Notes: generated by a model from the sequence alone, not told the origin. Counted from the stretch's first letter, positions 1-64,000 are shown. The stretch: DNA of 64,000 nucleotides from a virus (IMGVR_UViG_3300029288_006769:346367-410366); one strand, 5' to 3'. Numbers and translations are program-made.

Positions 1-303
1 AGCATAAGGAGAAAGATTGATATCACTCTCTACATAAGAAGGATCTATAGCTGTAAGTTTGAAATAATATCGAACATTTGGTGGTACAGGTACATCAGAA
101 TCTTTTACAAGAGTACAAACTTTATTTTTGTAATTTTTGTCAACTAGATTAGGAATACCAGTTTTTACTAATGTGTAAATACCTGCAGGAGTAGCAGAAC
201 TATAAAGATTATAGCTTTTTGCTTCAGACTTAGTTAAAGGGATCCAGCCAAAAAATATATCCCCATTTCGACGGTACAAAACTTGTAATCTAGGTGCCGC
301 CAT
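1..303 (-). CDS. Virion structural protein, FN3-like (partial, runs off window start); paralog of 422-853
   Basis: ATG at 303 with AAGGAG RBS; MAAPRLQVLYRRNGDIFFGW..SYNLYSSATPAGIYTL resembles QIIYRLRQLIRLF..SFNFYYSDAPSGVYTL of the next gene. Confidence 0.6.
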   Translation of the reverse strand, partial: MAAPRLQVLYRRNGDIFFGWIPLTKSEAKSYNLYSSATPAGIYTLVKTGIPNLVDKNYKNKVCTLVKDSDVPVPPNVRYYFKLTAIDPSYVESDINLSPYA

Positions 304-366
304 TTTACTTCTCCTTCGGTTGGCAAAGACGTGTGTTCGTCTATTTCTTGTTAGTCCGAAGTTCTT

Positions 367-394
367 AAAAAAGGGTTAGATTCCTCTAACCCTT
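367..394 (-). terminator. Rho-independent terminator
   Basis: AAGGGTTAGA/TCTAACCCTT stem followed by T-run on minus strand, downstream of 422-853. Confidence 0.6.
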
Positions 395-421
395 AATATT
401 CAAAGAACTTTCAAATCAAAA

Positions 422-853
422 TTATGTGCCAACTGTTGTTGTCACAACATTCCCGTCAGCATCAACAGAAACAGGTATAAATCTTTGTGTATCTTTATTA
501 AAACCATATACGACTGAAAACTCTTTAGGGATAATTGTCTCTACTCTCGTTGGAATTGTCAAAGGTCCTTCCATTGCACCTTCAGTTCCTCCAGTAACAG
601 GAGCGAGTTCTATATAATTCCTTGCATTGTCGTCCCAATTAACAAGAGTTTCAGTACTGAATTCGAAAACAATTTTGCCTCTAGTAGCAGGTGCATTTGA
701 TGGCTGATTAACAGCAGAGCCAAACAAAGTGTAGACACCACTCGGAGCATCTGAATAATAGAAATTAAAAGAATCTACACCCGCTCTATAATCGACAAAA
801 AGACGAATCAATTGTCTCAACCTATAAATTATCTGTACACCTTGTATTGCCAT
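422..853 (-). CDS. Putative virion structural protein (beta-rich)
   Basis: 143 aa ORF in head module, similar to 1-303 product. Confidence 0.55.
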   Translation of the reverse strand: MAIQGVQIIYRLRQLIRLFVDYRAGVDSFNFYYSDAPSGVYTLFGSAVNQPSNAPATRGKIVFEFSTETLVNWDDNARNYIELAPVTGGTEGAMEGPLTIPTRVETIIPKEFSVVYGFNKDTQRFIPVSVDADGNVVTTTVGT

Positions 854-1522
854 TTATGCTTCCTGGCTTGTTGTTTCTAATTTTCTACGTCTTCTTATGC
901 GTTTTTCAATTTCCTGACTTATTTGTTCTTTAGCTTCATGCTTTTTTTCATCAAAATTTGGAGTTGCCAATTGGATATCATCAGCTCCTATTTCTTTTGC
1001 AAGATTTGCTATAACATCTTTCTTAGGTGGCTCTACTACAACTTCTCTTCTTGCTTGAGTTTGAATTGGACTCCTAAGAAGCTCATCAGGCCCTTTTGTT
1101 GTAACATCAGCTTGACGTTCTCTCATTCTTCGTTCAGCTGCATTAAAATTTGGTATTACAGGTTTATCTTCTTCTTTCTGTTTTTGCATCGGAGCTTTAG
1201 GTTTAAAACTTTTTCCAGCTTGACGAGATTCTAGACTTTTGTTTGTTTCCTTTGCATCAACAGAAGTTTTTATTGGTGTTTTCTTTTGAAGAACAATCTC
1301 TTCTTTTTCTTCTATGGGTTTAGATTTAGGAATTGAAATATACTGTGATGCTTCCTCCTCTGTGACTTCTGTCATCCATTTTGCTTTCAGAGAAGCTGAA
1401 ATCCCTTTTGAAGCATCACAAGTATATTTATCAAAATAAAAATACTCATCAGTCTGTATTTTTCTGTTCAAATCCGTTAGTCTAAAGCCACCTAACCGAT
1501 TACACTTGAAGAAACGATACAT
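854..1522 (-). CDS. Hypothetical protein
   Basis: 222 aa ORF with GGGAG RBS, abuts downstream gene. Confidence 0.7.
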   Translation of the reverse strand: MYRFFKCNRLGGFRLTDLNRKIQTDEYFYFDKYTCDASKGISASLKAKWMTEVTEEEASQYISIPKSKPIEEKEEIVLQKKTPIKTSVDAKETNKSLESRQAGKSFKPKAPMQKQKEEDKPVIPNFNAAERRMRERQADVTTKGPDELLRSPIQTQARREVVVEPPKKDVIANLAKEIGADDIQLATPNFDEKKHEAKEQISQEIEKRIRRRRKLETTSQEA

Positions 1523-1560
1523 ATTAATCTCCCTAAATCTTAATTTTAATTTTTTATAGA

Positions 1561-2079
1561 TTATGCTGTTGCTGCTTTACCGATTTCATTTCTCTTATCA
1601 TCAAATGTACCAGGACCAATAGAAATCCATTCTTCATCACCTAATTGAGATGAAGCAAAAGCCGCAGGATCATCTTTATTCGGATCATGTTCAATTGGAT
1701 GTGATGCCTCTTTACCAGCAGGATCTAACCAATCTTCGGTGCCCATCTCCATAGACATAGGATCATCAGTGTCTTCCCAAGCTTTTTCTTCATCGTAGTC
1801 ATCATCAGCCATTTCTTCAACGCCCGACTGATATGCTTCTTCCATTTTACCAAGAGCTTCAAGTTCTCTTGAAATTCTCATAAGTTTCTTGGCAAGTCTC
1901 TTTTTTCTGTTTGCAATGGAAGCAGCTCTATGAGCAGGATCTCTCTTGTCATTACCCCAGTTATTCTCCGGAGCAACTTCTTGTTCATGATCCAATCCAA
2001 CCTGCGGTCCATCATAACCAATCGCTTCACGGCATGCGCCAATCTCATCGAGATATGAAGCCTGTTTCTTTTCCATCAT
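1561..2079 (-). CDS. Hypothetical acidic protein (possible internal head protein)
   Basis: 172 aa ORF, AGGAGG RBS. Confidence 0.7.
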   Translation of the reverse strand: MMEKKQASYLDEIGACREAIGYDGPQVGLDHEQEVAPENNWGNDKRDPAHRAASIANRKKRLAKKLMRISRELEALGKMEEAYQSGVEEMADDDYDEEKAWEDTDDPMSMEMGTEDWLDPAGKEASHPIEHDPNKDDPAAFASSQLGDEEWISIGPGTFDDKRNEIGKAATA

Positions 2080-2120
2080 TATCCTCCTTAGGAAATGTCT
2101 TAATTTGTTTTATGTGAAAA

Positions 2121-2411
2121 TCATCCAAAACGATGATAATGTCTTAATCCTCTACGACGTTTTAATTGTGTTCTATGTATTGAACGATATCTTTTCATTC
2201 TTGTTCTTAATTTTTGTCTATGTGTTTTATAGTAGAGTTTTCTCTTTGTTCTTGTAGTTCCTCTACTTTTTCTTGGCCTTTTAATTCTAAATCGATAACG
2301 AGCTGCCACTTCCATTGCAACTTTATCAAGTATGTCAGCTAGATCTGCGCGATTATATTTGTCTTCTAATTCGTCAGCATAATCATGCAATTTTGCTAGA
2401 ATAGAGAACAT
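2121..2411 (-). CDS. Small protein with Arg/Lys-rich C-terminus (nucleic-acid binding)
   Basis: Start MFSILAK at 2411 with GGAGG RBS; C-terminal half very rich in R/K. Confidence 0.65.
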   Translation of the reverse strand: MFSILAKLHDYADELEDKYNRADLADILDKVAMEVAARYRFRIKRPRKSRGTTRTKRKLYYKTHRQKLRTRMKRYRSIHRTQLKRRRGLRHYHRFG

Positions 2412-3432
2412 CAGTCGCCTCCGAATCATATCTATATAAAAAATTAAAACAAGACAAAATCTCATTACAAGTACAAGCAAATTTCATTTTATAGACACAT
2501 AATTCATCTACAATAGCAAAATCTAATTTGTTTTGTTGACAAAACTTTCTTGCGGCATCGAATTTTAAATGATTATTTTCAGTATCTATAAAAACACTTG
2601 GTTTTATTTCGATTAAAATGCAATTATTTTTAAGACAAATTAAAACATCAGGAACATAATTTCTTATATAATCTTTTAGATAAGGTATACGAATAGGTTC
2701 GACATAATAACCAATAACATCATCAAATTTTTCTAAAGATTCGAATACTTGTAATTCCAGACTTGATCTATAATAAAATTTTAAATTGTTCTTATGTGAT
2801 TTGAAAAACCCAGTTTTGTATTTTGAACGTTTATCTATTTTTTCTAACATTTTTGCTGAAGCAATTGAAATCTTTGATCTTGCTTCTAAAGTATGATGTT
2901 TGCCAAAAAAACCATTATTTTTTCCAGAATTAGCTTTACTTATTTTTTGCTTTGTATCATAAGAATGATAATAACCATTTTGTTCGGCAGTTTTCTTTCT
3001 TGTTTTTTTATTTTTTTCAATTGCATCTAGAGTTGGTTTTTTCCCAAACATCCAACTCCCAAATTTTCTATCTTTTGCTATTTTAGACATTTTCTTTGAG
3101 AATTTTAAAAGTCTTGTATCAGTTTCTTTTGTTAAACCCTTAGACCATGATACATGACCTTCGTGTTTTCTGCCCTTGTTACTTCTAGAAATAGCTTGAT
3201 TATGTTGAGTCGTATTAGATTTGTGTCTTCTTGCATGCCCTTTTATAAACTTTATTCCAAGTCTCATTTTCTCCCAAGAAATAATTTTCCCGCATCCGCA
3301 AAGACAATAACAAAAAGTTGATTCTAAAGTCTTTCTACAATTATCACAAAATTTTGTCCGATTTGAATTTGCTTGGAATTCATTAGAACATTTAGAGCAA
3401 ACTTTGCGAATTTTATTTTTTAGAACTCTCAT
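2383..3432 (-). CDS. Putative homing endonuclease, NUMOD3 repeats + TnsA-like PD-(D/E)xK domain
   Basis: HSYDTKQKISKANSG..FFGKHHTLEARSKIS NUMOD3-like repeats; YRSSLE..YVPDVL..IEIKP nuclease motifs. Confidence 0.75.
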   Translation of the reverse strand: MRVLKNKIRKVCSKCSNEFQANSNRTKFCDNCRKTLESTFCYCLCGCGKIISWEKMRLGIKFIKGHARRHKSNTTQHNQAISRSNKGRKHEGHVSWSKGLTKETDTRLLKFSKKMSKIAKDRKFGSWMFGKKPTLDAIEKNKKTRKKTAEQNGYYHSYDTKQKISKANSGKNNGFFGKHHTLEARSKISIASAKMLEKIDKRSKYKTGFFKSHKNNLKFYYRSSLELQVFESLEKFDDVIGYYVEPIRIPYLKDYIRNYVPDVLICLKNNCILIEIKPSVFIDTENNHLKFDAARKFCQQNKLDFAIVDELCVYKMKFACTCNEILSCFNFLYRYDSEATDVLYSSKIA

Positions 3433-3787
3433 TTTTGCTCTTCTTGATCTTTTCTTCCATTTGTTTTAATAAAGTATAATAAAGTTCCCCATCTGATTCT
3501 GCAAGATGGTCCAAGGCAATTCGCTTTGTTACATCTTCATCAGGTGTATGCTCTTTCTCTACTTCAATCCCCATTTTCAATTCATTTTGATCGACATCTT
3601 CTTCACTAATCCCTTTTTCATTTGCTCTCCCGCTTGTAAGAAATGTTACAAACTTTGTTGCAAGTTTATAAATTTCAGCTTCAACTTCATGCACATCATA
3701 ATCCTGAGCTTCTGCCCATGCATGCAGATCAGCATCTTTAGGGTTAGGATTAAGTTTTAGAAAAAATATTATGTCTTCTCTTAACAT
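3413..3787 (-). CDS. DUF5661-like phage protein
   Basis: ELKMGIEVEKEHT..IALDHLAE..YYTLLKQME motif. Confidence 0.65.
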   Translation of the reverse strand: MLREDIIFFLKLNPNPKDADLHAWAEAQDYDVHEVEAEIYKLATKFVTFLTSGRANEKGISEEDVDQNELKMGIEVEKEHTPDEDVTKRIALDHLAESDGELYYTLLKQMEEKIKKSKNESSKK

Positions 3788-3822
3788 TATAAAACCTCTT
3801 ACAAGTTATTAGAGCACTACTA

Positions 3823-3838
3823 ATAAAAACAGTAGAAT
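3823..3838 (-). promoter_or_regulatory. Copy of recurrent upstream motif (candidate phage late promoter)
   Basis: ATTCTACTGTTTTTAT on minus strand, variant of TTTCTAWAGTTTTTAT, upstream of start 3787. Confidence 0.4.
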
Positions 3839-3880
3839 ATTCAACATTAGAATGCAAATAAAATATGATGCAATTATTTC

Positions 3881-3916
3881 AAACAAAAAGCCCCGCCTTG
3901 TTTCCAGGGCAGGGCT
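3881..3916 (-). terminator. Rho-independent terminator after major capsid gene
   Basis: AGCCCTGCCCTG-GAAA-CAAGGCGGGGCT followed by TTTTGTTT. Confidence 0.8.
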
Positions 3917-3940
3917 CAAAACTAATAATATTTCAATTAG

Positions 3941-4819
3941 TTATGGACGTGTAACTTCAATCAAGCTTACACCGCGCGGATTCCATACACCAATTCCGAT
4001 TTGTTCGAAAATTGACCAACCAATGAGGCGGTTATCCGGATCATCAGCGGGAAGAACTGTAATGTCAATTCTCTGCGGCATAACTGCAAGGAACTTCTCT
4101 TCGGTGCATACAAAGACTGTACCAATCGGAACTACCCTGCTAACAATGATATCGGCACCCCAGATCTGAGCCATCAAACCTGTGTTCAACAAACTCTTCT
4201 GAGTTACGGGGTCCAACTGGTCGCGACCAAACTTACGGATGTCAGAATAATCTCTGGCATTCATGAACAGACGTGCAACACGAAGGTCATGTTTCTCAAC
4301 TTCAGCAAAAGCATCAGCAAGCGCATCCCTGTCAAGAGACGGTGTTGCTGGTGTAACTGCGTTGAAAGGAAGACCAGTGTTTGGGTTGATCTGAGCAGCC
4401 GCAACTTGGAGGGCATTGAAACCAAGATCATCTTCACTTGCCTGGATGTCCTGTTTTGCCTTGTCCTGAGCACGGTCAATCAGATTGTACCGACGTTCTT
4501 TAATCTGGGTAAACGGAATTTTCGGGTTCGAAGCAAGTTCGAACAACGGAACGAGAATTCTTTTACCTTTGACGATAGTTTCTGGTGTCTGGCCTTCTTC
4601 ACCGATGACGATGGCCGGAACATCAACGTCTCTGTCATAGTACGGAAGAGCACCCTGAGGCAGAGGATCTACAACTGCTGCCCGACGGAACACACCCTCA
4701 TAGTCCAGACGTTCACGGAGGGGATTCTGCATCGATGCAGCAAGCTTCATCTTTCCTTCTGGGGAAAGCAAGAGCTTCTCAATGGCTCTTTCTTTGTCAG
4801 CTGCTGTCGTGATTTTCAT
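3941..4819 (-). CDS. Major capsid protein (HK97 fold)
   Basis: 292 aa; downstream of protease/scaffold/decoration genes, followed by strong terminator, raised GC3; IGEEG..P..FELASNP..DRAQDKAKQDIQASED..GIGVWNPRGV pattern typical of HK97-type MCPs. Confidence 0.85.
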   Translation of the reverse strand: MKITTAADKERAIEKLLLSPEGKMKLAASMQNPLRERLDYEGVFRRAAVVDPLPQGALPYYDRDVDVPAIVIGEEGQTPETIVKGKRILVPLFELASNPKIPFTQIKERRYNLIDRAQDKAKQDIQASEDDLGFNALQVAAAQINPNTGLPFNAVTPATPSLDRDALADAFAEVEKHDLRVARLFMNARDYSDIRKFGRDQLDPVTQKSLLNTGLMAQIWGADIIVSRVVPIGTVFVCTEEKFLAVMPQRIDITVLPADDPDNRLIGWSIFEQIGIGVWNPRGVSLIEVTRP

Positions 4820-4889
4820 GGAAATCTCCTTTAACTTACTGTTGCTTGTTTGTGAATACTTAGAACTTGTTACTTTTTGCGTCTTTCAG

Positions 4890-5378
4890 TTAGATCATCA
4901 GATCAAAACCAAGCCAAGGATCCGTCGGTGTCGGTGCCTTAGAGACACGACCAACGATATTGCTTGTTGTGTTTTCTGTTGTGAGAAGACCGAAATCACT
5001 AACATAGAGAAGAGCGCCAGCTACATAGGCGACATCGCCTGAATCAGCTTCATTGCGAGTCTCATAAATGTCAGTTTCAAACGATCCCATCGAACGCATA
5101 ACAGTAACTTTACCCGAAGCAACAGCTGGAGTATTTTCGAACGGTGAGCCTGCAGCATCGTTGAGAAAGATCCCGACAGCCGTATGGTCGTTACTGATAT
5201 CGACCTCGTAATTGTCGGAATACATCGCAACCATACCTGCCAGGACTCCGTCCGGTGTGTCAGCCGTAATCCGGGATGACGTAGCACCAGCAGCGCCATA
5301 GTTCTGACGAGTGAAGGCGCCAGGAGCCAATGTTGACAGAGAATTTCTGTCACCTGCGAACAGGATACGAAGTGCCAT
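4890..5378 (-). CDS. Capsid decoration/cement protein
   Basis: 162 aa directly upstream of MCP; GKVTV..YVAGALLYVSDFGLLT..IVGRV pattern typical of head decoration proteins. Confidence 0.65.
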   Translation of the reverse strand: MALRILFAGDRNSLSTLAPGAFTRQNYGAAGATSSRITADTPDGVLAGMVAMYSDNYEVDISNDHTAVGIFLNDAAGSPFENTPAVASGKVTVMRSMGSFETDIYETRNEADSGDVAYVAGALLYVSDFGLLTTENTTSNIVGRVSKAPTPTDPWLGFDLMI

Positions 5379-5501
5379 GGAACAACTCCTTACGTTAAGT
5401 TTTACTTTTGAAAACTAGCAGCACTACTGAACAGTTAATCTGAACTTATAAAAGGTTTATAAAAGACAGAGGATTTCACCCCTGTCTTTTTATAAAACTT
5501 A

Positions 5502-7085
5502 TTAGTCTTGTGGTGCGCCTCTCCACATCTTAGAAAGAACTTCAACTTCAGGATCACTTGTATAATCATTTTGTTCAACAAGAGAAGCATTTTTGTCGAT
5601 ACCAAATTCATCGACAACTTCACCATCTTCACGTTTTAAAGTTGAATGATCTGACGAACTTACTGTTTTTCCCGGATCTTTTTTTGCAGCTTCTTTTTTT
5701 GCTTCTTCTGCAACTTCATCTTTAGGAGTCTCAGAAACTTTTTCAGCAGGGGTTTCGGGCTTGTCAGCTTTCTCTTCATCTTTTGCAACTTCAGGTACAG
5801 CTTTCTCTTCTTTGCATTCAGCAAGTTTCTTTTCAATATCTTCAGCTTTCTCTTCAGCAGAATCACCAAGAGCATCTTCTTTGTCAGCTGTTTCAATATC
5901 ACCTTCAGCTTCGGCTGACTCAGCAAGTTTACGATGATTTGCAGCTACCGTTCGATATGTACGTGCCAATTCAGCAAGTTTTGCCTTTTTGTCATCTGTT
6001 GCAGCTCCTTCAGGTTTTTCTTCAGCTAGTGGAACTGCTGCATCGGCCTTTTCTTCTTCAACTTTACCTGCTGGTGTCGAGTCTGGTGTTGCATTTGGAG
6101 GAAGAGCTGATGCTGCATCTTTTTCTGCTGGTACTGCGGTTTCTGGTTGTGCAACTAGATCAGCTTTTTCTTCTTTTTTTGCTTCTTCTGCTTCTACTGG
6201 TGCAGCTTCTTCAGGTTCTTTCTTAGCTTCATCATCTGCTGTCTTCATAAGGGAAATAACTTCTTCGATATGAGCAACTTTTGCTGCAGCATCATCAGCT
6301 TTCTGATCAAGGAATTCAGCCTGCTCTTCATCATCATCTTCTTGTGCTTCGGCAGCAGCTTGACGATTGATTCTTTCGACCCGTGCCTGACGACGAAGTT
6401 CTTTTTGAGCATCTTCAATTGAAGCAAACTCGTTTTCTCCGGCAACTTTTCTTTCAAGTCTTTCAATTTCACTATCATCGAGTTTTACGATTTGAGCGAT
6501 TTTCGCTTTAATAGTTTCATATGAATCTTCAAGTTTGCCCTCAACAACAAGTTGTTTTGCAATTGCAAGTCCTCTACGAGCTTTACGTTCGATAGCACGA
6601 TCACTACGTTCTTGAGCAAGTTTCTTTTTCAAATTTGAAATAACTGCTTTAAAACCTGCAGCTTCACTTGCAAATTTATCCTCATCTTCATTTACATCTT
6701 CAGCAGGTTCGCCTTCGCCTTCATCTTCACCTGTACCTCCATCTTTTTCTTCAACAGAAGGATTTAAAGGTGCTGCAGGTGTCATCGGGCTTGCAACTGG
6801 TGCATCTGCACCTGCACCTTTGCCTTCAGCCTGAGTATTCACTGCCTGAACTACTTCTGAATGAAGTTCGTTTGTATCAGTAACAGCTGGTTGATCAGCT
6901 GGTGCCGCCATCTGCGCACTGGTTCTGCTTTGAAGTGTAGCAATCAAGTCCTCAGCAAATTTTTGAGCTTCAGCTGGTTCAAAAGTCTCTTTTGAAGACT
7001 CAACGACTTTCACCAGCTCTGATCCCTTGAATACTGCGACTTTTGTTCCACTTTTATGCACTTTTGCACTCCAACACAAATTCAT
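5502..7085 (-). CDS. Putative scaffolding protein
   Basis: 527 aa, Ala/Glu/Lys-rich coiled-coil and low-complexity, located between protease and capsid genes. Confidence 0.6.
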   Translation of the reverse strand: MNLCWSAKVHKSGTKVAVFKGSELVKVVESSKETFEPAEAQKFAEDLIATLQSRTSAQMAAPADQPAVTDTNELHSEVVQAVNTQAEGKGAGADAPVASPMTPAAPLNPSVEEKDGGTGEDEGEGEPAEDVNEDEDKFASEAAGFKAVISNLKKKLAQERSDRAIERKARRGLAIAKQLVVEGKLEDSYETIKAKIAQIVKLDDSEIERLERKVAGENEFASIEDAQKELRRQARVERINRQAAAEAQEDDDEEQAEFLDQKADDAAAKVAHIEEVISLMKTADDEAKKEPEEAAPVEAEEAKKEEKADLVAQPETAVPAEKDAASALPPNATPDSTPAGKVEEEKADAAVPLAEEKPEGAATDDKKAKLAELARTYRTVAANHRKLAESAEAEGDIETADKEDALGDSAEEKAEDIEKKLAECKEEKAVPEVAKDEEKADKPETPAEKVSETPKDEVAEEAKKEAAKKDPGKTVSSSDHSTLKREDGEVVDEFGIDKNASLVEQNDYTSDPEVEVLSKMWRGAPQD

Positions 7086-7100
7086 AGTATCTCTCCTCAG

Positions 7101-7372
7101 TTAAAGTGAAATTTGTTTTGCTTTAATCTCATTCTCAGTTATTACAACAAACTTCATATTATTGTCATTTACATATTTTCTAGCAGCTTCAAACTTTAAA
7201 ACATTTCGTTGTAATGTTGTAGAGAATTTGGGCTTAACTTCAATTAAATCTCTTGAGCCATCTGCATAAACAACTAAAATATCAGGCCAATAGCTTTTTT
7301 GCCTTTTAGAGACTGGCTTATTTTTCTTTTTGTCTCTTCAGATTTGGGTTTGCCTTTCTGCAAAAAACTCAT
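7101..7372 (-). pseudogene. Deleted/frameshifted NUMOD3-TnsA-like endonuclease remnant
   Basis: ATG frame MSFLQKGKPKSEETKRKISQSLKGKK stops early; -1 frame gives SYWPDILVVYADGSRDLIEVKP..KFEAARKY, homologous to the C-terminus of 2383-3432; central part missing. Confidence 0.7.
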
Positions 7373-7384
7373 TATACTATCCTA

Positions 7385-8023
7385 TTACATTAATTTTACT
7401 AACTCATTACAATGTTGACAGACAACATAATTTGAAGTATAACTTGGTTTTCTATTTTGATCTACAAGATCATCAATAGTATAATGTTCTTCATTCTCAC
7501 AATGAGTACAAGAAACTTTCACATAAGAATTTTCTAAAACAAATGCATTAATTTCTTTGGCCGTTTTTTCTAAACTTGTCTCTTTTATTTTAGAAATTAT
7601 AGATGTGCCATATCTTGCCGAGAAAAAATAGACTTTATCTTCAATAGCACCGTTCTTATATGCTTCTTCATAACCTACAGTCATTTTAGGTTGACTGTTG
7701 CAATACCATACCCATCGTGCTTCATCATATCTGAATCCACATGTCCATACATCAGATCTCTTATTAATCAAATTTTTTTTAATTTCTTCAGTCTGTGTTG
7801 CAAGTTTCAATTGTTTTATGATTTCAAAACTTGCTCTTACAGGATTTGAAGGGAATGTATCTTTAACGCGTTGAATGATTTTGTTTTTTGAAACATCAAC
7901 AATGACAATATCTTTCTCTAAACGAAACGCCTTCAAATTTCTTTGAAGGTCTATAGATGATATTGCTTGTTGTTCTAGTTTCTTGACAACATTAAAACAA
8001 AAAAAATTAGAAAAAAACTGCAT
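7385..8023 (-). CDS. Hypothetical protein with C-terminal Zn ribbon
   Basis: CTHC..CQHC; start uncertain. Confidence 0.6.
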   Translation of the reverse strand: MQFFSNFFCFNVVKKLEQQAISSIDLQRNLKAFRLEKDIVIVDVSKNKIIQRVKDTFPSNPVRASFEIIKQLKLATQTEEIKKNLINKRSDVWTCGFRYDEARWVWYCNSQPKMTVGYEEAYKNGAIEDKVYFFSARYGTSIISKIKETSLEKTAKEINAFVLENSYVKVSCTHCENEEHYTIDDLVDQNRKPSYTSNYVVCQHCNELVKLM

Positions 8024-8025
8024 AT

Positions 8026-9768
8026 TTAATTTTTCTTTTTATTAATATAGGACATAGGCATATAAAAATCTTCACCAGTTTCTGTAATGAATTGTCCGTA
8101 TTCGCCACTATCGATTGTAGTCACAAAAGATACTTTCTCTCCCTTTGTGATAACAGAATTCCCTTGCTCATCGAACCAATATGTACCTTCATCATGATCA
8201 ACTGGAATGTCTTGAGAAACAACAAATATATTCGATTTTTTTACCTGTTCTAAGTCATTAATATTTTTCATTATAGTCTTTTTGTCATCGAGTCTAATGA
8301 TGAACATGGGACCACGTTGTGAAACAACTTCTCCAATTTTTCCCTTTTCTTTACCAGTTTTTATTTTAACCCTATCACCAGATTTGATTTTTGTTTTAGC
8401 AGTTTTATAGAGAGATTCTTCTGAAGCAAAAAAACAACGGGGACATTCTATAATATCTTGTTGCCCTGCATCAACGGAAGTGGCCTTTATTTTCCAAAGA
8501 TCTGTTTTAAAACCACATTTTAAACATTCAAATGTATCAACTCTTGAAACTGTTTTATTTGCAGGAGCAATTTCTAGAACAACAATAGGAACTTGTTTGC
8601 GTAATTCAAAACCTGGCTTTAATCCCGCATCATCTTTTATGTCATGAGGATTATCATAAGGAATATCAGAATAATCATGGGTGGAAATTGAGAAATCTTT
8701 ATTACCTGATTCATTTTCAATTGGATGAGTTGCTTCTTTTTTACCAAAAACTTTTTCAAGGATTCTATCGACAAAACCTGTTTTTTGTTTTGGTAAGACT
8801 TGACAAAGATTTTCTAACTCTTCACTTGAAAGAGTTTCTTTTGCTGTGAGTATTTGATTTGCTGTTTTGATTTCTATAGAACCGTCTTGTTTGATTGCAA
8901 TATTTGCAACATCAGTATCCTTTGATGCAGCTTTTAAAAGAACTCCATCCTCTTTTACCATTGTTTCAATTTTCGAATTGAGGATATTTGCAAGCAGATA
9001 ATTACTAACTTCAGAAGTGGAAAGAATTTTTCTAAAAACAGCGCCAGCAAAAGCAGGATTAGCTACAAGAGAAACATCAAAAAATGTGTTATTTATACAT
9101 ATTTCTGCAGCTCTTCTTGATGTCCCATCAGGTAGTCTATAAGTAGAACCTTTATTACCACGTCTAAGATGTTCACAATATGATGTAGGATCATTTGCAA
9201 TGTTTCCACAAATACTGCATCTTGTTTGAGCTGTAGTACAACCCATAGAAACTGCATTTATAATACCATTTTCAATATTTGCTACAAGATCTTTGTGTCT
9301 TCTATCTACAGAAAAAAGGACATCAATAAGAAGTGTGTCACCCATGTCTCTTGCAATGACATCAATGCATTTTCCTTTTGCATTTTCTAATCTTTGATCA
9401 TGTTCTACAAAGGTTGTTGCTCTTTTAAAGGACTTGTAATCTTTTAAAAGATCATTACATGTCCAAGCATCATGATTGTCATTGATAAATTTTTCAGTAG
9501 CAGTAGTAATCCAGTAGCCATTGTCTTCAGTTTTTACCCCAGCCATAATCGTAGTATGAATGTAGATAAATTTCGTTGGATCAATTGTGCTTACAACCTG
9601 AAAATCAGCCTCTTTATCGACAGCTTCTTTGTCAACAGCTTCTTTTTTGGGTTCTTCAATAGTGTTTTTGATGTTTGCTTGTTTCTTTAGAGCACTCCAA
9701 CTACTAATGTCACCACCCAAAATTTCGATTTTTGCTGTTTTGAGCATGCCAACTTTATTGAAAGACAT
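8026..9768 (-). CDS. Prohead (capsid maturation) protease with Zn-finger insert and C-terminal KOW/SH3-like domains
   Basis: FVEH..GKCID..AVSMGC..CSICG..CEH..FFDVSLVANPA motifs; lies between portal and scaffold. Confidence 0.8.
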   Translation of the reverse strand: MSFNKVGMLKTAKIEILGGDISSWSALKKQANIKNTIEEPKKEAVDKEAVDKEADFQVVSTIDPTKFIYIHTTIMAGVKTEDNGYWITTATEKFINDNHDAWTCNDLLKDYKSFKRATTFVEHDQRLENAKGKCIDVIARDMGDTLLIDVLFSVDRRHKDLVANIENGIINAVSMGCTTAQTRCSICGNIANDPTSYCEHLRRGNKGSTYRLPDGTSRRAAEICINNTFFDVSLVANPAFAGAVFRKILSTSEVSNYLLANILNSKIETMVKEDGVLLKAASKDTDVANIAIKQDGSIEIKTANQILTAKETLSSEELENLCQVLPKQKTGFVDRILEKVFGKKEATHPIENESGNKDFSISTHDYSDIPYDNPHDIKDDAGLKPGFELRKQVPIVVLEIAPANKTVSRVDTFECLKCGFKTDLWKIKATSVDAGQQDIIECPRCFFASEESLYKTAKTKIKSGDRVKIKTGKEKGKIGEVVSQRGPMFIIRLDDKKTIMKNINDLEQVKKSNIFVVSQDIPVDHDEGTYWFDEQGNSVITKGEKVSFVTTIDSGEYGQFITETGEDFYMPMSYINKKKN

Positions 9769-9824
9769 GAGGCCTCCGAAAAATTGTCAATCTTTACACA
9801 ATTTTTTGATAAAAGTCTTGATTT

Positions 9825-9840
9825 ATAAAAACTTTAGAAA
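9825..9840 (-). promoter_or_regulatory. Recurrent upstream motif (candidate late promoter)
   Basis: TTTCTAAAGTTTTTAT upstream of the protease start. Confidence 0.5.
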
Positions 9841-9848
9841 AAGTCAAT

Positions 9849-10334
9849 TTACCATTTGATTTTTGCTCGTAACCATCCATTTAGATCACCAGGTATTGCA
9901 CCTACAATACCTATGACATCAGCATTACCACCTATATTTTCGTTTGTCAAAATTCCATTTGAATTAACATATAGTTTTTGATTATAAGTATAAATTCTTG
10001 TCGTGTCATAAGCATTTCTATTAAAATCTAGCAAAACATCATCTGATATCATTGATGCTGAATGATTGCTTGAATCGACAGGACTGTTTTCATATTTATA
10101 TGGTCGTCTTGCTGTTGCCAATCCATCCATATCTTTAAAATCATACTGTTTTCCATCATAATCTTCAAGTTTGTAACCGTTGATAAGCAAACCAACTGTT
10201 TCATTTGGCAATGCTTTTTCTACAGTCATTTTGTCTACAAATCTTACTATTTGACCACCATACCAACCTGTTCTTAGAAGATTAGGTCCAATTTTAACAT
10301 TAATTCCCCAGTATTTATAGTGGATCTTAATCAT
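9849..10334 (-). CDS. Second capsid decoration-like protein, paralog of 4890-5378
   Basis: YTYNQKLYVNSNGILTNEN..VIGIV..GWL aligns with YVAGALLYVSDFGLLTTEN..IVGRV..PWL. Confidence 0.55.
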   Translation of the reverse strand: MIKIHYKYWGINVKIGPNLLRTGWYGGQIVRFVDKMTVEKALPNETVGLLINGYKLEDYDGKQYDFKDMDGLATARRPYKYENSPVDSSNHSASMISDDVLLDFNRNAYDTTRIYTYNQKLYVNSNGILTNENIGGNADVIGIVGAIPGDLNGWLRAKIKW

Positions 10335-11038
10335 ATTCTTCCTGGCCTTGGTTTTATTCTTGTGGGTCGTTGTATTATAGGCTTTAATTCTCTTGGTCTT
10401 TTTTCTGTCAATGGTTTTTCTTGTTCAGGTTTTGTTGGTGTCACTGGAGCCTTTTGTTGTGGTTTTGTAGGAACTGGTTTAACAGGTACCTTAAGAGTTG
10501 GTTTGACAGGACCTTTTTGTGGGCCTTTGAACTGATCAGGAACTATAAATCTTTTAAACAAAGGTATTGACGCAGCAACATGTTTACAAATCAGATACCT
10601 TCTTTGTGGATCTCTTATATTGGGAGCGGTACCATCCGAGTATTGACGCTCAGAATAATCTTTATCAAGAGCATTAAAATCAGCACCATTATATTTCCAA
10701 GCATTACAATTACAAGATATTTCGACTTCTCTCCCAAGCATACCCTGTGTTTTAGGCCCTGTACCTAATAACTTAAAACGGACATCATAGGGCCCTTTGC
10801 TTTTTGTTTGATGACATTTTACAGAAAACATCCATCTACCATTTTTAGGATCATTACGTTTTGTTGTTGCTACACACCCTTTAGCATATTTGATAGATTT
10901 TTGATTTGTCTTAAATAATAATTCTCCTGCAGACATAGCAAGTTTTGCAAAAGGATCAGAAAACAATACTCCAAGCGGAATAATTTTTCTTGACAATAAC
11001 TCATTTGCTATAGATTGAATGGCTTCTTTATTCATCAA
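10331..11038 (-). CDS. SWIM Zn-finger protein with Pro/Lys-rich tail
   Basis: SCNC....ICKH motif. Confidence 0.65.
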   Translation of the reverse strand: MMNKEAIQSIANELLSRKIIPLGVLFSDPFAKLAMSAGELLFKTNQKSIKYAKGCVATTKRNDPKNGRWMFSVKCHQTKSKGPYDVRFKLLGTGPKTQGMLGREVEISCNCNAWKYNGADFNALDKDYSERQYSDGTAPNIRDPQRRYLICKHVAASIPLFKRFIVPDQFKGPQKGPVKPTLKVPVKPVPTKPQQKAPVTPTKPEQEKPLTEKRPRELKPIIQRPTRIKPRPGRI

Positions 11039-11436
11039 TAATCTCTTGCTTTCCCTATTATTGTTCCTATAGTACGCGAATCATTCCATTCAGGTATTGC
11101 GCCCAGTCTAGCATTACTTGCTTTTGTCACGTCATCATATAATTGCTTTGATGGGAAGATATATACAGAACCTTTTGCATATGTCTCGTTGTCAACGTAT
11201 TTATCGTTTAGATCAAAGATAATCTCAAAAACTATTTTCCAATGTTGATAAGATTGCTCTGTCTCATCTTCTCTAAAACTTGAATCTTTAAGTTCAAGAT
11301 GTACATGTTTAGATTTAATAGAACTAATAAATTGTTTTACTTTTTTTTCGAAATCAATCTTATCGACAAATTTCTGTTTCGAAACTGTTCTTTCACTTGC
11401 TTTCAAAATTTCATTTGTAATAAGTTCTATATTCAT
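11035..11436 (-). CDS. Hypothetical protein
   Basis: 133 aa, ATGA-coupled to neighbours. Confidence 0.7.
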   Translation of the reverse strand: MNIELITNEILKASERTVSKQKFVDKIDFEKKVKQFISSIKSKHVHLELKDSSFREDETEQSYQHWKIVFEIIFDLNDKYVDNETYAKGSVYIFPSKQLYDDVTKASNARLGAIPEWNDSRTIGTIIGKARDY

Positions 11437-13688
11437 ACTTTAAATTCTTCTCGAATTGTTTCTCTAATTGCACTTTTGATTTTTTCAATCTCGTGTGTTT
11501 CATTTAATTTTGATTCAAGTAAAAAAGTAAGTTTTGAAATATTATCAGCATATAAATCTTTTGCAGCATTTACTTTTTCTGTAATTGGCAATTCATCTTT
11601 AATTCTAGATGCAAAAACTTGAGGTAAATATTTTTTAAGCGTATGAATTCTTATTTTAGTTGTCGAAGATCCATTTAAAGCAAGAATTTCATTTTCTAAG
11701 TTCAAAACAGCACGTCTAGCATTCTGACTCAATTTTAAATCTTTTATCATTGAATCAACCCAAGCCTTCTTTGAGTTTTCTTCAACAATAATAGCAGCAC
11801 CAAGTTGCTCAGCTTTATCCGTGTCCACAAATGGAATATCAGGGATTTCAACTTTATTTTCAGATTCAGCAAATAATTTTACTTTTTTTTGATCTGTTCT
11901 TTCGGGTTTGAGTCTTTTTTCTAAAGGAACTTCCAGTTCTTCTATTTCATCGTCTCTTTTCTTATCTTTTTTATTTTCTTGTCTATCATATCTACGTTGT
12001 TCTCTTGTTTCTGCTGTTTTTGTAATTTTTTCATTTTGTGTCGCAAACATTTCTGTTGATGCTTCAGGTTCATATTTTAAACCAAGTTCTTGTGCCCTTA
12101 ATTCCGCAATTGCAGGTGCAAGAGTTCTTCCAGCTTCGGTAGCAGCACCATTCATCATGGTGAAATAATTAATATCGAGTGGAGTACCTTCAAATCTCTT
12201 GAGCCTTTCTTTAACAGTTTCAGCGTCAAGCCCAAAACACTCGAGCCAAGTTTGCATATCGATTTGACCCTGAGTAACCATTTGAGCAAGCATCTGTTTA
12301 TGGGCTGTATCATCAACAAAATTCAATCTGTTCCATTTGATACGAGGATACAACCATTTGATTTTCTTTTCTTTCTTAGAAGTACCTTCTTCATATTCTG
12401 CCCAATCATTTCTTTTGGCCATAGGAAGAAATAATGATTGAATCACATAACTTTCAATTCTTTCTCTATAAATTGAATATTTTTGATTCATTACTTCTAA
12501 TACGGTTTGTCCATTAGCATAAGAACCTTCACCTAACAAGAAACTTTTATTTATCATTAACCCTATCAACAGTTCCTCGTTTATCCAATTCCATTCTGAC
12601 TCTAATTGCATCAACCCTTGACTTGTTCCAACAAGGTCCCAATGCAATTCATAGTTAGTAATGATGGCGTAATCAGGATCTGCAAAAGCACTGTCGACCT
12701 GTTCTCTAATTATATTCAGATCAGCCATACCTGTAGAATCTGCCCAAATCAAATGTTTCGGCGTAAGATGTCGAGAAGCTACAGCATCCTGTGATTGTCT
12801 TAATCTGTCTTTATAAATAAGAGTTTTGAAATTTCTCTCTACAATACCAGTACCCACAAGGTCATAATCAGCCATTTTGTAGGTGACATGAGCCACATGG
12901 CTACCATGATTTGGATCTGTATTTAAAGGTATTTTCTTTCCTGTTTGTACAAGTTCAATAACATCTTCAGGTATTGCTTTAAAAAGAACACCTGTTTTTG
13001 GGTTATCAGGTCCATTGTTAATAATTTTCTTCATTTGCTCATTTGGAATTAAATCGACTCTCATTATATCAGTAAATTGAAGTTTTTCAAGTTCTATATA
13101 ATCAGGATCTAACAGAGTCAGTTTTGTCCAACGGTTTTTCTGTTCGCTCCATCGAGCAAAAGGAAAGACGTTACCAAGTTTGTAGTATTCAACACCCATT
13201 TGAAGGAGTTTATTGAACAAATCAATACCTTCAGTGGAACACATTTCTTCGTATTCTTCTTGGATCTTCCTTGTTTTTATCTTATCTTTGCTTGGGGGTA
13301 ATGTCAATCTTATACTTGACAAAGGAAGTTCAGCATGAGAATCTATAGCAGTACTAACTAAAGGATCATATTTGTAAAAATAACGACACCATGCATTTAT
13401 TTCTCTATAATCACGAGGAAGTAAGATAGAACTTGGCTCAAATTCTGGGTGGTAAAAGCTTGGCATAGAATTCTTAACATTTGCTCCACCCCCACAAGTA
13501 TTAGCAGTCTTAGACATTGATCTAGACATTCGATCTACTACACGTAACAAACGTTTGTTATATTTTCTGGGCTTTCCTTGATAAAACTCAGAATCTATAA
13601 TAGTTGTGTCATTCCCGAATTTGATCGTAGCGCCATTCTTTTTCATGCCACTTGAATCAAGTTCAGAGCGTTTTTTTCTTTGAATCAT
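11433..13688 (-). CDS. Portal protein
   Basis: 751 aa near terminase; YDPLVSTAID, EYYKLGNVFP, LLDPDYIE, YPRIKWNRLN segments typical of portals. Confidence 0.8.
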   Translation of the reverse strand: MIQRKKRSELDSSGMKKNGATIKFGNDTTIIDSEFYQGKPRKYNKRLLRVVDRMSRSMSKTANTCGGGANVKNSMPSFYHPEFEPSSILLPRDYREINAWCRYFYKYDPLVSTAIDSHAELPLSSIRLTLPPSKDKIKTRKIQEEYEEMCSTEGIDLFNKLLQMGVEYYKLGNVFPFARWSEQKNRWTKLTLLDPDYIELEKLQFTDIMRVDLIPNEQMKKIINNGPDNPKTGVLFKAIPEDVIELVQTGKKIPLNTDPNHGSHVAHVTYKMADYDLVGTGIVERNFKTLIYKDRLRQSQDAVASRHLTPKHLIWADSTGMADLNIIREQVDSAFADPDYAIITNYELHWDLVGTSQGLMQLESEWNWINEELLIGLMINKSFLLGEGSYANGQTVLEVMNQKYSIYRERIESYVIQSLFLPMAKRNDWAEYEEGTSKKEKKIKWLYPRIKWNRLNFVDDTAHKQMLAQMVTQGQIDMQTWLECFGLDAETVKERLKRFEGTPLDINYFTMMNGAATEAGRTLAPAIAELRAQELGLKYEPEASTEMFATQNEKITKTAETREQRRYDRQENKKDKKRDDEIEELEVPLEKRLKPERTDQKKVKLFAESENKVEIPDIPFVDTDKAEQLGAAIIVEENSKKAWVDSMIKDLKLSQNARRAVLNLENEILALNGSSTTKIRIHTLKKYLPQVFASRIKDELPITEKVNAAKDLYADNISKLTFLLESKLNETHEIEKIKSAIRETIREEFKV

Positions 13689-13734
13689 TATTTATACCTT
13701 TAAAATTATTAATCTGATTAATTCTTTAGAAAAA

Positions 13735-14367
13735 TTAAACTGCATCCCAATCAATAATTGATGCATGTGGCCCGTGTCTATGTCTAAATCTAAATTCTGA
13801 ATTCATAATGTATTCAAAAATGTCTTGTTGTTTTGCACCAACAATTGAGGCTAATTCAGCTGCAATTTCTTGATTTGACATTGTCGGGTGTTGCTCAAGT
13901 CTCATATTTATAAGAGTTCTTTGAGAACCTGTAAGACCACATTTCCTATTCAAACGGCGACATGCTCTTTTCAAGTAATTAATTTCAATAGCAGCAGATT
14001 GAAAAAGGCTATCATTCATATCAATGTCATCTGGCACTCGCAAATTATCTATTCTTTTTTTAAGTTCATCAATCTCTCCTTGAGTATCATAATCAGTTTG
14101 CAAATCTTCAAGTTGTTTTTTAAGCTCATCTATTTGAGATTGAAGTGCATCGGTACCAGCATCAGAAGGAGCCTCTGCCCCTGTATCAGTAGCAGGCATA
14201 TCAGCTATATCTTGTGCTAGATCAGGATTTGGTTGTTCATCAGGGCTAACAGAAGGATCATCAGCAGGAACATCTACAGGTTCATTAGTACCCGTTGTTT
14301 CATCGGGCGGGGTATCTTCTGCTGGTGCACTTTGTCTAATAAATCTATCAAACCATGGATGTTCCAT
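13735..14367 (-). CDS. Hypothetical protein (acidic N-terminus, coiled coil)
   Basis: 210 aa ORF, AGGAG RBS. Confidence 0.65.
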   Translation of the reverse strand: MEHPWFDRFIRQSAPAEDTPPDETTGTNEPVDVPADDPSVSPDEQPNPDLAQDIADMPATDTGAEAPSDAGTDALQSQIDELKKQLEDLQTDYDTQGEIDELKKRIDNLRVPDDIDMNDSLFQSAAIEINYLKRACRRLNRKCGLTGSQRTLINMRLEQHPTMSNQEIAAELASIVGAKQQDIFEYIMNSEFRFRHRHGPHASIIDWDAV

Positions 14368-14650
14368 GCTCTCTCCTTTGTTTTCTCTCTTGTCTTGCTT
14401 TTTCTATCTGTTCCTGTTTTTGTTTGAATAATTGTCTTGTTATTGCTGCTCTTTTTTGATTTGTAAAGAAACTTGTCTGTTTCTCAATTGCATTAGATAA
14501 GTCTAAAGCTTGTAAAGCCATTTTTTGCATACCAATAAGATAAAATTTAGCTGAAATATCATTCTCTTTCAACATCGAAATTTCTTTATTTAATTCTTGA
14601 GAATGAAACTTCAGTTTATTAATTATTTCTCTAACATGTTCTATACTCAT
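14348..14650 (-). CDS. Hypothetical protein
   Basis: 100 aa, coupled to terminase stop. Confidence 0.6.
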   Translation of the reverse strand: MSIEHVREIINKLKFHSQELNKEISMLKENDISAKFYLIGMQKMALQALDLSNAIEKQTSFFTNQKRAAITRQLFKQKQEQIEKARQERKQRREHGTSMV

Positions 14651-16518
14651 CTAAATGATCTCACTGGATGAATAGCTCTTTGCAAATTAGTTACCGTTTT
14701 ATGCAATTTCAAACGTCTTTGATAAGCTTGATGACTTGCTACTTTATCACCTGTTGACGTAAAAGTTTGCACTCCATTTGTTCCAACAATACTCAAAGCA
14801 GACATCCCGATTTCATTGTTAGTGGCTATATATGAAGCATTGGCTAAAACATCGCACAAGTCATCCGTTGTTATTTCTCCAAGAGTAGGTGCCTCAATTA
14901 AAAATTGTTTTTTCCCAACTCTTTTTTCCTGTAAATTTTTAAGTTCTTTTATTCCCCGTTCATGATAAAACATGTCGAGTCTTTCATCATAAATAAGATC
15001 TCTCAAATTTTTGTAAATTTTAGTGTTGTAATGTCTACTAAAAGGAGTTTTGAGAGCATTCAATCCTAATTTTTTGAACTTAAGAACAGAAGATGTACTG
15101 TCAAATTGGTCAAATACTATTTTCACTATTCTGAATTTTTGACATAAACTTGTTATATATTCGTGTATGACTTCTTCATCGATATAAGGCAATCCTTCAA
15201 ATTCAGGATCTCTTAATGACCAAACTTTCCATCTGTCTAAAATGACAATTGTTCTTTTTTGTCTTTTTTCTTTTCCTTCGATTACATTAGTTTTTTCTTT
15301 TTGTTCTACATGAACCATAGCAAGAGCATATCCATTTTGAGATGATGAAGGATCTACAGCTATATAATGGGCATAATTTGAAACTGGGACTGTTGTTTCA
15401 CTATCTCTTGTGATACAAGCATCAATTTTTTCAGGGTATCTAAAGAATCCTGAAATTATAGAAGAGAATTCTGCACCAAATTCTGAGTCAAATGATTCTG
15501 GGTTTCTCTTTTTTTCGCTTTCAAGATACTCGAAAGTAATTGTTTCATTCATCTCCCAAGTAGGTATTCTAAACATGATCTTGTTGAGATCAGGTTCATC
15601 ACCTTCTCGACCTATACAATCAAGATATAGATCGTAAAAAATACCTGCTTTGATGTACGGCGACGAAATGCTTATGATTTTTCCATCAAGTCCAAATGTC
15701 GCTACAGAAGGAGTCAATGCCTCATAAATTTGATCTCCTGAACGGTTTCCCTCATTATCAATAAAGTGAGCAATCTCGTCAAGAATTCCAACTATAATGC
15801 TACCACCACGTATACCACGTGCTGTACAAGGCAGAGCCAATATTTTTATAGAAACATGAGGATCTAAAGGTTTCCCGTGTAATCTTGTTTCTTGCGTATA
15901 GAGTTCTAAATCTCTTTTTGTTCTTAAACGAATCTCAGATTGATTTTTGCCTTCGACATAAGGCGTAAACCATTTTGAATTAAGAATTCTATTTTGAGTA
16001 GCTTTTGCAAGAATTAATGCCTGATCTGTTGTACTGGCAATATTGACAATGCGAATTTCTTCGCCTTGGGGTAATTTATAGTATTTTTGAGGATCTACTT
16101 TTAAAATTAGTCTATATGCTTCATATGAAGAAATGACCGATGCAATAAATGTTTTACCAGATCTACGTCCACAAACTAGAACAAGTTCAATAAAATCTTT
16201 AGGATCAAGGTTTCTTAAATTTGTTCTACCTTGTTGAATTAAAAAATTGACATATTCTACTTCAGTTAAATACTTCCCTTCCTCATCAAACGGGAATGAT
16301 CTTACTTTTATAGTTTTTTCTTTATCATCAAGTGAAATACCATAATAAACTTTAAGAACAAGTTTTTCAACAGCATGTAAGGGTTGATCAAGATAAAAAG
16401 GGTGTTCACAGAAGGTGATTATGTCAACTTCTTTTTCTGAATCATCAATGAGTCCCTTTGTTGCTTCTGCAAAAAGGGACTCAAACGAGAAGGAAGTATC
16501 TAAAATATCATTAGCCAT
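14647..16518 (-). CDS. terL: Terminase large subunit
   Basis: Walker A GRRSGKT, Walker B ILDEIAH, ISSP coupling motif, RNase H IAVDPS..FDQF..DDLCD; probable start MANDIL at 16518. Confidence 0.92.
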   Translation of the reverse strand: MANDILDTSFSFESLFAEATKGLIDDSEKEVDIITFCEHPFYLDQPLHAVEKLVLKVYYGISLDDKEKTIKVRSFPFDEEGKYLTEVEYVNFLIQQGRTNLRNLDPKDFIELVLVCGRRSGKTFIASVISSYEAYRLILKVDPQKYYKLPQGEEIRIVNIASTTDQALILAKATQNRILNSKWFTPYVEGKNQSEIRLRTKRDLELYTQETRLHGKPLDPHVSIKILALPCTARGIRGGSIIVGILDEIAHFIDNEGNRSGDQIYEALTPSVATFGLDGKIISISSPYIKAGIFYDLYLDCIGREGDEPDLNKIMFRIPTWEMNETITFEYLESEKKRNPESFDSEFGAEFSSIISGFFRYPEKIDACITRDSETTVPVSNYAHYIAVDPSSSQNGYALAMVHVEQKEKTNVIEGKEKRQKRTIVILDRWKVWSLRDPEFEGLPYIDEEVIHEYITSLCQKFRIVKIVFDQFDSTSSVLKFKKLGLNALKTPFSRHYNTKIYKNLRDLIYDERLDMFYHERGIKELKNLQEKRVGKKQFLIEAPTLGEITTDDLCDVLANASYIATNNEIGMSALSIVGTNGVQTFTSTGDKVASHQAYQRRLKLHKTVTNLQRAIHPVRSFR

Positions 16519-17518
16519 TATTGTATGACGCCACAACTTCGAAAATAATGTCTTCTGTTGTTCTGTATCTAAGCATTGCAATTTTGACAAGTTTGTTGAT
16601 CATACTTGCTGTGTAGAGTTCTTTCAATTTTGGACTTTCTCTAAGTTTCTCTCTTCCAATTGCAATCCAATGACGAACCATTCTTTCAGTAAAAGCAGGA
16701 TCTTCTTTACCAAGTTCTTTTGCGACCTCATTACTTGTCAGATCATCAGCTCCTGGATCATCCGGATGATAATATTTTAAAAGAACTTTCTTTTCATTGT
16801 CAGGTAATTTCTTGATTTCTTCCATGAAAAGTCTCATAATCTCTTTGTTTCTTAGAACTTCGTCCGGGAGAGGTTCGTTACTCTTGAGTGTGTCCATAAG
16901 AAGAAGTGCGCTCTCACCTTCATCACCAGAAACTTCTTCGTACATACTTTTGATAGTTCCCTGACCAAAAAGTTTTAAAATCTCAAGAGTTTTATCTACA
17001 TCTGTCTTAAGAATTTCAGAAAATTCTTTAAGATCTTTTGATTCATAATCAGCATTTTCATCATCAAGTTGAGATAAATCGATTTTGTTAAAATCTGGCA
17101 TTCTTTTATTTTTTTGAAAAAATGTCCTTAGAGCATTCTTGAATCTGATTTTATATTTTCCTACATCAGGTATAACTTCACCTTTACCTAGCATTTCGGC
17201 AATCGAGTGTCTATTGATTTTCGTTCCAAAAGCTTTTGCAATGTAACCTACAATTTCACCAGCAGATTTGGGAGTAAGTTCCATAAGAACTTCAAGAAAA
17301 CTACTCTCAATGTGATGACGAATTTCTTCCCTTTCTTTTGCATTACTAGCAAGTTCAGAAACTTGTTTCATCTTTTTCCCTATCAATCCGCCAAATGTCT
17401 CGCGTAAATCATCAAAGACTCTTGTTTTATCTTTTCTTGATGTTGCTGAATCTTGCAAGGTTTTAACAGCGTTTACAAGATCATCACCCTCCAATTTTTT
17501 AGATTTAAGCCAAAACAT
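16511..17518 (-). CDS. Phage RNA polymerase sigma factor-like protein
   Basis: Region 3/4-like LLMDTL..LPDE..IKKLPDNEKKVLLKYY..LTSNEVAKELG..TERMVRHW; start MFWLKS at 17518 with AGGAG RBS. Confidence 0.7.
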   Translation of the reverse strand: MFWLKSKKLEGDDLVNAVKTLQDSATSRKDKTRVFDDLRETFGGLIGKKMKQVSELASNAKEREEIRHHIESSFLEVLMELTPKSAGEIVGYIAKAFGTKINRHSIAEMLGKGEVIPDVGKYKIRFKNALRTFFQKNKRMPDFNKIDLSQLDDENADYESKDLKEFSEILKTDVDKTLEILKLFGQGTIKSMYEEVSGDEGESALLLMDTLKSNEPLPDEVLRNKEIMRLFMEEIKKLPDNEKKVLLKYYHPDDPGADDLTSNEVAKELGKEDPAFTERMVRHWIAIGREKLRESPKLKELYTASMINKLVKIAMLRYRTTEDIIFEVVASYNNG

Positions 17519-17519
17519 T

Positions 17520-17777
17520 TCACTCTCCTTTTGTTTGTGACATTGCTTTTCGTTTTTCTTTTCTCTTTTCAAGAATGCTTCTTCTTTTGTCAGCATCCTC
17601 TCCTATAATACAATCTAGTAATCTATGTTCACTTCCCTTTACTACTCCTGAAAATCGGGAAATCAATCTTCTTGTTTCACTTCCACATTCTGGACATTTT
17701 GCATCTGGCGAATCTATATGCAAAAATTCTTCAAATTCATATCCGCAACTAAGACAAGAAAATTCATAAATGGGCAT
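17520..17777 (-). CDS. FmdB-family Zn-ribbon protein
   Basis: MPIYEFSCLSCG..CPECG. Confidence 0.8.
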   Translation of the reverse strand: MPIYEFSCLSCGYEFEEFLHIDSPDAKCPECGSETRRLISRFSGVVKGSEHRLLDCIIGEDADKRRSILEKRKEKRKAMSQTKGE

Positions 17778-17804
17778 ACAGCACCTTTAATTTCATTTAA
17801 TTTT

Positions 17805-17975
17805 TTAAACATATACACGTATTTGATTTCGTTGTTTGTAACGTTTTCTGAGGCACTCAACACAAATAATCTCTCCATACATTACTTCTATTACTTCTCT
17901 TGTTTTCTTATCTACGATTTCAACTTTGATACGTGCATAATTGTCTTTCTCTAGATTGCAATTCGAGCAATGCAT
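17805..17975 (-). CDS. Small Zn-finger protein (56 aa, not in ORF track)
   Basis: MHCSNC..LCVECL with GGAG RBS. Confidence 0.55.
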   Translation of the reverse strand: MHCSNCNLEKDNYARIKVEIVDKKTREVIEVMYGEIICVECLRKRYKQRNQIRVYV

Positions 17976-17990
17976 TTTCATCTCCGTTAA

Positions 17991-18269
17991 TTATTTTATA
18001 TCGGCAAGTTTTGTTGCTCCCTCACCTGATCTCTCCCTTTCAATCATTTTTGATTTCATCTTGTCGTTCTTTTTTTTCATTTGGTCTTTAATTCTAAAGC
18101 CCTGACTTGGCCAATCATTTCCTTTGAGAACAAAATTCTTGTTTAAAGAAAAAAGCCTTTCACAATCACCAGAACAAATCTCGCATGACACTTTTGGAGT
18201 AGCTGTAATACCGTGCATTTGTTCTTGAACATTTCCACATTCCTTACACTGATACTCATATGTGGGCAT
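17991..18269 (-). CDS. FmdB-family Zn-ribbon protein (second copy)
   Basis: MPTYEYQCKECG..CEICSG..FVLKGNDW. Confidence 0.8.
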   Translation of the reverse strand: MPTYEYQCKECGNVQEQMHGITATPKVSCEICSGDCERLFSLNKNFVLKGNDWPSQGFRIKDQMKKKNDKMKSKMIERERSGEGATKLADIK

Positions 18270-18391
18270 TTTAATCTCCTCTTAAAAATTAATTTTATTT
18301 AATTTGTACTACTAATTATATCTTGAATTTCAATGACAATGATCTTTAAATTGAAAACACAACACAATTCTGTCTATTAAACAATAGTCTT

Positions 18392-18407
18392 ATAAAAACT
18401 ATAGAAA
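18392..18407 (-). promoter_or_regulatory. Recurrent upstream motif (candidate late promoter)
   Basis: TTTCTATAGTTTTTAT upstream of the FmdB-sigma-terminase run. Confidence 0.5.
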
Positions 18408-18418
18408 TGGGAAATGAA

Positions 18419-19102
18419 CTAGTTCAAAAACCAGTTTATTGGTTGAATATTTTTAGATGCCAAAAAATCATTTGTTTTAGAAAAGTGTTTGCATCCAAAA
18501 AATTTGTATGAGGATAAAGGTGACGGATGAGCAGACATTAAAATTTGATGTTTTTTCTGATCTATTAAAAATCTCTTATTTTTAGCAAAAGAACCCCACA
18601 ACAAAAAAACAATATTGCTTTTTAAATCAGATATTTTTTCAATTACACAATCAGTGAAAATCTCCCAACCTATTTTTGAATGCGACAATGGTTTATGGAG
18701 CTCGACTGTAAGAAAAGAATTCAAAAGCAATACGCCTTGACGAGCCCAGGACTCTAAACAACCAGATTTTGGTATTTCAATTTCTAAATCATTTGCAAGT
18801 TCCTTAAAAATATTTATAAGACTTGGTGGCTTATCGATTCCTGCAGGAACAGAAAAAGAGAGGCCCTGAGCTTGTCCAACATTATGATAAGGGTCTTGGC
18901 CTAATAGAACCACTTTGGTGTCATCAAAAGAACACCATTCAAATGCTTTAAAGATATTATGTATTTCTGGTCTTATTTCTTTTTCTTTGTACTCTGCAAA
19001 AATTCGTTTTTTTAATTCAATAAAATAAGACTTATCCTGTTCTTCTTGAAGGATTGTTTTCCAACTTTCAGGTAACTCTAAAATATTTTTTCTATTTATC
19101 AT
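18419..19102 (-). CDS. ung: Uracil-DNA glycosylase family 1
   Basis: GQDPYH, GVLLLN and HPSPLS motifs. Confidence 0.95.
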   Translation of the reverse strand: MINRKNILELPESWKTILQEEQDKSYFIELKKRIFAEYKEKEIRPEIHNIFKAFEWCSFDDTKVVLLGQDPYHNVGQAQGLSFSVPAGIDKPPSLINIFKELANDLEIEIPKSGCLESWARQGVLLLNSFLTVELHKPLSHSKIGWEIFTDCVIEKISDLKSNIVFLLWGSFAKNKRFLIDQKKHQILMSAHPSPLSSYKFFGCKHFSKTNDFLASKNIQPINWFLN

Positions 19103-20024
19103 TACTCAAACACATTTTTAAAAAATCAATGACTTTTAATTTTATTCCAGGAGAAGTTTTTTCACTATTTCCTGCAACATTTAAAACTTTTATTGCATTA
19201 CATTTCAACCAACTTTTGAATTTTATTTGTTGTTCTTTTAAATCTACATTTAAGTCAACATCAAAATAAGGTTTATCGTATTGAACTATTGCTTCAAATG
19301 TACATTTTTCACCTGATGAATTAAAATTTGTTGCAAATCTTACTGTCCCATCAGATTCTTTAACATTTAGATAAGTTCTTGGAGGATAATAACTTGATTC
19401 ATGTTCTTGCATATTGTATAATTCTTTATATTCTGGTTTGTCTCCATCTAATGTTCTAAAACCTGCAGGCATCCATCCACCAGATTTAAACCCTATCAAT
19501 TTTGCTGTAATTATACCAGCTTCATCAGCCCCTGTTTGACCACCTGAAATAATTTTTTCAACTTGAATATTATACCAATCAACTGTCGTAGGAATACTTT
19601 GTGTTTCTCTTGAAAAATCGAGCTTTGTGATCAAATCCGGTCTATGTAATCTGATCATCTTTCCAATCAAAGTAGTATGACAAAAAAACATTCCTGTATT
19701 TTTTATTTGCTCTTTTGAAGAAGAACTACTCGGGCACCAACAACATAAAATATATTGTTGTTTTTTGTCAAGACTTTCAAGCCAGTTTTCTATTTGTTCC
19801 CATCTATCTACATAACCTCCTCGTAACTCATTTATATAGCTATCAATAGAATTGCCACAATTTCTAAGTCTTAATCGAAAACCATTGACATCTTTTGGGA
19901 ACAAAAATTCTAAGTCATGATACTTACACCACTCAGGTTTCCAACAAGCAACACTGTATTTGTTTTCTAATTCATGTTTCTTTGCTTCAAAAAATGAAGT
20001 TAATAATACATTGAATTCAAGCAT
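19092..20024 (-). CDS. Protein with C-terminal SLOG (putative molybdenum carrier-like) domain
   Basis: KIISGGQTGADEAG..GGWMP..RTYLNVKESDGT..LNVAGN. Confidence 0.75.
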   Translation of the reverse strand: MLEFNVLLTSFFEAKKHELENKYSVACWKPEWCKYHDLEFLFPKDVNGFRLRLRNCGNSIDSYINELRGGYVDRWEQIENWLESLDKKQQYILCCWCPSSSSSKEQIKNTGMFFCHTTLIGKMIRLHRPDLITKLDFSRETQSIPTTVDWYNIQVEKIISGGQTGADEAGIITAKLIGFKSGGWMPAGFRTLDGDKPEYKELYNMQEHESSYYPPRTYLNVKESDGTVRFATNFNSSGEKCTFEAIVQYDKPYFDVDLNVDLKEQQIKFKSWLKCNAIKVLNVAGNSEKTSPGIKLKVIDFLKMCLSNDK

Positions 20025-20040
20025 ATCTATTTATATACCA

Positions 20041-20080
20041 AAAACAAAAAGAGCCGACACCTTTGAACCTGCCGGCTCTT
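20041..20080 (-). terminator. Rho-independent terminator
   Basis: AAGAGCCGGCAGG..GTGTCGGCTCTT stem followed by T-run. Confidence 0.6.
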
Positions 20081-20092
20081 ATTAATAAAAAA

Positions 20093-21805
20093 TTAATTTT
20101 TATGTTTATGAATCTGAACTACGCGCTCTTGCTGTAAAGCTTTTTCTTTTGAAGGATGCCTTCCTAAAAGTCTATCTTGATCCTTTGTGTATAAACACCA
20201 TCGTTGTTCTGATTTGGGTCTATTATCTTGATCTTTTTTAGGGCATTTTTTGATTATTGCTATCTTGATAAGTTCATGTTTACTAAGAATCTTTTTCTCT
20301 TCATTTGTCAAAAGGTTACTCAAGTATTTTATTGGATCTTTAAAACCATAACGCTCAATATATTTGAAAATAATATTGAAAGCTTCCCAATTTTTACTAA
20401 ATTTGCAACCTAATAATTCAAATTCATTTGTTTTGAATCTAATTAAACGAAATTCTTTAATTTCTTCTTTCAAAGTTTTCAAATCTTGAAAATCTCGTGT
20501 TAATTTTGCTTTTATATCAGTCGTGTCCTTATTTGCTTTTTCTTGATAGACTAAGTCATTCACATGAACTTTTGTTCTAAAAATAAAGGGTAGAACAAAT
20601 CTAACAATAGACAAAGCTTGCTGTCGTTCTTTTGCAAATTCTTCATCAGGTACAAAAGTAGTATCGACAAATTTTGGAGAACTCAACCACGAATCCTTAA
20701 GAATATCATAAACAGAATCAGATTCTAAACGTCTATTTTTCCCTATAACAAAGAATTTCACGGGATGGTCACCAACCAACTTCTTGTCATTTAACCTATA
20801 GACATATTGGCGGATAAATTGCCTTATCTCGAGATCATTCGAGCAATGTCTAACCGATTGTAGATTGTCTTGTCTAAACTTGTCAAAATCTATAGAAACA
20901 TTTATATCGACATCAGTTTCCGGAACATATTGATTAGTAACCATTGATCCTGTCATTGAAATATCAGTTACCCAATTTTTATAATTGTTAAATTTAGAAA
21001 GAACACTAGAGAGCCTATCAAGAATTATCTTTCTAATTTCAGATTTTAATCTTATTGGTTCGACTTTCAAATCCCAAATCATAGGACAAAAAGTTTCTTG
21101 AGGATAATCAATTATCGAAGCATGCTTGGGCAAACGTCTTTCAAAAAAAATTTCAAGTTCTTTGGGTAAGAGTTTTTTCTTTTTTAAAACTTCTGCATTC
21201 TGCTCCAACATATCTTTCCCGCCTGGGACATAATCTCTTCTTTCGATTAAAGGTTGCATTATCTGAGCAATAATTCTCTCAGTATTTGCTTTTTTGTATT
21301 CTGATGTATCTTTAACTTTTATCCAAAGAAATTTTTTAGCACTTGTTTTTATAAGAGCATAATAACCATCAACTTTTTTACCATTAAATTTTACCACGTA
21401 TTTCTTATCATAATCGACATCTACAAGTTCAAAAGTTCCTTTGTCATAAATATCGACTGTTCCTGCACCATAATGCCCTTCTGGTATAGTGCCCTCAAAA
21501 TCACGATAAGCTATATCATGATCTTCAGTTTCTGATGCAAGCAAAGGTTTATCGCTTGGGAGTTTATGCTTTGGAATTGCCCAACTTCTAAGCACTGTAC
21601 CTGATTTGTCTGGGAATTTTGTTTCTGGTTCCGTTGTGCTATCATTATCCCAAACACGCTTTTTGTAATATGAAGTAAGGGCATCTTTCAATGAATCAAC
21701 AGGGAATTCAAGTCGTAGATCCCAGTGTTCATTAGTAGCGACATGATGTTGTATTACGAATTTTCCTTTATATCCAATTTGAAGTTTTTCTTTATCGTAA
21801 CTCAT
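20093..21805 (-). CDS. LigD-type 3'-phosphoesterase fused to Pol-beta-like nucleotidyltransferase
   Basis: FVIQHH..HWDLRLE..RSWAIPK..ETEDH..FEGTIPEGHYGAGTV (LigD PE domain); TGSMVTNQY..DVDINV (NTase). Confidence 0.8.
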   Translation of the reverse strand: MSYDKEKLQIGYKGKFVIQHHVATNEHWDLRLEFPVDSLKDALTSYYKKRVWDNDSTTEPETKFPDKSGTVLRSWAIPKHKLPSDKPLLASETEDHDIAYRDFEGTIPEGHYGAGTVDIYDKGTFELVDVDYDKKYVVKFNGKKVDGYYALIKTSAKKFLWIKVKDTSEYKKANTERIIAQIMQPLIERRDYVPGGKDMLEQNAEVLKKKKLLPKELEIFFERRLPKHASIIDYPQETFCPMIWDLKVEPIRLKSEIRKIILDRLSSVLSKFNNYKNWVTDISMTGSMVTNQYVPETDVDINVSIDFDKFRQDNLQSVRHCSNDLEIRQFIRQYVYRLNDKKLVGDHPVKFFVIGKNRRLESDSVYDILKDSWLSSPKFVDTTFVPDEEFAKERQQALSIVRFVLPFIFRTKVHVNDLVYQEKANKDTTDIKAKLTRDFQDLKTLKEEIKEFRLIRFKTNEFELLGCKFSKNWEAFNIIFKYIERYGFKDPIKYLSNLLTNEEKKILSKHELIKIAIIKKCPKKDQDNRPKSEQRWCLYTKDQDRLLGRHPSKEKALQQERVVQIHKHKN

Positions 21806-22083
21806 AAAACTTCAAACCTCATATTTCTTAATCTTGACAATCTTCTTTTCAATTCATTTTTAAGAGTTCTTTCATTAGTTACTTCCATATTCATAAGAAT
21901 ATCAAGAACTATTGATATGTTAGGCCTTCCCACAAAATTAGAAAAACCTGGAGCAGCCCGAATTGTTTTTTGAAAAAGAAGTGAACTTGGCCTGTCTAAA
22001 ACAACATTAATTCGTATTTTTCTTGTTCTGTCAGCAGCTTCTTTTAAAATTTCATTTGCTATTTTCTGGACTTGTTTCTTCAT
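21802..22083 (-). CDS. Hypothetical protein
   Basis: 93 aa; N-terminal KIANEIL motif shared with other proteins here. Confidence 0.6.
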   Translation of the reverse strand: MKKQVQKIANEILKEAADRTRKIRINVVLDRPSSLLFQKTIRAAPGFSNFVGRPNISIVLDILMNMEVTNERTLKNELKRRLSRLRNMRFEVL

Positions 22084-22315
22084 TAGTTTCTTCTTTAATA
22101 GATTTTCTTGATTTTGATTTTACAGCAGCATGGCCTAAGCCCAAAGCTGACAATAAGAAACCAAATATAGTCACACTCTTTGAAAAAACTAGAGGAAAAC
22201 CATCAGGGCAACCATTGGGCCATATCACAGCTATACTCGGAATTAAAACAGACCAATAGATCAATGCAATTGTTCTTTTTCTTCCATTAATGAGCCGCCA
22301 TAATTTAACTAGCAT
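22052..22315 (-). CDS. Small membrane protein, possible holin
   Basis: Two hydrophobic segments and charged C-terminus, near endolysin. Confidence 0.45.
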   Translation of the reverse strand: MLVKLWRLINGRKRTIALIYWSVLIPSIAVIWPNGCPDGFPLVFSKSVTIFGFLLSALGLGHAAVKSKSRKSIKEETNEETSPENSK

Positions 22316-23166
22316 AATGCACCTCCAGTTTTATTGATTTCATAGAGTATGCGTAGATAAGAGGATTCTTTCTTTTTATTATCCCATTTGAATTTCTTTC
22401 CAATAACTTTTTGATAAATTTTATCAAACTTTGCATCTTCTTTTTTAAAACTTTTTAGAGAAGAAACTGGTACACAACATAATCCAGTTTCTATTCTCAT
22501 GCTATATGGTGCAATATGACCACCATCAGATTTCATCGGTGAAAGATCTATATTAATTTTTGAACCAGAAGGCTTATTTGTTGCAATTACAATCTTGTCA
22601 TCGTCTTTAAAATATTCTTCCAGACGTTTTTCAACATCTTTTCTGATAGCACTTATATCACGTTTTGATTTTAATTTTCCTTTTACATGAAAACCTCGTT
22701 TTCCTGTAAAATTTATCTCTGGATTTGATTTGAAATCTTTTTGTTCTTTTATAAAATCAACACATTGCGAAACAATATCTTTCAAAGATTCAAATGTTGC
22801 ACTGGACCCTGGATCAATATCGAAAATAGCTTCATCCGTTGTAGTTGGAGATGTAATATGGTATTCACCTGTCTTCCCTGTGTGATATTGTTCAAAATCA
22901 TCAACTGAATTGATCCTAATATATTGAGTTTTTTTATCATAAGGACGTCTTATGTAAAGTCTTGAACCCGGACGAATTGCCATGACAACAAATAAATCAT
23001 GTCCTTTTAATTCTGGTACAAGTTTATTTTTTACACCATCATAATAATTCCAGACATCAATTTCTTTCACACCGTTAGAAAAATATTCATTCTTTTTGAC
23101 TACAAGTTGGTCAGGATGTTCTGGATAATCTGCTGTTTTATTCAGTAGTTTTTCCATCAAATTCAT
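22309..23166 (-). CDS. LigD-type primase-polymerase (AEP) domain protein
   Basis: IFDIDPG, FTGKRGFHV and IAPYSMR motifs. Confidence 0.8.
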   Translation of the reverse strand: MNLMEKLLNKTADYPEHPDQLVVKKNEYFSNGVKEIDVWNYYDGVKNKLVPELKGHDLFVVMAIRPGSRLYIRRPYDKKTQYIRINSVDDFEQYHTGKTGEYHITSPTTTDEAIFDIDPGSSATFESLKDIVSQCVDFIKEQKDFKSNPEINFTGKRGFHVKGKLKSKRDISAIRKDVEKRLEEYFKDDDKIVIATNKPSGSKINIDLSPMKSDGGHIAPYSMRIETGLCCVPVSSLKSFKKEDAKFDKIYQKVIGKKFKWDNKKKESSYLRILYEINKTGGALC

Positions 23167-23581
23167 CCGTTTTATCGTTCAATGCATCAGCTTTTGTCTT
23201 ATGAATTATTTTATCTTTGTGTTGCGGTGGTGCATAAAGTGTGTAAAGTTTAAGATCTTCTTTTCCTGTGTTAATTATATTGTGTTCTGTACCTGCAGGA
23301 ATCAATATAGAAAAACCATCTTTAATTTGATGGGTCTCTCCACTAATAACAACTTCACCAGAGCCAGCATCTAATCTAAAAAACTGATCGACATCTTTAT
23401 GTGTTTCTTTTCCAATATCTTCTTTAGGTTTTAATGTCATCAAAACTAATTGTAAGTTTTCTGCTGTATAAATAACTTTCCTGAAATTTTTGTTTCTTAT
23501 TGTTTCTTCTTCTATATTGATGACAAAACCTTTTTTCTTGTTTTTCTTCAAAATCTCATCGGCTATTTTTGAAACATTCAT
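23138..23581 (-). CDS. Cupin domain protein
   Basis: QLVLMTL..IGKETH..DQFF..IPAGTEHNIINTG. Confidence 0.9.
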   Translation of the reverse strand: MNVSKIADEILKKNKKKGFVINIEEETIRNKNFRKVIYTAENLQLVLMTLKPKEDIGKETHKDVDQFFRLDAGSGEVVISGETHQIKDGFSILIPAGTEHNIINTGKEDLKLYTLYAPPQHKDKIIHKTKADALNDKTDEFDGKTTE

Positions 23582-23589
23582 AATTTCAC

Positions 23590-24069
23590 CTATGCTAGAA
23601 ATTCAAAATGTGGATAATCAGGGTTTTTAAATCTTCCTCCCCATTTCAATCCTACACTTTCTCCAAGTAATCCAGCTTCTAAATAATCAGGCTGTTCATT
23701 TTGATTGACATTAACTTTTACATCCCAAATAACTTTTCCATTTTTTGTAATAGCAATATCAAAAGCTCGTGATTTATCGTTTTCTTTATAACCATCATCA
23801 AGATCTACGAGATGTCGGGATGCAAGTGTCCATGTTACTTTATTCTTATTTTCTTTTTCTGTAATTGAAGGTAAATTAGCCATTCTTCTAAGGATATTGA
23901 CTTCTCTTACAGGTTGTCTGCCTTGAGCATATAGTGCCTGTTGTTCTTTTACTGTTCTAGCTGTACATGTCACTATAAAAGCGATTTTTGCAGCATCCAT
24001 TTTTTCTTTGAATTTAGCATATATTAGCTGCATTTGTGGTGTTAAATCTTCAATTTTTCTTGAAGCCAT
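23590..24069 (-). CDS. M15 family peptidase (L-Ala-D-Glu type endolysin)
   Basis: RT..EQ.ALYAQGR, SRH, AFDI, WGGRF..DYPHFE. Confidence 0.88.
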   Translation of the reverse strand: MASRKIEDLTPQMQLIYAKFKEKMDAAKIAFIVTCTARTVKEQQALYAQGRQPVREVNILRRMANLPSITEKENKNKVTWTLASRHLVDLDDGYKENDKSRAFDIAITKNGKVIWDVKVNVNQNEQPDYLEAGLLGESVGLKWGGRFKNPDYPHFEFLA

Positions 24070-24072
24070 AAT

Positions 24073-25533
24073 CTATTCTTCCTGATAAGATTCTGGCCAT
24101 ACACCTTCATTTTGTTTAAATTTCTTCTTTATTTTTTCGCCATTAGCTTTAGGGTTAAGTTCTTCTAGAGCAATCATAGCATCTTCCCAATATATTCCCT
24201 CATGATCAATTAATGTTTTAAGTTCTTCAGCAAGTTTATCATAATCAGTAGAGTTCCTTACGATGATAAATTCTTTAATGTTTTCACGATTCTTAGGGTG
24301 TTTCATAGGTTTTCTGCCAAAAGCAGCAAGAATTTCACCAGCAATTTTGTCAATATTGTTATTCAGAACTGAAGCGGTTTTGATTTGCGCTTTTTTAGTG
24401 AAATGCTTGTGTATTGCAGCTTTAATTTCTACCATTGTTTGTCCAGGAAAGAAGTTCTCACGTATAATTTCGCAAGCTTCTCTAAGACAAGAAATTATTT
24501 CTTTGTCTTCATTGGTTGCAAGAATTTTTGCAGTATTTACAGTTTCAACAACATGAGACCCTGTAAAATCTTTTGAAAGCGTGATAATTTCATCATCGAC
24601 AGCTTTTCCAAGATGTTTGAAATACATCATTTTAAGATTCTCAGGTCCAGGTAAACCAATCTCTATTCTTCTATCAAAACGACAAGGGCGAGAAGAAAGA
24701 GCTGTGTCCAGCATTTCAATTTTATTTGTAGATGCTATAACAACAAGTGGTTCACCAAATTTTCTCATACCATCAAGATTTGTAAGCAGATCGCCAAGTT
24801 GATTTGAAGCTGTAAAGTTATCTCTATTTCCACTCATAAAATCTATATCTTCGAATGCAAGAACTGTTGGGCCAAGATATGCCAAGAACTCAAACAGCTT
24901 ACTAACAGCCATATATCTAAAAGATTCAGCTGTCACATAAATTCTACTTACATTTTTCTTGTCAAGATCATTAAAAACAGCTTTTACAACAGAAGTCTTC
25001 CCAGTCCCTGGAGGCCCATACATAACAAGACCCCGTTTGTTCACTCCTGCTGTTGCAAATTTTTGATTTCCAAGAAATTCTGATGTGTTAAGCCGTATAT
25101 CTTTCTTAGCTTTTTCGGTAAGGATAACATCATCCCAAGAAACTTTCGGAACATCCCTGAAAAACATTGTTTCTTTTTCAGCATATAGGCATTTTCCACG
25201 ATATTGATTTTTCTTAATCATATCGTTTTCAAATCTGTCAATCCATTGTTTTGCTTCTTCTCTTGTTTGAGCATAACAGTTCACATGAAAACTACCATAC
25301 TGCATATATGCTGTAATTATTTTGTTATCATAAACTGCAGATAAATTTTCAATTGCAGGCATTGTGTTATAGACATCGATTTGTAAATCATCTAAAACTG
25401 GTTTTTTCCCAAAATCATTTGCTGTTGCAATTTTTGGTGTTTGTTCCTTCAACAGATTTGTGATTGTATATTTTGCAATTGGGACAAGTAAACCATCATA
25501 AGAACGAGAAACTGGAGTGAGACCGAGTATCAT
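24073..25533 (-). CDS. AAA+ ATPase
   Basis: GPPGTGKT, AFEDID, STNK..LDTALSSRPCRFDR. Confidence 0.9.
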   Translation of the reverse strand: MILGLTPVSRSYDGLLVPIAKYTITNLLKEQTPKIATANDFGKKPVLDDLQIDVYNTMPAIENLSAVYDNKIITAYMQYGSFHVNCYAQTREEAKQWIDRFENDMIKKNQYRGKCLYAEKETMFFRDVPKVSWDDVILTEKAKKDIRLNTSEFLGNQKFATAGVNKRGLVMYGPPGTGKTSVVKAVFNDLDKKNVSRIYVTAESFRYMAVSKLFEFLAYLGPTVLAFEDIDFMSGNRDNFTASNQLGDLLTNLDGMRKFGEPLVVIASTNKIEMLDTALSSRPCRFDRRIEIGLPGPENLKMMYFKHLGKAVDDEIITLSKDFTGSHVVETVNTAKILATNEDKEIISCLREACEIIRENFFPGQTMVEIKAAIHKHFTKKAQIKTASVLNNNIDKIAGEILAAFGRKPMKHPKNRENIKEFIIVRNSTDYDKLAEELKTLIDHEGIYWEDAMIALEELNPKANGEKIKKKFKQNEGVWPESYQEE

Positions 25534-25547
25534 ATTTAATCTCCTTT

Positions 25548-25883
25548 TTAATTACTCTCTTTTAGATGTTTTTTATTAACAATGTGGTATTGTTCTAATG
25601 GGAAAGCTTTAAGTCTTTTCAAAACATCAAGTACTTTTTGTTTGCTTTTTACATCAGAATTTATCTCTACTTCTACAAGATTTTTGCCAGTAAAATCTGG
25701 GAACTCTTCGTCATCTATATCAAAAACTTTAAGCTCTACTGTTAATCTGCTTAAATGCCTTTTCAATTCTTCAATTTTTGTTTCATCAAGACCCCATGAC
25801 CCAAGATCCTTTGGATATTTTGCCGATGTTTCTAAATTGAAAGCAAGTTTTTTAACTATAGAATTCAATTCTTTCAAAATCAT
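25548..25883 (-). CDS. Hypothetical protein
   Basis: 111 aa, coupled to ligase stop. Confidence 0.6.
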   Translation of the reverse strand: MILKELNSIVKKLAFNLETSAKYPKDLGSWGLDETKIEELKRHLSRLTVELKVFDIDDEEFPDFTGKNLVEVEINSDVKSKQKVLDVLKRLKAFPLEQYHIVNKKHLKESN

Positions 25884-27019
25884 AAGTTTCCTCCAACAAC
25901 TGATCTTATAATAGACTCAGATATAATAAAAAGTTTAGAACTTTTTAAAAAATTTTTTTTCATTTTAGCATAATCTGGTAATTGACTCAAACGCAAATCC
26001 TGTGCATTTATATCTTTATCGGTTCTTTCTCTAACGAATCCAGGTTTTGAAATAGTAGCAGCAAATTGATCTTCAATTTTTTCCCAAGATTTATCTTTAA
26101 ATTCAAATGTATTGACAGGTCTATAATTCAATCTCTCGTAACTTGTTTCTATAACTTTATTCATTTTAAAAGGATCGACCCAAATAGTTCCATTTTCTTT
26201 CTTTATCTCATATTTTTTAGCAAGTTTCCACCATTCATCCCGATCAGTATCTGTAAAACCAACTCCTAAATTTATGACTTTATAAAACTGTTTCCCATCA
26301 TAAAAACCTAATATCAAAGCCCCCATACGGCCTTTATTCTTCCCACGACCTTCTTGAACAGCTAATACGCCAAGATCTAAAGTAAAAACAGGTTTAGACT
26401 TATAGATTTTTCCATCTGCCGTTCGAACAACTATACCTTCATTTTTTTCTTTTTCGACCCACTTGTTCCAAACTGATTTCAAGTCAGAAACTTTTCCGAT
26501 TTTATGATCTACTGGATAAATATGCTTCGATTTCCCAAACCATTTTTCGAGTTTTTCAAAATTTGTTTTATAATCTTCATAAGAACTTGAAACTTCTTTA
26601 TTATCAAGTTCATGAACTTCAAAAGGAAAAAATTCTATATGTTCTTCTTCACCAAGTTCTGGTTTTCTTAACGTTGATTCAGTATCGTTAAAATGTACTG
26701 GTTTTCCATGAGATGAAGTCTTTGCAAGTTCTCCAAAAATAATAGCCTGTCGAACTTTTTCTTTTTTCAAAATAGTTTCTATTTCGTTCGACACAGGCAT
26801 ATCTTGACGAATTCTACCATCTTTTGAACTGAACTTTACATCTCCTGGAGTATATTCCATGCCACCTAATTCGCCATCAATTTTTTCTGACGCGAAAATC
26901 TCTTGGTCTCCAACTTCTTTTTTGAGCTCATCAAAGCTTAAGGAGACCATACCTTGATGCTCTTTCCAGGATTGTACTTGTTTTGTTAAGCTATTAGACT
27001 TGTCAATATGGGACTTCAT
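25880..27019 (-). CDS. ATP-dependent DNA ligase
   Basis: EKIDGE motif I, IFGE, EGIVVR, YKSKP and OB-domain GVGFTD; probable start MKSHID at 27019. Confidence 0.88.
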   Translation of the reverse strand: MKSHIDKSNSLTKQVQSWKEHQGMVSLSFDELKKEVGDQEIFASEKIDGELGGMEYTPGDVKFSSKDGRIRQDMPVSNEIETILKKEKVRQAIIFGELAKTSSHGKPVHFNDTESTLRKPELGEEEHIEFFPFEVHELDNKEVSSSYEDYKTNFEKLEKWFGKSKHIYPVDHKIGKVSDLKSVWNKWVEKEKNEGIVVRTADGKIYKSKPVFTLDLGVLAVQEGRGKNKGRMGALILGFYDGKQFYKVINLGVGFTDTDRDEWWKLAKKYEIKKENGTIWVDPFKMNKVIETSYERLNYRPVNTFEFKDKSWEKIEDQFAATISKPGFVRERTDKDINAQDLRLSQLPDYAKMKKNFLKSSKLFIISESIIRSVVGGNL

Positions 27020-27034
27020 GTCAAATAACAGCAA

Positions 27035-27050
27035 ATAAAAACTATAGAAA
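27035..27050 (-). promoter_or_regulatory. Recurrent upstream motif (candidate late promoter)
   Basis: TTTCTATAGTTTTTAT, 15 nt before ligase ATG. Confidence 0.5.
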
Positions 27051-27075
27051 AGAACTAGATGTTTAGACAAACGTT

Positions 27076-27489
27076 TTAAACAGTTACAGCTTCGGCATCT
27101 ACTTCCTCAAGTATTTTTTGCAAATCATACTTGGGTTTCAATTTCATCTTATGCTGTTGTTTGTCGTATTCAAGGAAAGGATGTGGAGATTCACGCTTAT
27201 CTTTTATGAAAAGCTCGATAAACTCTTTACCACCTCGAAGAAGTTCATCTATCGATAATGTCTTGACATCAGGGTTTCCTAAGAAAAACTTTTTATCAAG
27301 ATATCCAAAATCTGCAAGAGCAATTTCAGGTTCACTTTGGCTAGTAAAATCTTCCCAAAATTTTTTTCGATCTTCAGGCGATAAAAACTCAAAATGTAGA
27401 TCGGCATGCCCTTTCCCCTTAACAGGTACCTGAGGCATTGCTTCTTTTACTATATCATCTAACAATCTATTATATTCAGCACATTTCAT
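27076..27489 (-). CDS. Hypothetical protein
   Basis: 137 aa, AGGAG RBS. Confidence 0.65.
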   Translation of the reverse strand: MKCAEYNRLLDDIVKEAMPQVPVKGKGHADLHFEFLSPEDRKKFWEDFTSQSEPEIALADFGYLDKKFFLGNPDVKTLSIDELLRGGKEFIELFIKDKRESPHPFLEYDKQQHKMKLKPKYDLQKILEEVDAEAVTV

Positions 27490-27517
27490 TCTATTCTCCT
27501 AACAAAATATTAAGAGA

Positions 27518-27533
27518 ATAAAAGCTTTAGAAA
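27518..27533 (-). promoter_or_regulatory. Recurrent upstream motif (candidate late promoter)
   Basis: TTTCTAAAGCTTTTAT upstream of 27489. Confidence 0.45.
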
Positions 27534-27535
27534 AT

Positions 27536-28018
27536 CTACTGTCCAGTTGAACCAAAACCTCCCAAACCACGTGAAGTAGCATCAAGATCTTCTACTTCTA
27601 TAACAGGGAATAAACCTACAGGACAAACAACAAGTTGAGCAATCTTATCACCAACTTTTAGTTCTTGTCGCTCATGTCCTATATTTGCAATAATAATTCC
27701 AATATGTCCTCTATATTGCTGGTCAATTGTACCCGGACTATTTACAACTATAAGACCTTTGTTCAAAGCATTGCCACTTCTTGGTCTTGCTTGAATTTCC
27801 CAACCTATACCTGCAGTACCTGCAAGCCCTGTGTCAATTAAAACTCTATCATTTGTTGAAAGTATCACGTTTTGAGCACCTTCTGACATTTCCTTCAAAC
27901 CTGAAACTTCAAATTTCTTAACAAAATGATGTATGAAAACATCAGCACCAGAATCTGTTGAATTAGCACGTTCTGGCAATCTAGCATCAGCATATAACTT
28001 TTTGATTTTTAAGTTCAT
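27536..28018 (-). CDS. dut: dUTPase (trimeric)
   Basis: RPRSG, NSPGTIDQQYRG, IAQLV, RGLGGFGSTG. Confidence 0.95.
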   Translation of the reverse strand: MNLKIKKLYADARLPERANSTDSGADVFIHHFVKKFEVSGLKEMSEGAQNVILSTNDRVLIDTGLAGTAGIGWEIQARPRSGNALNKGLIVVNSPGTIDQQYRGHIGIIIANIGHERQELKVGDKIAQLVVCPVGLFPVIEVEDLDATSRGLGGFGSTGQ

Positions 28019-28176
28019 TATGCTCCAATCTGAATTTCTTCAAAATGTACATGTGCAGGTTTCAAACAATGAACTTTTTCCCAACATTCAAACGAACAAA
28101 ATCCATCATCAGTTTCAACATTATCAACATGATAGCTTTTATTGCATTCAGGATTTGAACAATTAGAATGAGACAT
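28018..28176 (-). CDS. Small Cys-rich protein (52 aa, not in ORF track)
   Basis: MSHSNCSNPEC..FCSFECW. Confidence 0.5.
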   Translation of the reverse strand: MSHSNCSNPECNKSYHVDNVETDDGFCSFECWEKVHCLKPAHVHFEEIQIGA

Positions 28177-28204
28177 ACCTGCCCCCTAGTTAAAGTTTTT
28201 TATA

Positions 28205-30754
28205 TTAACCACAACCAACATAATCTGGACAATCAATACAACGTTGACAACCACCCTCCATTACAACTCTACCACCACAAACTGGGCATTTAATTCCCTT
28301 AAGCTCTATACCATCATTTAATGTTTTAGACAAAAACTTTCTAACGGCAGTAAGAAGCGTTGAAACATTATCCCCATCAATTCCCATCAAAGAAACAAGT
28401 ATGTCTTCTCTAGGGATATTGTGTCTCAAACACAAAGAAATCATACGTCCAAGTCTATTATGAGGATAATCTTCATTTGCTTTATCGACAGTCTCTTTTA
28501 CAATCTCTCTATCTATTCCGCAAGATAATGCAAGTTTAGAGAGATTTCGAGCTGCTTTATTACAAACTTTTAATTCTTCACCACCATATTGTGAATTAGT
28601 ATAGATCCAAATACAAATAGGGAATTCTTTTCTTGAATCTTCAGGAAGATATGAAAAATGTAAATAGAATTTTTTACCTTCTCTTTTTATAATATGAGTT
28701 TCACCGTTTATGAAAATGTCGGGAAGTTTTATGTCTTTTGCAATAATTTCTCGTCTTGCAGCTTTACTTATATCAGAAAGTACAGATTCCATTGAACCTT
28801 CACGATATGTCGTAAAACCATTAAGTCCAAGTTTCCATGCCTTCAAGTAAAGTTCTTTAAAATCATCAAAAGGATAGTCATTAGGAAGATTCGCTGTTTT
28901 GCTAGTACTTTGATTATTATAGAATTGAACGACTTCTTGAATTCTCAAATGATCATCAATTTTCAAATCTTTTGTTGTAACAAGATACTTTGAATGATCT
29001 TCATCAGGGAAATTATCAAGTAACCATTGATACCCGTAATCTCTTACTTTATTTATCTTGCATAAACCCCTGTTATGAGGCTCATAATAATATTCAAAAT
29101 CACTATACTCGCCCCTCCAGTATTCATAATCTTTCTCTTTATGATGTTTTAAGAGTTTTTTGACGTTGTCAGCGTCAAGTCCTTCGGGCCACTGTTGACA
29201 AATAACTTTTCTCTCATACTCAATAAGAAAAACAGGCTCAATTCCGTTTGAAGTGATATCTGAAAGCAAAGATGAGTTACCAAGCGGCGGAACAGTTGTA
29301 GTTTTTGCATTTCTTGCACCATATTTTCTCAACATTGCTCTTGTGTCGTCTGTAATTCTTACAGAATTGAAAAATTCTGTGCTCTCAAATTCAGCTTTTC
29401 TATATGCTCCAAAAACTCCTTTTTCTTTAGCAAGTAATGCTGATGTTTGCCATGTAAGATTTTCTTTTAATTGGCAAATTTTCTTAGTGAATTCAACAGC
29501 TTCTTGACTATTATAAGGAATTTTGAGCATCATTAAAGTAGAACCCAAACCATTAATCCCCATACCTATTTGACGAAGATTATCTATAACCCATTGATAA
29601 CTTGGCAGAGGTGCATAAGTAAGATCATTTACGTTGTCAAGCATTCTTGTAAAAATCTTTACATCTTTGATGTATTCGTCAAAGTCAAAATAAGTAGTTC
29701 TATCAATTTTTATATGGACATATTGAGTGAGGTTTAAAGAGCCAAGAAGACAGACAGTGCCAATAGATGCTAGACCTCCTATTTCCCCACAAGGGTTGGT
29801 CGCTGTTACTCGACCAAGATATGCAACAGGATTGTTGTGCATCATATTATCAGCAAAAAGGACACCAGGCTCTGCTCTATCATAACAAGATTGCATTATC
29901 AAGTTATAAAGTTCTCTTGCTTTAATTTTTTTGAACACAACTCCATTAAAACTCTGTTCAAAGAACTCATCGTTTTCTACAGCTCTCAAAAAATCATCAG
30001 TTAGAACAACAGAGATATTGAATTTTGTCAATACACCAGAGGTCTGTTTTGCTCTTACGAACTCTTCACAATCAGGGTGTGTAACGCTCAAGGCACCAAG
30101 CATTGCACCTTTTCTTATTGAATCTTTTATAATTTCCTTTACTTTCTCGAATTTTTCTGCTCCAAGATAGTTCTTGATTCTATCAACATAACCATCAGCA
30201 TCACCTTGAACAATACATTGAGAAACAGCGTCCCAGATTTTCATATAAGCTACAACACCAGGATGCTTGATTCCAGTACCTTTAATTATAGAACCACGAG
30301 GTCTAATAAAATCAAAGCTTACACCATAACCACCTTCAGAAGCAAGAGTTTTTGCTTGTTCTGTTATGGTTAAAAAGATATTTAACAAATCATCAGGAGA
30401 ATCATCAGTTTCATATTCAATAGGAAATTGTATGAGTTTGTTTTCTGTTTCACGTTCATATGAAACTTTTGCATTAGAAACAGGAGCAGCAACAAAACAA
30501 TTAAGTAAAGTTGCTTTCTTGTAAGTAGTCCCTACATTTGCTGTTATTCTCCCGCCAGTAGTACATTTCAATCCTACTGGTTCCCCTTCGACGATTTTTA
30601 CAAGTGTATGTAAAAAAGGCTCATACCACTCATCAGGATTTTTTTCTACAGATGCAAGGGCTCTAGCAACTCTTTGGAAAGTCTCGTATGGAGTCTCATT
30701 ACCAAATTTATATTTTGAAGCCCATATTTCTCTAGCAAGTTCAGTTTTAAACAT
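28205..30754 (-). CDS. nrdJ: Ribonucleotide reductase, class II (B12-dependent)
   Basis: LLNCFV, EPGVLF, TNPCGEI, CLLGSLNL, C-terminal Zn ribbon and Cys pair; no beta subunit nearby. Confidence 0.85.
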   Translation of the reverse strand: MFKTELAREIWASKYKFGNETPYETFQRVARALASVEKNPDEWYEPFLHTLVKIVEGEPVGLKCTTGGRITANVGTTYKKATLLNCFVAAPVSNAKVSYERETENKLIQFPIEYETDDSPDDLLNIFLTITEQAKTLASEGGYGVSFDFIRPRGSIIKGTGIKHPGVVAYMKIWDAVSQCIVQGDADGYVDRIKNYLGAEKFEKVKEIIKDSIRKGAMLGALSVTHPDCEEFVRAKQTSGVLTKFNISVVLTDDFLRAVENDEFFEQSFNGVVFKKIKARELYNLIMQSCYDRAEPGVLFADNMMHNNPVAYLGRVTATNPCGEIGGLASIGTVCLLGSLNLTQYVHIKIDRTTYFDFDEYIKDVKIFTRMLDNVNDLTYAPLPSYQWVIDNLRQIGMGINGLGSTLMMLKIPYNSQEAVEFTKKICQLKENLTWQTSALLAKEKGVFGAYRKAEFESTEFFNSVRITDDTRAMLRKYGARNAKTTTVPPLGNSSLLSDITSNGIEPVFLIEYERKVICQQWPEGLDADNVKKLLKHHKEKDYEYWRGEYSDFEYYYEPHNRGLCKINKVRDYGYQWLLDNFPDEDHSKYLVTTKDLKIDDHLRIQEVVQFYNNQSTSKTANLPNDYPFDDFKELYLKAWKLGLNGFTTYREGSMESVLSDISKAARREIIAKDIKLPDIFINGETHIIKREGKKFYLHFSYLPEDSRKEFPICIWIYTNSQYGGEELKVCNKAARNLSKLALSCGIDREIVKETVDKANEDYPHNRLGRMISLCLRHNIPREDILVSLMGIDGDNVSTLLTAVRKFLSKTLNDGIELKGIKCPVCGGRVVMEGGCQRCIDCPDYVGCG

Positions 30755-30795
30755 GATGATTTCCCGTCTAGTGTAAGACTAATATGGTTCTCCGA

Positions 30796-30966
30796 TTATT
30801 TAAATTCTTGTATATGTAATGAGAGGAGTTCAGCTACAAAAGCTAAAGTTTGCTTTTCTTTAGGTGTGAATTTAAATCGTTCTATTTTATCGCCTTCGAT
30901 AATATTTTCTATATTTTGTAAGGCTGTCTCAAAATCTTGTTTTTTCTCAGATAACTTTTCGCTCAT
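30796..30966 (-). CDS. Hypothetical protein
   Basis: Short ORF starting MSEKLSEK. Confidence 0.5.
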   Translation of the reverse strand: MSEKLSEKKQDFETALQNIENIIEGDKIERFKFTPKEKQTLAFVAELLSLHIQEFK

Positions 30967-30967
30967 G

Positions 30968-31114
30968 TCACCCTTCTTGCATATCAACTAGTTTTGTTTC
31001 TTTATCGCCACACTTCTTACAAATAAAGACCTGCATTATCTTATGCAAGTCTTCACCAAAATTCTTACTTTCAACATCAAAATCTATCGAGCCGCATTTT
31101 TTGCAAGCGTTCAT
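30968..31114 (-). CDS. Small Zn-ribbon protein (48 aa, not in ORF track)
   Basis: MNACKKCG..ICKKCG with AAGGAG RBS. Confidence 0.55.
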   Translation of the reverse strand: MNACKKCGSIDFDVESKNFGEDLHKIMQVFICKKCGDKETKLVDMQEG

Positions 31115-31242
31115 TTTTATTAATCTCCTTTAATTTATTTCTATAAAAAGGAGCAATAAAAACACTAAAAAAACAAGTCTTTTGTTTATTAATAAGAATG
31201 AGAAAAGAGAACTACGTGATGTCTGGTGAGAAAAATAATTTG

Positions 31243-31775
31243 TCAGTCTACTTCAATATCCTGATCAACTAATTTTTTAACTTCTGCAAATTCATGTTGA
31301 TCAAACCCTTTAAGCCTTGCAGTCCAATTAGGATTGTCGGGGAGACAATCCATAACATGTGCTACAGTTTCAAAACTTACTGGAGTAAAATTGTTACTGT
31401 CAACACCTACATCAAAAGATTTTCCAAAGGGCTCGAGCATACCGTGCGAGTGTCCGTATAAATGCCAAACACGCATTGCAAAATGAGATAGAACAATAGT
31501 TTTCTTTTCAATTTTAATTATATGTAAGTCATAAACTTTATCAAAAACACTACAATCATATCTATAATCATGATTCCCTACAATCAGCTCGATCCGGCCC
31601 TTCAATCTCTTTCTATAATGATAAGGGTTCTTAAAGGAGAAATCCCCAAGATGATAGACTGTGTCGCGCTCACCAACTACATTGTTCCAATTATTTATTA
31701 TTGTTTCAAAGGACGATCGCAATAATGTATAATTTTTGAATGACCAAGATGCGTGTCGGAAGTAAAGAAAATCAT
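31243..31775 (-). pseudogene. Calcineurin-like metallophosphoesterase, frameshifted
   Basis: MIFFTSDTHLGH (DxH) from ATG 31775 stops after 25 aa; HLGD, GNHD and GHSH motifs lie in the -1 frame. Confidence 0.7.
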
Positions 31776-34462
31776 TGTAGGAGTTCTCTATTTTCTATTA
31801 AGACTTTCTCATATAATTTTTCACCTAAAATGTCTCGAGCAAGAAGTTGCTTTTGTTTGAAATCTAGTATAGTACAAATACCTTCTTCAAATAACTTTCT
31901 TACTCTTACTCCGCCAATACCCCTCAGAGAACAAAGTTCGGTTTGTTTATCCGTAATTTCGTATTCTATTCTTAATTGAAGTTTTCTCCAAAAATCAGAT
32001 CTGTTCCAATGTGCATGCATTTTGTCTATCATATCTAAAGCAGTACACATGCGCTCAGCATCAAACTTGACCTGACGTTTTTGATGTTCTCCCAGTTCTT
32101 CTGAAAAAGTCAAACAAGCATAGAAAGCTACTCCAATTGTACCACAACTTTCTGAAATAATTAAGTTTCTATTTCTACATGATGCTACAAATTCTTTTAC
32201 AAGATCCTGCATTTCTTTCCCAGCAAAAACATCAGTGTTGTCAGGTATATTTGCTAGAGCCCAACTTATAGCATAATCGTCAAGTTTATTCTCAACAAAA
32301 AGCCGATTGAAATTAAAATACCAACTTGAGATAGAATATGGGCTATAATATAAGTAAGCAGCAACACGTCCTAGTTTTGTTACCTTATAGTTGTTTCCAA
32401 CTTTTTCAATAACTTTTATTCTTTCTAATTTTGAGAGCAAATTTTCAGCATCACACCTATCAAGAAAATTGCTTTGAAAAGCTGCAAGACTTCTATTATA
32501 CCAATCCATCAAAGTTGATATATCATAAACGTTATTCTCAGAAATTTCAGAAATTATATGAAATGCAAGAACATCTTGGTCGTTCATTGTCGATAGAATT
32601 GGAGGAATGTTTTCACACCAACTTTTATATCTCATGAATTTATTTTGAGGAAGAAGTACATGAGCATCACCTTTAGGATCAAGCCCGACACGACCTGACC
32701 GTCCTACCATTTGTTTTATATCCAAAGGTTCGACTTCTTGTATTCCTCTATGAACACCTACGACAACACATCTTCTGCAAGGTAAATTAATTCCCCAAGC
32801 AAGGGTAGATGTTGCAACTATAATTCGTATCCCATTTTTATCTTTAAACTCATTAGGAATTCGTACTCTATCTTCGAGAGTAAGTTCCGAATTATGGAGT
32901 TCTACTTTTTCACCCATATCTTTTAACATGGTAAAAATTGATCTACCCATATTTTTTGAATGAACAAAAACAATGAATTTATCTTCTTTAAATTGTTGTG
33001 TAACAGCAATTGCTTTATTCATTTTGTTTTTTTCAACAGATTGATATTTCCCATAATCATCATACGGTTCATAATGGATATCAAGTTGACAAGGCCTGTA
33101 ATCCGAATTTATCAATTCTGATTTTTTGCCATTCAGACTAGAAAGCCAACGCGCAAGTTCATCAACATTCGGCATTGTAGCAGAAAGAAAAATAACGCGA
33201 CAGGAAGGATTCTGTTTTGTAAAACGCATTATTGCGCTCTCAGCTTTATCTCCTCTCCCTTTTACGCATAAAAGATGAGATTCATCTTGAACAATAGTTC
33301 CTGCCTCTAATAACCAATTGTTTTTTTCTATTGCAATTCTTCGAGTACGACTGTCAAGCATTTCGGTTGTCATTATAATTATATGTGCATTGTTGAGTTC
33401 TTCAACGCGTTTTTCTGTAAGCTGATAATCTCCTGTAACAATACTCACATTTAATTTTGACCATCCATGATTTGGATTTGTCCAGTCTTCATATTTCTCT
33501 TGTGAAACTGCTTTCAAAGGAGAAAGAAAAATTGCTTTCCTGCCCTTAGCAATAGAATCGCTCATGAACATTTCAGCAACAGTAGTTTTTCCAGCAGAAG
33601 TAGCAGCAGCAACTACACAATTGACATCCTGATTATAATATGCAAAAACTTCAGATTGAACTGGATTAAAAAATTCAAATTTGAAATTCAAATATGGAAA
33701 ATTTGATGTCGGTACAAGTTCAATGTTTTTCTTTGTTTTGAGTTGTATTGAAGATTGTTCTTGCTTTTGTATAAAATTTTGTTTTGGAAATTCTATCTTC
33801 ATTTGTTCAGATTCATCAGTTTCTTCAACGCCTTGAGCATAAATTTCGACATTTCTTACCTGTCTTGTCCCTGTGCAACCTGTTACAAAAAATTGAGTAC
33901 ACCCATAAAATTCGCCTTTTCTTCCATTACGTTTTTTCATGGGAGCATCACATTCAGGACAATGAACAGCAGGCTCATTTTCTTGAGGGTCTGTAATTGT
34001 TTTGGGTATGTTTATGTGTCCTGTCAAGGACATTGAAGTTTTGCAATTGGGATATGACAAACAGCCATAAAATTGGCCCCTGATCCCTTCTCTAAGAACC
34101 ATTACGCTTCCGCAAGACTTACAAAACTTTAAATTTGTAATTTCTTGTTTGAACTCATCAAGTTTTTCTTTAAGACGTTCTTTCCAATTCGACATCCGAT
34201 GTGTTCTTTTAGCTTTATCTATGGGTTTTGAACTTTTTTTATCCAGCAGAACACATCGAATTGCATCTTCACCAAGAGACCGTGAAGTGCCTGCAAATTT
34301 ATCTATCGAGGAATAGATACGAACAAAAATTGTTGGATTTTGTGTTTTTAAATCATAAATAATTTCATTAGAAGCTAGTTCATCTGCTTCAGAATAAATC
34401 CCATAACTTCTAAGAAAATCTTCGAAATTCTCTTTTAATATCATAACTGATGTTGAAGTCAT
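31772..34462 (-). CDS. Ski2/Hel308-like SF2 helicase with N-terminal topoisomerase-type Zn ribbons
   Basis: TSAGKT, DESH, SAT, STLAWGINLP, QMVGRSGR, C-terminal HhH; two CxxC..GxFYGC ribbons. Confidence 0.9.
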   Translation of the reverse strand: MTSTSVMILKENFEDFLRSYGIYSEADELASNEIIYDLKTQNPTIFVRIYSSIDKFAGTSRSLGEDAIRCVLLDKKSSKPIDKAKRTHRMSNWKERLKEKLDEFKQEITNLKFCKSCGSVMVLREGIRGQFYGCLSYPNCKTSMSLTGHINIPKTITDPQENEPAVHCPECDAPMKKRNGRKGEFYGCTQFFVTGCTGTRQVRNVEIYAQGVEETDESEQMKIEFPKQNFIQKQEQSSIQLKTKKNIELVPTSNFPYLNFKFEFFNPVQSEVFAYYNQDVNCVVAAATSAGKTTVAEMFMSDSIAKGRKAIFLSPLKAVSQEKYEDWTNPNHGWSKLNVSIVTGDYQLTEKRVEELNNAHIIIMTTEMLDSRTRRIAIEKNNWLLEAGTIVQDESHLLCVKGRGDKAESAIMRFTKQNPSCRVIFLSATMPNVDELARWLSSLNGKKSELINSDYRPCQLDIHYEPYDDYGKYQSVEKNKMNKAIAVTQQFKEDKFIVFVHSKNMGRSIFTMLKDMGEKVELHNSELTLEDRVRIPNEFKDKNGIRIIVATSTLAWGINLPCRRCVVVGVHRGIQEVEPLDIKQMVGRSGRVGLDPKGDAHVLLPQNKFMRYKSWCENIPPILSTMNDQDVLAFHIISEISENNVYDISTLMDWYNRSLAAFQSNFLDRCDAENLLSKLERIKVIEKVGNNYKVTKLGRVAAYLYYSPYSISSWYFNFNRLFVENKLDDYAISWALANIPDNTDVFAGKEMQDLVKEFVASCRNRNLIISESCGTIGVAFYACLTFSEELGEHQKRQVKFDAERMCTALDMIDKMHAHWNRSDFWRKLQLRIEYEITDKQTELCSLRGIGGVRVRKLFEEGICTILDFKQKQLLARDILGEKLYEKVLIENRELLQ

Positions 34463-34511
34463 TATTCTCTCCTAAGTACTATTTATATCTAAATAATTTA
34501 TAAAGTATGCC

Positions 34512-34554
34512 AAAAACAAAAAGCCCCTGGAAGTTATTCTTCCAAGGGCCTTTT
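34512..34554 (-). terminator. Rho-independent terminator
   Basis: GGCCCTTGGAAG..CTTCCAGGGGCT followed by T-run. Confidence 0.65.
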
Positions 34555-34567
34555 AAAATCCAACTTT

Positions 34568-34828
34568 TTAATAATCGAATCTAGCAAGTTCTTTCAATAA
34601 TTCAGGTTTTGTTTGTTCACTTGACAAAATTTCTTGTGCAAAATCAATTTCAGCACCATCTTTTAAATACTCAAATGCTAGAATTGTACGAAGTTCTTTT
34701 AAAGAAAGAGTTCCAACATTCTTATTTCCAAGTTTTTTCTTAATCTTATTATACTCTTGTTCTAAACTACGAAGATCAAAATTACATATTTTAAGAATTT
34801 CTGATGCAACTCTTTCTACATTTTTCAT
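34568..34828 (-). CDS. Hypothetical protein
   Basis: 86 aa, N-terminal RVASEIL motif. Confidence 0.6.
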   Translation of the reverse strand: MKNVERVASEILKICNFDLRSLEQEYNKIKKKLGNKNVGTLSLKELRTILAFEYLKDGAEIDFAQEILSSEQTKPELLKELARFDY

Positions 34829-35343
34829 TCTTTAGCCTCAGGTTCTGCTTTTTGTTTTTCTTGAACTTCTTTTTTTTCTTGCTGAGCATTGAATGTGTTG
34901 TAAAGACGTCTGTCGACACTCAATAAACGTTTAAAAGCTGGAACTCCATTTACAACACCAAAATTCAAAATTTCTTTTAACAACCGAACAGCAGGATATC
35001 TGTCAACCATAGAACTATATCGCATCATAATTCTTCTAAGTTCCATAAGAAATTGTGCAACATCACCTACTGTTCTTTTTTCGGCACCTTTTTCTAAAGA
35101 CATTAAAATTGTATTTCTTGGTTTTCTAATTCTGGGATTGTCGATCAAAGGTGTAATTTTTGAAAGAATTTCATCATTACCTTTACTTGCAAGAAATTTT
35201 CTTAAAAAAGTAGAATAAACCTGAAATTCTTTTGAAATTTTCTTTTCCGCTGCAAGATCAGTTTCAGGTTTTTTTGTTTCAGCTTCAAGTTCTAAAGCAG
35301 CAGTTTTTATTACATTTGCATAATTTAATAATTGGTTTTGCAT
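34825..35343 (-). CDS. Hypothetical protein
   Basis: 172 aa, AGGAGG RBS. Confidence 0.65.
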   Translation of the reverse strand: MQNQLLNYANVIKTAALELEAETKKPETDLAAEKKISKEFQVYSTFLRKFLASKGNDEILSKITPLIDNPRIRKPRNTILMSLEKGAEKRTVGDVAQFLMELRRIMMRYSSMVDRYPAVRLLKEILNFGVVNGVPAFKRLLSVDRRLYNTFNAQQEKKEVQEKQKAEPEAKE

Positions 35344-35597
35344 GTATCCTCCTTAATTTTTTCAAATTCAGATAAAATTCTGTGTTGAATGTTTTTTCTA
35401 AAATCTGTATTGAGTGGATGTACAAGATCTTTAAATTTATCACCCACTCTTTTTGATGGCATTGCTATAAAAATACCTTTTTTCCCATCAAGAATTTTTA
35501 TTCCATGTACCACAAGTATGTCATCTAAAGTGATGCTCACATAAGCTCTTACTTTTTTATCATCGGAAATAGTGACACGTACTTCTGTTATTTCCAT
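35325..35597 (-). CDS. spoVG: SpoVG family protein
   Basis: MEITEVRV..AYVSITLD..VHGIKI..GIFIAMPS..FKDLVHPLN. Confidence 0.92.
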   Translation of the reverse strand: MEITEVRVTISDDKKVRAYVSITLDDILVVHGIKILDGKKGIFIAMPSKRVGDKFKDLVHPLNTDFRKNIQHRILSEFEKIKEDTCKTNY

Positions 35598-35612
35598 GAC
35601 ACGTATGGCGAG

Positions 35613-35628
35613 ATAAATACTTTAGAAA
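35613..35628 (-). promoter_or_regulatory. Recurrent upstream motif (candidate late promoter)
   Basis: TTTCTAAAGTATTTAT, 15 nt before spoVG ATG. Confidence 0.45.
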
Positions 35629-35660
35629 ACTGTTTTGATCTTGCGCTTGCTAGAGCAAGA

Positions 35661-36194
35661 TCAAATACTAAAACCAGTAATAAGTACTTCACCTGTCTTT
35701 TTATTAATACGATATTCCCGACGATAAACAGGAAGGTTGAGTTGTTGTTCACCTAAAGGAGTAAGAAAGATGACTTCTTGATTTGAAGAGCCTTTCCACT
35801 GCGACTCACATTTTTTTTCTGAATCAAAGGGCCCCGAGCAAAGCATATCTATGGTGGTTAAAATTTTACTAAATTTTTCTTTGATTTTTGGAAAAGTATA
35901 ACCTGAGCACAAAAAAATGCTTTTTTTTCCGAAAATCATTTCTGACAATGCAAATATCGAATCATATTGGTCTAAAGGTTCTCCACCCGTAATAGTCAAA
36001 CCTAAGGACGAAGATTTTAAAATAGAAGATGCAAGTTCTTCTATTTCTATAGAAGTTCCTGCATTGAAATCCCATGTATCTGTGTTGATACAATCTTTGC
36101 AATGGATACTGCAACCTTGGACCCAAATTGTGAAGCGATCTCCCGGCCCTTGTACATGACTTTTTTCAATAATGTGATTTAATTTTAAATTCAT
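35661..36194 (-). CDS. Radical SAM, NrdG-like activating enzyme
   Basis: GPGDRFTIWVQGCSIHCKDC, TGGEPLDQ, GSSNQ. Confidence 0.85.
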   Translation of the reverse strand: MNLKLNHIIEKSHVQGPGDRFTIWVQGCSIHCKDCINTDTWDFNAGTSIEIEELASSILKSSSLGLTITGGEPLDQYDSIFALSEMIFGKKSIFLCSGYTFPKIKEKFSKILTTIDMLCSGPFDSEKKCESQWKGSSNQEVIFLTPLGEQQLNLPVYRREYRINKKTGEVLITGFSI

Positions 36195-36491
36195 CTAATC
36201 TAGAAAACCATCAACTAATTTTAAAATTTCTTCAATGAGTTCTTTTTTCTTCATTATTTTTCTAAAATCTTTGCCCGCCTTATGTGAACCAGGCACGACA
36301 GATTTTATTAGTTCATAATCATTTTTCTTCTTTTTCCAGACATCTAAAGTTACATTGCTTCCACTTATAGTAAAGCAAGGCTCTTCATCATGTTCTGATT
36401 TTGATTGCACAATTTGTTCTGCAATAAAACTTTCAAATCCTTGTGTTTTATTTAAAACCTCATCGGCAATTGTTTTTACAGACTTTTTCAT
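36195..36491 (-). CDS. Hypothetical protein
   Basis: 98 aa, N-terminal TIADEVL motif. Confidence 0.6.
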   Translation of the reverse strand: MKKSVKTIADEVLNKTQGFESFIAEQIVQSKSEHDEEPCFTISGSNVTLDVWKKKKNDYELIKSVVPGSHKAGKDFRKIMKKKELIEEILKLVDGFLD

Positions 36492-36874
36492 ATCACCATT
36501 TTTTCAAGAATCCTGATGGGAACTTCAGCCATAATTGAAACCACTGTTGTATCAATATGCGCCTCGACATTTTCAACAGACTGATTTGGATAAATCCTGT
36601 CAAACCAAACTTTAGCTTTATCTTCAGTTCTATCGGGTATTATCTCTTTGACAATACCATTAGAATTTTCAGCAAAAGCACTAAAAGGTTCCGTGAGTCT
36701 AACTCTGTCTCCAATTACAATTTCTATATCATAAACATAACTTGTTGACTCAATATTTAAACGCACAGGCTGATCTAGAACTGTAAATTCTATTGTTCCT
36801 CTGCTACTATCTTCAATAACTAGTTTTGCAGAACTTACAGTTATAGAGATAGGATCAGTTAGAATGACATCCAT
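36488..36874 (-). CDS. Hypothetical protein
   Basis: 128 aa, coupled to neighbours. Confidence 0.6.
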   Translation of the reverse strand: MDVILTDPISITVSSAKLVIEDSSRGTIEFTVLDQPVRLNIESTSYVYDIEIVIGDRVRLTEPFSAFAENSNGIVKEIIPDRTEDKAKVWFDRIYPNQSVENVEAHIDTTVVSIMAEVPIRILEKMVI

Positions 36875-37125
36875 TATCTCAAACTACCAGGACGTCTTTC
36901 GCCATCAGCAATATTCAAATTCTTGTTGTCTCTCAATCCACCAAGAATACCCATATTATAAGTGAACACAAGATTTGTAGTTTCTACAATTTTATAAATA
37001 CTATGGGGAACTTGTGACAAAGGACCTGTTTTAGCACCAGTTACTGGATTGAGATCGTTGATTTCGAAAAGTTCTTTAGGCGATGCAACACCGGCATCAT
37101 ATGTAACTTTTTGACGAATACCCAT
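36874..37125 (-). CDS. Hypothetical protein
   Basis: Start MGIRQK at 37125 with AGGAGG RBS. Confidence 0.6.
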   Translation of the reverse strand: MGIRQKVTYDAGVASPKELFEINDLNPVTGAKTGPLSQVPHSIYKIVETTNLVFTYNMGILGGLRDNKNLNIADGERRPGSLR

Positions 37126-37172
37126 TTTATCCTCCTTAAAGGTTTTGGCAAAAACTTTTAAAGAAGACACAG

Positions 37173-37188
37173 ATAAAAACTATAGAAA
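37173..37188 (-). promoter_or_regulatory. Recurrent upstream motif (candidate late promoter)
   Basis: TTTCTATAGTTTTTAT upstream of 37125. Confidence 0.5.
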
Positions 37189-37189
37189 A

Positions 37190-37879
37190 TCAAATACTTT
37201 TGCTAACTGTGCTCAACAAATTTCTTACATTTCCTATTTTTAATTCTTCAAGAAATTGTCGCTCTTTTATAATACGTTTTTCTGATTTTAACCAGATTCT
37301 TTCTAAAATTATTCCTTTAGAATATTTTAAAAAAGAAGCCATTCCTACACTATGAGTGTCCTTTTCTAAAAAGTAACACCACAACTTAGTTTCGCCTGTC
37401 ATAGATTCATAAAATAAATCTTTTCTTGAAAGCGTATAAGTTGTACCCTCAAAAACAAACGATTTTAATCCTACACAATTCATTTTGTATTCGACATCCG
37501 AATATACATCCTTTGCTCTTGAAACAAAAAAATCATAAGTATCTTTATTAAAAAGCAGAGAATGTGATAAATTTATAAGACGTATTTGTTCCATTCTATC
37601 AGAACAAATTTTGCAATCACGTAAATGCTCGAGCAACATTGTTCGTTGTTCTTCTGGTACATAAGACAAATTCTTTTCTTTAGACTCGTTATCCGAATCT
37701 TCTACGAGCATCTCTAAAAAAGGATTTGTTATATGACCAAACTCAAAAAGATAAGAAACTATTTTTTGTTCTGTCTTGCAACGAGGACAGATTACGACAA
37801 ATTCTTCTTTTATATTGTTCCAAGTGTTTCTATCGACATCATTAATAGAAAGTAAAGTTTTACAAGTATTACATCTCAT
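37190..37879 (-). CDS. Hypothetical Zn-binding protein
   Basis: CNTC..CPRC and HLRDCKIC (anti-sigma-type HxxxCxxC). Confidence 0.6.
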   Translation of the reverse strand: MRCNTCKTLLSINDVDRNTWNNIKEEFVVICPRCKTEQKIVSYLFEFGHITNPFLEMLVEDSDNESKEKNLSYVPEEQRTMLLEHLRDCKICSDRMEQIRLINLSHSLLFNKDTYDFFVSRAKDVYSDVEYKMNCVGLKSFVFEGTTYTLSRKDLFYESMTGETKLWCYFLEKDTHSVGMASFLKYSKGIILERIWLKSEKRIIKERQFLEELKIGNVRNLLSTVSKSI

Positions 37880-38514
37880 TATTTCACCATATATTTTTTT
37901 TGAAATTCAATCTTAAATTGTCTTGCTTCTTCTTGAGAACCGATTTTAGAATCGACAAGTTTTACAGGTCTTCTTTCTTTTGATTTTGTATAAGGCGAAC
38001 CGCTACCACCATTATGGTATTTTATTGCATTTTCTAAATTTATTGTTACACCACAATAAAATGTCAGATCCTTGCATTGTAGGACATAAGCAGTATATTG
38101 TGGTTCTTGTTGCTCGATTTGAATAGGAGTTTCAAAATTAGATTGTTGTTTAGATTGCTCAGGTTGTTTTTTTATTTCAATAACTTCTTCACTTATTTTT
38201 GGCAATTCAGCTTTTTCAGTCTTTAATTCAACTGGCTCGACTACAGGCTCTACAATAGGAAAATCAAATTTTGAAATATCACATTTTATTGAAAGAAGCG
38301 AAACGCATTTTCTACAAACCAAAATACTTGGTGTGACCTTTAAAATCTTAAAACCCACATCATGCTGTTTATACGGTTCAGGACATCCTCTTGAACAATA
38401 TAAATATTTTTTAAGTCTTCCTGAATCATCTGTGTAAAAAAATTCTTTCATAATTTGATTAATGTCGAAACCGACTCCCAAGCTTTTTGTTTTAAAAGCA
38501 AACCATTTCCCCAA
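37879..38514 (-). CDS. Protein with C-terminal GIY-YIG nuclease domain
   Basis: YTAYVLQCKDLTFYCGVT..HNGG.GSPYTK..RRPVKLV. Confidence 0.75.
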   Translation of the reverse strand: MGKWFAFKTKSLGVGFDINQIMKEFFYTDDSGRLKKYLYCSRGCPEPYKQHDVGFKILKVTPSILVCRKCVSLLSIKCDISKFDFPIVEPVVEPVELKTEKAELPKISEEVIEIKKQPEQSKQQSNFETPIQIEQQEPQYTAYVLQCKDLTFYCGVTINLENAIKYHNGGSGSPYTKSKERRPVKLVDSKIGSQEEARQFKIEFQKKYMVK

Positions 38515-39371
38515 AATAGGGATTCTAAATGATTTGAAATTTTTTCTGAATGACTTGAACCTTTTGACAATCTTTCATAATCGATGTAATTTACGACAGA
38601 ACAAAACCATGACCAAGCAGAAGTAGAGTTAGAAAATTTTTTGCTTTCAAAATTGTGTTGTTGTCTGATTTTTTCTAAATTGTTTTTTGTTCTCGTTGAT
38701 TCAAGGCTATACGTCGAAAAAACGCTTTCAATAAACATTTCAATTTTTTTTGTATCGAAAACAGATTTATATAATTTTAAAATCGACTCCTCAAATTTTT
38801 GATAAAATCTGTCAGCTAAATCGAATATTTTTTTTGAATCGTCTATTCGTTGATAGACTTTGCCTACATGACGTAATGCTATTCCTTGTTCAACTCTTTT
38901 CCCAAAAGAAATATTCAATAAAGTTTGAGTAGATTTTCTTATAGGCAAAAAATAAGCTCGAATCGCTCCTCTACCATCATGAGCATTTGAAAAAAGAATA
39001 AATTTCTCTATTACATCTTTTGATGGTAATGTTATTTCATCATTTAATTTTATAAGCAACCAAATTTTTTCACCTTTTCCTATAAAACCAGCTGCATGAA
39101 ATGAAGCAGAACCATTCTGTATTGATTTATCTAAAAAAGAAAAAACATTTATATTCTGAATGCTCTTATAAGACGAATTGACAATTCCTAGAACATCATT
39201 CGTATCTGTTCGTACAATTGCAACTTTTCCATCAATTTTCTGTCCATCAACAACTTGAATTCTTTTTGATTCTACTGTCCAATTCAACTTTGCTTTTTGC
39301 ATTGCATTAGCTGATGTTTTTGTTGTCTTGGGCAGTGTAATCCCAAACTCTCCCCAAATTTTTCTAGACAT
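38448..39371 (-). CDS. DUF932 family phage/plasmid protein
   Basis: AKLNWTV..RTDT..LGIV..Y..IQN..GEKIW..NAHDG..LRH pattern. Confidence 0.8.
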   Translation of the reverse strand: MSRKIWGEFGITLPKTTKTSANAMQKAKLNWTVESKRIQVVDGQKIDGKVAIVRTDTNDVLGIVNSSYKSIQNINVFSFLDKSIQNGSASFHAAGFIGKGEKIWLLIKLNDEITLPSKDVIEKFILFSNAHDGRGAIRAYFLPIRKSTQTLLNISFGKRVEQGIALRHVGKVYQRIDDSKKIFDLADRFYQKFEESILKLYKSVFDTKKIEMFIESVFSTYSLESTRTKNNLEKIRQQHNFESKKFSNSTSAWSWFCSVVNYIDYERLSKGSSHSEKISNHLESLFWGNGLLLKQKAWESVSTLIKL

Positions 39372-39431
39372 AAAAACTCCATCTTATCTAAATTTGCTTA
39401 ATAATATTATAAAGAAATCCAAACAAGTGTT

Positions 39432-39572
39432 TCATTGTTCAAAATTAATTTCATCATCAGCAAATAATTCTTCTTCATCCAAAATGCTATCTGTTCCCTC
39501 GAATTCGTCATCATTGTCATTGATGTCATCATCGTTAAATAGAATTTTATAAATATCATCGTCTTCTGTCAT
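39432..39572 (-). CDS. Very acidic 46 aa protein (not in ORF track)
   Basis: AGAGGA RBS; 21 of 46 residues are D/E. Confidence 0.55.
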   Translation of the reverse strand: MTEDDDIYKILFNDDDINDNDDEFEGTDSILDEEELFADDEINFEQ

Positions 39573-39678
39573 ATTTTCCTCTTTCTAAAAACTGTGTTTT
39601 ATTTTCACAAGATATAACGTTTAGAAAATTTTCCCTTTTTAGCTTTTAAATTGTAGGATTTAACAAAGGAGGATCAAG

Positions 39679-39861
39679 ATGAAAAAAGATTTAATTTATG
39701 TTACGACCTGCGAAAACTGTATTCATTCAGATTTCTGTTGTATATTAAATTCTTACACTTGCAATAATTTTATTCCCACCATTGATTCTAATTATAGATA
39801 TGTACTAGATCCAAATTTATTTGAAATAGAAAAACAAAATTTTGCATTGTATTTATTATGA
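39679..39861 (+). CDS. Hypothetical Cys-rich protein
   Basis: AGGAGG RBS, 60 aa. Confidence 0.6.
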   Translation: MKKDLIYVTTCENCIHSDFCCILNSYTCNNFIPTIDSNYRYVLDPNLFEIEKQNFALYLL

Positions 39862-39902
39862 TCGAAAATTAGAAAATTAAATTAAATCTAATTGAAGATT
39901 AT

Positions 39903-40172
39903 ATGACACATATTAAAGATATTAATGCTCTACGCACATCTTGTTCCTACACTGGAGCTTTTTTAGACCCTTTCAGTGAACAAAAACTTATCCCATTAAA
40001 AAAGAAACTTGTCAAAAAAGCAATAAAACAATACAAAAATGTAACGGCTTGTAGCCCATTCTGTTTTCAGCTTCATGAACAAAAACTTCTCTTCTGGTTC
40101 AACCATAACGAAACTACTAAAACTTTATCCCATACAATCAAAGCTTCTATAGTTTCATCTATAACTTTTTAG
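39903..40172 (+). CDS. Hypothetical protein
   Basis: 89 aa ORF. Confidence 0.5.
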   Translation: MTHIKDINALRTSCSYTGAFLDPFSEQKLIPLKKKLVKKAIKQYKNVTACSPFCFQLHEQKLLFWFNHNETTKTLSHTIKASIVSSITF

Positions 40173-40204
40173 TTCTTTCCAATTCAAATAATTAAAAATG
40201 CTTT

Positions 40205-41050
40205 ATGAACTACAAATGCAAAGTCTGCTCTTGGACAGGCACAAGAGGTGATTTAGTACTAGACAAAATTAACTCAAACTCAAATTATGACAATCATAAT
40301 CATTTGAGACATCCCGACACCTTCAGCACTGATTTCAGCTATATACTCAATGTTCAAAATTGGTGCTACTGTCCAAATTGTTTCAACATGTTTCCAATAC
40401 CCAGATCTGAAACAGTCCTTTCGCTTGTACATCGTGGCTCAGTAATCTCTATTGTCACTAATAATCCATTCCATAGAGGCCCAACATTCTTACATCTCGG
40501 AAGAATTCTTGATTTTGTTGTAGGAGAAAGAAATATATCATTTCTCGGATATAAAGCCCTTGAACATTTTCCTTTCAATCTTAATATGATTCTCAGCACT
40601 ACTCCAGAATTAGAATTTGAATCAAAAATCGTCTTGAAGATTGTCCACTATTTTCATAAACAACATTTTAATTGTGAAGCACGAGACTATGACGATTATA
40701 AGCTTTTTGGGAGATGGGGTATTATTATGAAAAATACTTATCCACTAAGAAGTTGTTCACTTTGTGCTAGAATTCATGATTATGAGACAAAAAAATCAAA
40801 TGGTTGGCCACTGTCAGTCAAAGCAATTGATAGAATAAAAATGGATACTTTTAAAAGTCTTGCAAATGTGCCATTAAACACAAACAATAAATTCAATAAA
40901 ATCTTTAATCCGCAAAATATTGTAGAAAAACCACAAATCTGTTGTTGCAACGAAATAAGCAAGAAACCAAATGAATTTTGCTCTATTCATAATACTGCTG
41001 ACATTGTTGGTACTGCATCACCAAGCAATTTAGCAAGTCTAAATTTCTAA
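40205..41050 (+). CDS. Hypothetical protein
   Basis: 281 aa ORF, several CxxC. Confidence 0.6.
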   Translation: MNYKCKVCSWTGTRGDLVLDKINSNSNYDNHNHLRHPDTFSTDFSYILNVQNWCYCPNCFNMFPIPRSETVLSLVHRGSVISIVTNNPFHRGPTFLHLGRILDFVVGERNISFLGYKALEHFPFNLNMILSTTPELEFESKIVLKIVHYFHKQHFNCEARDYDDYKLFGRWGIIMKNTYPLRSCSLCARIHDYETKKSNGWPLSVKAIDRIKMDTFKSLANVPLNTNNKFNKIFNPQNIVEKPQICCCNEISKKPNEFCSIHNTADIVGTASPSNLASLNF

Positions 41051-41922
41051 ATCTTATAAAGACCTTTAGACTTAATATATTCGATAACGTCTTTATCCAA
41101 ATAAGATGCAACAGTTTCAAAATTTCCAACACCACAACATTCTCTTAATCTTGTCGAATTAACCTCCACCGGCGGAACATCAGGATCTATATATCTATGT
41201 GGCTGTTTTAAACACCATTCAGCACCTTCGAAAACATAACCTTGTCTATTAATCACAACAAATGGTACAATCTTCAAAAGATCTTCATAATTAGACCACT
41301 GTGTTATTGTATTTGCATTATCAAGCCCAATCATTAAACTAAAAGAGAAAAAATCCTTATAAACAGGGTCATTCATTAACAACTTCATAAAATGATATGT
41401 CTCACCCTGAAATTCATGTGTTATTTCATAATCAAAAACTCTTATTCGAGCATCAACCCTTGCTGCTATACGACACATCTCTAAACGATCTTCAGCGCTT
41501 GCAAGATCTTTACCATAAAGATGCTTATAACAAGGGGTCAACCACACTTCATCAAAATCGCTACTATGATTCAAAACTATTTGAGCAGCTTCAATATGCC
41601 CATTATGAATCATATTGAATGCTCCGCCCTGAATCACTACACGACGTTTTCTACCCAAAGTCTTATATTGTTTCTGACGCCGCTTTATTTTTGCCAATGT
41701 CCCCTGAATCACATCTTCAAGTTCCCAACCATTTTCATTACACGATTGAATCGCAGAACAAAGAAGATCGCCTGTCTCTTCTTTCATTCCACGTATATCG
41801 ACTGTTCTCGATAACTCAATTGCTTCTCCAAGTATATCATTATGCCGCTCACGCAAAGAACTATGCCCGAACGACTCAACAAAAAGCTCGTCTATCGTTT
41901 TTTGCAATTCTTTTGTATCCAT
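41047..41922 (-). CDS. nadD: MazG-like pyrophosphatase domain fused to nicotinate/nicotinamide-nucleotide adenylyltransferase
   Basis: GEAIEL..KEETGDLL (MazG-like); GGAFNMIHNGH, IGLDN..W, NSTRLR (NadD). Confidence 0.8.
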   Translation of the reverse strand: MDTKELQKTIDELFVESFGHSSLRERHNDILGEAIELSRTVDIRGMKEETGDLLCSAIQSCNENGWELEDVIQGTLAKIKRRQKQYKTLGRKRRVVIQGGAFNMIHNGHIEAAQIVLNHSSDFDEVWLTPCYKHLYGKDLASAEDRLEMCRIAARVDARIRVFDYEITHEFQGETYHFMKLLMNDPVYKDFFSFSLMIGLDNANTITQWSNYEDLLKIVPFVVINRQGYVFEGAEWCLKQPHRYIDPDVPPVEVNSTRLRECCGVGNFETVASYLDKDVIEYIKSKGLYKI

Positions 41923-42045
41923 ACATTCCCTTTCTAAAATATCTTCAATATAATTACTTTTTATGCACCAGGGTTCTATATACAAAAACAATTATAGCTA
42001 GCACAACTATATGTTGACTAGCTTTATTGTATGTGAGTTACTTGT

Positions 42046-42324
42046 TTATCTGCGGTAAGGAGGTCTGTTCCCTGCGGGTCTTCTTTCCTGTTCTCTGGCA
42101 GCTGATACTGACAACTGACGCCCTTCGATTGAAGATTGCGAACCTTCTGACAATGCTCTGTCTGCATTATCCAATTCGACAAAACCAAAACCACGTGACC
42201 GCCCTGTATCGCGATCCATAATAACTTTTGCAGACATGACACTTCCATACTGTTCAAAATGTCTCTGCAGAGCAGCATCATCCGTGCTAAACGGAAGATT
42301 CCCTACATAAATCTTCTGACTCAC
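42046..42324 (-). CDS. RRM RNA-binding protein
   Basis: KIYVGNLPF (RNP2), RSRGFGFVE (RNP1); GTG start with GGAGG RBS. Confidence 0.92.
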   Translation of the reverse strand: MSQKIYVGNLPFSTDDAALQRHFEQYGSVMSAKVIMDRDTGRSRGFGFVELDNADRALSEGSQSSIEGRQLSVSAAREQERRPAGNRPPYRR

Positions 42325-42355
42325 AAGAACCTCCACTAACGTTAATAATGAAAAA

Positions 42356-42429
42356 TACCCCGTGCAGGACTCAAACCTGCGACCCTCTGCTTAGAAGGCA
42401 GATGCTCTATTCAACTGAGCTAACGGGGC
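42356..42429 (-). tRNA. tRNA-Arg(TCT)
   Basis: Cloverleaf, anticodon loop CTTCTAA; A19/T56 elbow variant. Confidence 0.9.
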
Positions 42430-42478
42430 AAAGTTTCATAAATTATATATCATACACATAATAAAAAGTAAATTAAAA

Positions 42479-42551
42479 AGCAGCAGACCGGGCTTGAACC
42501 GGCGACCTCTACCTTGGCAAGGTAATATTCTACCAACTGAACTACTGCTGC
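42479..42551 (-). tRNA. tRNA-Gly(GCC)
   Basis: Cloverleaf, loop TTGCCAA, U73. Confidence 0.92.
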
Positions 42552-42557
42552 ATATAA

Positions 42558-42634
42558 TGGTACCCTCGGCAAGACTTTAACTTGCGACTTTTCGGTTCGT
42601 AGCCGAATGCTCTATACGACTGAGCTACGAGGGC
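42558..42634 (-). tRNA. tRNA-Arg(ACG)
   Basis: Cloverleaf with CCA, loop CTACGAA; T19/A56 elbow variant. Confidence 0.88.
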
Positions 42635-43604
42635 ATAACTTTCTTTTAAAACAAGATTCTTTATAAAATTCTGGCATATATTTTTTCATCCAAGATGCTA
42701 CTTTTTGTTGTCTAATATTTAAAATTTTTGATGCCTGATCTACCCAACCAAATTTTAAAAAATCAATTTTGCTTATTTTAATAGCATTTATTTTTTCTTG
42801 AATTCTTTTTTCTTTGATTTGCAATCTTTTTTGTTTTTCTTCTAGAATTTTATCTTTAATAGTTTTAATGTCATTAATGTTATAATATCTGTCTTGTCGA
42901 TCGTCAATGTTTTTTATAAAAGTTAACAATTCTTGTTTTTCTTTATTAGAATTTTTACATACGTTCACCCAACAAACTCTATAAATCTTCCAACCAAGAG
43001 ATCTTAAATAAGCGTCTCTTTTTGCATCATGCTCGATATTTTCTTTTGAACGATAATGTTGTTGACCGTCAATTTCTATATCTAATTTCAAGTCAATAAT
43101 TGCAAAATCAAGAAAATATTTCCCGACATTGAGTTTTTCTTTTATTAGATATCTCTTGTTTAAACTCTCTAATTCGAAAAAATTAACAAAATATTTTTCT
43201 GGATAACTTCTTCTATTTGGGTCAGAATTTTTAAAACTCCAACCTTGATGTTCACCTTTTTTACATATCTCGATTTGAGCACGACTTATTTTCTTTTTAT
43301 GTTCATTAGAAAGTTTTATTTTCCTTTTTTTACAAGATTTAATGACATATTTAATAGATGTAATTTTGTAACCAAATTCTTTAATTTTAGGAATTGGGAC
43401 ACCATCTTCATATAATTTTTTGATCTGTTGAACAATAAATTCTGAAATTTGACATCTAGCCTCATGAATTTTCATACCTCGAAACGACTTACAACTTCTC
43501 CCGCATTTTTCGCATTTAAAAAAGTGGACGAAGGGACTTGAACCCTCAACAATCAGATTGGAAATCTGAGACTCTACCATTGAGCTACGTCCACAAAAAT
43601 TCAT
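42612..43604 (-). CDS. DUF559/Vsr-like endonuclease with N-terminal Zn finger (putative homing endonuclease)
   Basis: YFLDFA..IEIDGQQHY..DAKRDAYLRSLGWKIYRV; frame overlaps tRNA genes at both ends, start uncertain. Confidence 0.75.
   Translation of the reverse strand: MNFCGRSSMVESQISNLIVEGSSPFVHFFKCEKCGRSCKSFRGMKIHEARCQISEFIVQQIKKLYEDGVPIPKIKEFGYKITSIKYVIKSCKKRKIKLSNEHKKKISRAQIEICKKGEHQGWSFKNSDPNRRSYPEKYFVNFFELESLNKRYLIKEKLNVGKYFLDFAIIDLKLDIEIDGQQHYRSKENIEHDAKRDAYLRSLGWKIYRVCWVNVCKNSNKEKQELLTFIKNIDDRQDRYYNINDIKTIKDKILEEKQKRLQIKEKRIQEKINAIKISKIDFLKFGWVDQASKILNIRQQKVASWMKKYMPEFYKESCFKRKLCPRSSVV
43523..43594 (-). tRNA. tRNA-Gly(TCC)
   Basis: Cloverleaf, loop TTTCCAA, U73. Confidence 0.9.
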
Positions 43605-43676
43605 AGTCCGGGGCGGAGTCGAACCGCTGTCCTGAGATTGAGAATCTCAAATCCTAAACCACTAGACGACCGGACC
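43604..43676 (-). tRNA. tRNA-Glu(CTC)
   Basis: Cloverleaf, loop TTCTCAA. Confidence 0.88.
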
Positions 43677-43682
43677 AAAAAA

Positions 43683-43759
43683 TGGCTGGCGGGAAGGGAC
43701 TTGAACCCCCAACCTTCGGGTTAACGGCCCGACGCTACCGCCTGTTGAGCTACCCGCCA
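43683..43759 (-). tRNA. tRNA-Asn(GTT)
   Basis: Cloverleaf, G73-CCA, loop CCGTTAA (C33). Confidence 0.85.
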
Positions 43760-43851
43760 ATAAAATTAAATGCTCTACCTATCTCTGACTCTTTCCTTTT
43801 CAGACAGCCCTCAGGTTTAAAATCGTGTAGAGCAATTTCAAAGATCAAAAT

Positions 43852-43923
43852 CGGGACATAGGAGAATTGAACTCCTGTCTCCGGGTTGACAGCCCGGTGG
43901 CCTAACCACTAGACGAATGCCCC
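43852..43923 (-). tRNA. tRNA-Asp(GTC)
   Basis: Cloverleaf, loop CTGTCAA, G73. Confidence 0.9.
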
Positions 43924-43932
43924 ATAAAATTT

Positions 43933-44006
43933 TGGACCGTGTCGGGATTGAACCGACCAAAAAGCTGCTTGCAGGGCAGCTCCGCCCCCATTGACTGTTA
44001 CGGCCC
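43933..44006 (-). tRNA. tRNA-Ala(TGC), atypical D arm
   Basis: G3:U70 pair, A73, loop CCTGCAA (C33), canonical T arm. Confidence 0.75.
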
Positions 44007-44118
44007 TTAAAAAACTTTGAGCTATATGAGAGTCTTCTACTACCATTCCTGCCGGCTATATAGCTCAATAGCCTTGGGAAATGGTACCTGATTACTCAAG
44101 TTCTAAAAGTCTCTCTTT

Positions 44119-44376
44119 TTAAATATCTGTCAAAGAACTATCTCTGTTCTTTATTTCTTGCATTGAGAGACCATAAAGTCTCCTTTGATTACCACACATA
44201 GCACAAGAACAAAGTTTTGTCGTATTTCTTCTTCTTGCTGCTGCTAAATGAATAGCCTTCTCTCTTTCATTGGGATCTTTTATCCATCTGTAAGAATCCC
44301 AATAACCTGCTCCACGCCTTTTGCCCTTGGTATCTCCAATGACAAAACGTTCAAGCCTGTTTCCAGGGTGTGACAT
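44119..44376 (-). CDS. Small basic protein with CSCAMC motif
   Basis: Start MSHPGN at 44376 with AAGGAG RBS. Confidence 0.65.
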   Translation of the reverse strand: MSHPGNRLERFVIGDTKGKRRGAGYWDSYRWIKDPNEREKAIHLAAARRRNTTKLCSCAMCGNQRRLYGLSMQEIKNRDSSLTDI

Positions 44377-44447
44377 AATGACTCCTTTCCGCACTCTCTG
44401 GTGGAGTGCTATAGACTGGATGCCATTATGTCCTCCTTTCAATTTTA

Positions 44448-44521
44448 TGGGCCATGAGGGACTTGAACCCCCGGCCTTCTCGTTATGAGCGAGCTACTCT
44501 TACCAACTGAGTTAATGACCC
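44448..44521 (-). tRNA. tRNA-CAT (Ile2 or elongator Met)
   Basis: Cloverleaf, loop CTCATAA; G1-C72 paired, so not initiator. Confidence 0.85.
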
Positions 44522-44532
44522 GTATATTTCAA

Positions 44533-44606
44533 TAGGGGTGAGAGGGATTGAACCTCCGACCTTCTGCTTATCAGACAAACGCTCTTACCAACTGAGCTAC
44601 ACCCCT
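44533..44606 (-). tRNA. tRNA-Ile(GAT)
   Basis: Cloverleaf, loop CTGATAA. Confidence 0.92.
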
Positions 44607-44619
44607 GTAAATTTCAAAG

Positions 44620-44691
44620 TAGCCCCAAGGAGAATTGAACTCCTGCTATCAGGTTGAAAACCTGGTGTCCTTACCACTAGACCATGGGGCC
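44620..44691 (-). tRNA. tRNA-Glu(TTC)
   Basis: Cloverleaf, loop TTTTCAA. Confidence 0.88.
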
Positions 44692-44696
44692 AAAAA

Positions 44697-44772
44697 TGGA
44701 GCCAGCACCCGGGCTCAAACCGGGAGTCTTTCGATTACAAGTCGAATGCTTCATCAATTAAGCTATACTGGC
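44697..44772 (-). tRNA. tRNA-Thr(TGT)
   Basis: Cloverleaf with CCA, loop CTTGTAA; A19/T56 elbow variant. Confidence 0.88.
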
Positions 44773-45564
44773 GAAATTTGTTTCTAACCATAATTTATCG
44801 TATCTAATCAAAAATTTATAACCTCCATAAAAAGCACGTCTAAATTCTTGCTTTGACTTAAAAGTTGACGCTTTTTGTTTTGCAAGTTCAAGCGTCCATT
44901 TTATCAGCGTTTTTCCTTCTAATTCTACTTGTTTTTTTCTTTCAAGTTGCTTTTTTGTCAATTGTCTGTTTTTTCTTGTACTTCTCCCTAAATTATTTCT
45001 ATAAGTACTTGTTAACGAATGATGATTGGGACATAACAATTGCAAATTTTCTTCATTATTATTTTCGCCATTACCATCTTTATGATGCATTTCTATTGGG
45101 ATTTTTTGAGTAAATATATTTCTTTCAGACCATCCGCATATCATGCATTTTTCACCGAATTTTTCAATCAAATATTTTTTTAAAACTTTTGTGTTTCTTT
45201 GCTTTCCTTCAGGAATTAATTTAAAATCTTTTTTCTTTTTTTGTTTTTTATAAAACTCAGAATAACAAGAACTAGAGCAAAATTTATTGTTTGAAGTTAA
45301 TGTCTTGCAATTTAAGCATTCTTTTGTCCTGTCAATCTTTTTTCTTTTTGGAAACTTACTTCCATTATAAATTGCTGCACAAGTACGATTACAGAATTTT
45401 CCGTTTCTTTTTTCGTAACTTAAAGGTTCATTACATTGTTCGCAAAAATTAGGTTCTTTTAGATAATTATTGACTTTTGTTATATGTTTTTCAAACTGAG
45501 CCACCCTTGAATTCTTATAACCTTTCTTTCCAGCTGTCGACGCTGTTTCAGAATTCCAAATCAT
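44758..45564 (-). CDS. HNH endonuclease (putative homing endonuclease)
   Basis: CMICGW..IEMHHKDGN..NN.ENLQLLCPNHHSLT; N-terminal CxxC..FC repeats. Confidence 0.85.
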   Translation of the reverse strand: MIWNSETASTAGKKGYKNSRVAQFEKHITKVNNYLKEPNFCEQCNEPLSYEKRNGKFCNRTCAAIYNGSKFPKRKKIDRTKECLNCKTLTSNNKFCSSSCYSEFYKKQKKKKDFKLIPEGKQRNTKVLKKYLIEKFGEKCMICGWSERNIFTQKIPIEMHHKDGNGENNNEENLQLLCPNHHSLTSTYRNNLGRSTRKNRQLTKKQLERKKQVELEGKTLIKWTLELAKQKASTFKSKQEFRRAFYGGYKFLIRYDKLWLETNFASIA

Positions 45565-45578
45565 ATTTTTCTCTAAAT

Positions 45579-45703
45579 CAAACGGACCCTGAATTTCTTC
45601 AAGGTCCGCATCCTAAATTTCGTTTTTATATTAGGATGCGGACATTACCCTCCTGTTTCGTCATTACCGTTAATGGCAATGCGATTTTCGCGGGTTCTGT
45701 TTG
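45579..45703 (-). ncRNA. Putative structured RNA at the head of the tRNA operon
   Basis: Terminal stem CAAACAGAACCC/GGGTCCGTTTG enclosing several hairpins, including a perfect 13 bp stem (45604-45616/45631-45643). Confidence 0.4.
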
Positions 45704-45800
45704 CTATCCTAATAGTTTTCATAATTGTTTCCTTGAAATAAATATACCACTATTATAATCAAGTGTACAGGTATTTTTAAAAATAAATTATAAATATTTT

Positions 45801-46118
45801 ATGACCTTCACAGAACAACTTAATGAAGCAAAACATTGCATTGATGTTATGAAAAGAATTGGCACATATCATGGCCATAAAATAGGAGTAATAAATATAG
45901 AAAAAGACACATTGACTTTATTTAATGGTAGAGTTTGTCTTTATAGAGAAGATGGTGATACATTGATTACAGAGTATGCTTGCGATGAACAATGGATTGA
46001 AAAAAACTTGAAAGTAAATAATTGTCTTATAACACATTCAGCATGTGTTTGCGTGCCCAGAAATCTAGTCATCCCATGGAGTTCGAAATTTGAAAAAATA
46101 TTTGGCAAAAATGTCTAA
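45801..46118 (+). CDS. Hypothetical protein
   Basis: 105 aa ORF. Confidence 0.55.
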   Translation: MTFTEQLNEAKHCIDVMKRIGTYHGHKIGVINIEKDTLTLFNGRVCLYREDGDTLITEYACDEQWIEKNLKVNNCLITHSACVCVPRNLVIPWSSKFEKIFGKNV

Positions 46119-46357
46119 TAAAATAGATATACTTCAATTATGGAATCAAAAGTCTTTAAAAAGCGACTAACATGATTTTTAGATTTTGTGTTACACAAAA
46201 AATTGAAATACAAAAAGGTTATACTTGCGGTTCTTATTGTTCTGACTATAAACCTCGAAATAAAAAATGTGGCATTTGCAAATATTCAAGAAAATTCAAA
46301 TTCTCTGACAGAGAAGCAAAAGAAAAAATTTTAACACTTTTGAATTCTTAAATTTTT

Positions 46358-47365
46358 ATGGATCGTACACAATTCAGAGAATCAGTCTTTAAGCGAGACA
46401 ATAACAAGTGTGTCATGTGTGGTGCTCCTGCTGTTGATGCTCACCATATTATTGATCGTTCTCTGTTCGAAGATGGTGGTTATCATCTTGATAATGGAGT
46501 AAGTCTTTGTGCTGAGCATCATATTGAAGCAGAAGAGACAAAGATTTCTTGCAGCAAATTAAGAGAAAAAGCTTGCATTACAAAAGTTTATCTCCCAGAT
46601 TATTTTGATTTTGAAGAACAATATGACCATTGGGGAAATATAGTAAACACAAATGGTACACGTCTAAAAGGTGAACTTTTTGAACAACCTAACGTGCAAA
46701 AAGCTTTAAAAGATTCTCTCCATTTATTTCTTCCTTATTTCAAATATCAGAAAACATTTCATCTTTCAAATTCTCCTGGGCTCCAGAAAAATGACAAGAA
46801 ACTCAGAGATGAATCAGCATTTCTTGGAAAAGAAATTGTTGGCACAATAAAGATGGATGGTGAAAACACCAATATGTATCCTGATTATATTCATGCTAGG
46901 TCAATTGATTCTGTCGGGCATGAGTCAAGAACATGGGTGAAAGCGTTGCATGGGAGTATTGCATATCAAATACCACAAGGATACAGGATTTGTGGAGAGA
47001 ATCTTTTTGCAAAACATTCAATTCATTATATGCATCTTACAAGCTTTTTCAATGTGTTCTCTATTTGGAATGACAAAAATGAAGCATTGTGTTGGGATGA
47101 AACAGTAGAGTATTGCGAGCTGCTTGATTTAACTACCGTTCCTGTTTTTTATCGAGGGATTTATGATCCAGAAGCAATTACGAAAGCCTTCGAAAAGTAT
47201 TGTAATGAGAGTAAAGATCTTGTCGAAGGTTATGTGATAAGAACTTCAGGGGTTATACATTTTTCTAAATTCAGAAAGAACGTAGCCAAATGGGTGAGAA
47301 AAGGCCACGTTCAAACTGAACATAATTGGATGCAACAAAAAGTAATACCGAATAAAATATCTTAA
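46358..47365 (+). CDS. HNH domain fused to RNA ligase (Rnl2-like nucleotidyltransferase)
   Basis: RD..KCVMCG..DAHHI..NGVSLC..HH (HNH); KTFHL..SPG, KMDGEN, CGEN, EGYVIR, AKWVR (ligase motifs). Confidence 0.82.
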   Translation: MDRTQFRESVFKRDNNKCVMCGAPAVDAHHIIDRSLFEDGGYHLDNGVSLCAEHHIEAEETKISCSKLREKACITKVYLPDYFDFEEQYDHWGNIVNTNGTRLKGELFEQPNVQKALKDSLHLFLPYFKYQKTFHLSNSPGLQKNDKKLRDESAFLGKEIVGTIKMDGENTNMYPDYIHARSIDSVGHESRTWVKALHGSIAYQIPQGYRICGENLFAKHSIHYMHLTSFFNVFSIWNDKNEALCWDETVEYCELLDLTTVPVFYRGIYDPEAITKAFEKYCNESKDLVEGYVIRTSGVIHFSKFRKNVAKWVRKGHVQTEHNWMQQKVIPNKIS

Positions 47366-47748
47366 TCCTCTTGACCTTTTTGGTCCCAATCAAGAAGTTC
47401 CACAGTTTGACCACTTAGTTCATGAGTACTATCTGGTAGAAATTGAATTTTTCCATCAGTTATAAAACTGTGACAAATTATTTGCTTGCAACCAACAGCT
47501 TTATTGTTTTCAAAAACCCAAGTACTCGGATCTCCTGGTGGGTTTTTTACATGTTTGGTTAAAATAGAAGCTCTAATTGTTGGTTTTTCTCTATCACCAT
47601 TCCAAGTCCATACAGGTCCTTTAGGGACAGTGTCTGTTAAGGCTTGTGCAGGTGTAAAACCACTTGTAGAAAACCAATGAGCACAATTACAACCTGGACA
47701 AAGAAAGAAATACACGCCTTGCTGTGCAGAATCATTTATTTTACTCAT
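47362..47748 (-). CDS. DUF6527-like protein
   Basis: CPGC..H..WTWNGD..PT..SIL..CHSFITDGKIQFL.DSTH. Confidence 0.7.
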   Translation of the reverse strand: MSKINDSAQQGVYFFLCPGCNCAHWFSTSGFTPAQALTDTVPKGPVWTWNGDREKPTIRASILTKHVKNPPGDPSTWVFENNKAVGCKQIICHSFITDGKIQFLPDSTHELSGQTVELLDWDQKGQED

Positions 47749-48788
47749 GAATCCAACCTTTTTGTTTTAATGATTTTGTAAAGAATTTCTACTATTTCAG
47801 CATCAAAAAGAATTCCACGTCCATCAAATAAAATTTGCAAAGCATATTCTATGTCTTGTGCTTTTCTATAAGGTCTATTTGAAACCAATGCATTGAAAGT
47901 GTCAGCAACAGCAAGAATACGAGCACCAGCAGGAATAGCTTTTTCTTTTAGTTTATGGGGATAACCTTCACCATTCCAACGTTCATGGTGATGCAAAACA
48001 TAATCACTTATTTTCCCAACAGCATCAACGGGCTTAATGATTTTATATGACATTTCTGAATGATGTTTGATGAGTTCATATTCTTCATCTGACAATTTGT
48101 CTTTCTTAAAAAGTATTTCATCCCTTATTCCGATTTTTCCAATGTCATGTAGTCTGCCAGCTATAGTAACATCTTCAATAAAGTTTGAGTCATCAGAATA
48201 TTCCCAACAAATTTTCTCTGAGAGTTCACCTACCATTTCTGAATGGTTTTTTGTGTACTCATCTTTTTGTTCTAGAGCATTTGTCAATGCTGTCAAAGTA
48301 TTAAAGAAAATTTTATCTCTCTCTTTTTGAATTGCAACTATTTTTGTACGCAGGTTTTCTGCTAGATGTGTGTTTCTCCTTAGATTCCTTGTATTACGAG
48401 AAGCTTGTAACAGTAACAAACCTAAAGTCATGAGTTGAAAAGGTTTACTCAAAAATGCATATATATTCTTTTTTATAATTGTAGTAATAAATTGATCTGT
48501 GTTGTAACCTGTAGTTAAAATAATTGTCAATTCAGGGTCAATTCCACTAGCTTGATCTATAAAATCAAACCCAGAGCAACCATTGTCAAGGCAAATATCG
48601 CAAAGAGCTACATCAAATTGATGAGCTTCTATAAGTTCTATTGCTTTAGGTAATGATTCAGCAACAAAGCAATGACCTCCATGATTGTCGACAAACAATT
48701 TGAGAACATCTAACTCTGTACGATCATCATCAATGACAAGCACAGTCAGATTCATCAAAAAGGGCGTGTGCTGAATTGAACTTGGCAT
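47745..48788 (-). CDS. Response regulator with HD-GYP phosphodiesterase (RpfG-like)
   Basis: REC: VIDDD..CDI..TG..SKPF; HD-GYP: YTKNHS, LHDIGK, HHERWNGEGYP, RPYR. Confidence 0.92.
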   Translation of the reverse strand: MPSSIQHTPFLMNLTVLVIDDDRTELDVLKLFVDNHGGHCFVAESLPKAIELIEAHQFDVALCDICLDNGCSGFDFIDQASGIDPELTIILTTGYNTDQFITTIIKKNIYAFLSKPFQLMTLGLLLLQASRNTRNLRRNTHLAENLRTKIVAIQKERDKIFFNTLTALTNALEQKDEYTKNHSEMVGELSEKICWEYSDDSNFIEDVTIAGRLHDIGKIGIRDEILFKKDKLSDEEYELIKHHSEMSYKIIKPVDAVGKISDYVLHHHERWNGEGYPHKLKEKAIPAGARILAVADTFNALVSNRPYRKAQDIEYALQILFDGRGILFDAEIVEILYKIIKTKRLDS

Positions 48789-51700
48789 TATTTTGTCCTT
48801 TTAAGTTCTTCTGCTATGATAGTATTTGTCGAGTCTAACGCCACAGCTTTTGTTATATATTCAGTATAAGTTTTGATTTCGCCATTAAATTTACAAATCA
48901 TTCCAAGCCCATAATATGACATAGCATATTTCGGATCTATTGAAATAGCTTTATTGTAATACTCTCTTGCTGTTTCGTTGTCTTTTTTCAACATATAGAT
49001 GTCAGCTCTTTTACAAATTGCTGGAGCATATCTAGAATCAACATAAGAAACCATTTTGCAATATTCCAAAGCATCATCAAGATTGCCTTGCTCAATTTTG
49101 ATTTGAGCTAAGAACATCATTAAATTAATATCTTGCGGCTCTTTCTTTCTCATTTCTACAGCTATATTTTCAGCACCAGCATAATCCTTCAATTGATATA
49201 GAATTTTTGCATAGATATCTAGATTTGTAAAACTCCTGTTTATTGCAAGCAATTGTTCTGTTTCATTTTTTGCTTCATTGTATTTAGAGAATCTTTTGTA
49301 AGAGTCAATTAGATATAGTCTTATTGTTGTGTCTTTAGATTTTTGTTGTTTTGCTGTTTGCAAGAATTCAAAGCCTTCACTCGAATAGGCATCCTTCAAA
49401 TAGATTTTGCCCAGTATATATAACATATCAGGGTCAGAATTGTTTTGTGCCTTCGCCATTCGTAGATAGGCTAGACTTTCATGTAGTTCGCCTACTTCAT
49501 AACAATAGATGCCGAGTTCCTTGTTTGCATTAAAGTTCTTACTGTCTCTGCCCAAAATCTCTTTATATGTCTTTATTTCCAAAACTCTGTTGCCGTTCTG
49601 TTTGTAGCAATATGCTAGTTTTGAAAGCATATCTACTGAAATAGTGTCTTTCAATGCTTTTGTTTTTTCAAAGTTATACTGAGCTCTCTTATAATCCCCA
49701 AGCTTGAAATAAATTCCACTTAGTCTTTCATAGTTTCTATAATCATAATAGAATCTTTTTGTATTGGCTACATAGATGTCTTTTGCAAGATTGACATGTA
49801 GCTGTTCTTGTAATCTTCCCATGTGGTAGAAATATGTAGAATCTCTAGTATTGATTTGACAATAGAGTTTATAGAACTTGATTGCTTTTTCTATATTTTT
49901 CAAATTTTCATGAGAAACAGCTATGAGTCTATAAACTTCAGCTATTCTAGAATAACTGTTGAATTTCGTACACATAGTCAAAATTGAAATTGCATTATCA
50001 TATTCTTTAGTCATGAAAAGCGCTCTGCCATATATAAAACTTTGATCAGCATTGCCTATAATATTTGCTAGAGCAAAGTATTTTACTGCTGACTTGTAGT
50101 CTTCTTTTTCATAAGAGTATACTCCTACTTTTAAACTCAATTTATCATTTTTATATTTTGCAAGATAAGATTTGTACGTGCTCATTTCTAAATCTTTTTT
50201 ACCTTGTTTAAGATAAAGAGCTGCAAGGTTGAAGTATTCGTTTTTTGCTGTTTGTACAAGATTGACATATTGTTCATAAGAAGCTATTGCATTTGAAATC
50301 GCACCAGTTCTTTCTTGACAAATAGCTATTTTTAGAATAATAGGTGCCGTGATTTTTTCTTGTTGTAATTTATTGTAGACATTCAATGCTTTTGTGTAGC
50401 TCCCCATATCATAATAAGTATTAGCAAGGCTTATTATAACCAAACTATCAGCTTGTTTTGTCACTAAAGCTCTATTGCAGATTCTTATAATTTCTGAGAC
50501 ATTTTTCTTGATTATGACTACATAGCTGAAATTCTTGAGATAGTCTATTCTTGAATAAGCTAATGTCATTGTTTTGTTGTATTCTAGATAGGCATTGTCA
50601 TAATCTTTAAGTTTGAAATAGACATCAGCTAATTTTTTATGAGCATCTACATTTTGAGCATCAAGATTCAGGATCTTTTTTAGATACACAATGGAATTCT
50701 GATTGTCTTTTGCTTTCCCTAGCAATGTAACAATTTTGAAATAGTCTGTGACATTGAAAACTCTAAGTTTTTCTAATTCATAATAGTGTTTCAATGCCTG
50801 AGCGTTTTTTTCAGTTGCATAATAAGAATTTGCAAGTCTTTCTCTAGATTCTATGTCTTTAGAATCGAGTTCTACAATTTTAGTGTCTATAACAAATAGT
50901 TGTTCTTTTCTATTTGTCTCTCTATAACAAACTGCTAAATCTTTGTATTGCTCAAGGCTTGGCGTAAATTTCACAAGAATTTCAAGTTGTTCAATTGCTT
51001 TTTGATATTTCTTTTTGTCAAGAGCAATTTTATAGATTATTTCTCTGCATTTATTGGAAGCAGCTCCTTTTCTTAAAAGTGTTTCAGAAGCATCTTTTGC
51101 TTTATCATAATCTTGTTGTTTGAAAGCACAAATCGCTATTCTTTCAAGAACATCAAAATTTTCTCTAAAAATATATGTCTTTTCGTAATATTTTTGAGCT
51201 TTATCATAATTTTTGTTTTCATAATAGTAATCACCAAGTTGCAAAGCATTTTCTGGCGTATCTTTTTGTTTTGAAAGCCGAACTGCTATTTTTTTTGCTT
51301 TTGTCTTATAATTCTGTTTTTCATAAGCATCGATCAACAGGAAATACATTGGAATAGCTGATGAGTCAACTCTTAAAACTTTATTTGCATATAATTCAAT
51401 TTTAGCATAATCATTTGTAGTTGCATAGTATTGGGCTATAAGTCTATTGTATTCAAGACCTGCGTTTAACACTTCAAATTCTTTTACATATTTCAAAACA
51501 CTTACATAATCTTTCAAATTCATGTATATTTTTGCTATTTTCAATTTAAGCTGCAATGCTTGTTTGGCATCAGCTTTTTTTGTTGCTGCTTCATAAAAAG
51601 CAAGAGCTCTTGAAATATTTTTTTGTTCTTCTAAGCATTTCCCTTGATTTGTCAAATCTTCATATTGAAAACTTTGTACTTGGAGTTTATTGTACTCAAC

Positions 51701-52387
51701 AAAAGCTTCTTGGCATTGTCCTTTTGAGATATAAAGTCTAGCAAGTTTGAGTCTGTCCTCTATAGAAATATTGTTTACAGTTTTCAAATACAATAATGAA
51801 GAATCAGATTGACCAAGAGCCGCATAACATAATGAAAGACGGAGTGCAATTGCATCATCTTTTTTAAGTGAATATTGTTTCAATAAATAGGGAATAGCTT
51901 GTTTATACAATTTTCTTTCATAGTAAATTGTGCCCAATGCTTCTTTAGCTTCTTTTGTTGTTCTAATTTTTTCGAACCATTTTTGGGCCTCATCATACCT
52001 TCTAATTTTGTAACAGATACTAGCATGTTGAAGTTTGTAACTTTCAGTAATTGAGTCTTTTTGTACGCATTTAGAAGAGAATTCATAAGCTCTTTCGCAA
52101 AGACCGATTTTACAATAGACTCTAGCAAGAGAAGTTAGAACAAGACAATTAGAAGGATAAAGTCTATATAAAGACAGATAGCAAGCAATTGCTTTTTCAT
52201 CAAAGCCGAGATTTTCATGTGCAAAACCATAAGCATAAGTAGTTTCTTCGTCTTGCACTTTATAGTTTGTCTCAATATATTTGATAACTTGCTTATAATC
52301 TTTTTTAAAAAGAAGACCATCAAGTTTCTTGTCGGCAAAACTTGCAATAGCGACTAAGAAAATCAAGAAAAATTTTAATGTTTTCAT
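48788..52387 (-). CDS. Large TPR-repeat protein with signal peptide
   Basis: Start MKTLKFFLIFLVAIASFA (Sec signal) at 52387 with GGAGG RBS; TPR-like helical repeats throughout. Confidence 0.85.
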   Translation of the reverse strand: MKTLKFFLIFLVAIASFADKKLDGLLFKKDYKQVIKYIETNYKVQDEETTYAYGFAHENLGFDEKAIACYLSLYRLYPSNCLVLTSLARVYCKIGLCERAYEFSSKCVQKDSITESYKLQHASICYKIRRYDEAQKWFEKIRTTKEAKEALGTIYYERKLYKQAIPYLLKQYSLKKDDAIALRLSLCYAALGQSDSSLLYLKTVNNISIEDRLKLARLYISKGQCQEAFVEYNKLQVQSFQYEDLTNQGKCLEEQKNISRALAFYEAATKKADAKQALQLKLKIAKIYMNLKDYVSVLKYVKEFEVLNAGLEYNRLIAQYYATTNDYAKIELYANKVLRVDSSAIPMYFLLIDAYEKQNYKTKAKKIAVRLSKQKDTPENALQLGDYYYENKNYDKAQKYYEKTYIFRENFDVLERIAICAFKQQDYDKAKDASETLLRKGAASNKCREIIYKIALDKKKYQKAIEQLEILVKFTPSLEQYKDLAVCYRETNRKEQLFVIDTKIVELDSKDIESRERLANSYYATEKNAQALKHYYELEKLRVFNVTDYFKIVTLLGKAKDNQNSIVYLKKILNLDAQNVDAHKKLADVYFKLKDYDNAYLEYNKTMTLAYSRIDYLKNFSYVVIIKKNVSEIIRICNRALVTKQADSLVIISLANTYYDMGSYTKALNVYNKLQQEKITAPIILKIAICQERTGAISNAIASYEQYVNLVQTAKNEYFNLAALYLKQGKKDLEMSTYKSYLAKYKNDKLSLKVGVYSYEKEDYKSAVKYFALANIIGNADQSFIYGRALFMTKEYDNAISILTMCTKFNSYSRIAEVYRLIAVSHENLKNIEKAIKFYKLYCQINTRDSTYFYHMGRLQEQLHVNLAKDIYVANTKRFYYDYRNYERLSGIYFKLGDYKRAQYNFEKTKALKDTISVDMLSKLAYCYKQNGNRVLEIKTYKEILGRDSKNFNANKELGIYCYEVGELHESLAYLRMAKAQNNSDPDMLYILGKIYLKDAYSSEGFEFLQTAKQQKSKDTTIRLYLIDSYKRFSKYNEAKNETEQLLAINRSFTNLDIYAKILYQLKDYAGAENIAVEMRKKEPQDINLMMFLAQIKIEQGNLDDALEYCKMVSYVDSRYAPAICKRADIYMLKKDNETAREYYNKAISIDPKYAMSYYGLGMICKFNGEIKTYTEYITKAVALDSTNTIIAEELKRTK

Positions 52388-52609
52388 ATTCCCTCCCATT
52401 GTTATGGGCAGCAAAAAAACATCCAGAACAACTTTTGAATTAATCAATGTTCCAGAAATCGTCAAGTTAATTTAATTTTGATAGGAAGGAATTTAATTGA
52501 GAGTAAATCAAATCTATCTAACCAACAAATATCTACCCTTATCCTTATATTATAGATTATACCACCTTATTGGTTTAAAATGAAAATAAAAAATATTTTT
52601 TAAAAATAA

Positions 52610-52639
52610 TTGTTACTTTTGCTAACTTTGATATATATT
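52610..52639 (+). promoter_or_regulatory. Possible sigma70-type promoter for the ncRNA array
   Basis: TTGTTA-18 nt-TATATT, ending 7 nt before unit 1. Confidence 0.35.
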
Positions 52640-52646
52640 TATTCTA

Positions 52647-52787
52647 GAACAAATGCTCTTTAACAGCAAGTGCTTACATTACTTTGTAGCTCAGCTGGTA
52701 GAGCGATTGCCTATTAAGCGATAAGTCTCAGGTTCGAATCCTGAAAAAGTAGCCAAAAACTAGCATTTACAACTCGAGCATTTGTTC
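52647..52787 (+). ncRNA. Scaffolded tRNA-like RNA unit 1 (Y RNA-like); normal-order Asn-like domain, ATT anticodon
   Basis: 12 bp outer stem GAACAAATGCTC/GAGCATTTGTTC; scaffold TTTAAC..GTGCTTACAT / TAGCAT..AACTC; 76 nt cloverleaf 52680-52755 ending GCCA. Confidence 0.8.
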
Positions 52788-52809
52788 ATTTCAAATTGAA
52801 AATAAATTT

Positions 52810-52966
52810 TTAAAACTGCTCTTTAACATCGGGTGCTTACATGGATATAACTTTAGTTCACCAAACCGAAGTTTGACGTTCGATTCGTCATTCCCCCGCT
52901 AAGAAAATATGTGTTTTCTTGGTGGGGGAAAGTAAAAAATAGCATACGTAACTCGAGCAGTTTTAA
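52810..52966 (+). ncRNA. Scaffolded tRNA-like RNA unit 2; permuted, opened in the D arm
   Basis: 12 bp outer stem TTAAAACTGCTC/GAGCAGTTTTAA; order: D 3' half, anticodon-like arm, T arm (TGACG-TTCGATT-CGTCA), acceptor closed by a long hairpin. Confidence 0.75.
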
Positions 52967-52979
52967 TTTTGAAAAATAA

Positions 52980-53115
52980 ACAAGTGTTCTTTAACTCTAA
53001 GTGCTTACATGCTTTTAAGCTCAATTGGTAGAGCAATTGTTATTGGAACAATTCGTTCTTGGTTCAAATCCAGGAAAAGCGACCAAAAAATAGCATTTAT
53101 AACTCGAACACTTGT
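52980..53115 (+). ncRNA. Scaffolded tRNA-like RNA unit 3; normal-order domain, TTG at anticodon position
   Basis: 10 bp outer stem ACAAGTGTTC/GAACACTTGT; 76 nt cloverleaf 53010-53085 ending ACCA. Confidence 0.8.
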
Positions 53116-53134
53116 CTTTTAAATAAGGAAAAAA

Positions 53135-53285
53135 TAAGTCATGTCTTTTAACCTTGGAAGCTTACATTTTTTTCGTCAGTTCAAATCTGACTGCTCCACC
53201 GGCGGTGGAGTATGGCCGAGTGGTTTAAGGCACCCAACTGCTAATTGGACAAAGAAAACAGCTCTCAGAACTCAGACATGACTTA
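53135..53285 (+). ncRNA. Scaffolded tRNA-like RNA unit 4; permuted tRNA-Ser(GCT), opened at the variable arm
   Basis: 12 bp outer stem TAAGTCATGTCT/AGACATGACTTA; order: T arm, loop-closed acceptor, D arm GCCGAGTGGTTTAAGGC, anticodon loop CTGCTAA. Confidence 0.8.
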
Positions 53286-53307
53286 AATTTTAAAATTCAC
53301 GATGAAG

Positions 53308-53343
53308 AAGAGGGCTCAATCAAAAGAGCCCTCTTTTGTTTTT
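53308..53343 (+). terminator. Rho-independent terminator closing the ncRNA array
   Basis: AAGAGGGCTC-AATCAAAA-GAGCCCTCTT followed by TTGTTTTT. Confidence 0.8.
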
Positions 53344-53413
53344 AGCATTATTTTTAGAATTTTACAAGTTAAAATATAGAAATAGAGCAACAAGCAAAAG
53401 AAAGGAATGAACT

Positions 53414-53665
53414 ATGTCAACGATCCATGTTGTTTACGGCGGAAGAAATGAAGATCTTGAGTTTGACGAAGTGTTCAGACCAGATAGACATGAAGCTCTG
53501 GGAGTAACAAATCCTGAACCAAGAAATATGACACCAGAAATTGTAAAACGAGCTTTAGCAAATCATTATGATGTGAATCAAAATGAATTTGAAGCTCATT
53601 TTGTCGAAATCAACTCGAACGGAAATATCACCGTACGTCCCAATGCGAGATGGGGAGGTCATTAA
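53414..53665 (+). CDS. Ubiquitin-like (beta-grasp) protein
   Basis: 83 aa ending NITVRPNARWGG-H; same operon as JAB and ThiF. Confidence 0.7.
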   Translation: MSTIHVVYGGRNEDLEFDEVFRPDRHEALGVTNPEPRNMTPEIVKRALANHYDVNQNEFEAHFVEINSNGNITVRPNARWGGH

Positions 53666-53666
53666 A

Positions 53667-55217
53667 ATGACAACTATGGTAAAAAAAGAACAAGACATCA
53701 GGGTTAAAATCCTCAACTCATTTATGACCTGTCCTCATCGAGACACGGGTGAATTGCAAAAAATTCATGCAGAAATGAGAGAGAAAGATCCTGTGTTCTA
53801 TGCACATCTTGCTGCATGGTACAAAAAGAATGGTGATCTTCGTGATCATAATGAAGTTTTCACAGCCATGTTGATCACAGATCCTTTCTTGGACAATCGC
53901 GAAACAGGTATTGCTCTTTTTCAAAATCAAGCTCCCTTTATGAAAATCAAAATTCTCAGTTTCATTAAAGGGAAGAAAATCACTCTGAGGGAAAAGACGG
54001 GTGAACAAGTCAAACGCGGAAAGAAAATGATTGATGAGATCAAAAATTCTAAGAAACAAGTTGGTCTTATCAAAAATATCCCAAACATACTTCGAACTGA
54101 AATCGAAAGATATGTTCGTTGGCTTGAAAAAGACAATGATAGATTTGATTCTGTTGCTCTGACAAATTTCAATGATTTGAAATCTTTTTATGCAGGTAAA
54201 GGTGTTCAGATCAAACCTTGTCCAAGAGCACAACAAATCCTGTTTGAAGAAAAATTTCCTGAAGATAGCAAACTTACTGTTTTCAAACAAATCAGAGAAG
54301 CTGATACGCCTGAGAAAGCAGCCAATCTGATGGTGCAACATAAAATTCCTTACACTATTGCAGTAGGTTTGAGAGATAAAATTACGCCATCTATTTTGAT
54401 TGCTTTGATCAATAACATGACTGCTCAGGAAATTATTACAAACATTGCTTCTTTGCAAGAAAAAGGTGCAATGGATAATCCTGGAACAAAAAAATTGATC
54501 ACAGAAAAACTTGAAGCAGCAAAAACAGCAAAGAATGTAACTGCTCTCAAATCCAAAAGAGCTAAGCAGACAGGAAGAGTCAAAGACGAAACTGTTCTCA
54601 AGCAGTTGGATGAAATTGCTGATAAGCAAATCAAAAAATCTGGGTCAATCAAAGTTTCTACTGGGTTGCTCATTGACAGATCAGGTTCTATGGATGTTGC
54701 AATTCAAGTTGGAAAACAGATTGCTGCAACAATTTGTGGTTCAATGGAAGCTGATTTGTTCGGTGTCGCATTTGATACTATGGCACAAGCTGTTAAAGCA
54801 AGTGAAAATACATTAACTGCTTGGGAAAAAGCATTTGCGCCAATCCATGCAAGCGGTAGAACTTCAGTTGGTTGTGCTCTTGATTTCATGATCAGGTATA
54901 AATTATATGCTGAACAGCTCATTATTGTGACTGATGAGGATGAAAACCAGAATCCACGATTTGCTGATGTATTTCCAAAGTATGTACAGGAAATGAAAGT
55001 AACTCCTGCAATTATTATCGTAAGAGTAGGTGACAAAAAAACTGGACTCAGTACTTCGCTTAAAAACGCAGGAATTTCTTTTGATTCATATGAACCATCA
55101 GGAAATGACTACTATGGACTTTCAGGTCTGATACCTTTGCTTTCTCGTAAATCAAAGTTAGACCTTGTTTATGAAATTATGGACTTTCCACTTCCGATTC
55201 GAAAGTCTTATGTCTAA
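53667..55217 (+). CDS. Ro60/TROVE-like helical domain plus C-terminal vWA
   Basis: vWA MIDAS IDRSGSM..GRTS..VTDEDEN; N-terminal DPVFYAHLAAWY..LRD and LINNMTAQEIITNIASL resemble TROVE segments; adjacent tRNA-like RNAs. Confidence 0.7.
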   Translation: MTTMVKKEQDIRVKILNSFMTCPHRDTGELQKIHAEMREKDPVFYAHLAAWYKKNGDLRDHNEVFTAMLITDPFLDNRETGIALFQNQAPFMKIKILSFIKGKKITLREKTGEQVKRGKKMIDEIKNSKKQVGLIKNIPNILRTEIERYVRWLEKDNDRFDSVALTNFNDLKSFYAGKGVQIKPCPRAQQILFEEKFPEDSKLTVFKQIREADTPEKAANLMVQHKIPYTIAVGLRDKITPSILIALINNMTAQEIITNIASLQEKGAMDNPGTKKLITEKLEAAKTAKNVTALKSKRAKQTGRVKDETVLKQLDEIADKQIKKSGSIKVSTGLLIDRSGSMDVAIQVGKQIAATICGSMEADLFGVAFDTMAQAVKASENTLTAWEKAFAPIHASGRTSVGCALDFMIRYKLYAEQLIIVTDEDENQNPRFADVFPKYVQEMKVTPAIIIVRVGDKKTGLSTSLKNAGISFDSYEPSGNDYYGLSGLIPLLSRKSKLDLVYEIMDFPLPIRKSYV

Positions 55218-56055
55218 TGTTTTTGATCTTATTAAAAAAGTAGGGGAGAAAGAAGCGGCTATTCAAGAGTTTATCTCCCCTATTTTTTTTAATGAATATG
55301 TAGCCACCAAGATCGAAGGCATTGTTTATAAATTCAAAATTTCGCAAAAAACTCCAGGTTGGTATAAAATACAATCCATAGACAGAAAGACAGCAAAAAC
55401 TGTCGAACAGGCTGATCTTTCTGATATCGATACTTATTTGAAGTTTCTAACCAAGATTCGTTTTATTCTTGTAATGAAAAAGAATAACGTTTATTTTGGT
55501 ATACCCGAAAAATCAAATAATTTAAAACTTCCATTTGAGCAAATGATCCCTGTGTATCTTACTGATGATTCAGTTCAAGATTTTGACAGAGTCATTGTGC
55601 GTTTTGATGGCGCAAATTTCTGGTACCATCAATTGGATTATTCAAATGACATTTCAAAGGCATCATATTTAAGAGAGAAATTGTTGAAAGTTGTCGATTC
55701 AAAGAAAATTAATTATTCGGGTTTGACAATCGAAGAAAAAATTGCTTATACTTTAAGAGTTACACTTGATAAAAAACTTGTAATTGACAAAAAGAAGACA
55801 TCTCTTAAAGATGATGTTGAACATGCTGGTGGCGAATTTATAAAATTTACGGAAAAAAGCGACCATTTCAGCGTAACTTATATTGTCGATGGACAACAAT
55901 ATACAAGCCATGTGAGTAAAAACGAAAGTCATAGCGTAATAACTGCTGGAATTTGTTTGTCTGGTGAAGATAGAAAATATGATTTAAAAAGTCTTATAAC
56001 AGTTATGAGAGAGGGTCAGCATGCAGGAAGAATCCATAGAACTCACAACTTTTAA
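55210..56055 (+). CDS. Conserved hypothetical protein, candidate divergent E2-like conjugating enzyme
   Basis: Single Cys, in the C-terminal AGICLSG..DLKSLITVMR, resembling the E2 GxICL active-site context; lies between Ubl/vWA and JAB. Confidence 0.45.
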   Translation: MSNVFDLIKKVGEKEAAIQEFISPIFFNEYVATKIEGIVYKFKISQKTPGWYKIQSIDRKTAKTVEQADLSDIDTYLKFLTKIRFILVMKKNNVYFGIPEKSNNLKLPFEQMIPVYLTDDSVQDFDRVIVRFDGANFWYHQLDYSNDISKASYLREKLLKVVDSKKINYSGLTIEEKIAYTLRVTLDKKLVIDKKKTSLKDDVEHAGGEFIKFTEKSDHFSVTYIVDGQQYTSHVSKNESHSVITAGICLSGEDRKYDLKSLITVMREGQHAGRIHRTHNF

Positions 56056-56434
56056 AGAAAGATGCTGGACATTATACGGTTTTAAAATTGGAAAATTTAT
56101 TTTCGGTTGGCTTAAATATTTGGATGAAGGTGAAGAGTTTGCTGTAGAATTTGATTGGCGAAAAGGTTTGTCAAAATTTATCATCGGGTGGTTTCATACC
56201 CATCCAACTACGGTTACTTTGAATCCAAGCAAAGAAGACAAAAAAACAATGCGTTCTTGGGTTAGAACTTTAGAACGCCCATTGATTTGTGGGATCATGT
56301 ATGACCATAAAAAAAGAAGAGAATTTCTTTGGAGAAATTGTTATTTATTTAAACGTTGGCCTGGCGGCAATGTGAACTACCAACCAATTATGAGAGATAA
56401 ACTAATCAAACATTTTTATATTGGAATTCTATGA
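56021..56434 (+). CDS. JAB/MPN metalloprotease
   Basis: IIGWFHTHP..PSKED (HxH-x7-S-x2-D). Confidence 0.85.
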   Translation: MQEESIELTTFKERCWTLYGFKIGKFIFGWLKYLDEGEEFAVEFDWRKGLSKFIIGWFHTHPTTVTLNPSKEDKKTMRSWVRTLERPLICGIMYDHKKRREFLWRNCYLFKRWPGGNVNYQPIMRDKLIKHFYIGIL

Positions 56435-56562
56435 AAAATAAAGGGTTCAAAAAAGAAACTCCTGAAGATGTTATTAACTGGCTTGCTTCTATGAAAATAA
56501 AGGTGCATTATTTAATAAAAAGCTCAGGAAAAAATTAGAAAAAAGAAAGAAAAAAATGAGCA

Positions 56563-56799
56563 TTGTCTAAATTTCCTTATAATGTCTATGCAACAAAAGA
56601 AAAAGTGTATATAGAAAAGAAAACAGGATGTGCAGCTCGCTTATGTTCTATATCTGCCGAATTTTATGACAGTAACGAAAAACAGGAAATAATTTTGGAA
56701 TGTTCATTTAAAAAATTCCAAGAGAAAGCTATGTCAAGAGGATATATAGTACTTGATAAATTCAGACCTGCATGGGATATTGAAAGAGAGATAAAATGA
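56563..56799 (+). CDS. Hypothetical protein
   Basis: 78 aa, coupled to ThiF start. Confidence 0.5.
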   Translation: MSKFPYNVYATKEKVYIEKKTGCAARLCSISAEFYDSNEKQEIILECSFKKFQEKAMSRGYIVLDKFRPAWDIEREIK

Positions 56800-57428
56800 G
56801 TACTTTCAAACATGAAGAACTATATCGGGAAAAAGTATTATTCGAAATGATGTCAAAATTTTCTATTACTATGTGTGGTGCTGGAGCTATAGGTTCTAAT
56901 CTTGTCGATAATTTGATCCGTCAAGGCTTCAAAAAAATTTCCGTAATAGATTTTGACAGAGTTGAAGATGGAAATAGACATACACAAATATGGAGCTCAA
57001 GAGAGATTGGACAGCTTAAAGTAACAGCATTAAGAAATAGAATGTTTGAAGTTCTCAATACGCAAATTACTGCAATTTCTAAAAAACTTGATAAATCAAA
57101 TCTTAATCTTATAGAGCCTTCAAGTTTAGTTATTGATGGCTTTGACAATGTACCAAGTAGAAAATTGATAACAGAATATTGTAAAGAAAATAACATTGAT
57201 TGTTTGCATATTGGTTTGTTCCAAGATTATGCTGAAATAATCTGGAACGAAAAATACAGAGTGCCTGATGAAGTAACTAATATGGATATATGTGAATATC
57301 CTTTAGCAAGGAATATAATTTTGTTGGCTATTGCTGTAGCGACAGAGATATTAATAGCATATTTAGAAACAGGTGAAAAGCGTAATTTCGTGATAACTTT
57401 AAAAGACTTCAAAATTTCGAGAATATAA
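56796..57428 (+). CDS. ThiF/E1-like adenylyltransferase
   Basis: CGAGAIGS, IDFDRVEDGNRHTQ, IGQLKV, IDGFDN..SR; candidate catalytic Cys in DICEYP. Confidence 0.88.
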   Translation: MSTFKHEELYREKVLFEMMSKFSITMCGAGAIGSNLVDNLIRQGFKKISVIDFDRVEDGNRHTQIWSSREIGQLKVTALRNRMFEVLNTQITAISKKLDKSNLNLIEPSSLVIDGFDNVPSRKLITEYCKENNIDCLHIGLFQDYAEIIWNEKYRVPDEVTNMDICEYPLARNIILLAIAVATEILIAYLETGEKRNFVITLKDFKISRI

Positions 57429-57940
57429 TGGATATTTGGTTCAATATGTTGATCGGTATTCCCGGTTCTGGGAAATCTACTTGGCTAAACATACAACCTC
57501 GAAAAACTTATGTTGTCTGTCCTGATTCAATACGATTATATTTAACTGGTGATATTTCAAATCATAGTCAAGAAGAGACTGTTTGGAATATTGCAAAATA
57601 CACAACACGTTGGGCTTTAGTAAATAATATTTCAATAACATTTGATGCAACTAACACAAGTACATTTTTAAGAAGAGACTTTCTTGGGGCTCTTCCTCTT
57701 CAAGTATCGGATTTTAAACGCAAAGCAATTCTTTTTCCTACAGACCCAAATGTGGCTGTTTCAAGAGTTAATGCTAGAACATTTGGCTCAAAAGTTCCAC
57801 CAGAAAAAATATTTCAATCACATCTATTGTTTCAGCAAACTTTGAAAGATATTTTAGATGAAGATTGGGACTGTATAGAAACGATAGGAGACTCAAATGG
57901 CGGAAAAACTGTTAAAATCCCGGAAAGTGTCAGGACCTGA
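57428..57940 (+). CDS. P-loop kinase, polynucleotide-kinase-like (AAA_33)
   Basis: LIGIPGSGKST, CPDSIR, FDATN..R, RVNAR..VP. Confidence 0.8.
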   Translation: MDIWFNMLIGIPGSGKSTWLNIQPRKTYVVCPDSIRLYLTGDISNHSQEETVWNIAKYTTRWALVNNISITFDATNTSTFLRRDFLGALPLQVSDFKRKAILFPTDPNVAVSRVNARTFGSKVPPEKIFQSHLLFQQTLKDILDEDWDCIETIGDSNGGKTVKIPESVRT

Positions 57941-59309
57941 AAACGATGGTTTTACAGAAACAGTAAAACATAAAGTTTTATTCTGCGGCAACCCTGAAGG
58001 AAACAACAACAAGTTCTATTCAATAGAGCTTCAAAAAAATTCTAAAGGTCAATATCGGTTATTTACTCATTATGGCCGTCTCGGAAAAACCGATGTTTAT
58101 GAAGTCCGCGATGAATACCTCGGTAGACCTCTCGATCTTTCAACAGCAGATCGTGAATTTGAAGTTATCCTCGCTTCAAAACTCAAAGGCAAGAAAAAAG
58201 AAAGCGAACTCGGTGGAAACCGTGTTGAAAAATATGAATTGGTCGAGACATTCGCACCCACGGTTGGCTCTGTCAATGTCCGCGGAAAAAATGTTGGCAT
58301 TACTGTTTCAGTCAAAAAAGATGATGTTGTTGACTCTTATTCCAATCCGGAAGTTGCTCGAATTATCCGTCAAATTGTCGATGAAAACATCCATACCATT
58401 TCTACATTGACAACCTTGAAACTAACATCAAATGGGTTTGAAACTCCCCTGGGTCCCGTCACAAAAGAACATGTGGCAAATGCAAGAGTCCCACTTATGT
58501 CTTTGAAATCTCTGATGGTTAATGACGAAATCAACCCCGACAATCAATTGACTCGAGATCACAATGCAAAATATTTCTCCATGATTCCCCATCCCTTTGG
58601 ACACAAAATAACAAAAGATGACTGGATTCTTTCTGCGGCAAAACTCGCCGAAGAATTCGAATTGCTTGACAACCTTGAATCAGCTGTTACAATGGGTGCC
58701 GCCATGCAAAATGCCGCACAACAAAAACGCGCTCTTGGTACAGATATCGAAATAGTTTCCGACAAAAGAGAAATTGATCGAATTTACTCCTATATTACGA
58801 CAACAAAAGCGGGAAATCATCGTGGTTCTGATGTGTGGAACTGGAAACCTAAAAACGTTTTCAAAATCAAAATACCTGCAGAAAGAGCAAGATTTGAAAA
58901 AACTGAAAAACAATTCGGTAACCAACATGAACTCTTCCATGGCTCAAAAAATGGCAATATTTTGAGTATTCTCAAGGGGGGTCTGATCATCCCTTCATGC
59001 AATGCCGGTCATGTCACAGGTCGTATGTTCGGTGATGGTATTTATTTTGCTAATGCATCGACGAAATCTCTTAATTACTCTACAGGATTTTGGGGCGGAC
59101 GTGGCAATAAAAATTCAAATTCTTTCTTATTTCTTGCAAATGTTGCTATGGGAAAAACATTTGTAGCCCATGACGCTCGGTATTCTGGAATACCACATGG
59201 ATATGACTCAATTCATGCTCAAAAAGGAAGATCGTTATATAATGACGAATTTATTGTTTTCAAATTGCAACAAGCCACTTTAACATATCTGGTTGAAATG
59301 ACCAAATAA
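57897..59309 (+). CDS. WGR-domain poly(ADP-ribose) polymerase
   Basis: NNNKFY..THYGRLG (WGR); YFSMIPH (regulatory); LFHGS, GRMFGDGIYFA, SLNY, NDEFIVF (H-Y-E triad). Confidence 0.9.
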   Translation: MAEKLLKSRKVSGPENDGFTETVKHKVLFCGNPEGNNNKFYSIELQKNSKGQYRLFTHYGRLGKTDVYEVRDEYLGRPLDLSTADREFEVILASKLKGKKKESELGGNRVEKYELVETFAPTVGSVNVRGKNVGITVSVKKDDVVDSYSNPEVARIIRQIVDENIHTISTLTTLKLTSNGFETPLGPVTKEHVANARVPLMSLKSLMVNDEINPDNQLTRDHNAKYFSMIPHPFGHKITKDDWILSAAKLAEEFELLDNLESAVTMGAAMQNAAQQKRALGTDIEIVSDKREIDRIYSYITTTKAGNHRGSDVWNWKPKNVFKIKIPAERARFEKTEKQFGNQHELFHGSKNGNILSILKGGLIIPSCNAGHVTGRMFGDGIYFANASTKSLNYSTGFWGGRGNKNSNSFLFLANVAMGKTFVAHDARYSGIPHGYDSIHAQKGRSLYNDEFIVFKLQQATLTYLVEMTK

Positions 59310-59318
59310 GGAGGTTCT

Positions 59319-59906
59319 ATGTCTGATGATTCTATCATCCAAGCAAAAGTCGAGCAATTCGGTGCCCAAGGAGGAATGTTTACATCGGTAGACATCGGAA
59401 ACTCCATCAAAGAAGATCAGCACTGGGTGAAAAATTCCATAGTTGCTGCCTGGCTCAGACAAAACGCATTGGTTGTCCTGCAAGGGTATGCAACAACTCT
59501 TATCGATGTTCAAACGTCCAATGGTCCGGCAACCGCTTTCTTGTATCATCCCATGGGTTCAGATCCCAATGATTACAAAAGAAGAAATCAGAGCGCAATG
59601 CCCCCGCAAAATACCGTCAATTTTCCGGGAACAACTCCGTCGACAAACTCACAAAAAACAAAAGTTCGTTCCGATTGCAATGCCAGACTTCGTATCCCTG
59701 CTTCCATCGTCAGACAACTCGGCTGGAATCCCGGCGACATGGTTGACAATTCCAAAATCATCATCAATGGTACAACGCCCTTGACAGACGGAAACATCGT
59801 CCATTCAGATGGACGTATTACATTCCGTCGTAGTTGTCTCGGTTTCGGTGACGGTCCAGTCATGGCCTATGTCGAAAATGGTTGCCTGCATTTCGAGAAG
59901 CCATAA
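59319..59906 (+). CDS. Hypothetical protein with AbrB-like C-terminal region
   Basis: AGGAGG RBS; DCNARLRIPASIVRQLGWNPGD. Confidence 0.6.
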   Translation: MSDDSIIQAKVEQFGAQGGMFTSVDIGNSIKEDQHWVKNSIVAAWLRQNALVVLQGYATTLIDVQTSNGPATAFLYHPMGSDPNDYKRRNQSAMPPQNTVNFPGTTPSTNSQKTKVRSDCNARLRIPASIVRQLGWNPGDMVDNSKIIINGTTPLTDGNIVHSDGRITFRRSCLGFGDGPVMAYVENGCLHFEKP

Positions 59907-60568
59907 TGAATTTATTCGGACCTTGTAAAGTTCTTAATAATCAGGATGTCTCTTATTTAGATGACATCCTGATGTGTAATGGATTACTGCAAGTTGTGCC
60001 TGCAGAAACATTGGCGCAAATACCATCGAACCATTTGGCTATTTTTGGACACAAGTATGGTTTCTATTGTTTCCCGACAATTGAATTAGCCAATTGGTTA
60101 AAAGACAATTTTGATCTTTCTAAAATGATCGAAATTGGTGCCGGACATGGAGCACTTGCTAGATATTTGAAAATTCCAGCAACAGACTCTAAATTAATGG
60201 ATGACCCTCAAATACAGAACTACTACAGTATGATGGGTCAACCGACAGTGAAATATCCAAACGATGTCGAAAAAATAACTGCAAAAGATGCAGTCTACAA
60301 ATATAAACCCAAAATAGTACTTGGGTGTTGGGTTACTCATAAATACACTATGCAAGAACATGACCGTGGTGGGAATATGTATGGTGTAGATGAAGGATGG
60401 ATTTTAAAACGTGTCGATCAATATATCATTATTGGCAATGAAAAAGTGCATAATAAAAAAAAGATTCTTGACTTACCCCATAAGGCATACCAATTCCCTT
60501 GGTTGTATAGTAGATCAGTCGAGCCTACCAAGAACATAATTTATGTTTGGGATAAGGTGTCTATATGA
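59906..60568 (+). CDS. Putative SAM-dependent methyltransferase-like protein
   Basis: MIEIGAGHGALA motif I; TAATG-coupled start. Confidence 0.55.
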   Translation: MNLFGPCKVLNNQDVSYLDDILMCNGLLQVVPAETLAQIPSNHLAIFGHKYGFYCFPTIELANWLKDNFDLSKMIEIGAGHGALARYLKIPATDSKLMDDPQIQNYYSMMGQPTVKYPNDVEKITAKDAVYKYKPKIVLGCWVTHKYTMQEHDRGGNMYGVDEGWILKRVDQYIIIGNEKVHNKKKILDLPHKAYQFPWLYSRSVEPTKNIIYVWDKVSI

Positions 60569-61299
60569 CTGAATTAAAAATATGTGCTATGCGGTCACGC
60601 GATAACAGCTTTGTCAGGAATTTTTGGTGCTGTCATGGTGGAACAGGCTATGATGACGAATGGCACGCGGATCCTGGTAGATTTTATGCAGATATTAAAA
60701 CCCTACAATTCAAAAATTCATTTCCATATCATTTAGAACTTTATAAAATAGGTAGAAAATATCATTTATCAATATCAGTTCATTTTAATCATCAACAAGA
60801 TTTTTCTATAGCAAGAATGTCAAAAATTTCAAATAAAAAAGAAGCAACAAGAGCAACATTTAAAAGTATTAGAGAATTTGAAAAAGATAAAGTAAGAGTC
60901 AATGAAATGTGGCGACAGATATCTCATGACACACCCGTAGTTGATTCTGATGGTATTTGGAGATATTCTGTATTGATAGGTTCTGCAGATACAACTCTAA
61001 TCAAGACTTCTCTTAACTCTCATAATGCTGCATTAGGTTATGGAGATTTTTATTCTTTACATTTTGAACGTAATGCATGGACTTGGACAAAACATAGTAT
61101 AATGTCTATGGGTCATAGTACATCAGGTTGCGAACGCGTCTCATTTATGATTTGGAAAGCTATTTATGGTTACAATCCTATTTTAGACACAATTATCGAT
61201 GAAGCAATTCTTTTTGCACAACAAAACCCTTCACCTAATATAATAGAAGAAGATTTATCCGAACAATATATGCAAGCTTTTCATGACTCACAATTTTGA
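60565..61299 (+). CDS. Hypothetical protein
   Basis: 244 aa, ATGA-coupled. Confidence 0.65.
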   Translation: MTELKICAMRSRDNSFVRNFWCCHGGTGYDDEWHADPGRFYADIKTLQFKNSFPYHLELYKIGRKYHLSISVHFNHQQDFSIARMSKISNKKEATRATFKSIREFEKDKVRVNEMWRQISHDTPVVDSDGIWRYSVLIGSADTTLIKTSLNSHNAALGYGDFYSLHFERNAWTWTKHSIMSMGHSTSGCERVSFMIWKAIYGYNPILDTIIDEAILFAQQNPSPNIIEEDLSEQYMQAFHDSQF

Positions 61300-61305
61300 G
61301 GCCAC

Positions 61306-61914
61306 ATGCACAATCTACAAGATGCTCTCATAAAAGCAAAATTAGCTAAAGAAGAACAAAGACAAACAACAGCTGTTGCTGAACCTCTCAAACAAGAAAT
61401 AAAACAACAATATCAGCAACCTGCTCGCTTAACAGCACCAGAATTTGAAAAATTTGAGACGCTTTTCTGTACAGAAAAATCAAAGCCTTTTGCAATACAT
61501 TTATTACATGGATTTCTTCCTTTCCCTGACAACGATTATATTTGGGGGTGGGAAGACAAAAAATGGAAAAATGGGAAAAAATGCTGTATTTGTGGTTTAG
61601 AAACTTTATCAAGAGATGATCTTTTTAAAAATATTGACAAACAAACAGAAGCTTCAATGGAGGGAATGATACGAAGTGTCAAAGAAGAAAATTTTAATGT
61701 CCATGAATTTTTAAAATCAAAAAAGCAAGAAATGTTTGGTGATCGTCTTATGGGAGTCACATCAGAAAAAACTTCTTGTATTATGTGTGCTCCTTGTTAT
61801 GAAACATTTTCAAATTGGGTACCTACAAGAATGCTTTATGACGATTCATTTGCTAAACTTATTACAAAAGTACGTTTGGCAAACACTTTTAAACAACGCG
61901 ATATCCCTTCATAA
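61306..61914 (+). CDS. Hypothetical Zn-binding protein
   Basis: CCICG..CAPC. Confidence 0.65.
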   Translation: MHNLQDALIKAKLAKEEQRQTTAVAEPLKQEIKQQYQQPARLTAPEFEKFETLFCTEKSKPFAIHLLHGFLPFPDNDYIWGWEDKKWKNGKKCCICGLETLSRDDLFKNIDKQTEASMEGMIRSVKEENFNVHEFLKSKKQEMFGDRLMGVTSEKTSCIMCAPCYETFSNWVPTRMLYDDSFAKLITKVRLANTFKQRDIPS

Positions 61915-62225
61915 TAAATCCCAAAATATTTTTTGGCAGTATTAAAAGTCTCTTTCGAAATTGCTCGATGGAGGTACTATGAATCGTTTCGAAAAAATCG
62001 AATATTTATATTTTAAATGGCGGCTCATAGTTATCCTCTTCATTCTAGCTGCTTCTGAATATATTTGGTTTCATTGGTATCTTTATACCGGGTTCAATAC
62101 TCAAAAAACCATAAAACGAATTCGTTCTAATTACTTTTGTCCACATACAGTCTTACAGCTTTGGATTGATTATAAACTTGGCAATCTGTAATTTGTCATT
62201 GTGATATAATTTATAGGGAGGCAAT

Positions 62226-62693
62226 ATGAATATTTTTACAGCAGGTATGCCGGAACTATGTGAAGAACTCAAAAATAGTTTGAGCTCTGATATTGCTACT
62301 TACGAACACAACTTCGAACAAATTATCGGCTTTGCAAAGACTGGGAAACTCAAAAAGTTATGTATTTATATGGATGTGTGGAACGTAAGTGGTCGCGCAT
62401 TCAATGGTATGCGTGGCCAAGGAGCTGCCGAGAAAATCCACGAGATTGACCCGGACATCTCGGTTCTCATCTGGGATGGTCGTGAATATGACTCCAAAGA
62501 CCCTGATGTCATAATGCCCCCAGCATTCCAAGTTACCGGAACAATACATCCAATCAAAAACAAAAACGAACTTTATCTGGATTTTGACCACTATAAAGAA
62601 GAAGATATTGACAGAATAACAGAGCAGTTCTTTACTGGGGAACTTACCCTTTCGGATATTCCCCAGCGTGAATGTATTGAAATTATGCTATAG
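62226..62693 (+). CDS. Hypothetical protein
   Basis: 155 aa, GGAGG RBS. Confidence 0.65.
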   Translation: MNIFTAGMPELCEELKNSLSSDIATYEHNFEQIIGFAKTGKLKKLCIYMDVWNVSGRAFNGMRGQGAAEKIHEIDPDISVLIWDGREYDSKDPDVIMPPAFQVTGTIHPIKNKNELYLDFDHYKEEDIDRITEQFFTGELTLSDIPQRECIEIML

Positions 62694-63276
62694 CAGGTTC
62701 TTTAATTTCAGTTACTGACCAAACATCATTTCGATTAACTAAACGTATAGCACCTTCTGTTGCTTGTGTAAGTGCTTTTCGCATTTCATTAATATCTGCA
62801 GCAGAATTTCTTCTTGTCAAATAATTTTCAATAAATGGCATTACGCGTTTTGAAAATGTATTTATGTCACCATTTGCTTTTTCCCAAGTTTCTTTCAAAT
62901 TAGAAACCAAATCAGAAGATTTTATTAAAGCAGATTCTCTAATTGTAAAATCAACTATGAATTCATCCATTGAACCGTAATACTCAGCAACTTTAGCCAT
63001 TAATTCGATCGAAGAAATAACTCCAAGATCAGCACCTTTAAGCATTATATTGCCAAGATATTTCAAAACTTTATTCTTATTACCACTAAAACTATCAATT
63101 GTCGTAATTACATTTTCTAAATATTGTTCACTAACATTTACTCCTTCATCTCTTGATTTAGAAATCATTTCCTTCATTTCGTCAACAGATTTTTTGTCAA
63201 GAGAATTCAAAACTTTAGCTAACCAGTGAGCAAAAGATTTTTCTTTCTTACTAAGATCAACGCTTATAACATCCAT
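62683..63276 (-). CDS. Hypothetical protein
   Basis: 197 aa, AAGGAG RBS. Confidence 0.65.
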   Translation of the reverse strand: MDVISVDLSKKEKSFAHWLAKVLNSLDKKSVDEMKEMISKSRDEGVNVSEQYLENVITTIDSFSGNKNKVLKYLGNIMLKGADLGVISSIELMAKVAEYYGSMDEFIVDFTIRESALIKSSDLVSNLKETWEKANGDINTFSKRVMPFIENYLTRRNSAADINEMRKALTQATEGAIRLVNRNDVWSVTEIKEPAIA

Positions 63277-63326
63277 TTTTGAATCTCCTTTTTCTTTCTA
63301 TGTTTTATAAAAACAAGAAAAAAGAG

Positions 63327-63743
63327 TTAGAATACAAGCTGTTCAGCATTCTTTATATGGTCATATATGACAATTGGACTATATAAAACTCTTGTCGTAT
63401 TACAATTTTGAACGAACTCTAAAAGATAATCATCGACAGTCTCACCTTTTATCAATCTTGATAAATCAATTCTTGTGTCTTTAGCTATAAATGTTGTTAC
63501 AAGAACATTATCTTTTGTCTTTCCTTTTTTCAATTCTTTTGACATATAGTCATAAACTTTAAGTTTTATATCAGCAAAAAACTGATCAGCATAAGAAATA
63601 ATTGGGAGTCCAATTTTTTCTGACCCAACACGACATTTCAACTTGAATTGCGAGTAATCCAAATCAATATCAGTGTTTAGTTCTAGGTCATCGATTATTG
63701 GTTTGTTTTTTACAAGACAAAAAAGAAAAAATGAGTATACCAT
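63327..63743 (-). CDS. Hypothetical protein
   Basis: 138 aa, AGGAGG RBS. Confidence 0.6.
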   Translation of the reverse strand: MVYSFFLFCLVKNKPIIDDLELNTDIDLDYSQFKLKCRVGSEKIGLPIISYADQFFADIKLKVYDYMSKELKKGKTKDNVLVTTFIAKDTRIDLSRLIKGETVDDYLLEFVQNCNTTRVLYSPIVIYDHIKNAEQLVF

Positions 63744-64000
63744 ATTCCCTCCTTAAAAAGCAAATTTGTTTTGAATTAATAAGTAAGGAAGGAAATCTAA
63801 TCTAGTAAATCTTTAGTCTAAATATACAATACTTGTCAATCATTTTTTTCGTTATTTTTTGACATCTGTCTATGTAGCATTCTGTTTTTAACTTCTGAAT
63901 CTTTTGAAGATCCAAAATAAAAAGAAAATATTTGTGTGATTATAGCTGACAAGACTCCCAAAATGTAAATTGCAATATCTTTTTTTGCAGGGTCCAAAGG

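What the first reader, a model, noticed from the sequence alone, without database searches (positions are those of the whole stretch)
53414..57428. Phage-encoded ubiquitin-like cascade: Ubl with masked GG, JAB, E1 and a cryptic E2 candidate
The Ubl ends ..RWGG-H, so one residue masks the di-glycine, which is the kind of substrate a JAB protease matures. ThiF has an intact adenylation motif and a DICEYP Cys but no CxxC Zn pair. The unannotated 55210-56055 protein has a single Cys, in AGICLSG, resembling the E2 GxICL site. E1/E2/JAB modules are established in bacterial antiphage systems (CBASS Cap2/Cap3, Bil); here the module is on the phage side. Alternative: a sulfur-carrier (ThiS/Urm1-like) role in RNA thiolation.
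Basis: partly seen in the sequence, partly recalled or inferred. Interest (0 to 1): 0.75.

Follow-up and report, generated by a model that had tools for sequence, protein, structure and literature searches.

The report
Ubiquitin-like module wired to phage Ro60
A 424-kb phage carries a small glycine-ended ubiquitin-like protein, its activating enzyme, a trimming protease and a new cysteine protein in one operon with a Ro60-type RNA-binding protein; huge phages and hundreds of bacterial species share this gene set, and no paper I could search describes it.

Summary
All the ORFs, the RWGG-H end, the DICEYP cysteine and the single AGICL cysteine are in the sequence.

The 83-aa protein models as a beta-grasp. 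Its invariant feature is an aromatic-Gly C-terminus (W80-G81), not a di-glycine. All 28 bacterial homologues end exactly at that Gly. Phage copies add 0-4 residues, here G-H.

The E1 keeps its adenylation residues and Cys166 (81/81 homologues). The JAB has a full JAMM motif.

The "cryptic E2" (X281) is not a detectable UBC relative. Pfam, PADLOC, PDB profiles, hhalign against Cap2 and Foldseek all found no E2. It is two OB folds plus a small alpha/beta domain, and Cys249 is invariant (97/97). A functional E2-like role therefore stays open.

The order Ubl-Ro60-X281-(JAB)-E1 recurs in 19 IMG/VR phage loci. X281 relatives lie in 410 bacterial stretches, and the 80 I examined keep that order, so the module is not phage-specific.

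This scan has met the same module before on other DNA (at least 44 genomes).

The parts
52680..53085 (+). tRNA-like small RNA genes upstream (context): part of the Y-RNA-like array next to the Ro60-like gene
   Evidence: ARAGORN finds tRNA-like genes at 52680-52755 and 53010-53085. Earlier scan notes describe a four-unit array at 52647-53285; I did not re-derive it here.
53306..53337 (+). Intrinsic-terminator-like hairpin separating the RNA array from the protein operon
   Evidence: 12-bp stem with 6 GC pairs and a T run. No comparable + strand terminator lies between 53414 and 59309.
53414..53665 (+). Ubl: 83-aa beta-grasp-like protein with conserved end W80-G81 and tail G82-H83
   Evidence: AF2 pLDDT 86.4, topology bb-a-bb. 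The best structural matches are almost all beta-grasp proteins, e.g. ubiquitin 4auq_F Z 4.5/rmsd 2.4/59 aligned and MoaD 5mpo_B Z 4.5. G81 is invariant in 29 sequences. 28/28 bacterial homologues end at [FY]G.
53667..55217 (+). Divergent Ro60-like protein (TROVE + vWA with DxSxS MIDAS)
   Evidence: The family profile hits RO60 9nen_A at E 4.8e-8, TROVE proteins 9l5y/9kop at 3.1e-5 and Rsr 2nvo at 0.031. D337, S339 and S341 are invariant. phrog_850 'RNA-binding protein' scores E 4.4e-4.
55210..56055 (+). X281: new family with tandem OB folds (about 20-145), a long helix (174-205), and a 4-strand + helix domain carrying invariant Cys249 (G-x-C-L-x3-D)
   Evidence: AF2 pLDDT 85.6. OB matches include eIF5A 2eif Z 7.8 and Mpa double-OB 7pxc_B Z 6.3 over 18-145. 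C249, G247, L250 and D254 are each 97/97. No Pfam, PADLOC or NCBIfam family matches.
56021..56434 (+). JAB/MPN+ metalloprotease
   Evidence: E13, H59, H61, S70 and D73 are invariant in 14 homologues. The family profile hits the Rpn11-like protein 6fjv at 2.8e-8, plus AMSH, Rpn11, BRCC36 and JAMM1.
56563..56799 (+). 78-aa ORF inserted between JAB and E1; not part of the conserved module
   Evidence: It is absent from the closest relative, where JAB abuts ThiF (L001). No family hit.
56796..57428 (+). Minimal E1-like adenylating enzyme (210 aa) with invariant Cys166
   Evidence: Pfam ThiF 85.9 bits. The profile hits E1s (9egb, Uba1, TcdA, MoeB, MccB, Cap2) over residues 7-145. hhalign to the Cap2 E1 half gives probability 98%. 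R11, G28/30/33, D52, K75, D117, N118 and R122 are at least 97% conserved, and C166 is 81/81.
57428..59309 (+). Accessory genes in the same tight operon, present only in the closest relatives: a P-loop PNK-like kinase (57428-57940) and a WGR-regulatory-catalytic PARP (57897-59309)
   Evidence: Pfam AAA_33, and PARP/PARP_reg/WGR. Present in L001-L004 but not in the more distant loci.

Best explanation
This is the protein half of a conserved module that couples a Ro60-type RNA particle (a divergent TROVE+vWA protein plus tRNA-like small RNAs) to a minimal ubiquitin-like activation and transfer system.

Proposed steps:
1. The JAB metalloprotease removes the G82-H83 tail of the 83-aa beta-grasp protein and exposes W80-G81. 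It may also reverse conjugates.
2. The 210-aa E1 adenylates the G81 carboxylate and captures it on Cys166.
3. The Ubl then passes to Cys249 of the 281-aa OB-fold protein. This protein would act as a carrier analogous to an E2, but it is not a UBC-family member. Alternatively the Ubl is attached directly to a target.
4. The OB folds, together with Ro60 and its RNAs, would bring the reaction to RNA-bound partners.

Shown here: the gene set and its conservation, the folds and the motif integrity, the invariant Gly and the two invariant cysteines. Inferred: every chemical step, the direction of transfer and the target. Sub-claim odds: the Ubl is the E1's substrate, about 0.8; transfer ends in a covalent conjugate rather than a thiocarboxylate, about 0.6; Cys249 carries the Ubl, about 0.3-0.35.
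For: Gene order:
- Ubl-Ro60-X281-JAB-E1 is kept in 19 IMG/VR loci, down to 27% X281 identity.
- X281 relatives lie in 410 bacterial stretches, and the 80 examined keep the same order and strand.

Ubl:
- The C-terminal aromatic-Gly is invariant. 28/28 bacterial copies stop exactly at Gly, and phage copies add 0-4 variable residues.
- The Ubl model is beta-grasp-like, and its range 1..81 aligns to ubiquitin 2..76.
- All 7 tailed Ubls with known context have a JAB. All 24 loci without a JAB have tail-less Ubls.

Enzymes:
- The E1 adenylation residues and C166 are conserved in 81/81 homologues.
- The JAMM motif is complete.
- X281 C249 with G247, L250 and D254 is 97/97, and this is the most conserved patch of the family.

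Linkage of X281 to the other genes:
- X281 and the E1 are adjacent or overlapping in bacteria, with a median gap of 130 nt.
- X281 overlaps the Ro60 stop codon in this window.
- There is one X281-JAB fusion, in L028.

Absences in the phage genome:
- No canonical E2 (UQ_con, Prok-E2_A/B/D) was found anywhere in the 424-kb genome.
- No PP-loop ATPase, cysteine desulfurase or rhodanese was found there either.
Against: No biochemical step is shown. The fold scores for the Ubl are modest (Z no higher than 4.5, and no Foldseek E <= 1e-3). The Ubl has no sequence match to any known Ubl. X281 shows no E2 homology in any test, and its Cys domain could not be folded and searched alone. The E1 is as similar to sulfur-carrier and RNA-modifying E1s (ThiF, MoeB, TcdA) as to conjugating ones. 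Cyanobacterial versions lack a JAB in cis, so a deconjugation step is not universal. The one fusion comes from a single MAG and could be a frameshift.
Confidence: 0.55

Rival explanations
1. E2-less system of the archaeal SAMP/UbaA type. The E1 alone activates the Ubl and attaches it. X281 is an RNA- or Ro60-binding adaptor, or the conjugation target itself, and its Cys249 does something else.
For: No test detects E2 homology. The recognisable folds of X281 are OB folds of the type found in RNA-binding and proteasomal ATPase proteins. X281 is translationally coupled to Ro60 in phages. E2-less Ubl conjugation with a JAMM is established in Haloferax and Thermus (general knowledge).
Against: The Cys motif is the single most conserved feature of X281 (97/97), which argues for chemistry at that residue. 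X281 is tightly coupled to the E1 gene in bacteria.
Confidence: 0.25
2. Sulfur-carrier system. The Ubl is adenylated and converted to a thiocarboxylate, with Cys166 and/or Cys249 relaying persulfide sulfur. It then donates sulfur, for example to thiolate the tRNA-like RNAs or host tRNA. The JAB only matures the carrier, as QbsD does for QbsE.
For: The best NCBIfam matches of the E1 are ThiS/MoaD adenylyltransferases, all below their cut-offs. MoaD and TtuB are among the best structural matches of the Ubl. JAMM maturation of masked sulfur carriers is established (QbsD/QbsE, Mec+/CysO; general knowledge). The setting is RNA-centred.
Against: The end is aromatic-Gly, not the Gly-Gly of known sulfur carriers. 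The phage genome encodes no PP-loop ATPase, desulfurase or rhodanese. No such gene is among the conserved neighbours in 80 bacterial and 16 phage loci. The structural Zn CxxC pairs typical of MoeB/ThiF are absent.
Confidence: 0.2
3. One reading: a canonical E1-E2-JAB cascade in which X281 is a true, very divergent UBC-fold E2.
For: The C-terminal part runs helix, four strands, a Cys loop, then helix. That is the order of elements in a UBC core, and the Cys sits in G-I-C-L. The Cys is invariant. The genome has no other E2.
Against: No UQ_con or Prok-E2 hit appears in any of 17 C-terminal domains, even at E <= 10. None of the PADLOC E1-E2 models hits X281, while 31 of them hit the ThiF. hhalign against a Cap2 E2-E1 alignment gives probability 0.08%, against 98% for the E1 control. 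There is no HPN, and the His 8 residues before the Cys is variable. No E2 appears among the 50 Foldseek rows shown (E <= 0.018), although the PDB holds many E2 chains.
Confidence: 0.1
4. The E1-like enzyme acts on RNA rather than on the small protein, as TcdA does on t6A in tRNA. The 83-aa protein would then be an RNA-binding beta-grasp.
For: TcdA is among the top PDB matches of the E1 profile (E 1.3e-18). tRNA-like RNAs and Ro60 sit next door.
Against: It does not explain the exact, invariant C-terminal Gly, the variable tails or the linked JAMM. All E1 families score alike over the shared Rossmann part, so the TcdA match is not specific.
Confidence: 0.05

Closest known systems
Archaeal sampylation (SAMP1-3 / UbaA / HvJAMM1) and Thermus TtuB / TtuC with a JAMM peptidase
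   Same: A small beta-grasp protein with a reactive C-terminal Gly, a single MoeB/ThiF-size E1 with a Cys, a JAMM protease, and no recognisable E2 or E3.
   Different: The end here is aromatic-Gly, not Gly-Gly. The E1 is shorter (210 aa) and lacks the Zn CxxC pairs. An obligatory fourth protein carries an invariant Cys. There is a fixed genomic link to a Ro60-like protein and tRNA-like RNAs. No sulfur-transfer partners are encoded.
Bacterial antiphage Ubl systems: Bil (BilABCD), type II CBASS Cap2/Cap3, Bub (PMC11601596; 10.1101/2023.09.26.559546)
   Same: E1 plus a JAB-type or other peptidase plus a Ubl or Ubl-like C-terminus. The E1 here aligns to the Cap2 E1 half (hhalign 98%; PADLOC E1-E2 models).
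   Different: Those systems have a detectable UBC-type E2, fused or separate. This module has none. It is built around Ro60 and is shared by phages and bacteria. Every match stays below its family cut-off.
Ro60/Rsr-Y RNA particles (Rsr-YrlA, rsr-yrlBA-rtcBA operon; Sim et al. 2020 as cited in PMC7824862)
   Same: A TROVE+vWA ring protein encoded beside tRNA-like small RNAs. RNA-repair genes lie in the neighbourhood: a PNK-like kinase and PARP here, Tpt1/KptA in cyanobacterial versions.
   Different: The sequence is very divergent: it gets no Pfam TROVE hit and is only found with a family profile. The known particles have no linked Ubl, E1 or JAB.
Atg8/Atg12 and UFM1/Uba5 pathways of eukaryotes (general knowledge, resemblance only)
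   Same: Ubls that end in aromatic-Gly or X-Gly after removal of a short tail, activated by non-canonical or minimal E1s and passed to atypical E2s without HPN.
   Different: No sequence relationship was detected. This is a prokaryotic and phage setting with a JAMM, not a Cys protease, as the trimming enzyme.
Masked sulfur carriers QbsE/QbsD and CysO/Mec+ (general knowledge)
   Same: A JAMM removes residues after the C-terminal Gly of a ThiS-like carrier that a ThiF-like enzyme activates.
   Different: Those lie in biosynthetic clusters with sulfur acceptors and end in Gly-Gly. Neither is the case here.

Membership tests
UBC / E2 superfamily (for the 281-aa protein) | Sequence-profile match to UQ_con or a prokaryotic E2 family | tested here: not met
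   No hit for the whole protein. No hit in any of 17 C-terminal domains at E <= 10. No PADLOC E1-E2 model hit. No PDB E2 hit with the profile. hhalign against the Cap2 alignment gives probability 0.08%.
UBC / E2 superfamily (for the 281-aa protein) | UBC fold: N-terminal helix, four-strand meander, Cys loop, C-terminal helices | tested here: inconclusive
   The order of elements in residues 174-271 is compatible. Foldseek and VIA lists are filled by the OB domain and show no E2.
UBC / E2 superfamily (for the 281-aa protein) | HPN motif about 10 residues before the catalytic Cys | tested here: not met
   No HPN. The only His nearby (H241) is replaced by R or L in many homologues.
UBC / E2 superfamily (for the 281-aa protein) | Invariant catalytic Cys | tested here: met
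   C249 is conserved in 97/97 phage and bacterial homologues.
E1 / ThiF-MoeB adenylating superfamily (210-aa protein) | Pfam ThiF above the gathering score, with Gly-rich ATP loop, Arg finger, Lys and the Mg-binding DN..R motif | tested here: met
   85.9 bits against a cut-off of 28.1. R11, G28/30/33, D52, K75, D117, N118 and R122 are at least 97% conserved in 81 sequences.
E1 / ThiF-MoeB adenylating superfamily (210-aa protein) | Membership of a curated equivalog (ThiF, MoeB, UbaA, TcdA, Cap2) | tested here: not met
   All NCBIfam matches lie far below their cut-offs; the best is 83.6 bits against 159. It is a separate subfamily.
JAMM / MPN+ metalloproteases (137-aa protein) | The E ... HxH ... 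S..D metal and catalytic motif | tested here: met
   E13, H59, H61, S70 and D73 are invariant. The family profile hits the Rpn11-like protein 6fjv at 2.8e-8. The single sequence scores below the Pfam cut-off (20.2 against 25).
Ubiquitin-like beta-grasp modifiers/carriers (83-aa protein) | Beta-grasp fold | tested here: inconclusive
   pLDDT is 86.4. Nearly all of the top 50 structural matches are beta-grasp proteins, but Z is at most 4.5 and no Foldseek hit reaches E <= 1e-3.
Ubiquitin-like beta-grasp modifiers/carriers (83-aa protein) | Reactive C-terminal Gly, exposed or masked by a short tail | tested here: met
   G81 is invariant. 28/28 bacterial copies end at Gly, and phage copies have tails of 0-4 residues.
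ThiS/MoaD-type sulfur carriers | C-terminal Gly-Gly, and a linked sulfur donor or acceptor enzyme | tested here: not met
   The penultimate residue is F, W or Y. The genome encodes no PP-loop ATPase, desulfurase or rhodanese, and none is among the conserved neighbours. Host enzymes cannot be excluded.
Ro60 / TROVE+vWA (516-aa protein) | Homology to Ro60/Rsr, and a vWA MIDAS motif | tested here: met
   The profile hits RO60 9nen at 4.8e-8, TROVE 9l5y at 3.1e-5 and Rsr 2nvo at 0.031. The DxSxS motif is invariant. No Pfam hit for the single sequence.

The most novel reading that the evidence does not exclude
The module is an RNA-guided tagging device. The Ro60 particle and the OB folds of X281 recognise a particular RNA state, such as a damaged or foreign RNA or a tRNA-like bait. 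The Ubl, carried on Cys249 of a carrier protein that evolved independently of the UBC fold, is then attached to the protein bound to that RNA. In the boldest version it is esterified to the RNA's own 3' end, as an amino acid is to tRNA.
Probability: 0.12. Interest if true: 0.9.

Novelty: new variant of a known kind. Interest (0 to 1): 0.72.

Why it matters
Ro60 particles and ubiquitin-like conjugation are each well studied, but they are not known to be wired together in prokaryotes. This module ties them into one conserved operon found in jumbo phages and in bacteria with complex lifestyles (filamentous Cyanobacteria, Planctomycetota). It would give Ro60 biology a testable enzymatic output. 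It would add a Ubl family with an Atg8-like aromatic-Gly end. It may also reveal a thioester carrier that is not a UBC fold. The parts are small and soluble-looking, and cultured Nostoc and Microcoleus strains carry the module, so the questions can be tested directly.

Tried and rejected
Neighbourhoods came from the search for related loci instead.
- The protein atlas gave no usable hit for X281, whole or C-terminal.
- The search for longer, fused forms of X281 (at least 554 aa) found none, which is weak evidence. The only fusion seen is L028, at 502 aa.
- The Prok-E2_B search of 301 genomes of the Microcoleus genome's phylum gave only 3 Cap2-like proteins, and a homologue search added 8, mostly close. 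The E2 profile used for hhalign is therefore shallow and covers one E2 family only.
- A weak UQ_con match elsewhere in the genome (11.2 bits, E 0.058) lies on the antisense strand of another gene in a low-complexity frame. I rejected it.
- I considered a CX5R phosphatase- or rhodanese-like reading of C-L-S-G-E-D-R and dropped it. R255 is not conserved and D254 is invariant.
- A 197-aa protein ending in VFG elsewhere in the genome is a chance match. 8 of 1184 ORFs end in [FWY]G, and it does not hit the Ubl profile.
- No phage record in the INPHARED collection matches the region at the DNA level.
- An RNA-library run (X14) holds three read-sized contigs, at least 99% identical, inside X281 and the JAB. 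DNA carry-over cannot be excluded, so I do not count this as evidence of expression.
- Burroughs & Aravind 2016 (NAR, RNA repair systems) could not be read, so a mention of this link there is not excluded.

Full report
**What is there.** On the + strand the window holds a tight operon.
- Ubl, 53414-53665.
- A 516-aa gene, 53667-55217, which starts one base after the Ubl stop codon.
- X281, 55210-56055, which overlaps the previous stop.
- JAB, 56021-56434, which overlaps X281.
- A 128-nt gap, then a 78-aa ORF at 56563-56799.
- ThiF, 56796-57428.
- A P-loop kinase, 57428-57940.
- A PARP, 57897-59309.

A strong terminator-like hairpin at 53306-53337 closes the upstream tRNA-like RNA array. No comparable + strand terminator lies before 59309. 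These are the RWGG-H end, GAGAIGS, DGFDN, DICEYP without CxxC, and a single Cys in AGICLSG.

**Setting.** The window belongs to a 424,144-bp virus record that CheckV rates 98% complete. It has a portal, a large terminase, a prohead protease, a ribonucleotide reductase and helicases. Near-identical DNA occurs in landfill, leachate, wastewater and groundwater metagenomes from several studies. Each module gene occurs once in the genome.

**Conservation.** X281 has at least 252 relatives in the protein collection, many on contigs of 120-500 kb.
- In 19 IMG/VR loci the order Ubl, Ro60-like, X281, JAB, ThiF is kept down to 27% X281 identity. Variable genes are inserted mainly between X281, JAB and ThiF. 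The kinase and PARP occur only in the closest relatives.
- In one-genome-per-species bacterial contigs, 410 stretches encode an X281 relative. They come from Planctomycetota, filamentous Cyanobacteria (Nostoc, Microcoleus, Okeania, Trichodesmium), Desulfobacterales, Acidobacteria and others, and some lie on complete 6-7 Mb chromosomes.
- The 80 bacterial loci I examined show the same order and strand.
- All-against-all clustering of neighbours finds no sixth widely conserved family.
- Nine cyanobacterial loci add an RNA 2'-phosphotransferase (Tpt1/KptA) between Ro60 and X281.

The module is therefore not a phage speciality. It is shared between huge phages and bacteria.

**The Ubl.** It has no Pfam or PDB sequence match, but an exhaustive search found 22 relatives. 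In 29 aligned sequences G81 is invariant and is preceded by F or W, and 0-4 variable residues follow it. The closest relative ends WGRG where the window has WGGH, so the di-glycine is not conserved. All 28 bacterial homologues end exactly at ...RP[EQ]A[VI][FY]G.

The AF2 model (pLDDT 86.4) has two strands, a helix and two strands. Foldseek gives nothing at E <= 1e-3. Its list and both VIA lists are nevertheless almost entirely beta-grasp proteins.
- Ubiquitin 4auq_F: Z 4.5, rmsd 2.4, 59 residues aligned, model 1..81 on ubiquitin 2..76.
- MoaD 5mpo_B: Z 4.5.
- Also PB1 domains, ISG15, SAMP1 and TtuB.

The fold call is consistent but modest. The terminal-Gly signature is the stronger argument.

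**The E1.** Pfam ThiF scores 85.9 bits. The family profile matches the Rossmann half of every kind of E1 at similar scores. These include Uba1, Uba6, SAE2, TcdA, MoeB, Uba4, MccB, ThiF, Uba5 and Cap2. All NCBIfam equivalogs fall below their cut-offs, so this is a separate, minimal subfamily. Across 81 phage and bacterial homologues the adenylation residues are at least 97% conserved and Cys166, in D-x-C-[ED]-Y-P, is 81/81.

**The JAB.** The JAMM motif (E13, H59, H61, S70, D73) is invariant. The profile reaches the Rpn11-like protein 6fjv at 2.8e-8, plus AMSH, BRCC36 and JAMM1. All seven tailed Ubls whose context I could see have a JAB in the locus. All 24 loci without a JAB have tail-less Ubls. 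Lineages are not independent, so I give the counts only. Cyanobacterial modules have no JAB in cis, and Microcoleus has a single Prok-JAB far away.

**The E2 candidate.** The AF2 model has pLDDT 85.6.
- Residues 20-145 form two five-strand barrels.
- A long helix spans residues 174-205.
- Four strands span 209-245, followed by the Cys249 loop and a helix at 259-271.

Foldseek and VIA recognise OB folds. Matches include RNase II and exosome S1/CSD domains, eIF5A at Z 7.8, IF1, proteasomal Rpt OB rings, and the Mpa double OB at Z 6.3 over residues 18-145. No E2 is listed.

Sequence tests are uniformly negative.
- Pfam finds nothing in the whole protein, or in 17 isolated C-terminal domains at E <= 10.
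- The PDB profile search finds no E2.
- PADLOC E1-E2 models hit the ThiF 31 times and X281 never.
- hhalign against a Cap2 E2-E1 alignment gives 0.08%, while the E1 control gives 98%.
- There is no HPN.

Against that, C249 with G247, L250 and D254 is 97/97, and this is the best conserved patch of the family. The N-terminal polar residues that looked invariant among phages are not conserved in bacteria. The genome has no canonical E2. X281 abuts or overlaps the E1 gene in bacteria, with a median gap of 130 nt. One MAG has an X281-JAB fusion. My reading is that X281 is not a member of the E2 family. It remains a plausible functional counterpart.

**The middle gene.** The 516-aa protein gets no Pfam hit. 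Its family profile reaches human RO60 (4.8e-8), two TROVE proteins and Rsr, and the vWA DxSxS motif is invariant. With the tRNA-like RNAs upstream (and earlier notes), this is a Ro60-type particle.

**Mechanism and rivals.** I favour activation of G81 by the E1, with the Ubl then handed on covalently inside the Ro60 context. X281 is the likely Cys carrier or first acceptor. The JAB would serve for trimming and reversal. The rivals are these.
- An E2-less SAMP-like system in which X281 is an adaptor or target.
- A sulfur carrier. This is weakened by the aromatic-Gly end and by the absence of any PP-loop ATPase, desulfurase or rhodanese in the genome.
- A true UBC E2.
- A TcdA-like action of the E1 on RNA.

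**Literature and earlier notes.** Full-text searches found no paper that links Ro60/TROVE with an E1, JAB or Ubl. The jumbo-phage survey PMC7824862 notes TROVE proteins only as RNA-repair parts. The Asgard-virus preprint lists Ro60 and ThiF genes separately. Burroughs & Aravind 2016 could not be read.

Earlier agents of this scan reported the same module in at least 44 other genomes. One of those reports was later marked 'part of it fell', and I could not see which part.

Noticed in passing
window 56563-56799: A 78-aa ORF sits between the JAB and the E1 after a 128-nt gap. It is absent from the closest relative, where the JAB abuts ThiF. By eye it resembles a small ORF at L001:12499-12741 (G..AR.C.IS.E[FY]), so it may belong to a family of small, mobile phage genes.
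   Followed up: no
window 57428-59309: A PNK-like P-loop kinase overlaps a full WGR-regulatory-catalytic PARP in the same operon. Both are present only in the nearest relatives (L001-L004). In nine cyanobacterial versions another NAD-using RNA enzyme, Tpt1/KptA (e.g. L083:3894-4472), takes a place inside the module. This suggests a recurring link to RNA-end chemistry.
   Followed up: partly
L028:6827-8335: A single 502-aa ORF fuses X281 (residues 74-346) with a Prok-JAB domain (376-488) in a Planctomycetaceae MAG. It is the only fusion among the 80 bacterial loci and could be a frameshift in the assembly.
   Followed up: partly
L014:6998-7939, L015:6980-7927, L017:3172-4122, L021:6992-7936: Several X281 homologues carry long acidic C-terminal tails ending in aromatic residues (for example ...DDDYDDYY, ...EDDY). 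This recalls the protein-recruiting tails of OB-fold SSBs. The window's copy lacks such a tail.
   Followed up: no
window 53306-53337: A strong terminator-like hairpin (12-bp stem, T run) lies between the tRNA-like RNA array and the Ubl gene. The RNAs and the protein operon are probably separate transcripts.
   Followed up: partly
window 59319-59906: A 195-aa protein directly after the PARP has a weak MazE/AbrB-type (SpoVT-like) match at residues 122-142. It is conserved in L001.
   Followed up: no
window 48788-52465 (- strand): A 1225-aa TPR-rich protein with an N-terminal signal-like segment is encoded divergently, just upstream of the RNA array.
   Followed up: no
window 53760-54400: In one wastewater DNA run (X4), a second contig about 90-95% identical covers part of the Ro60-like gene alongside the near-identical one. 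Two related phage strains seem to coexist there.
   Followed up: no
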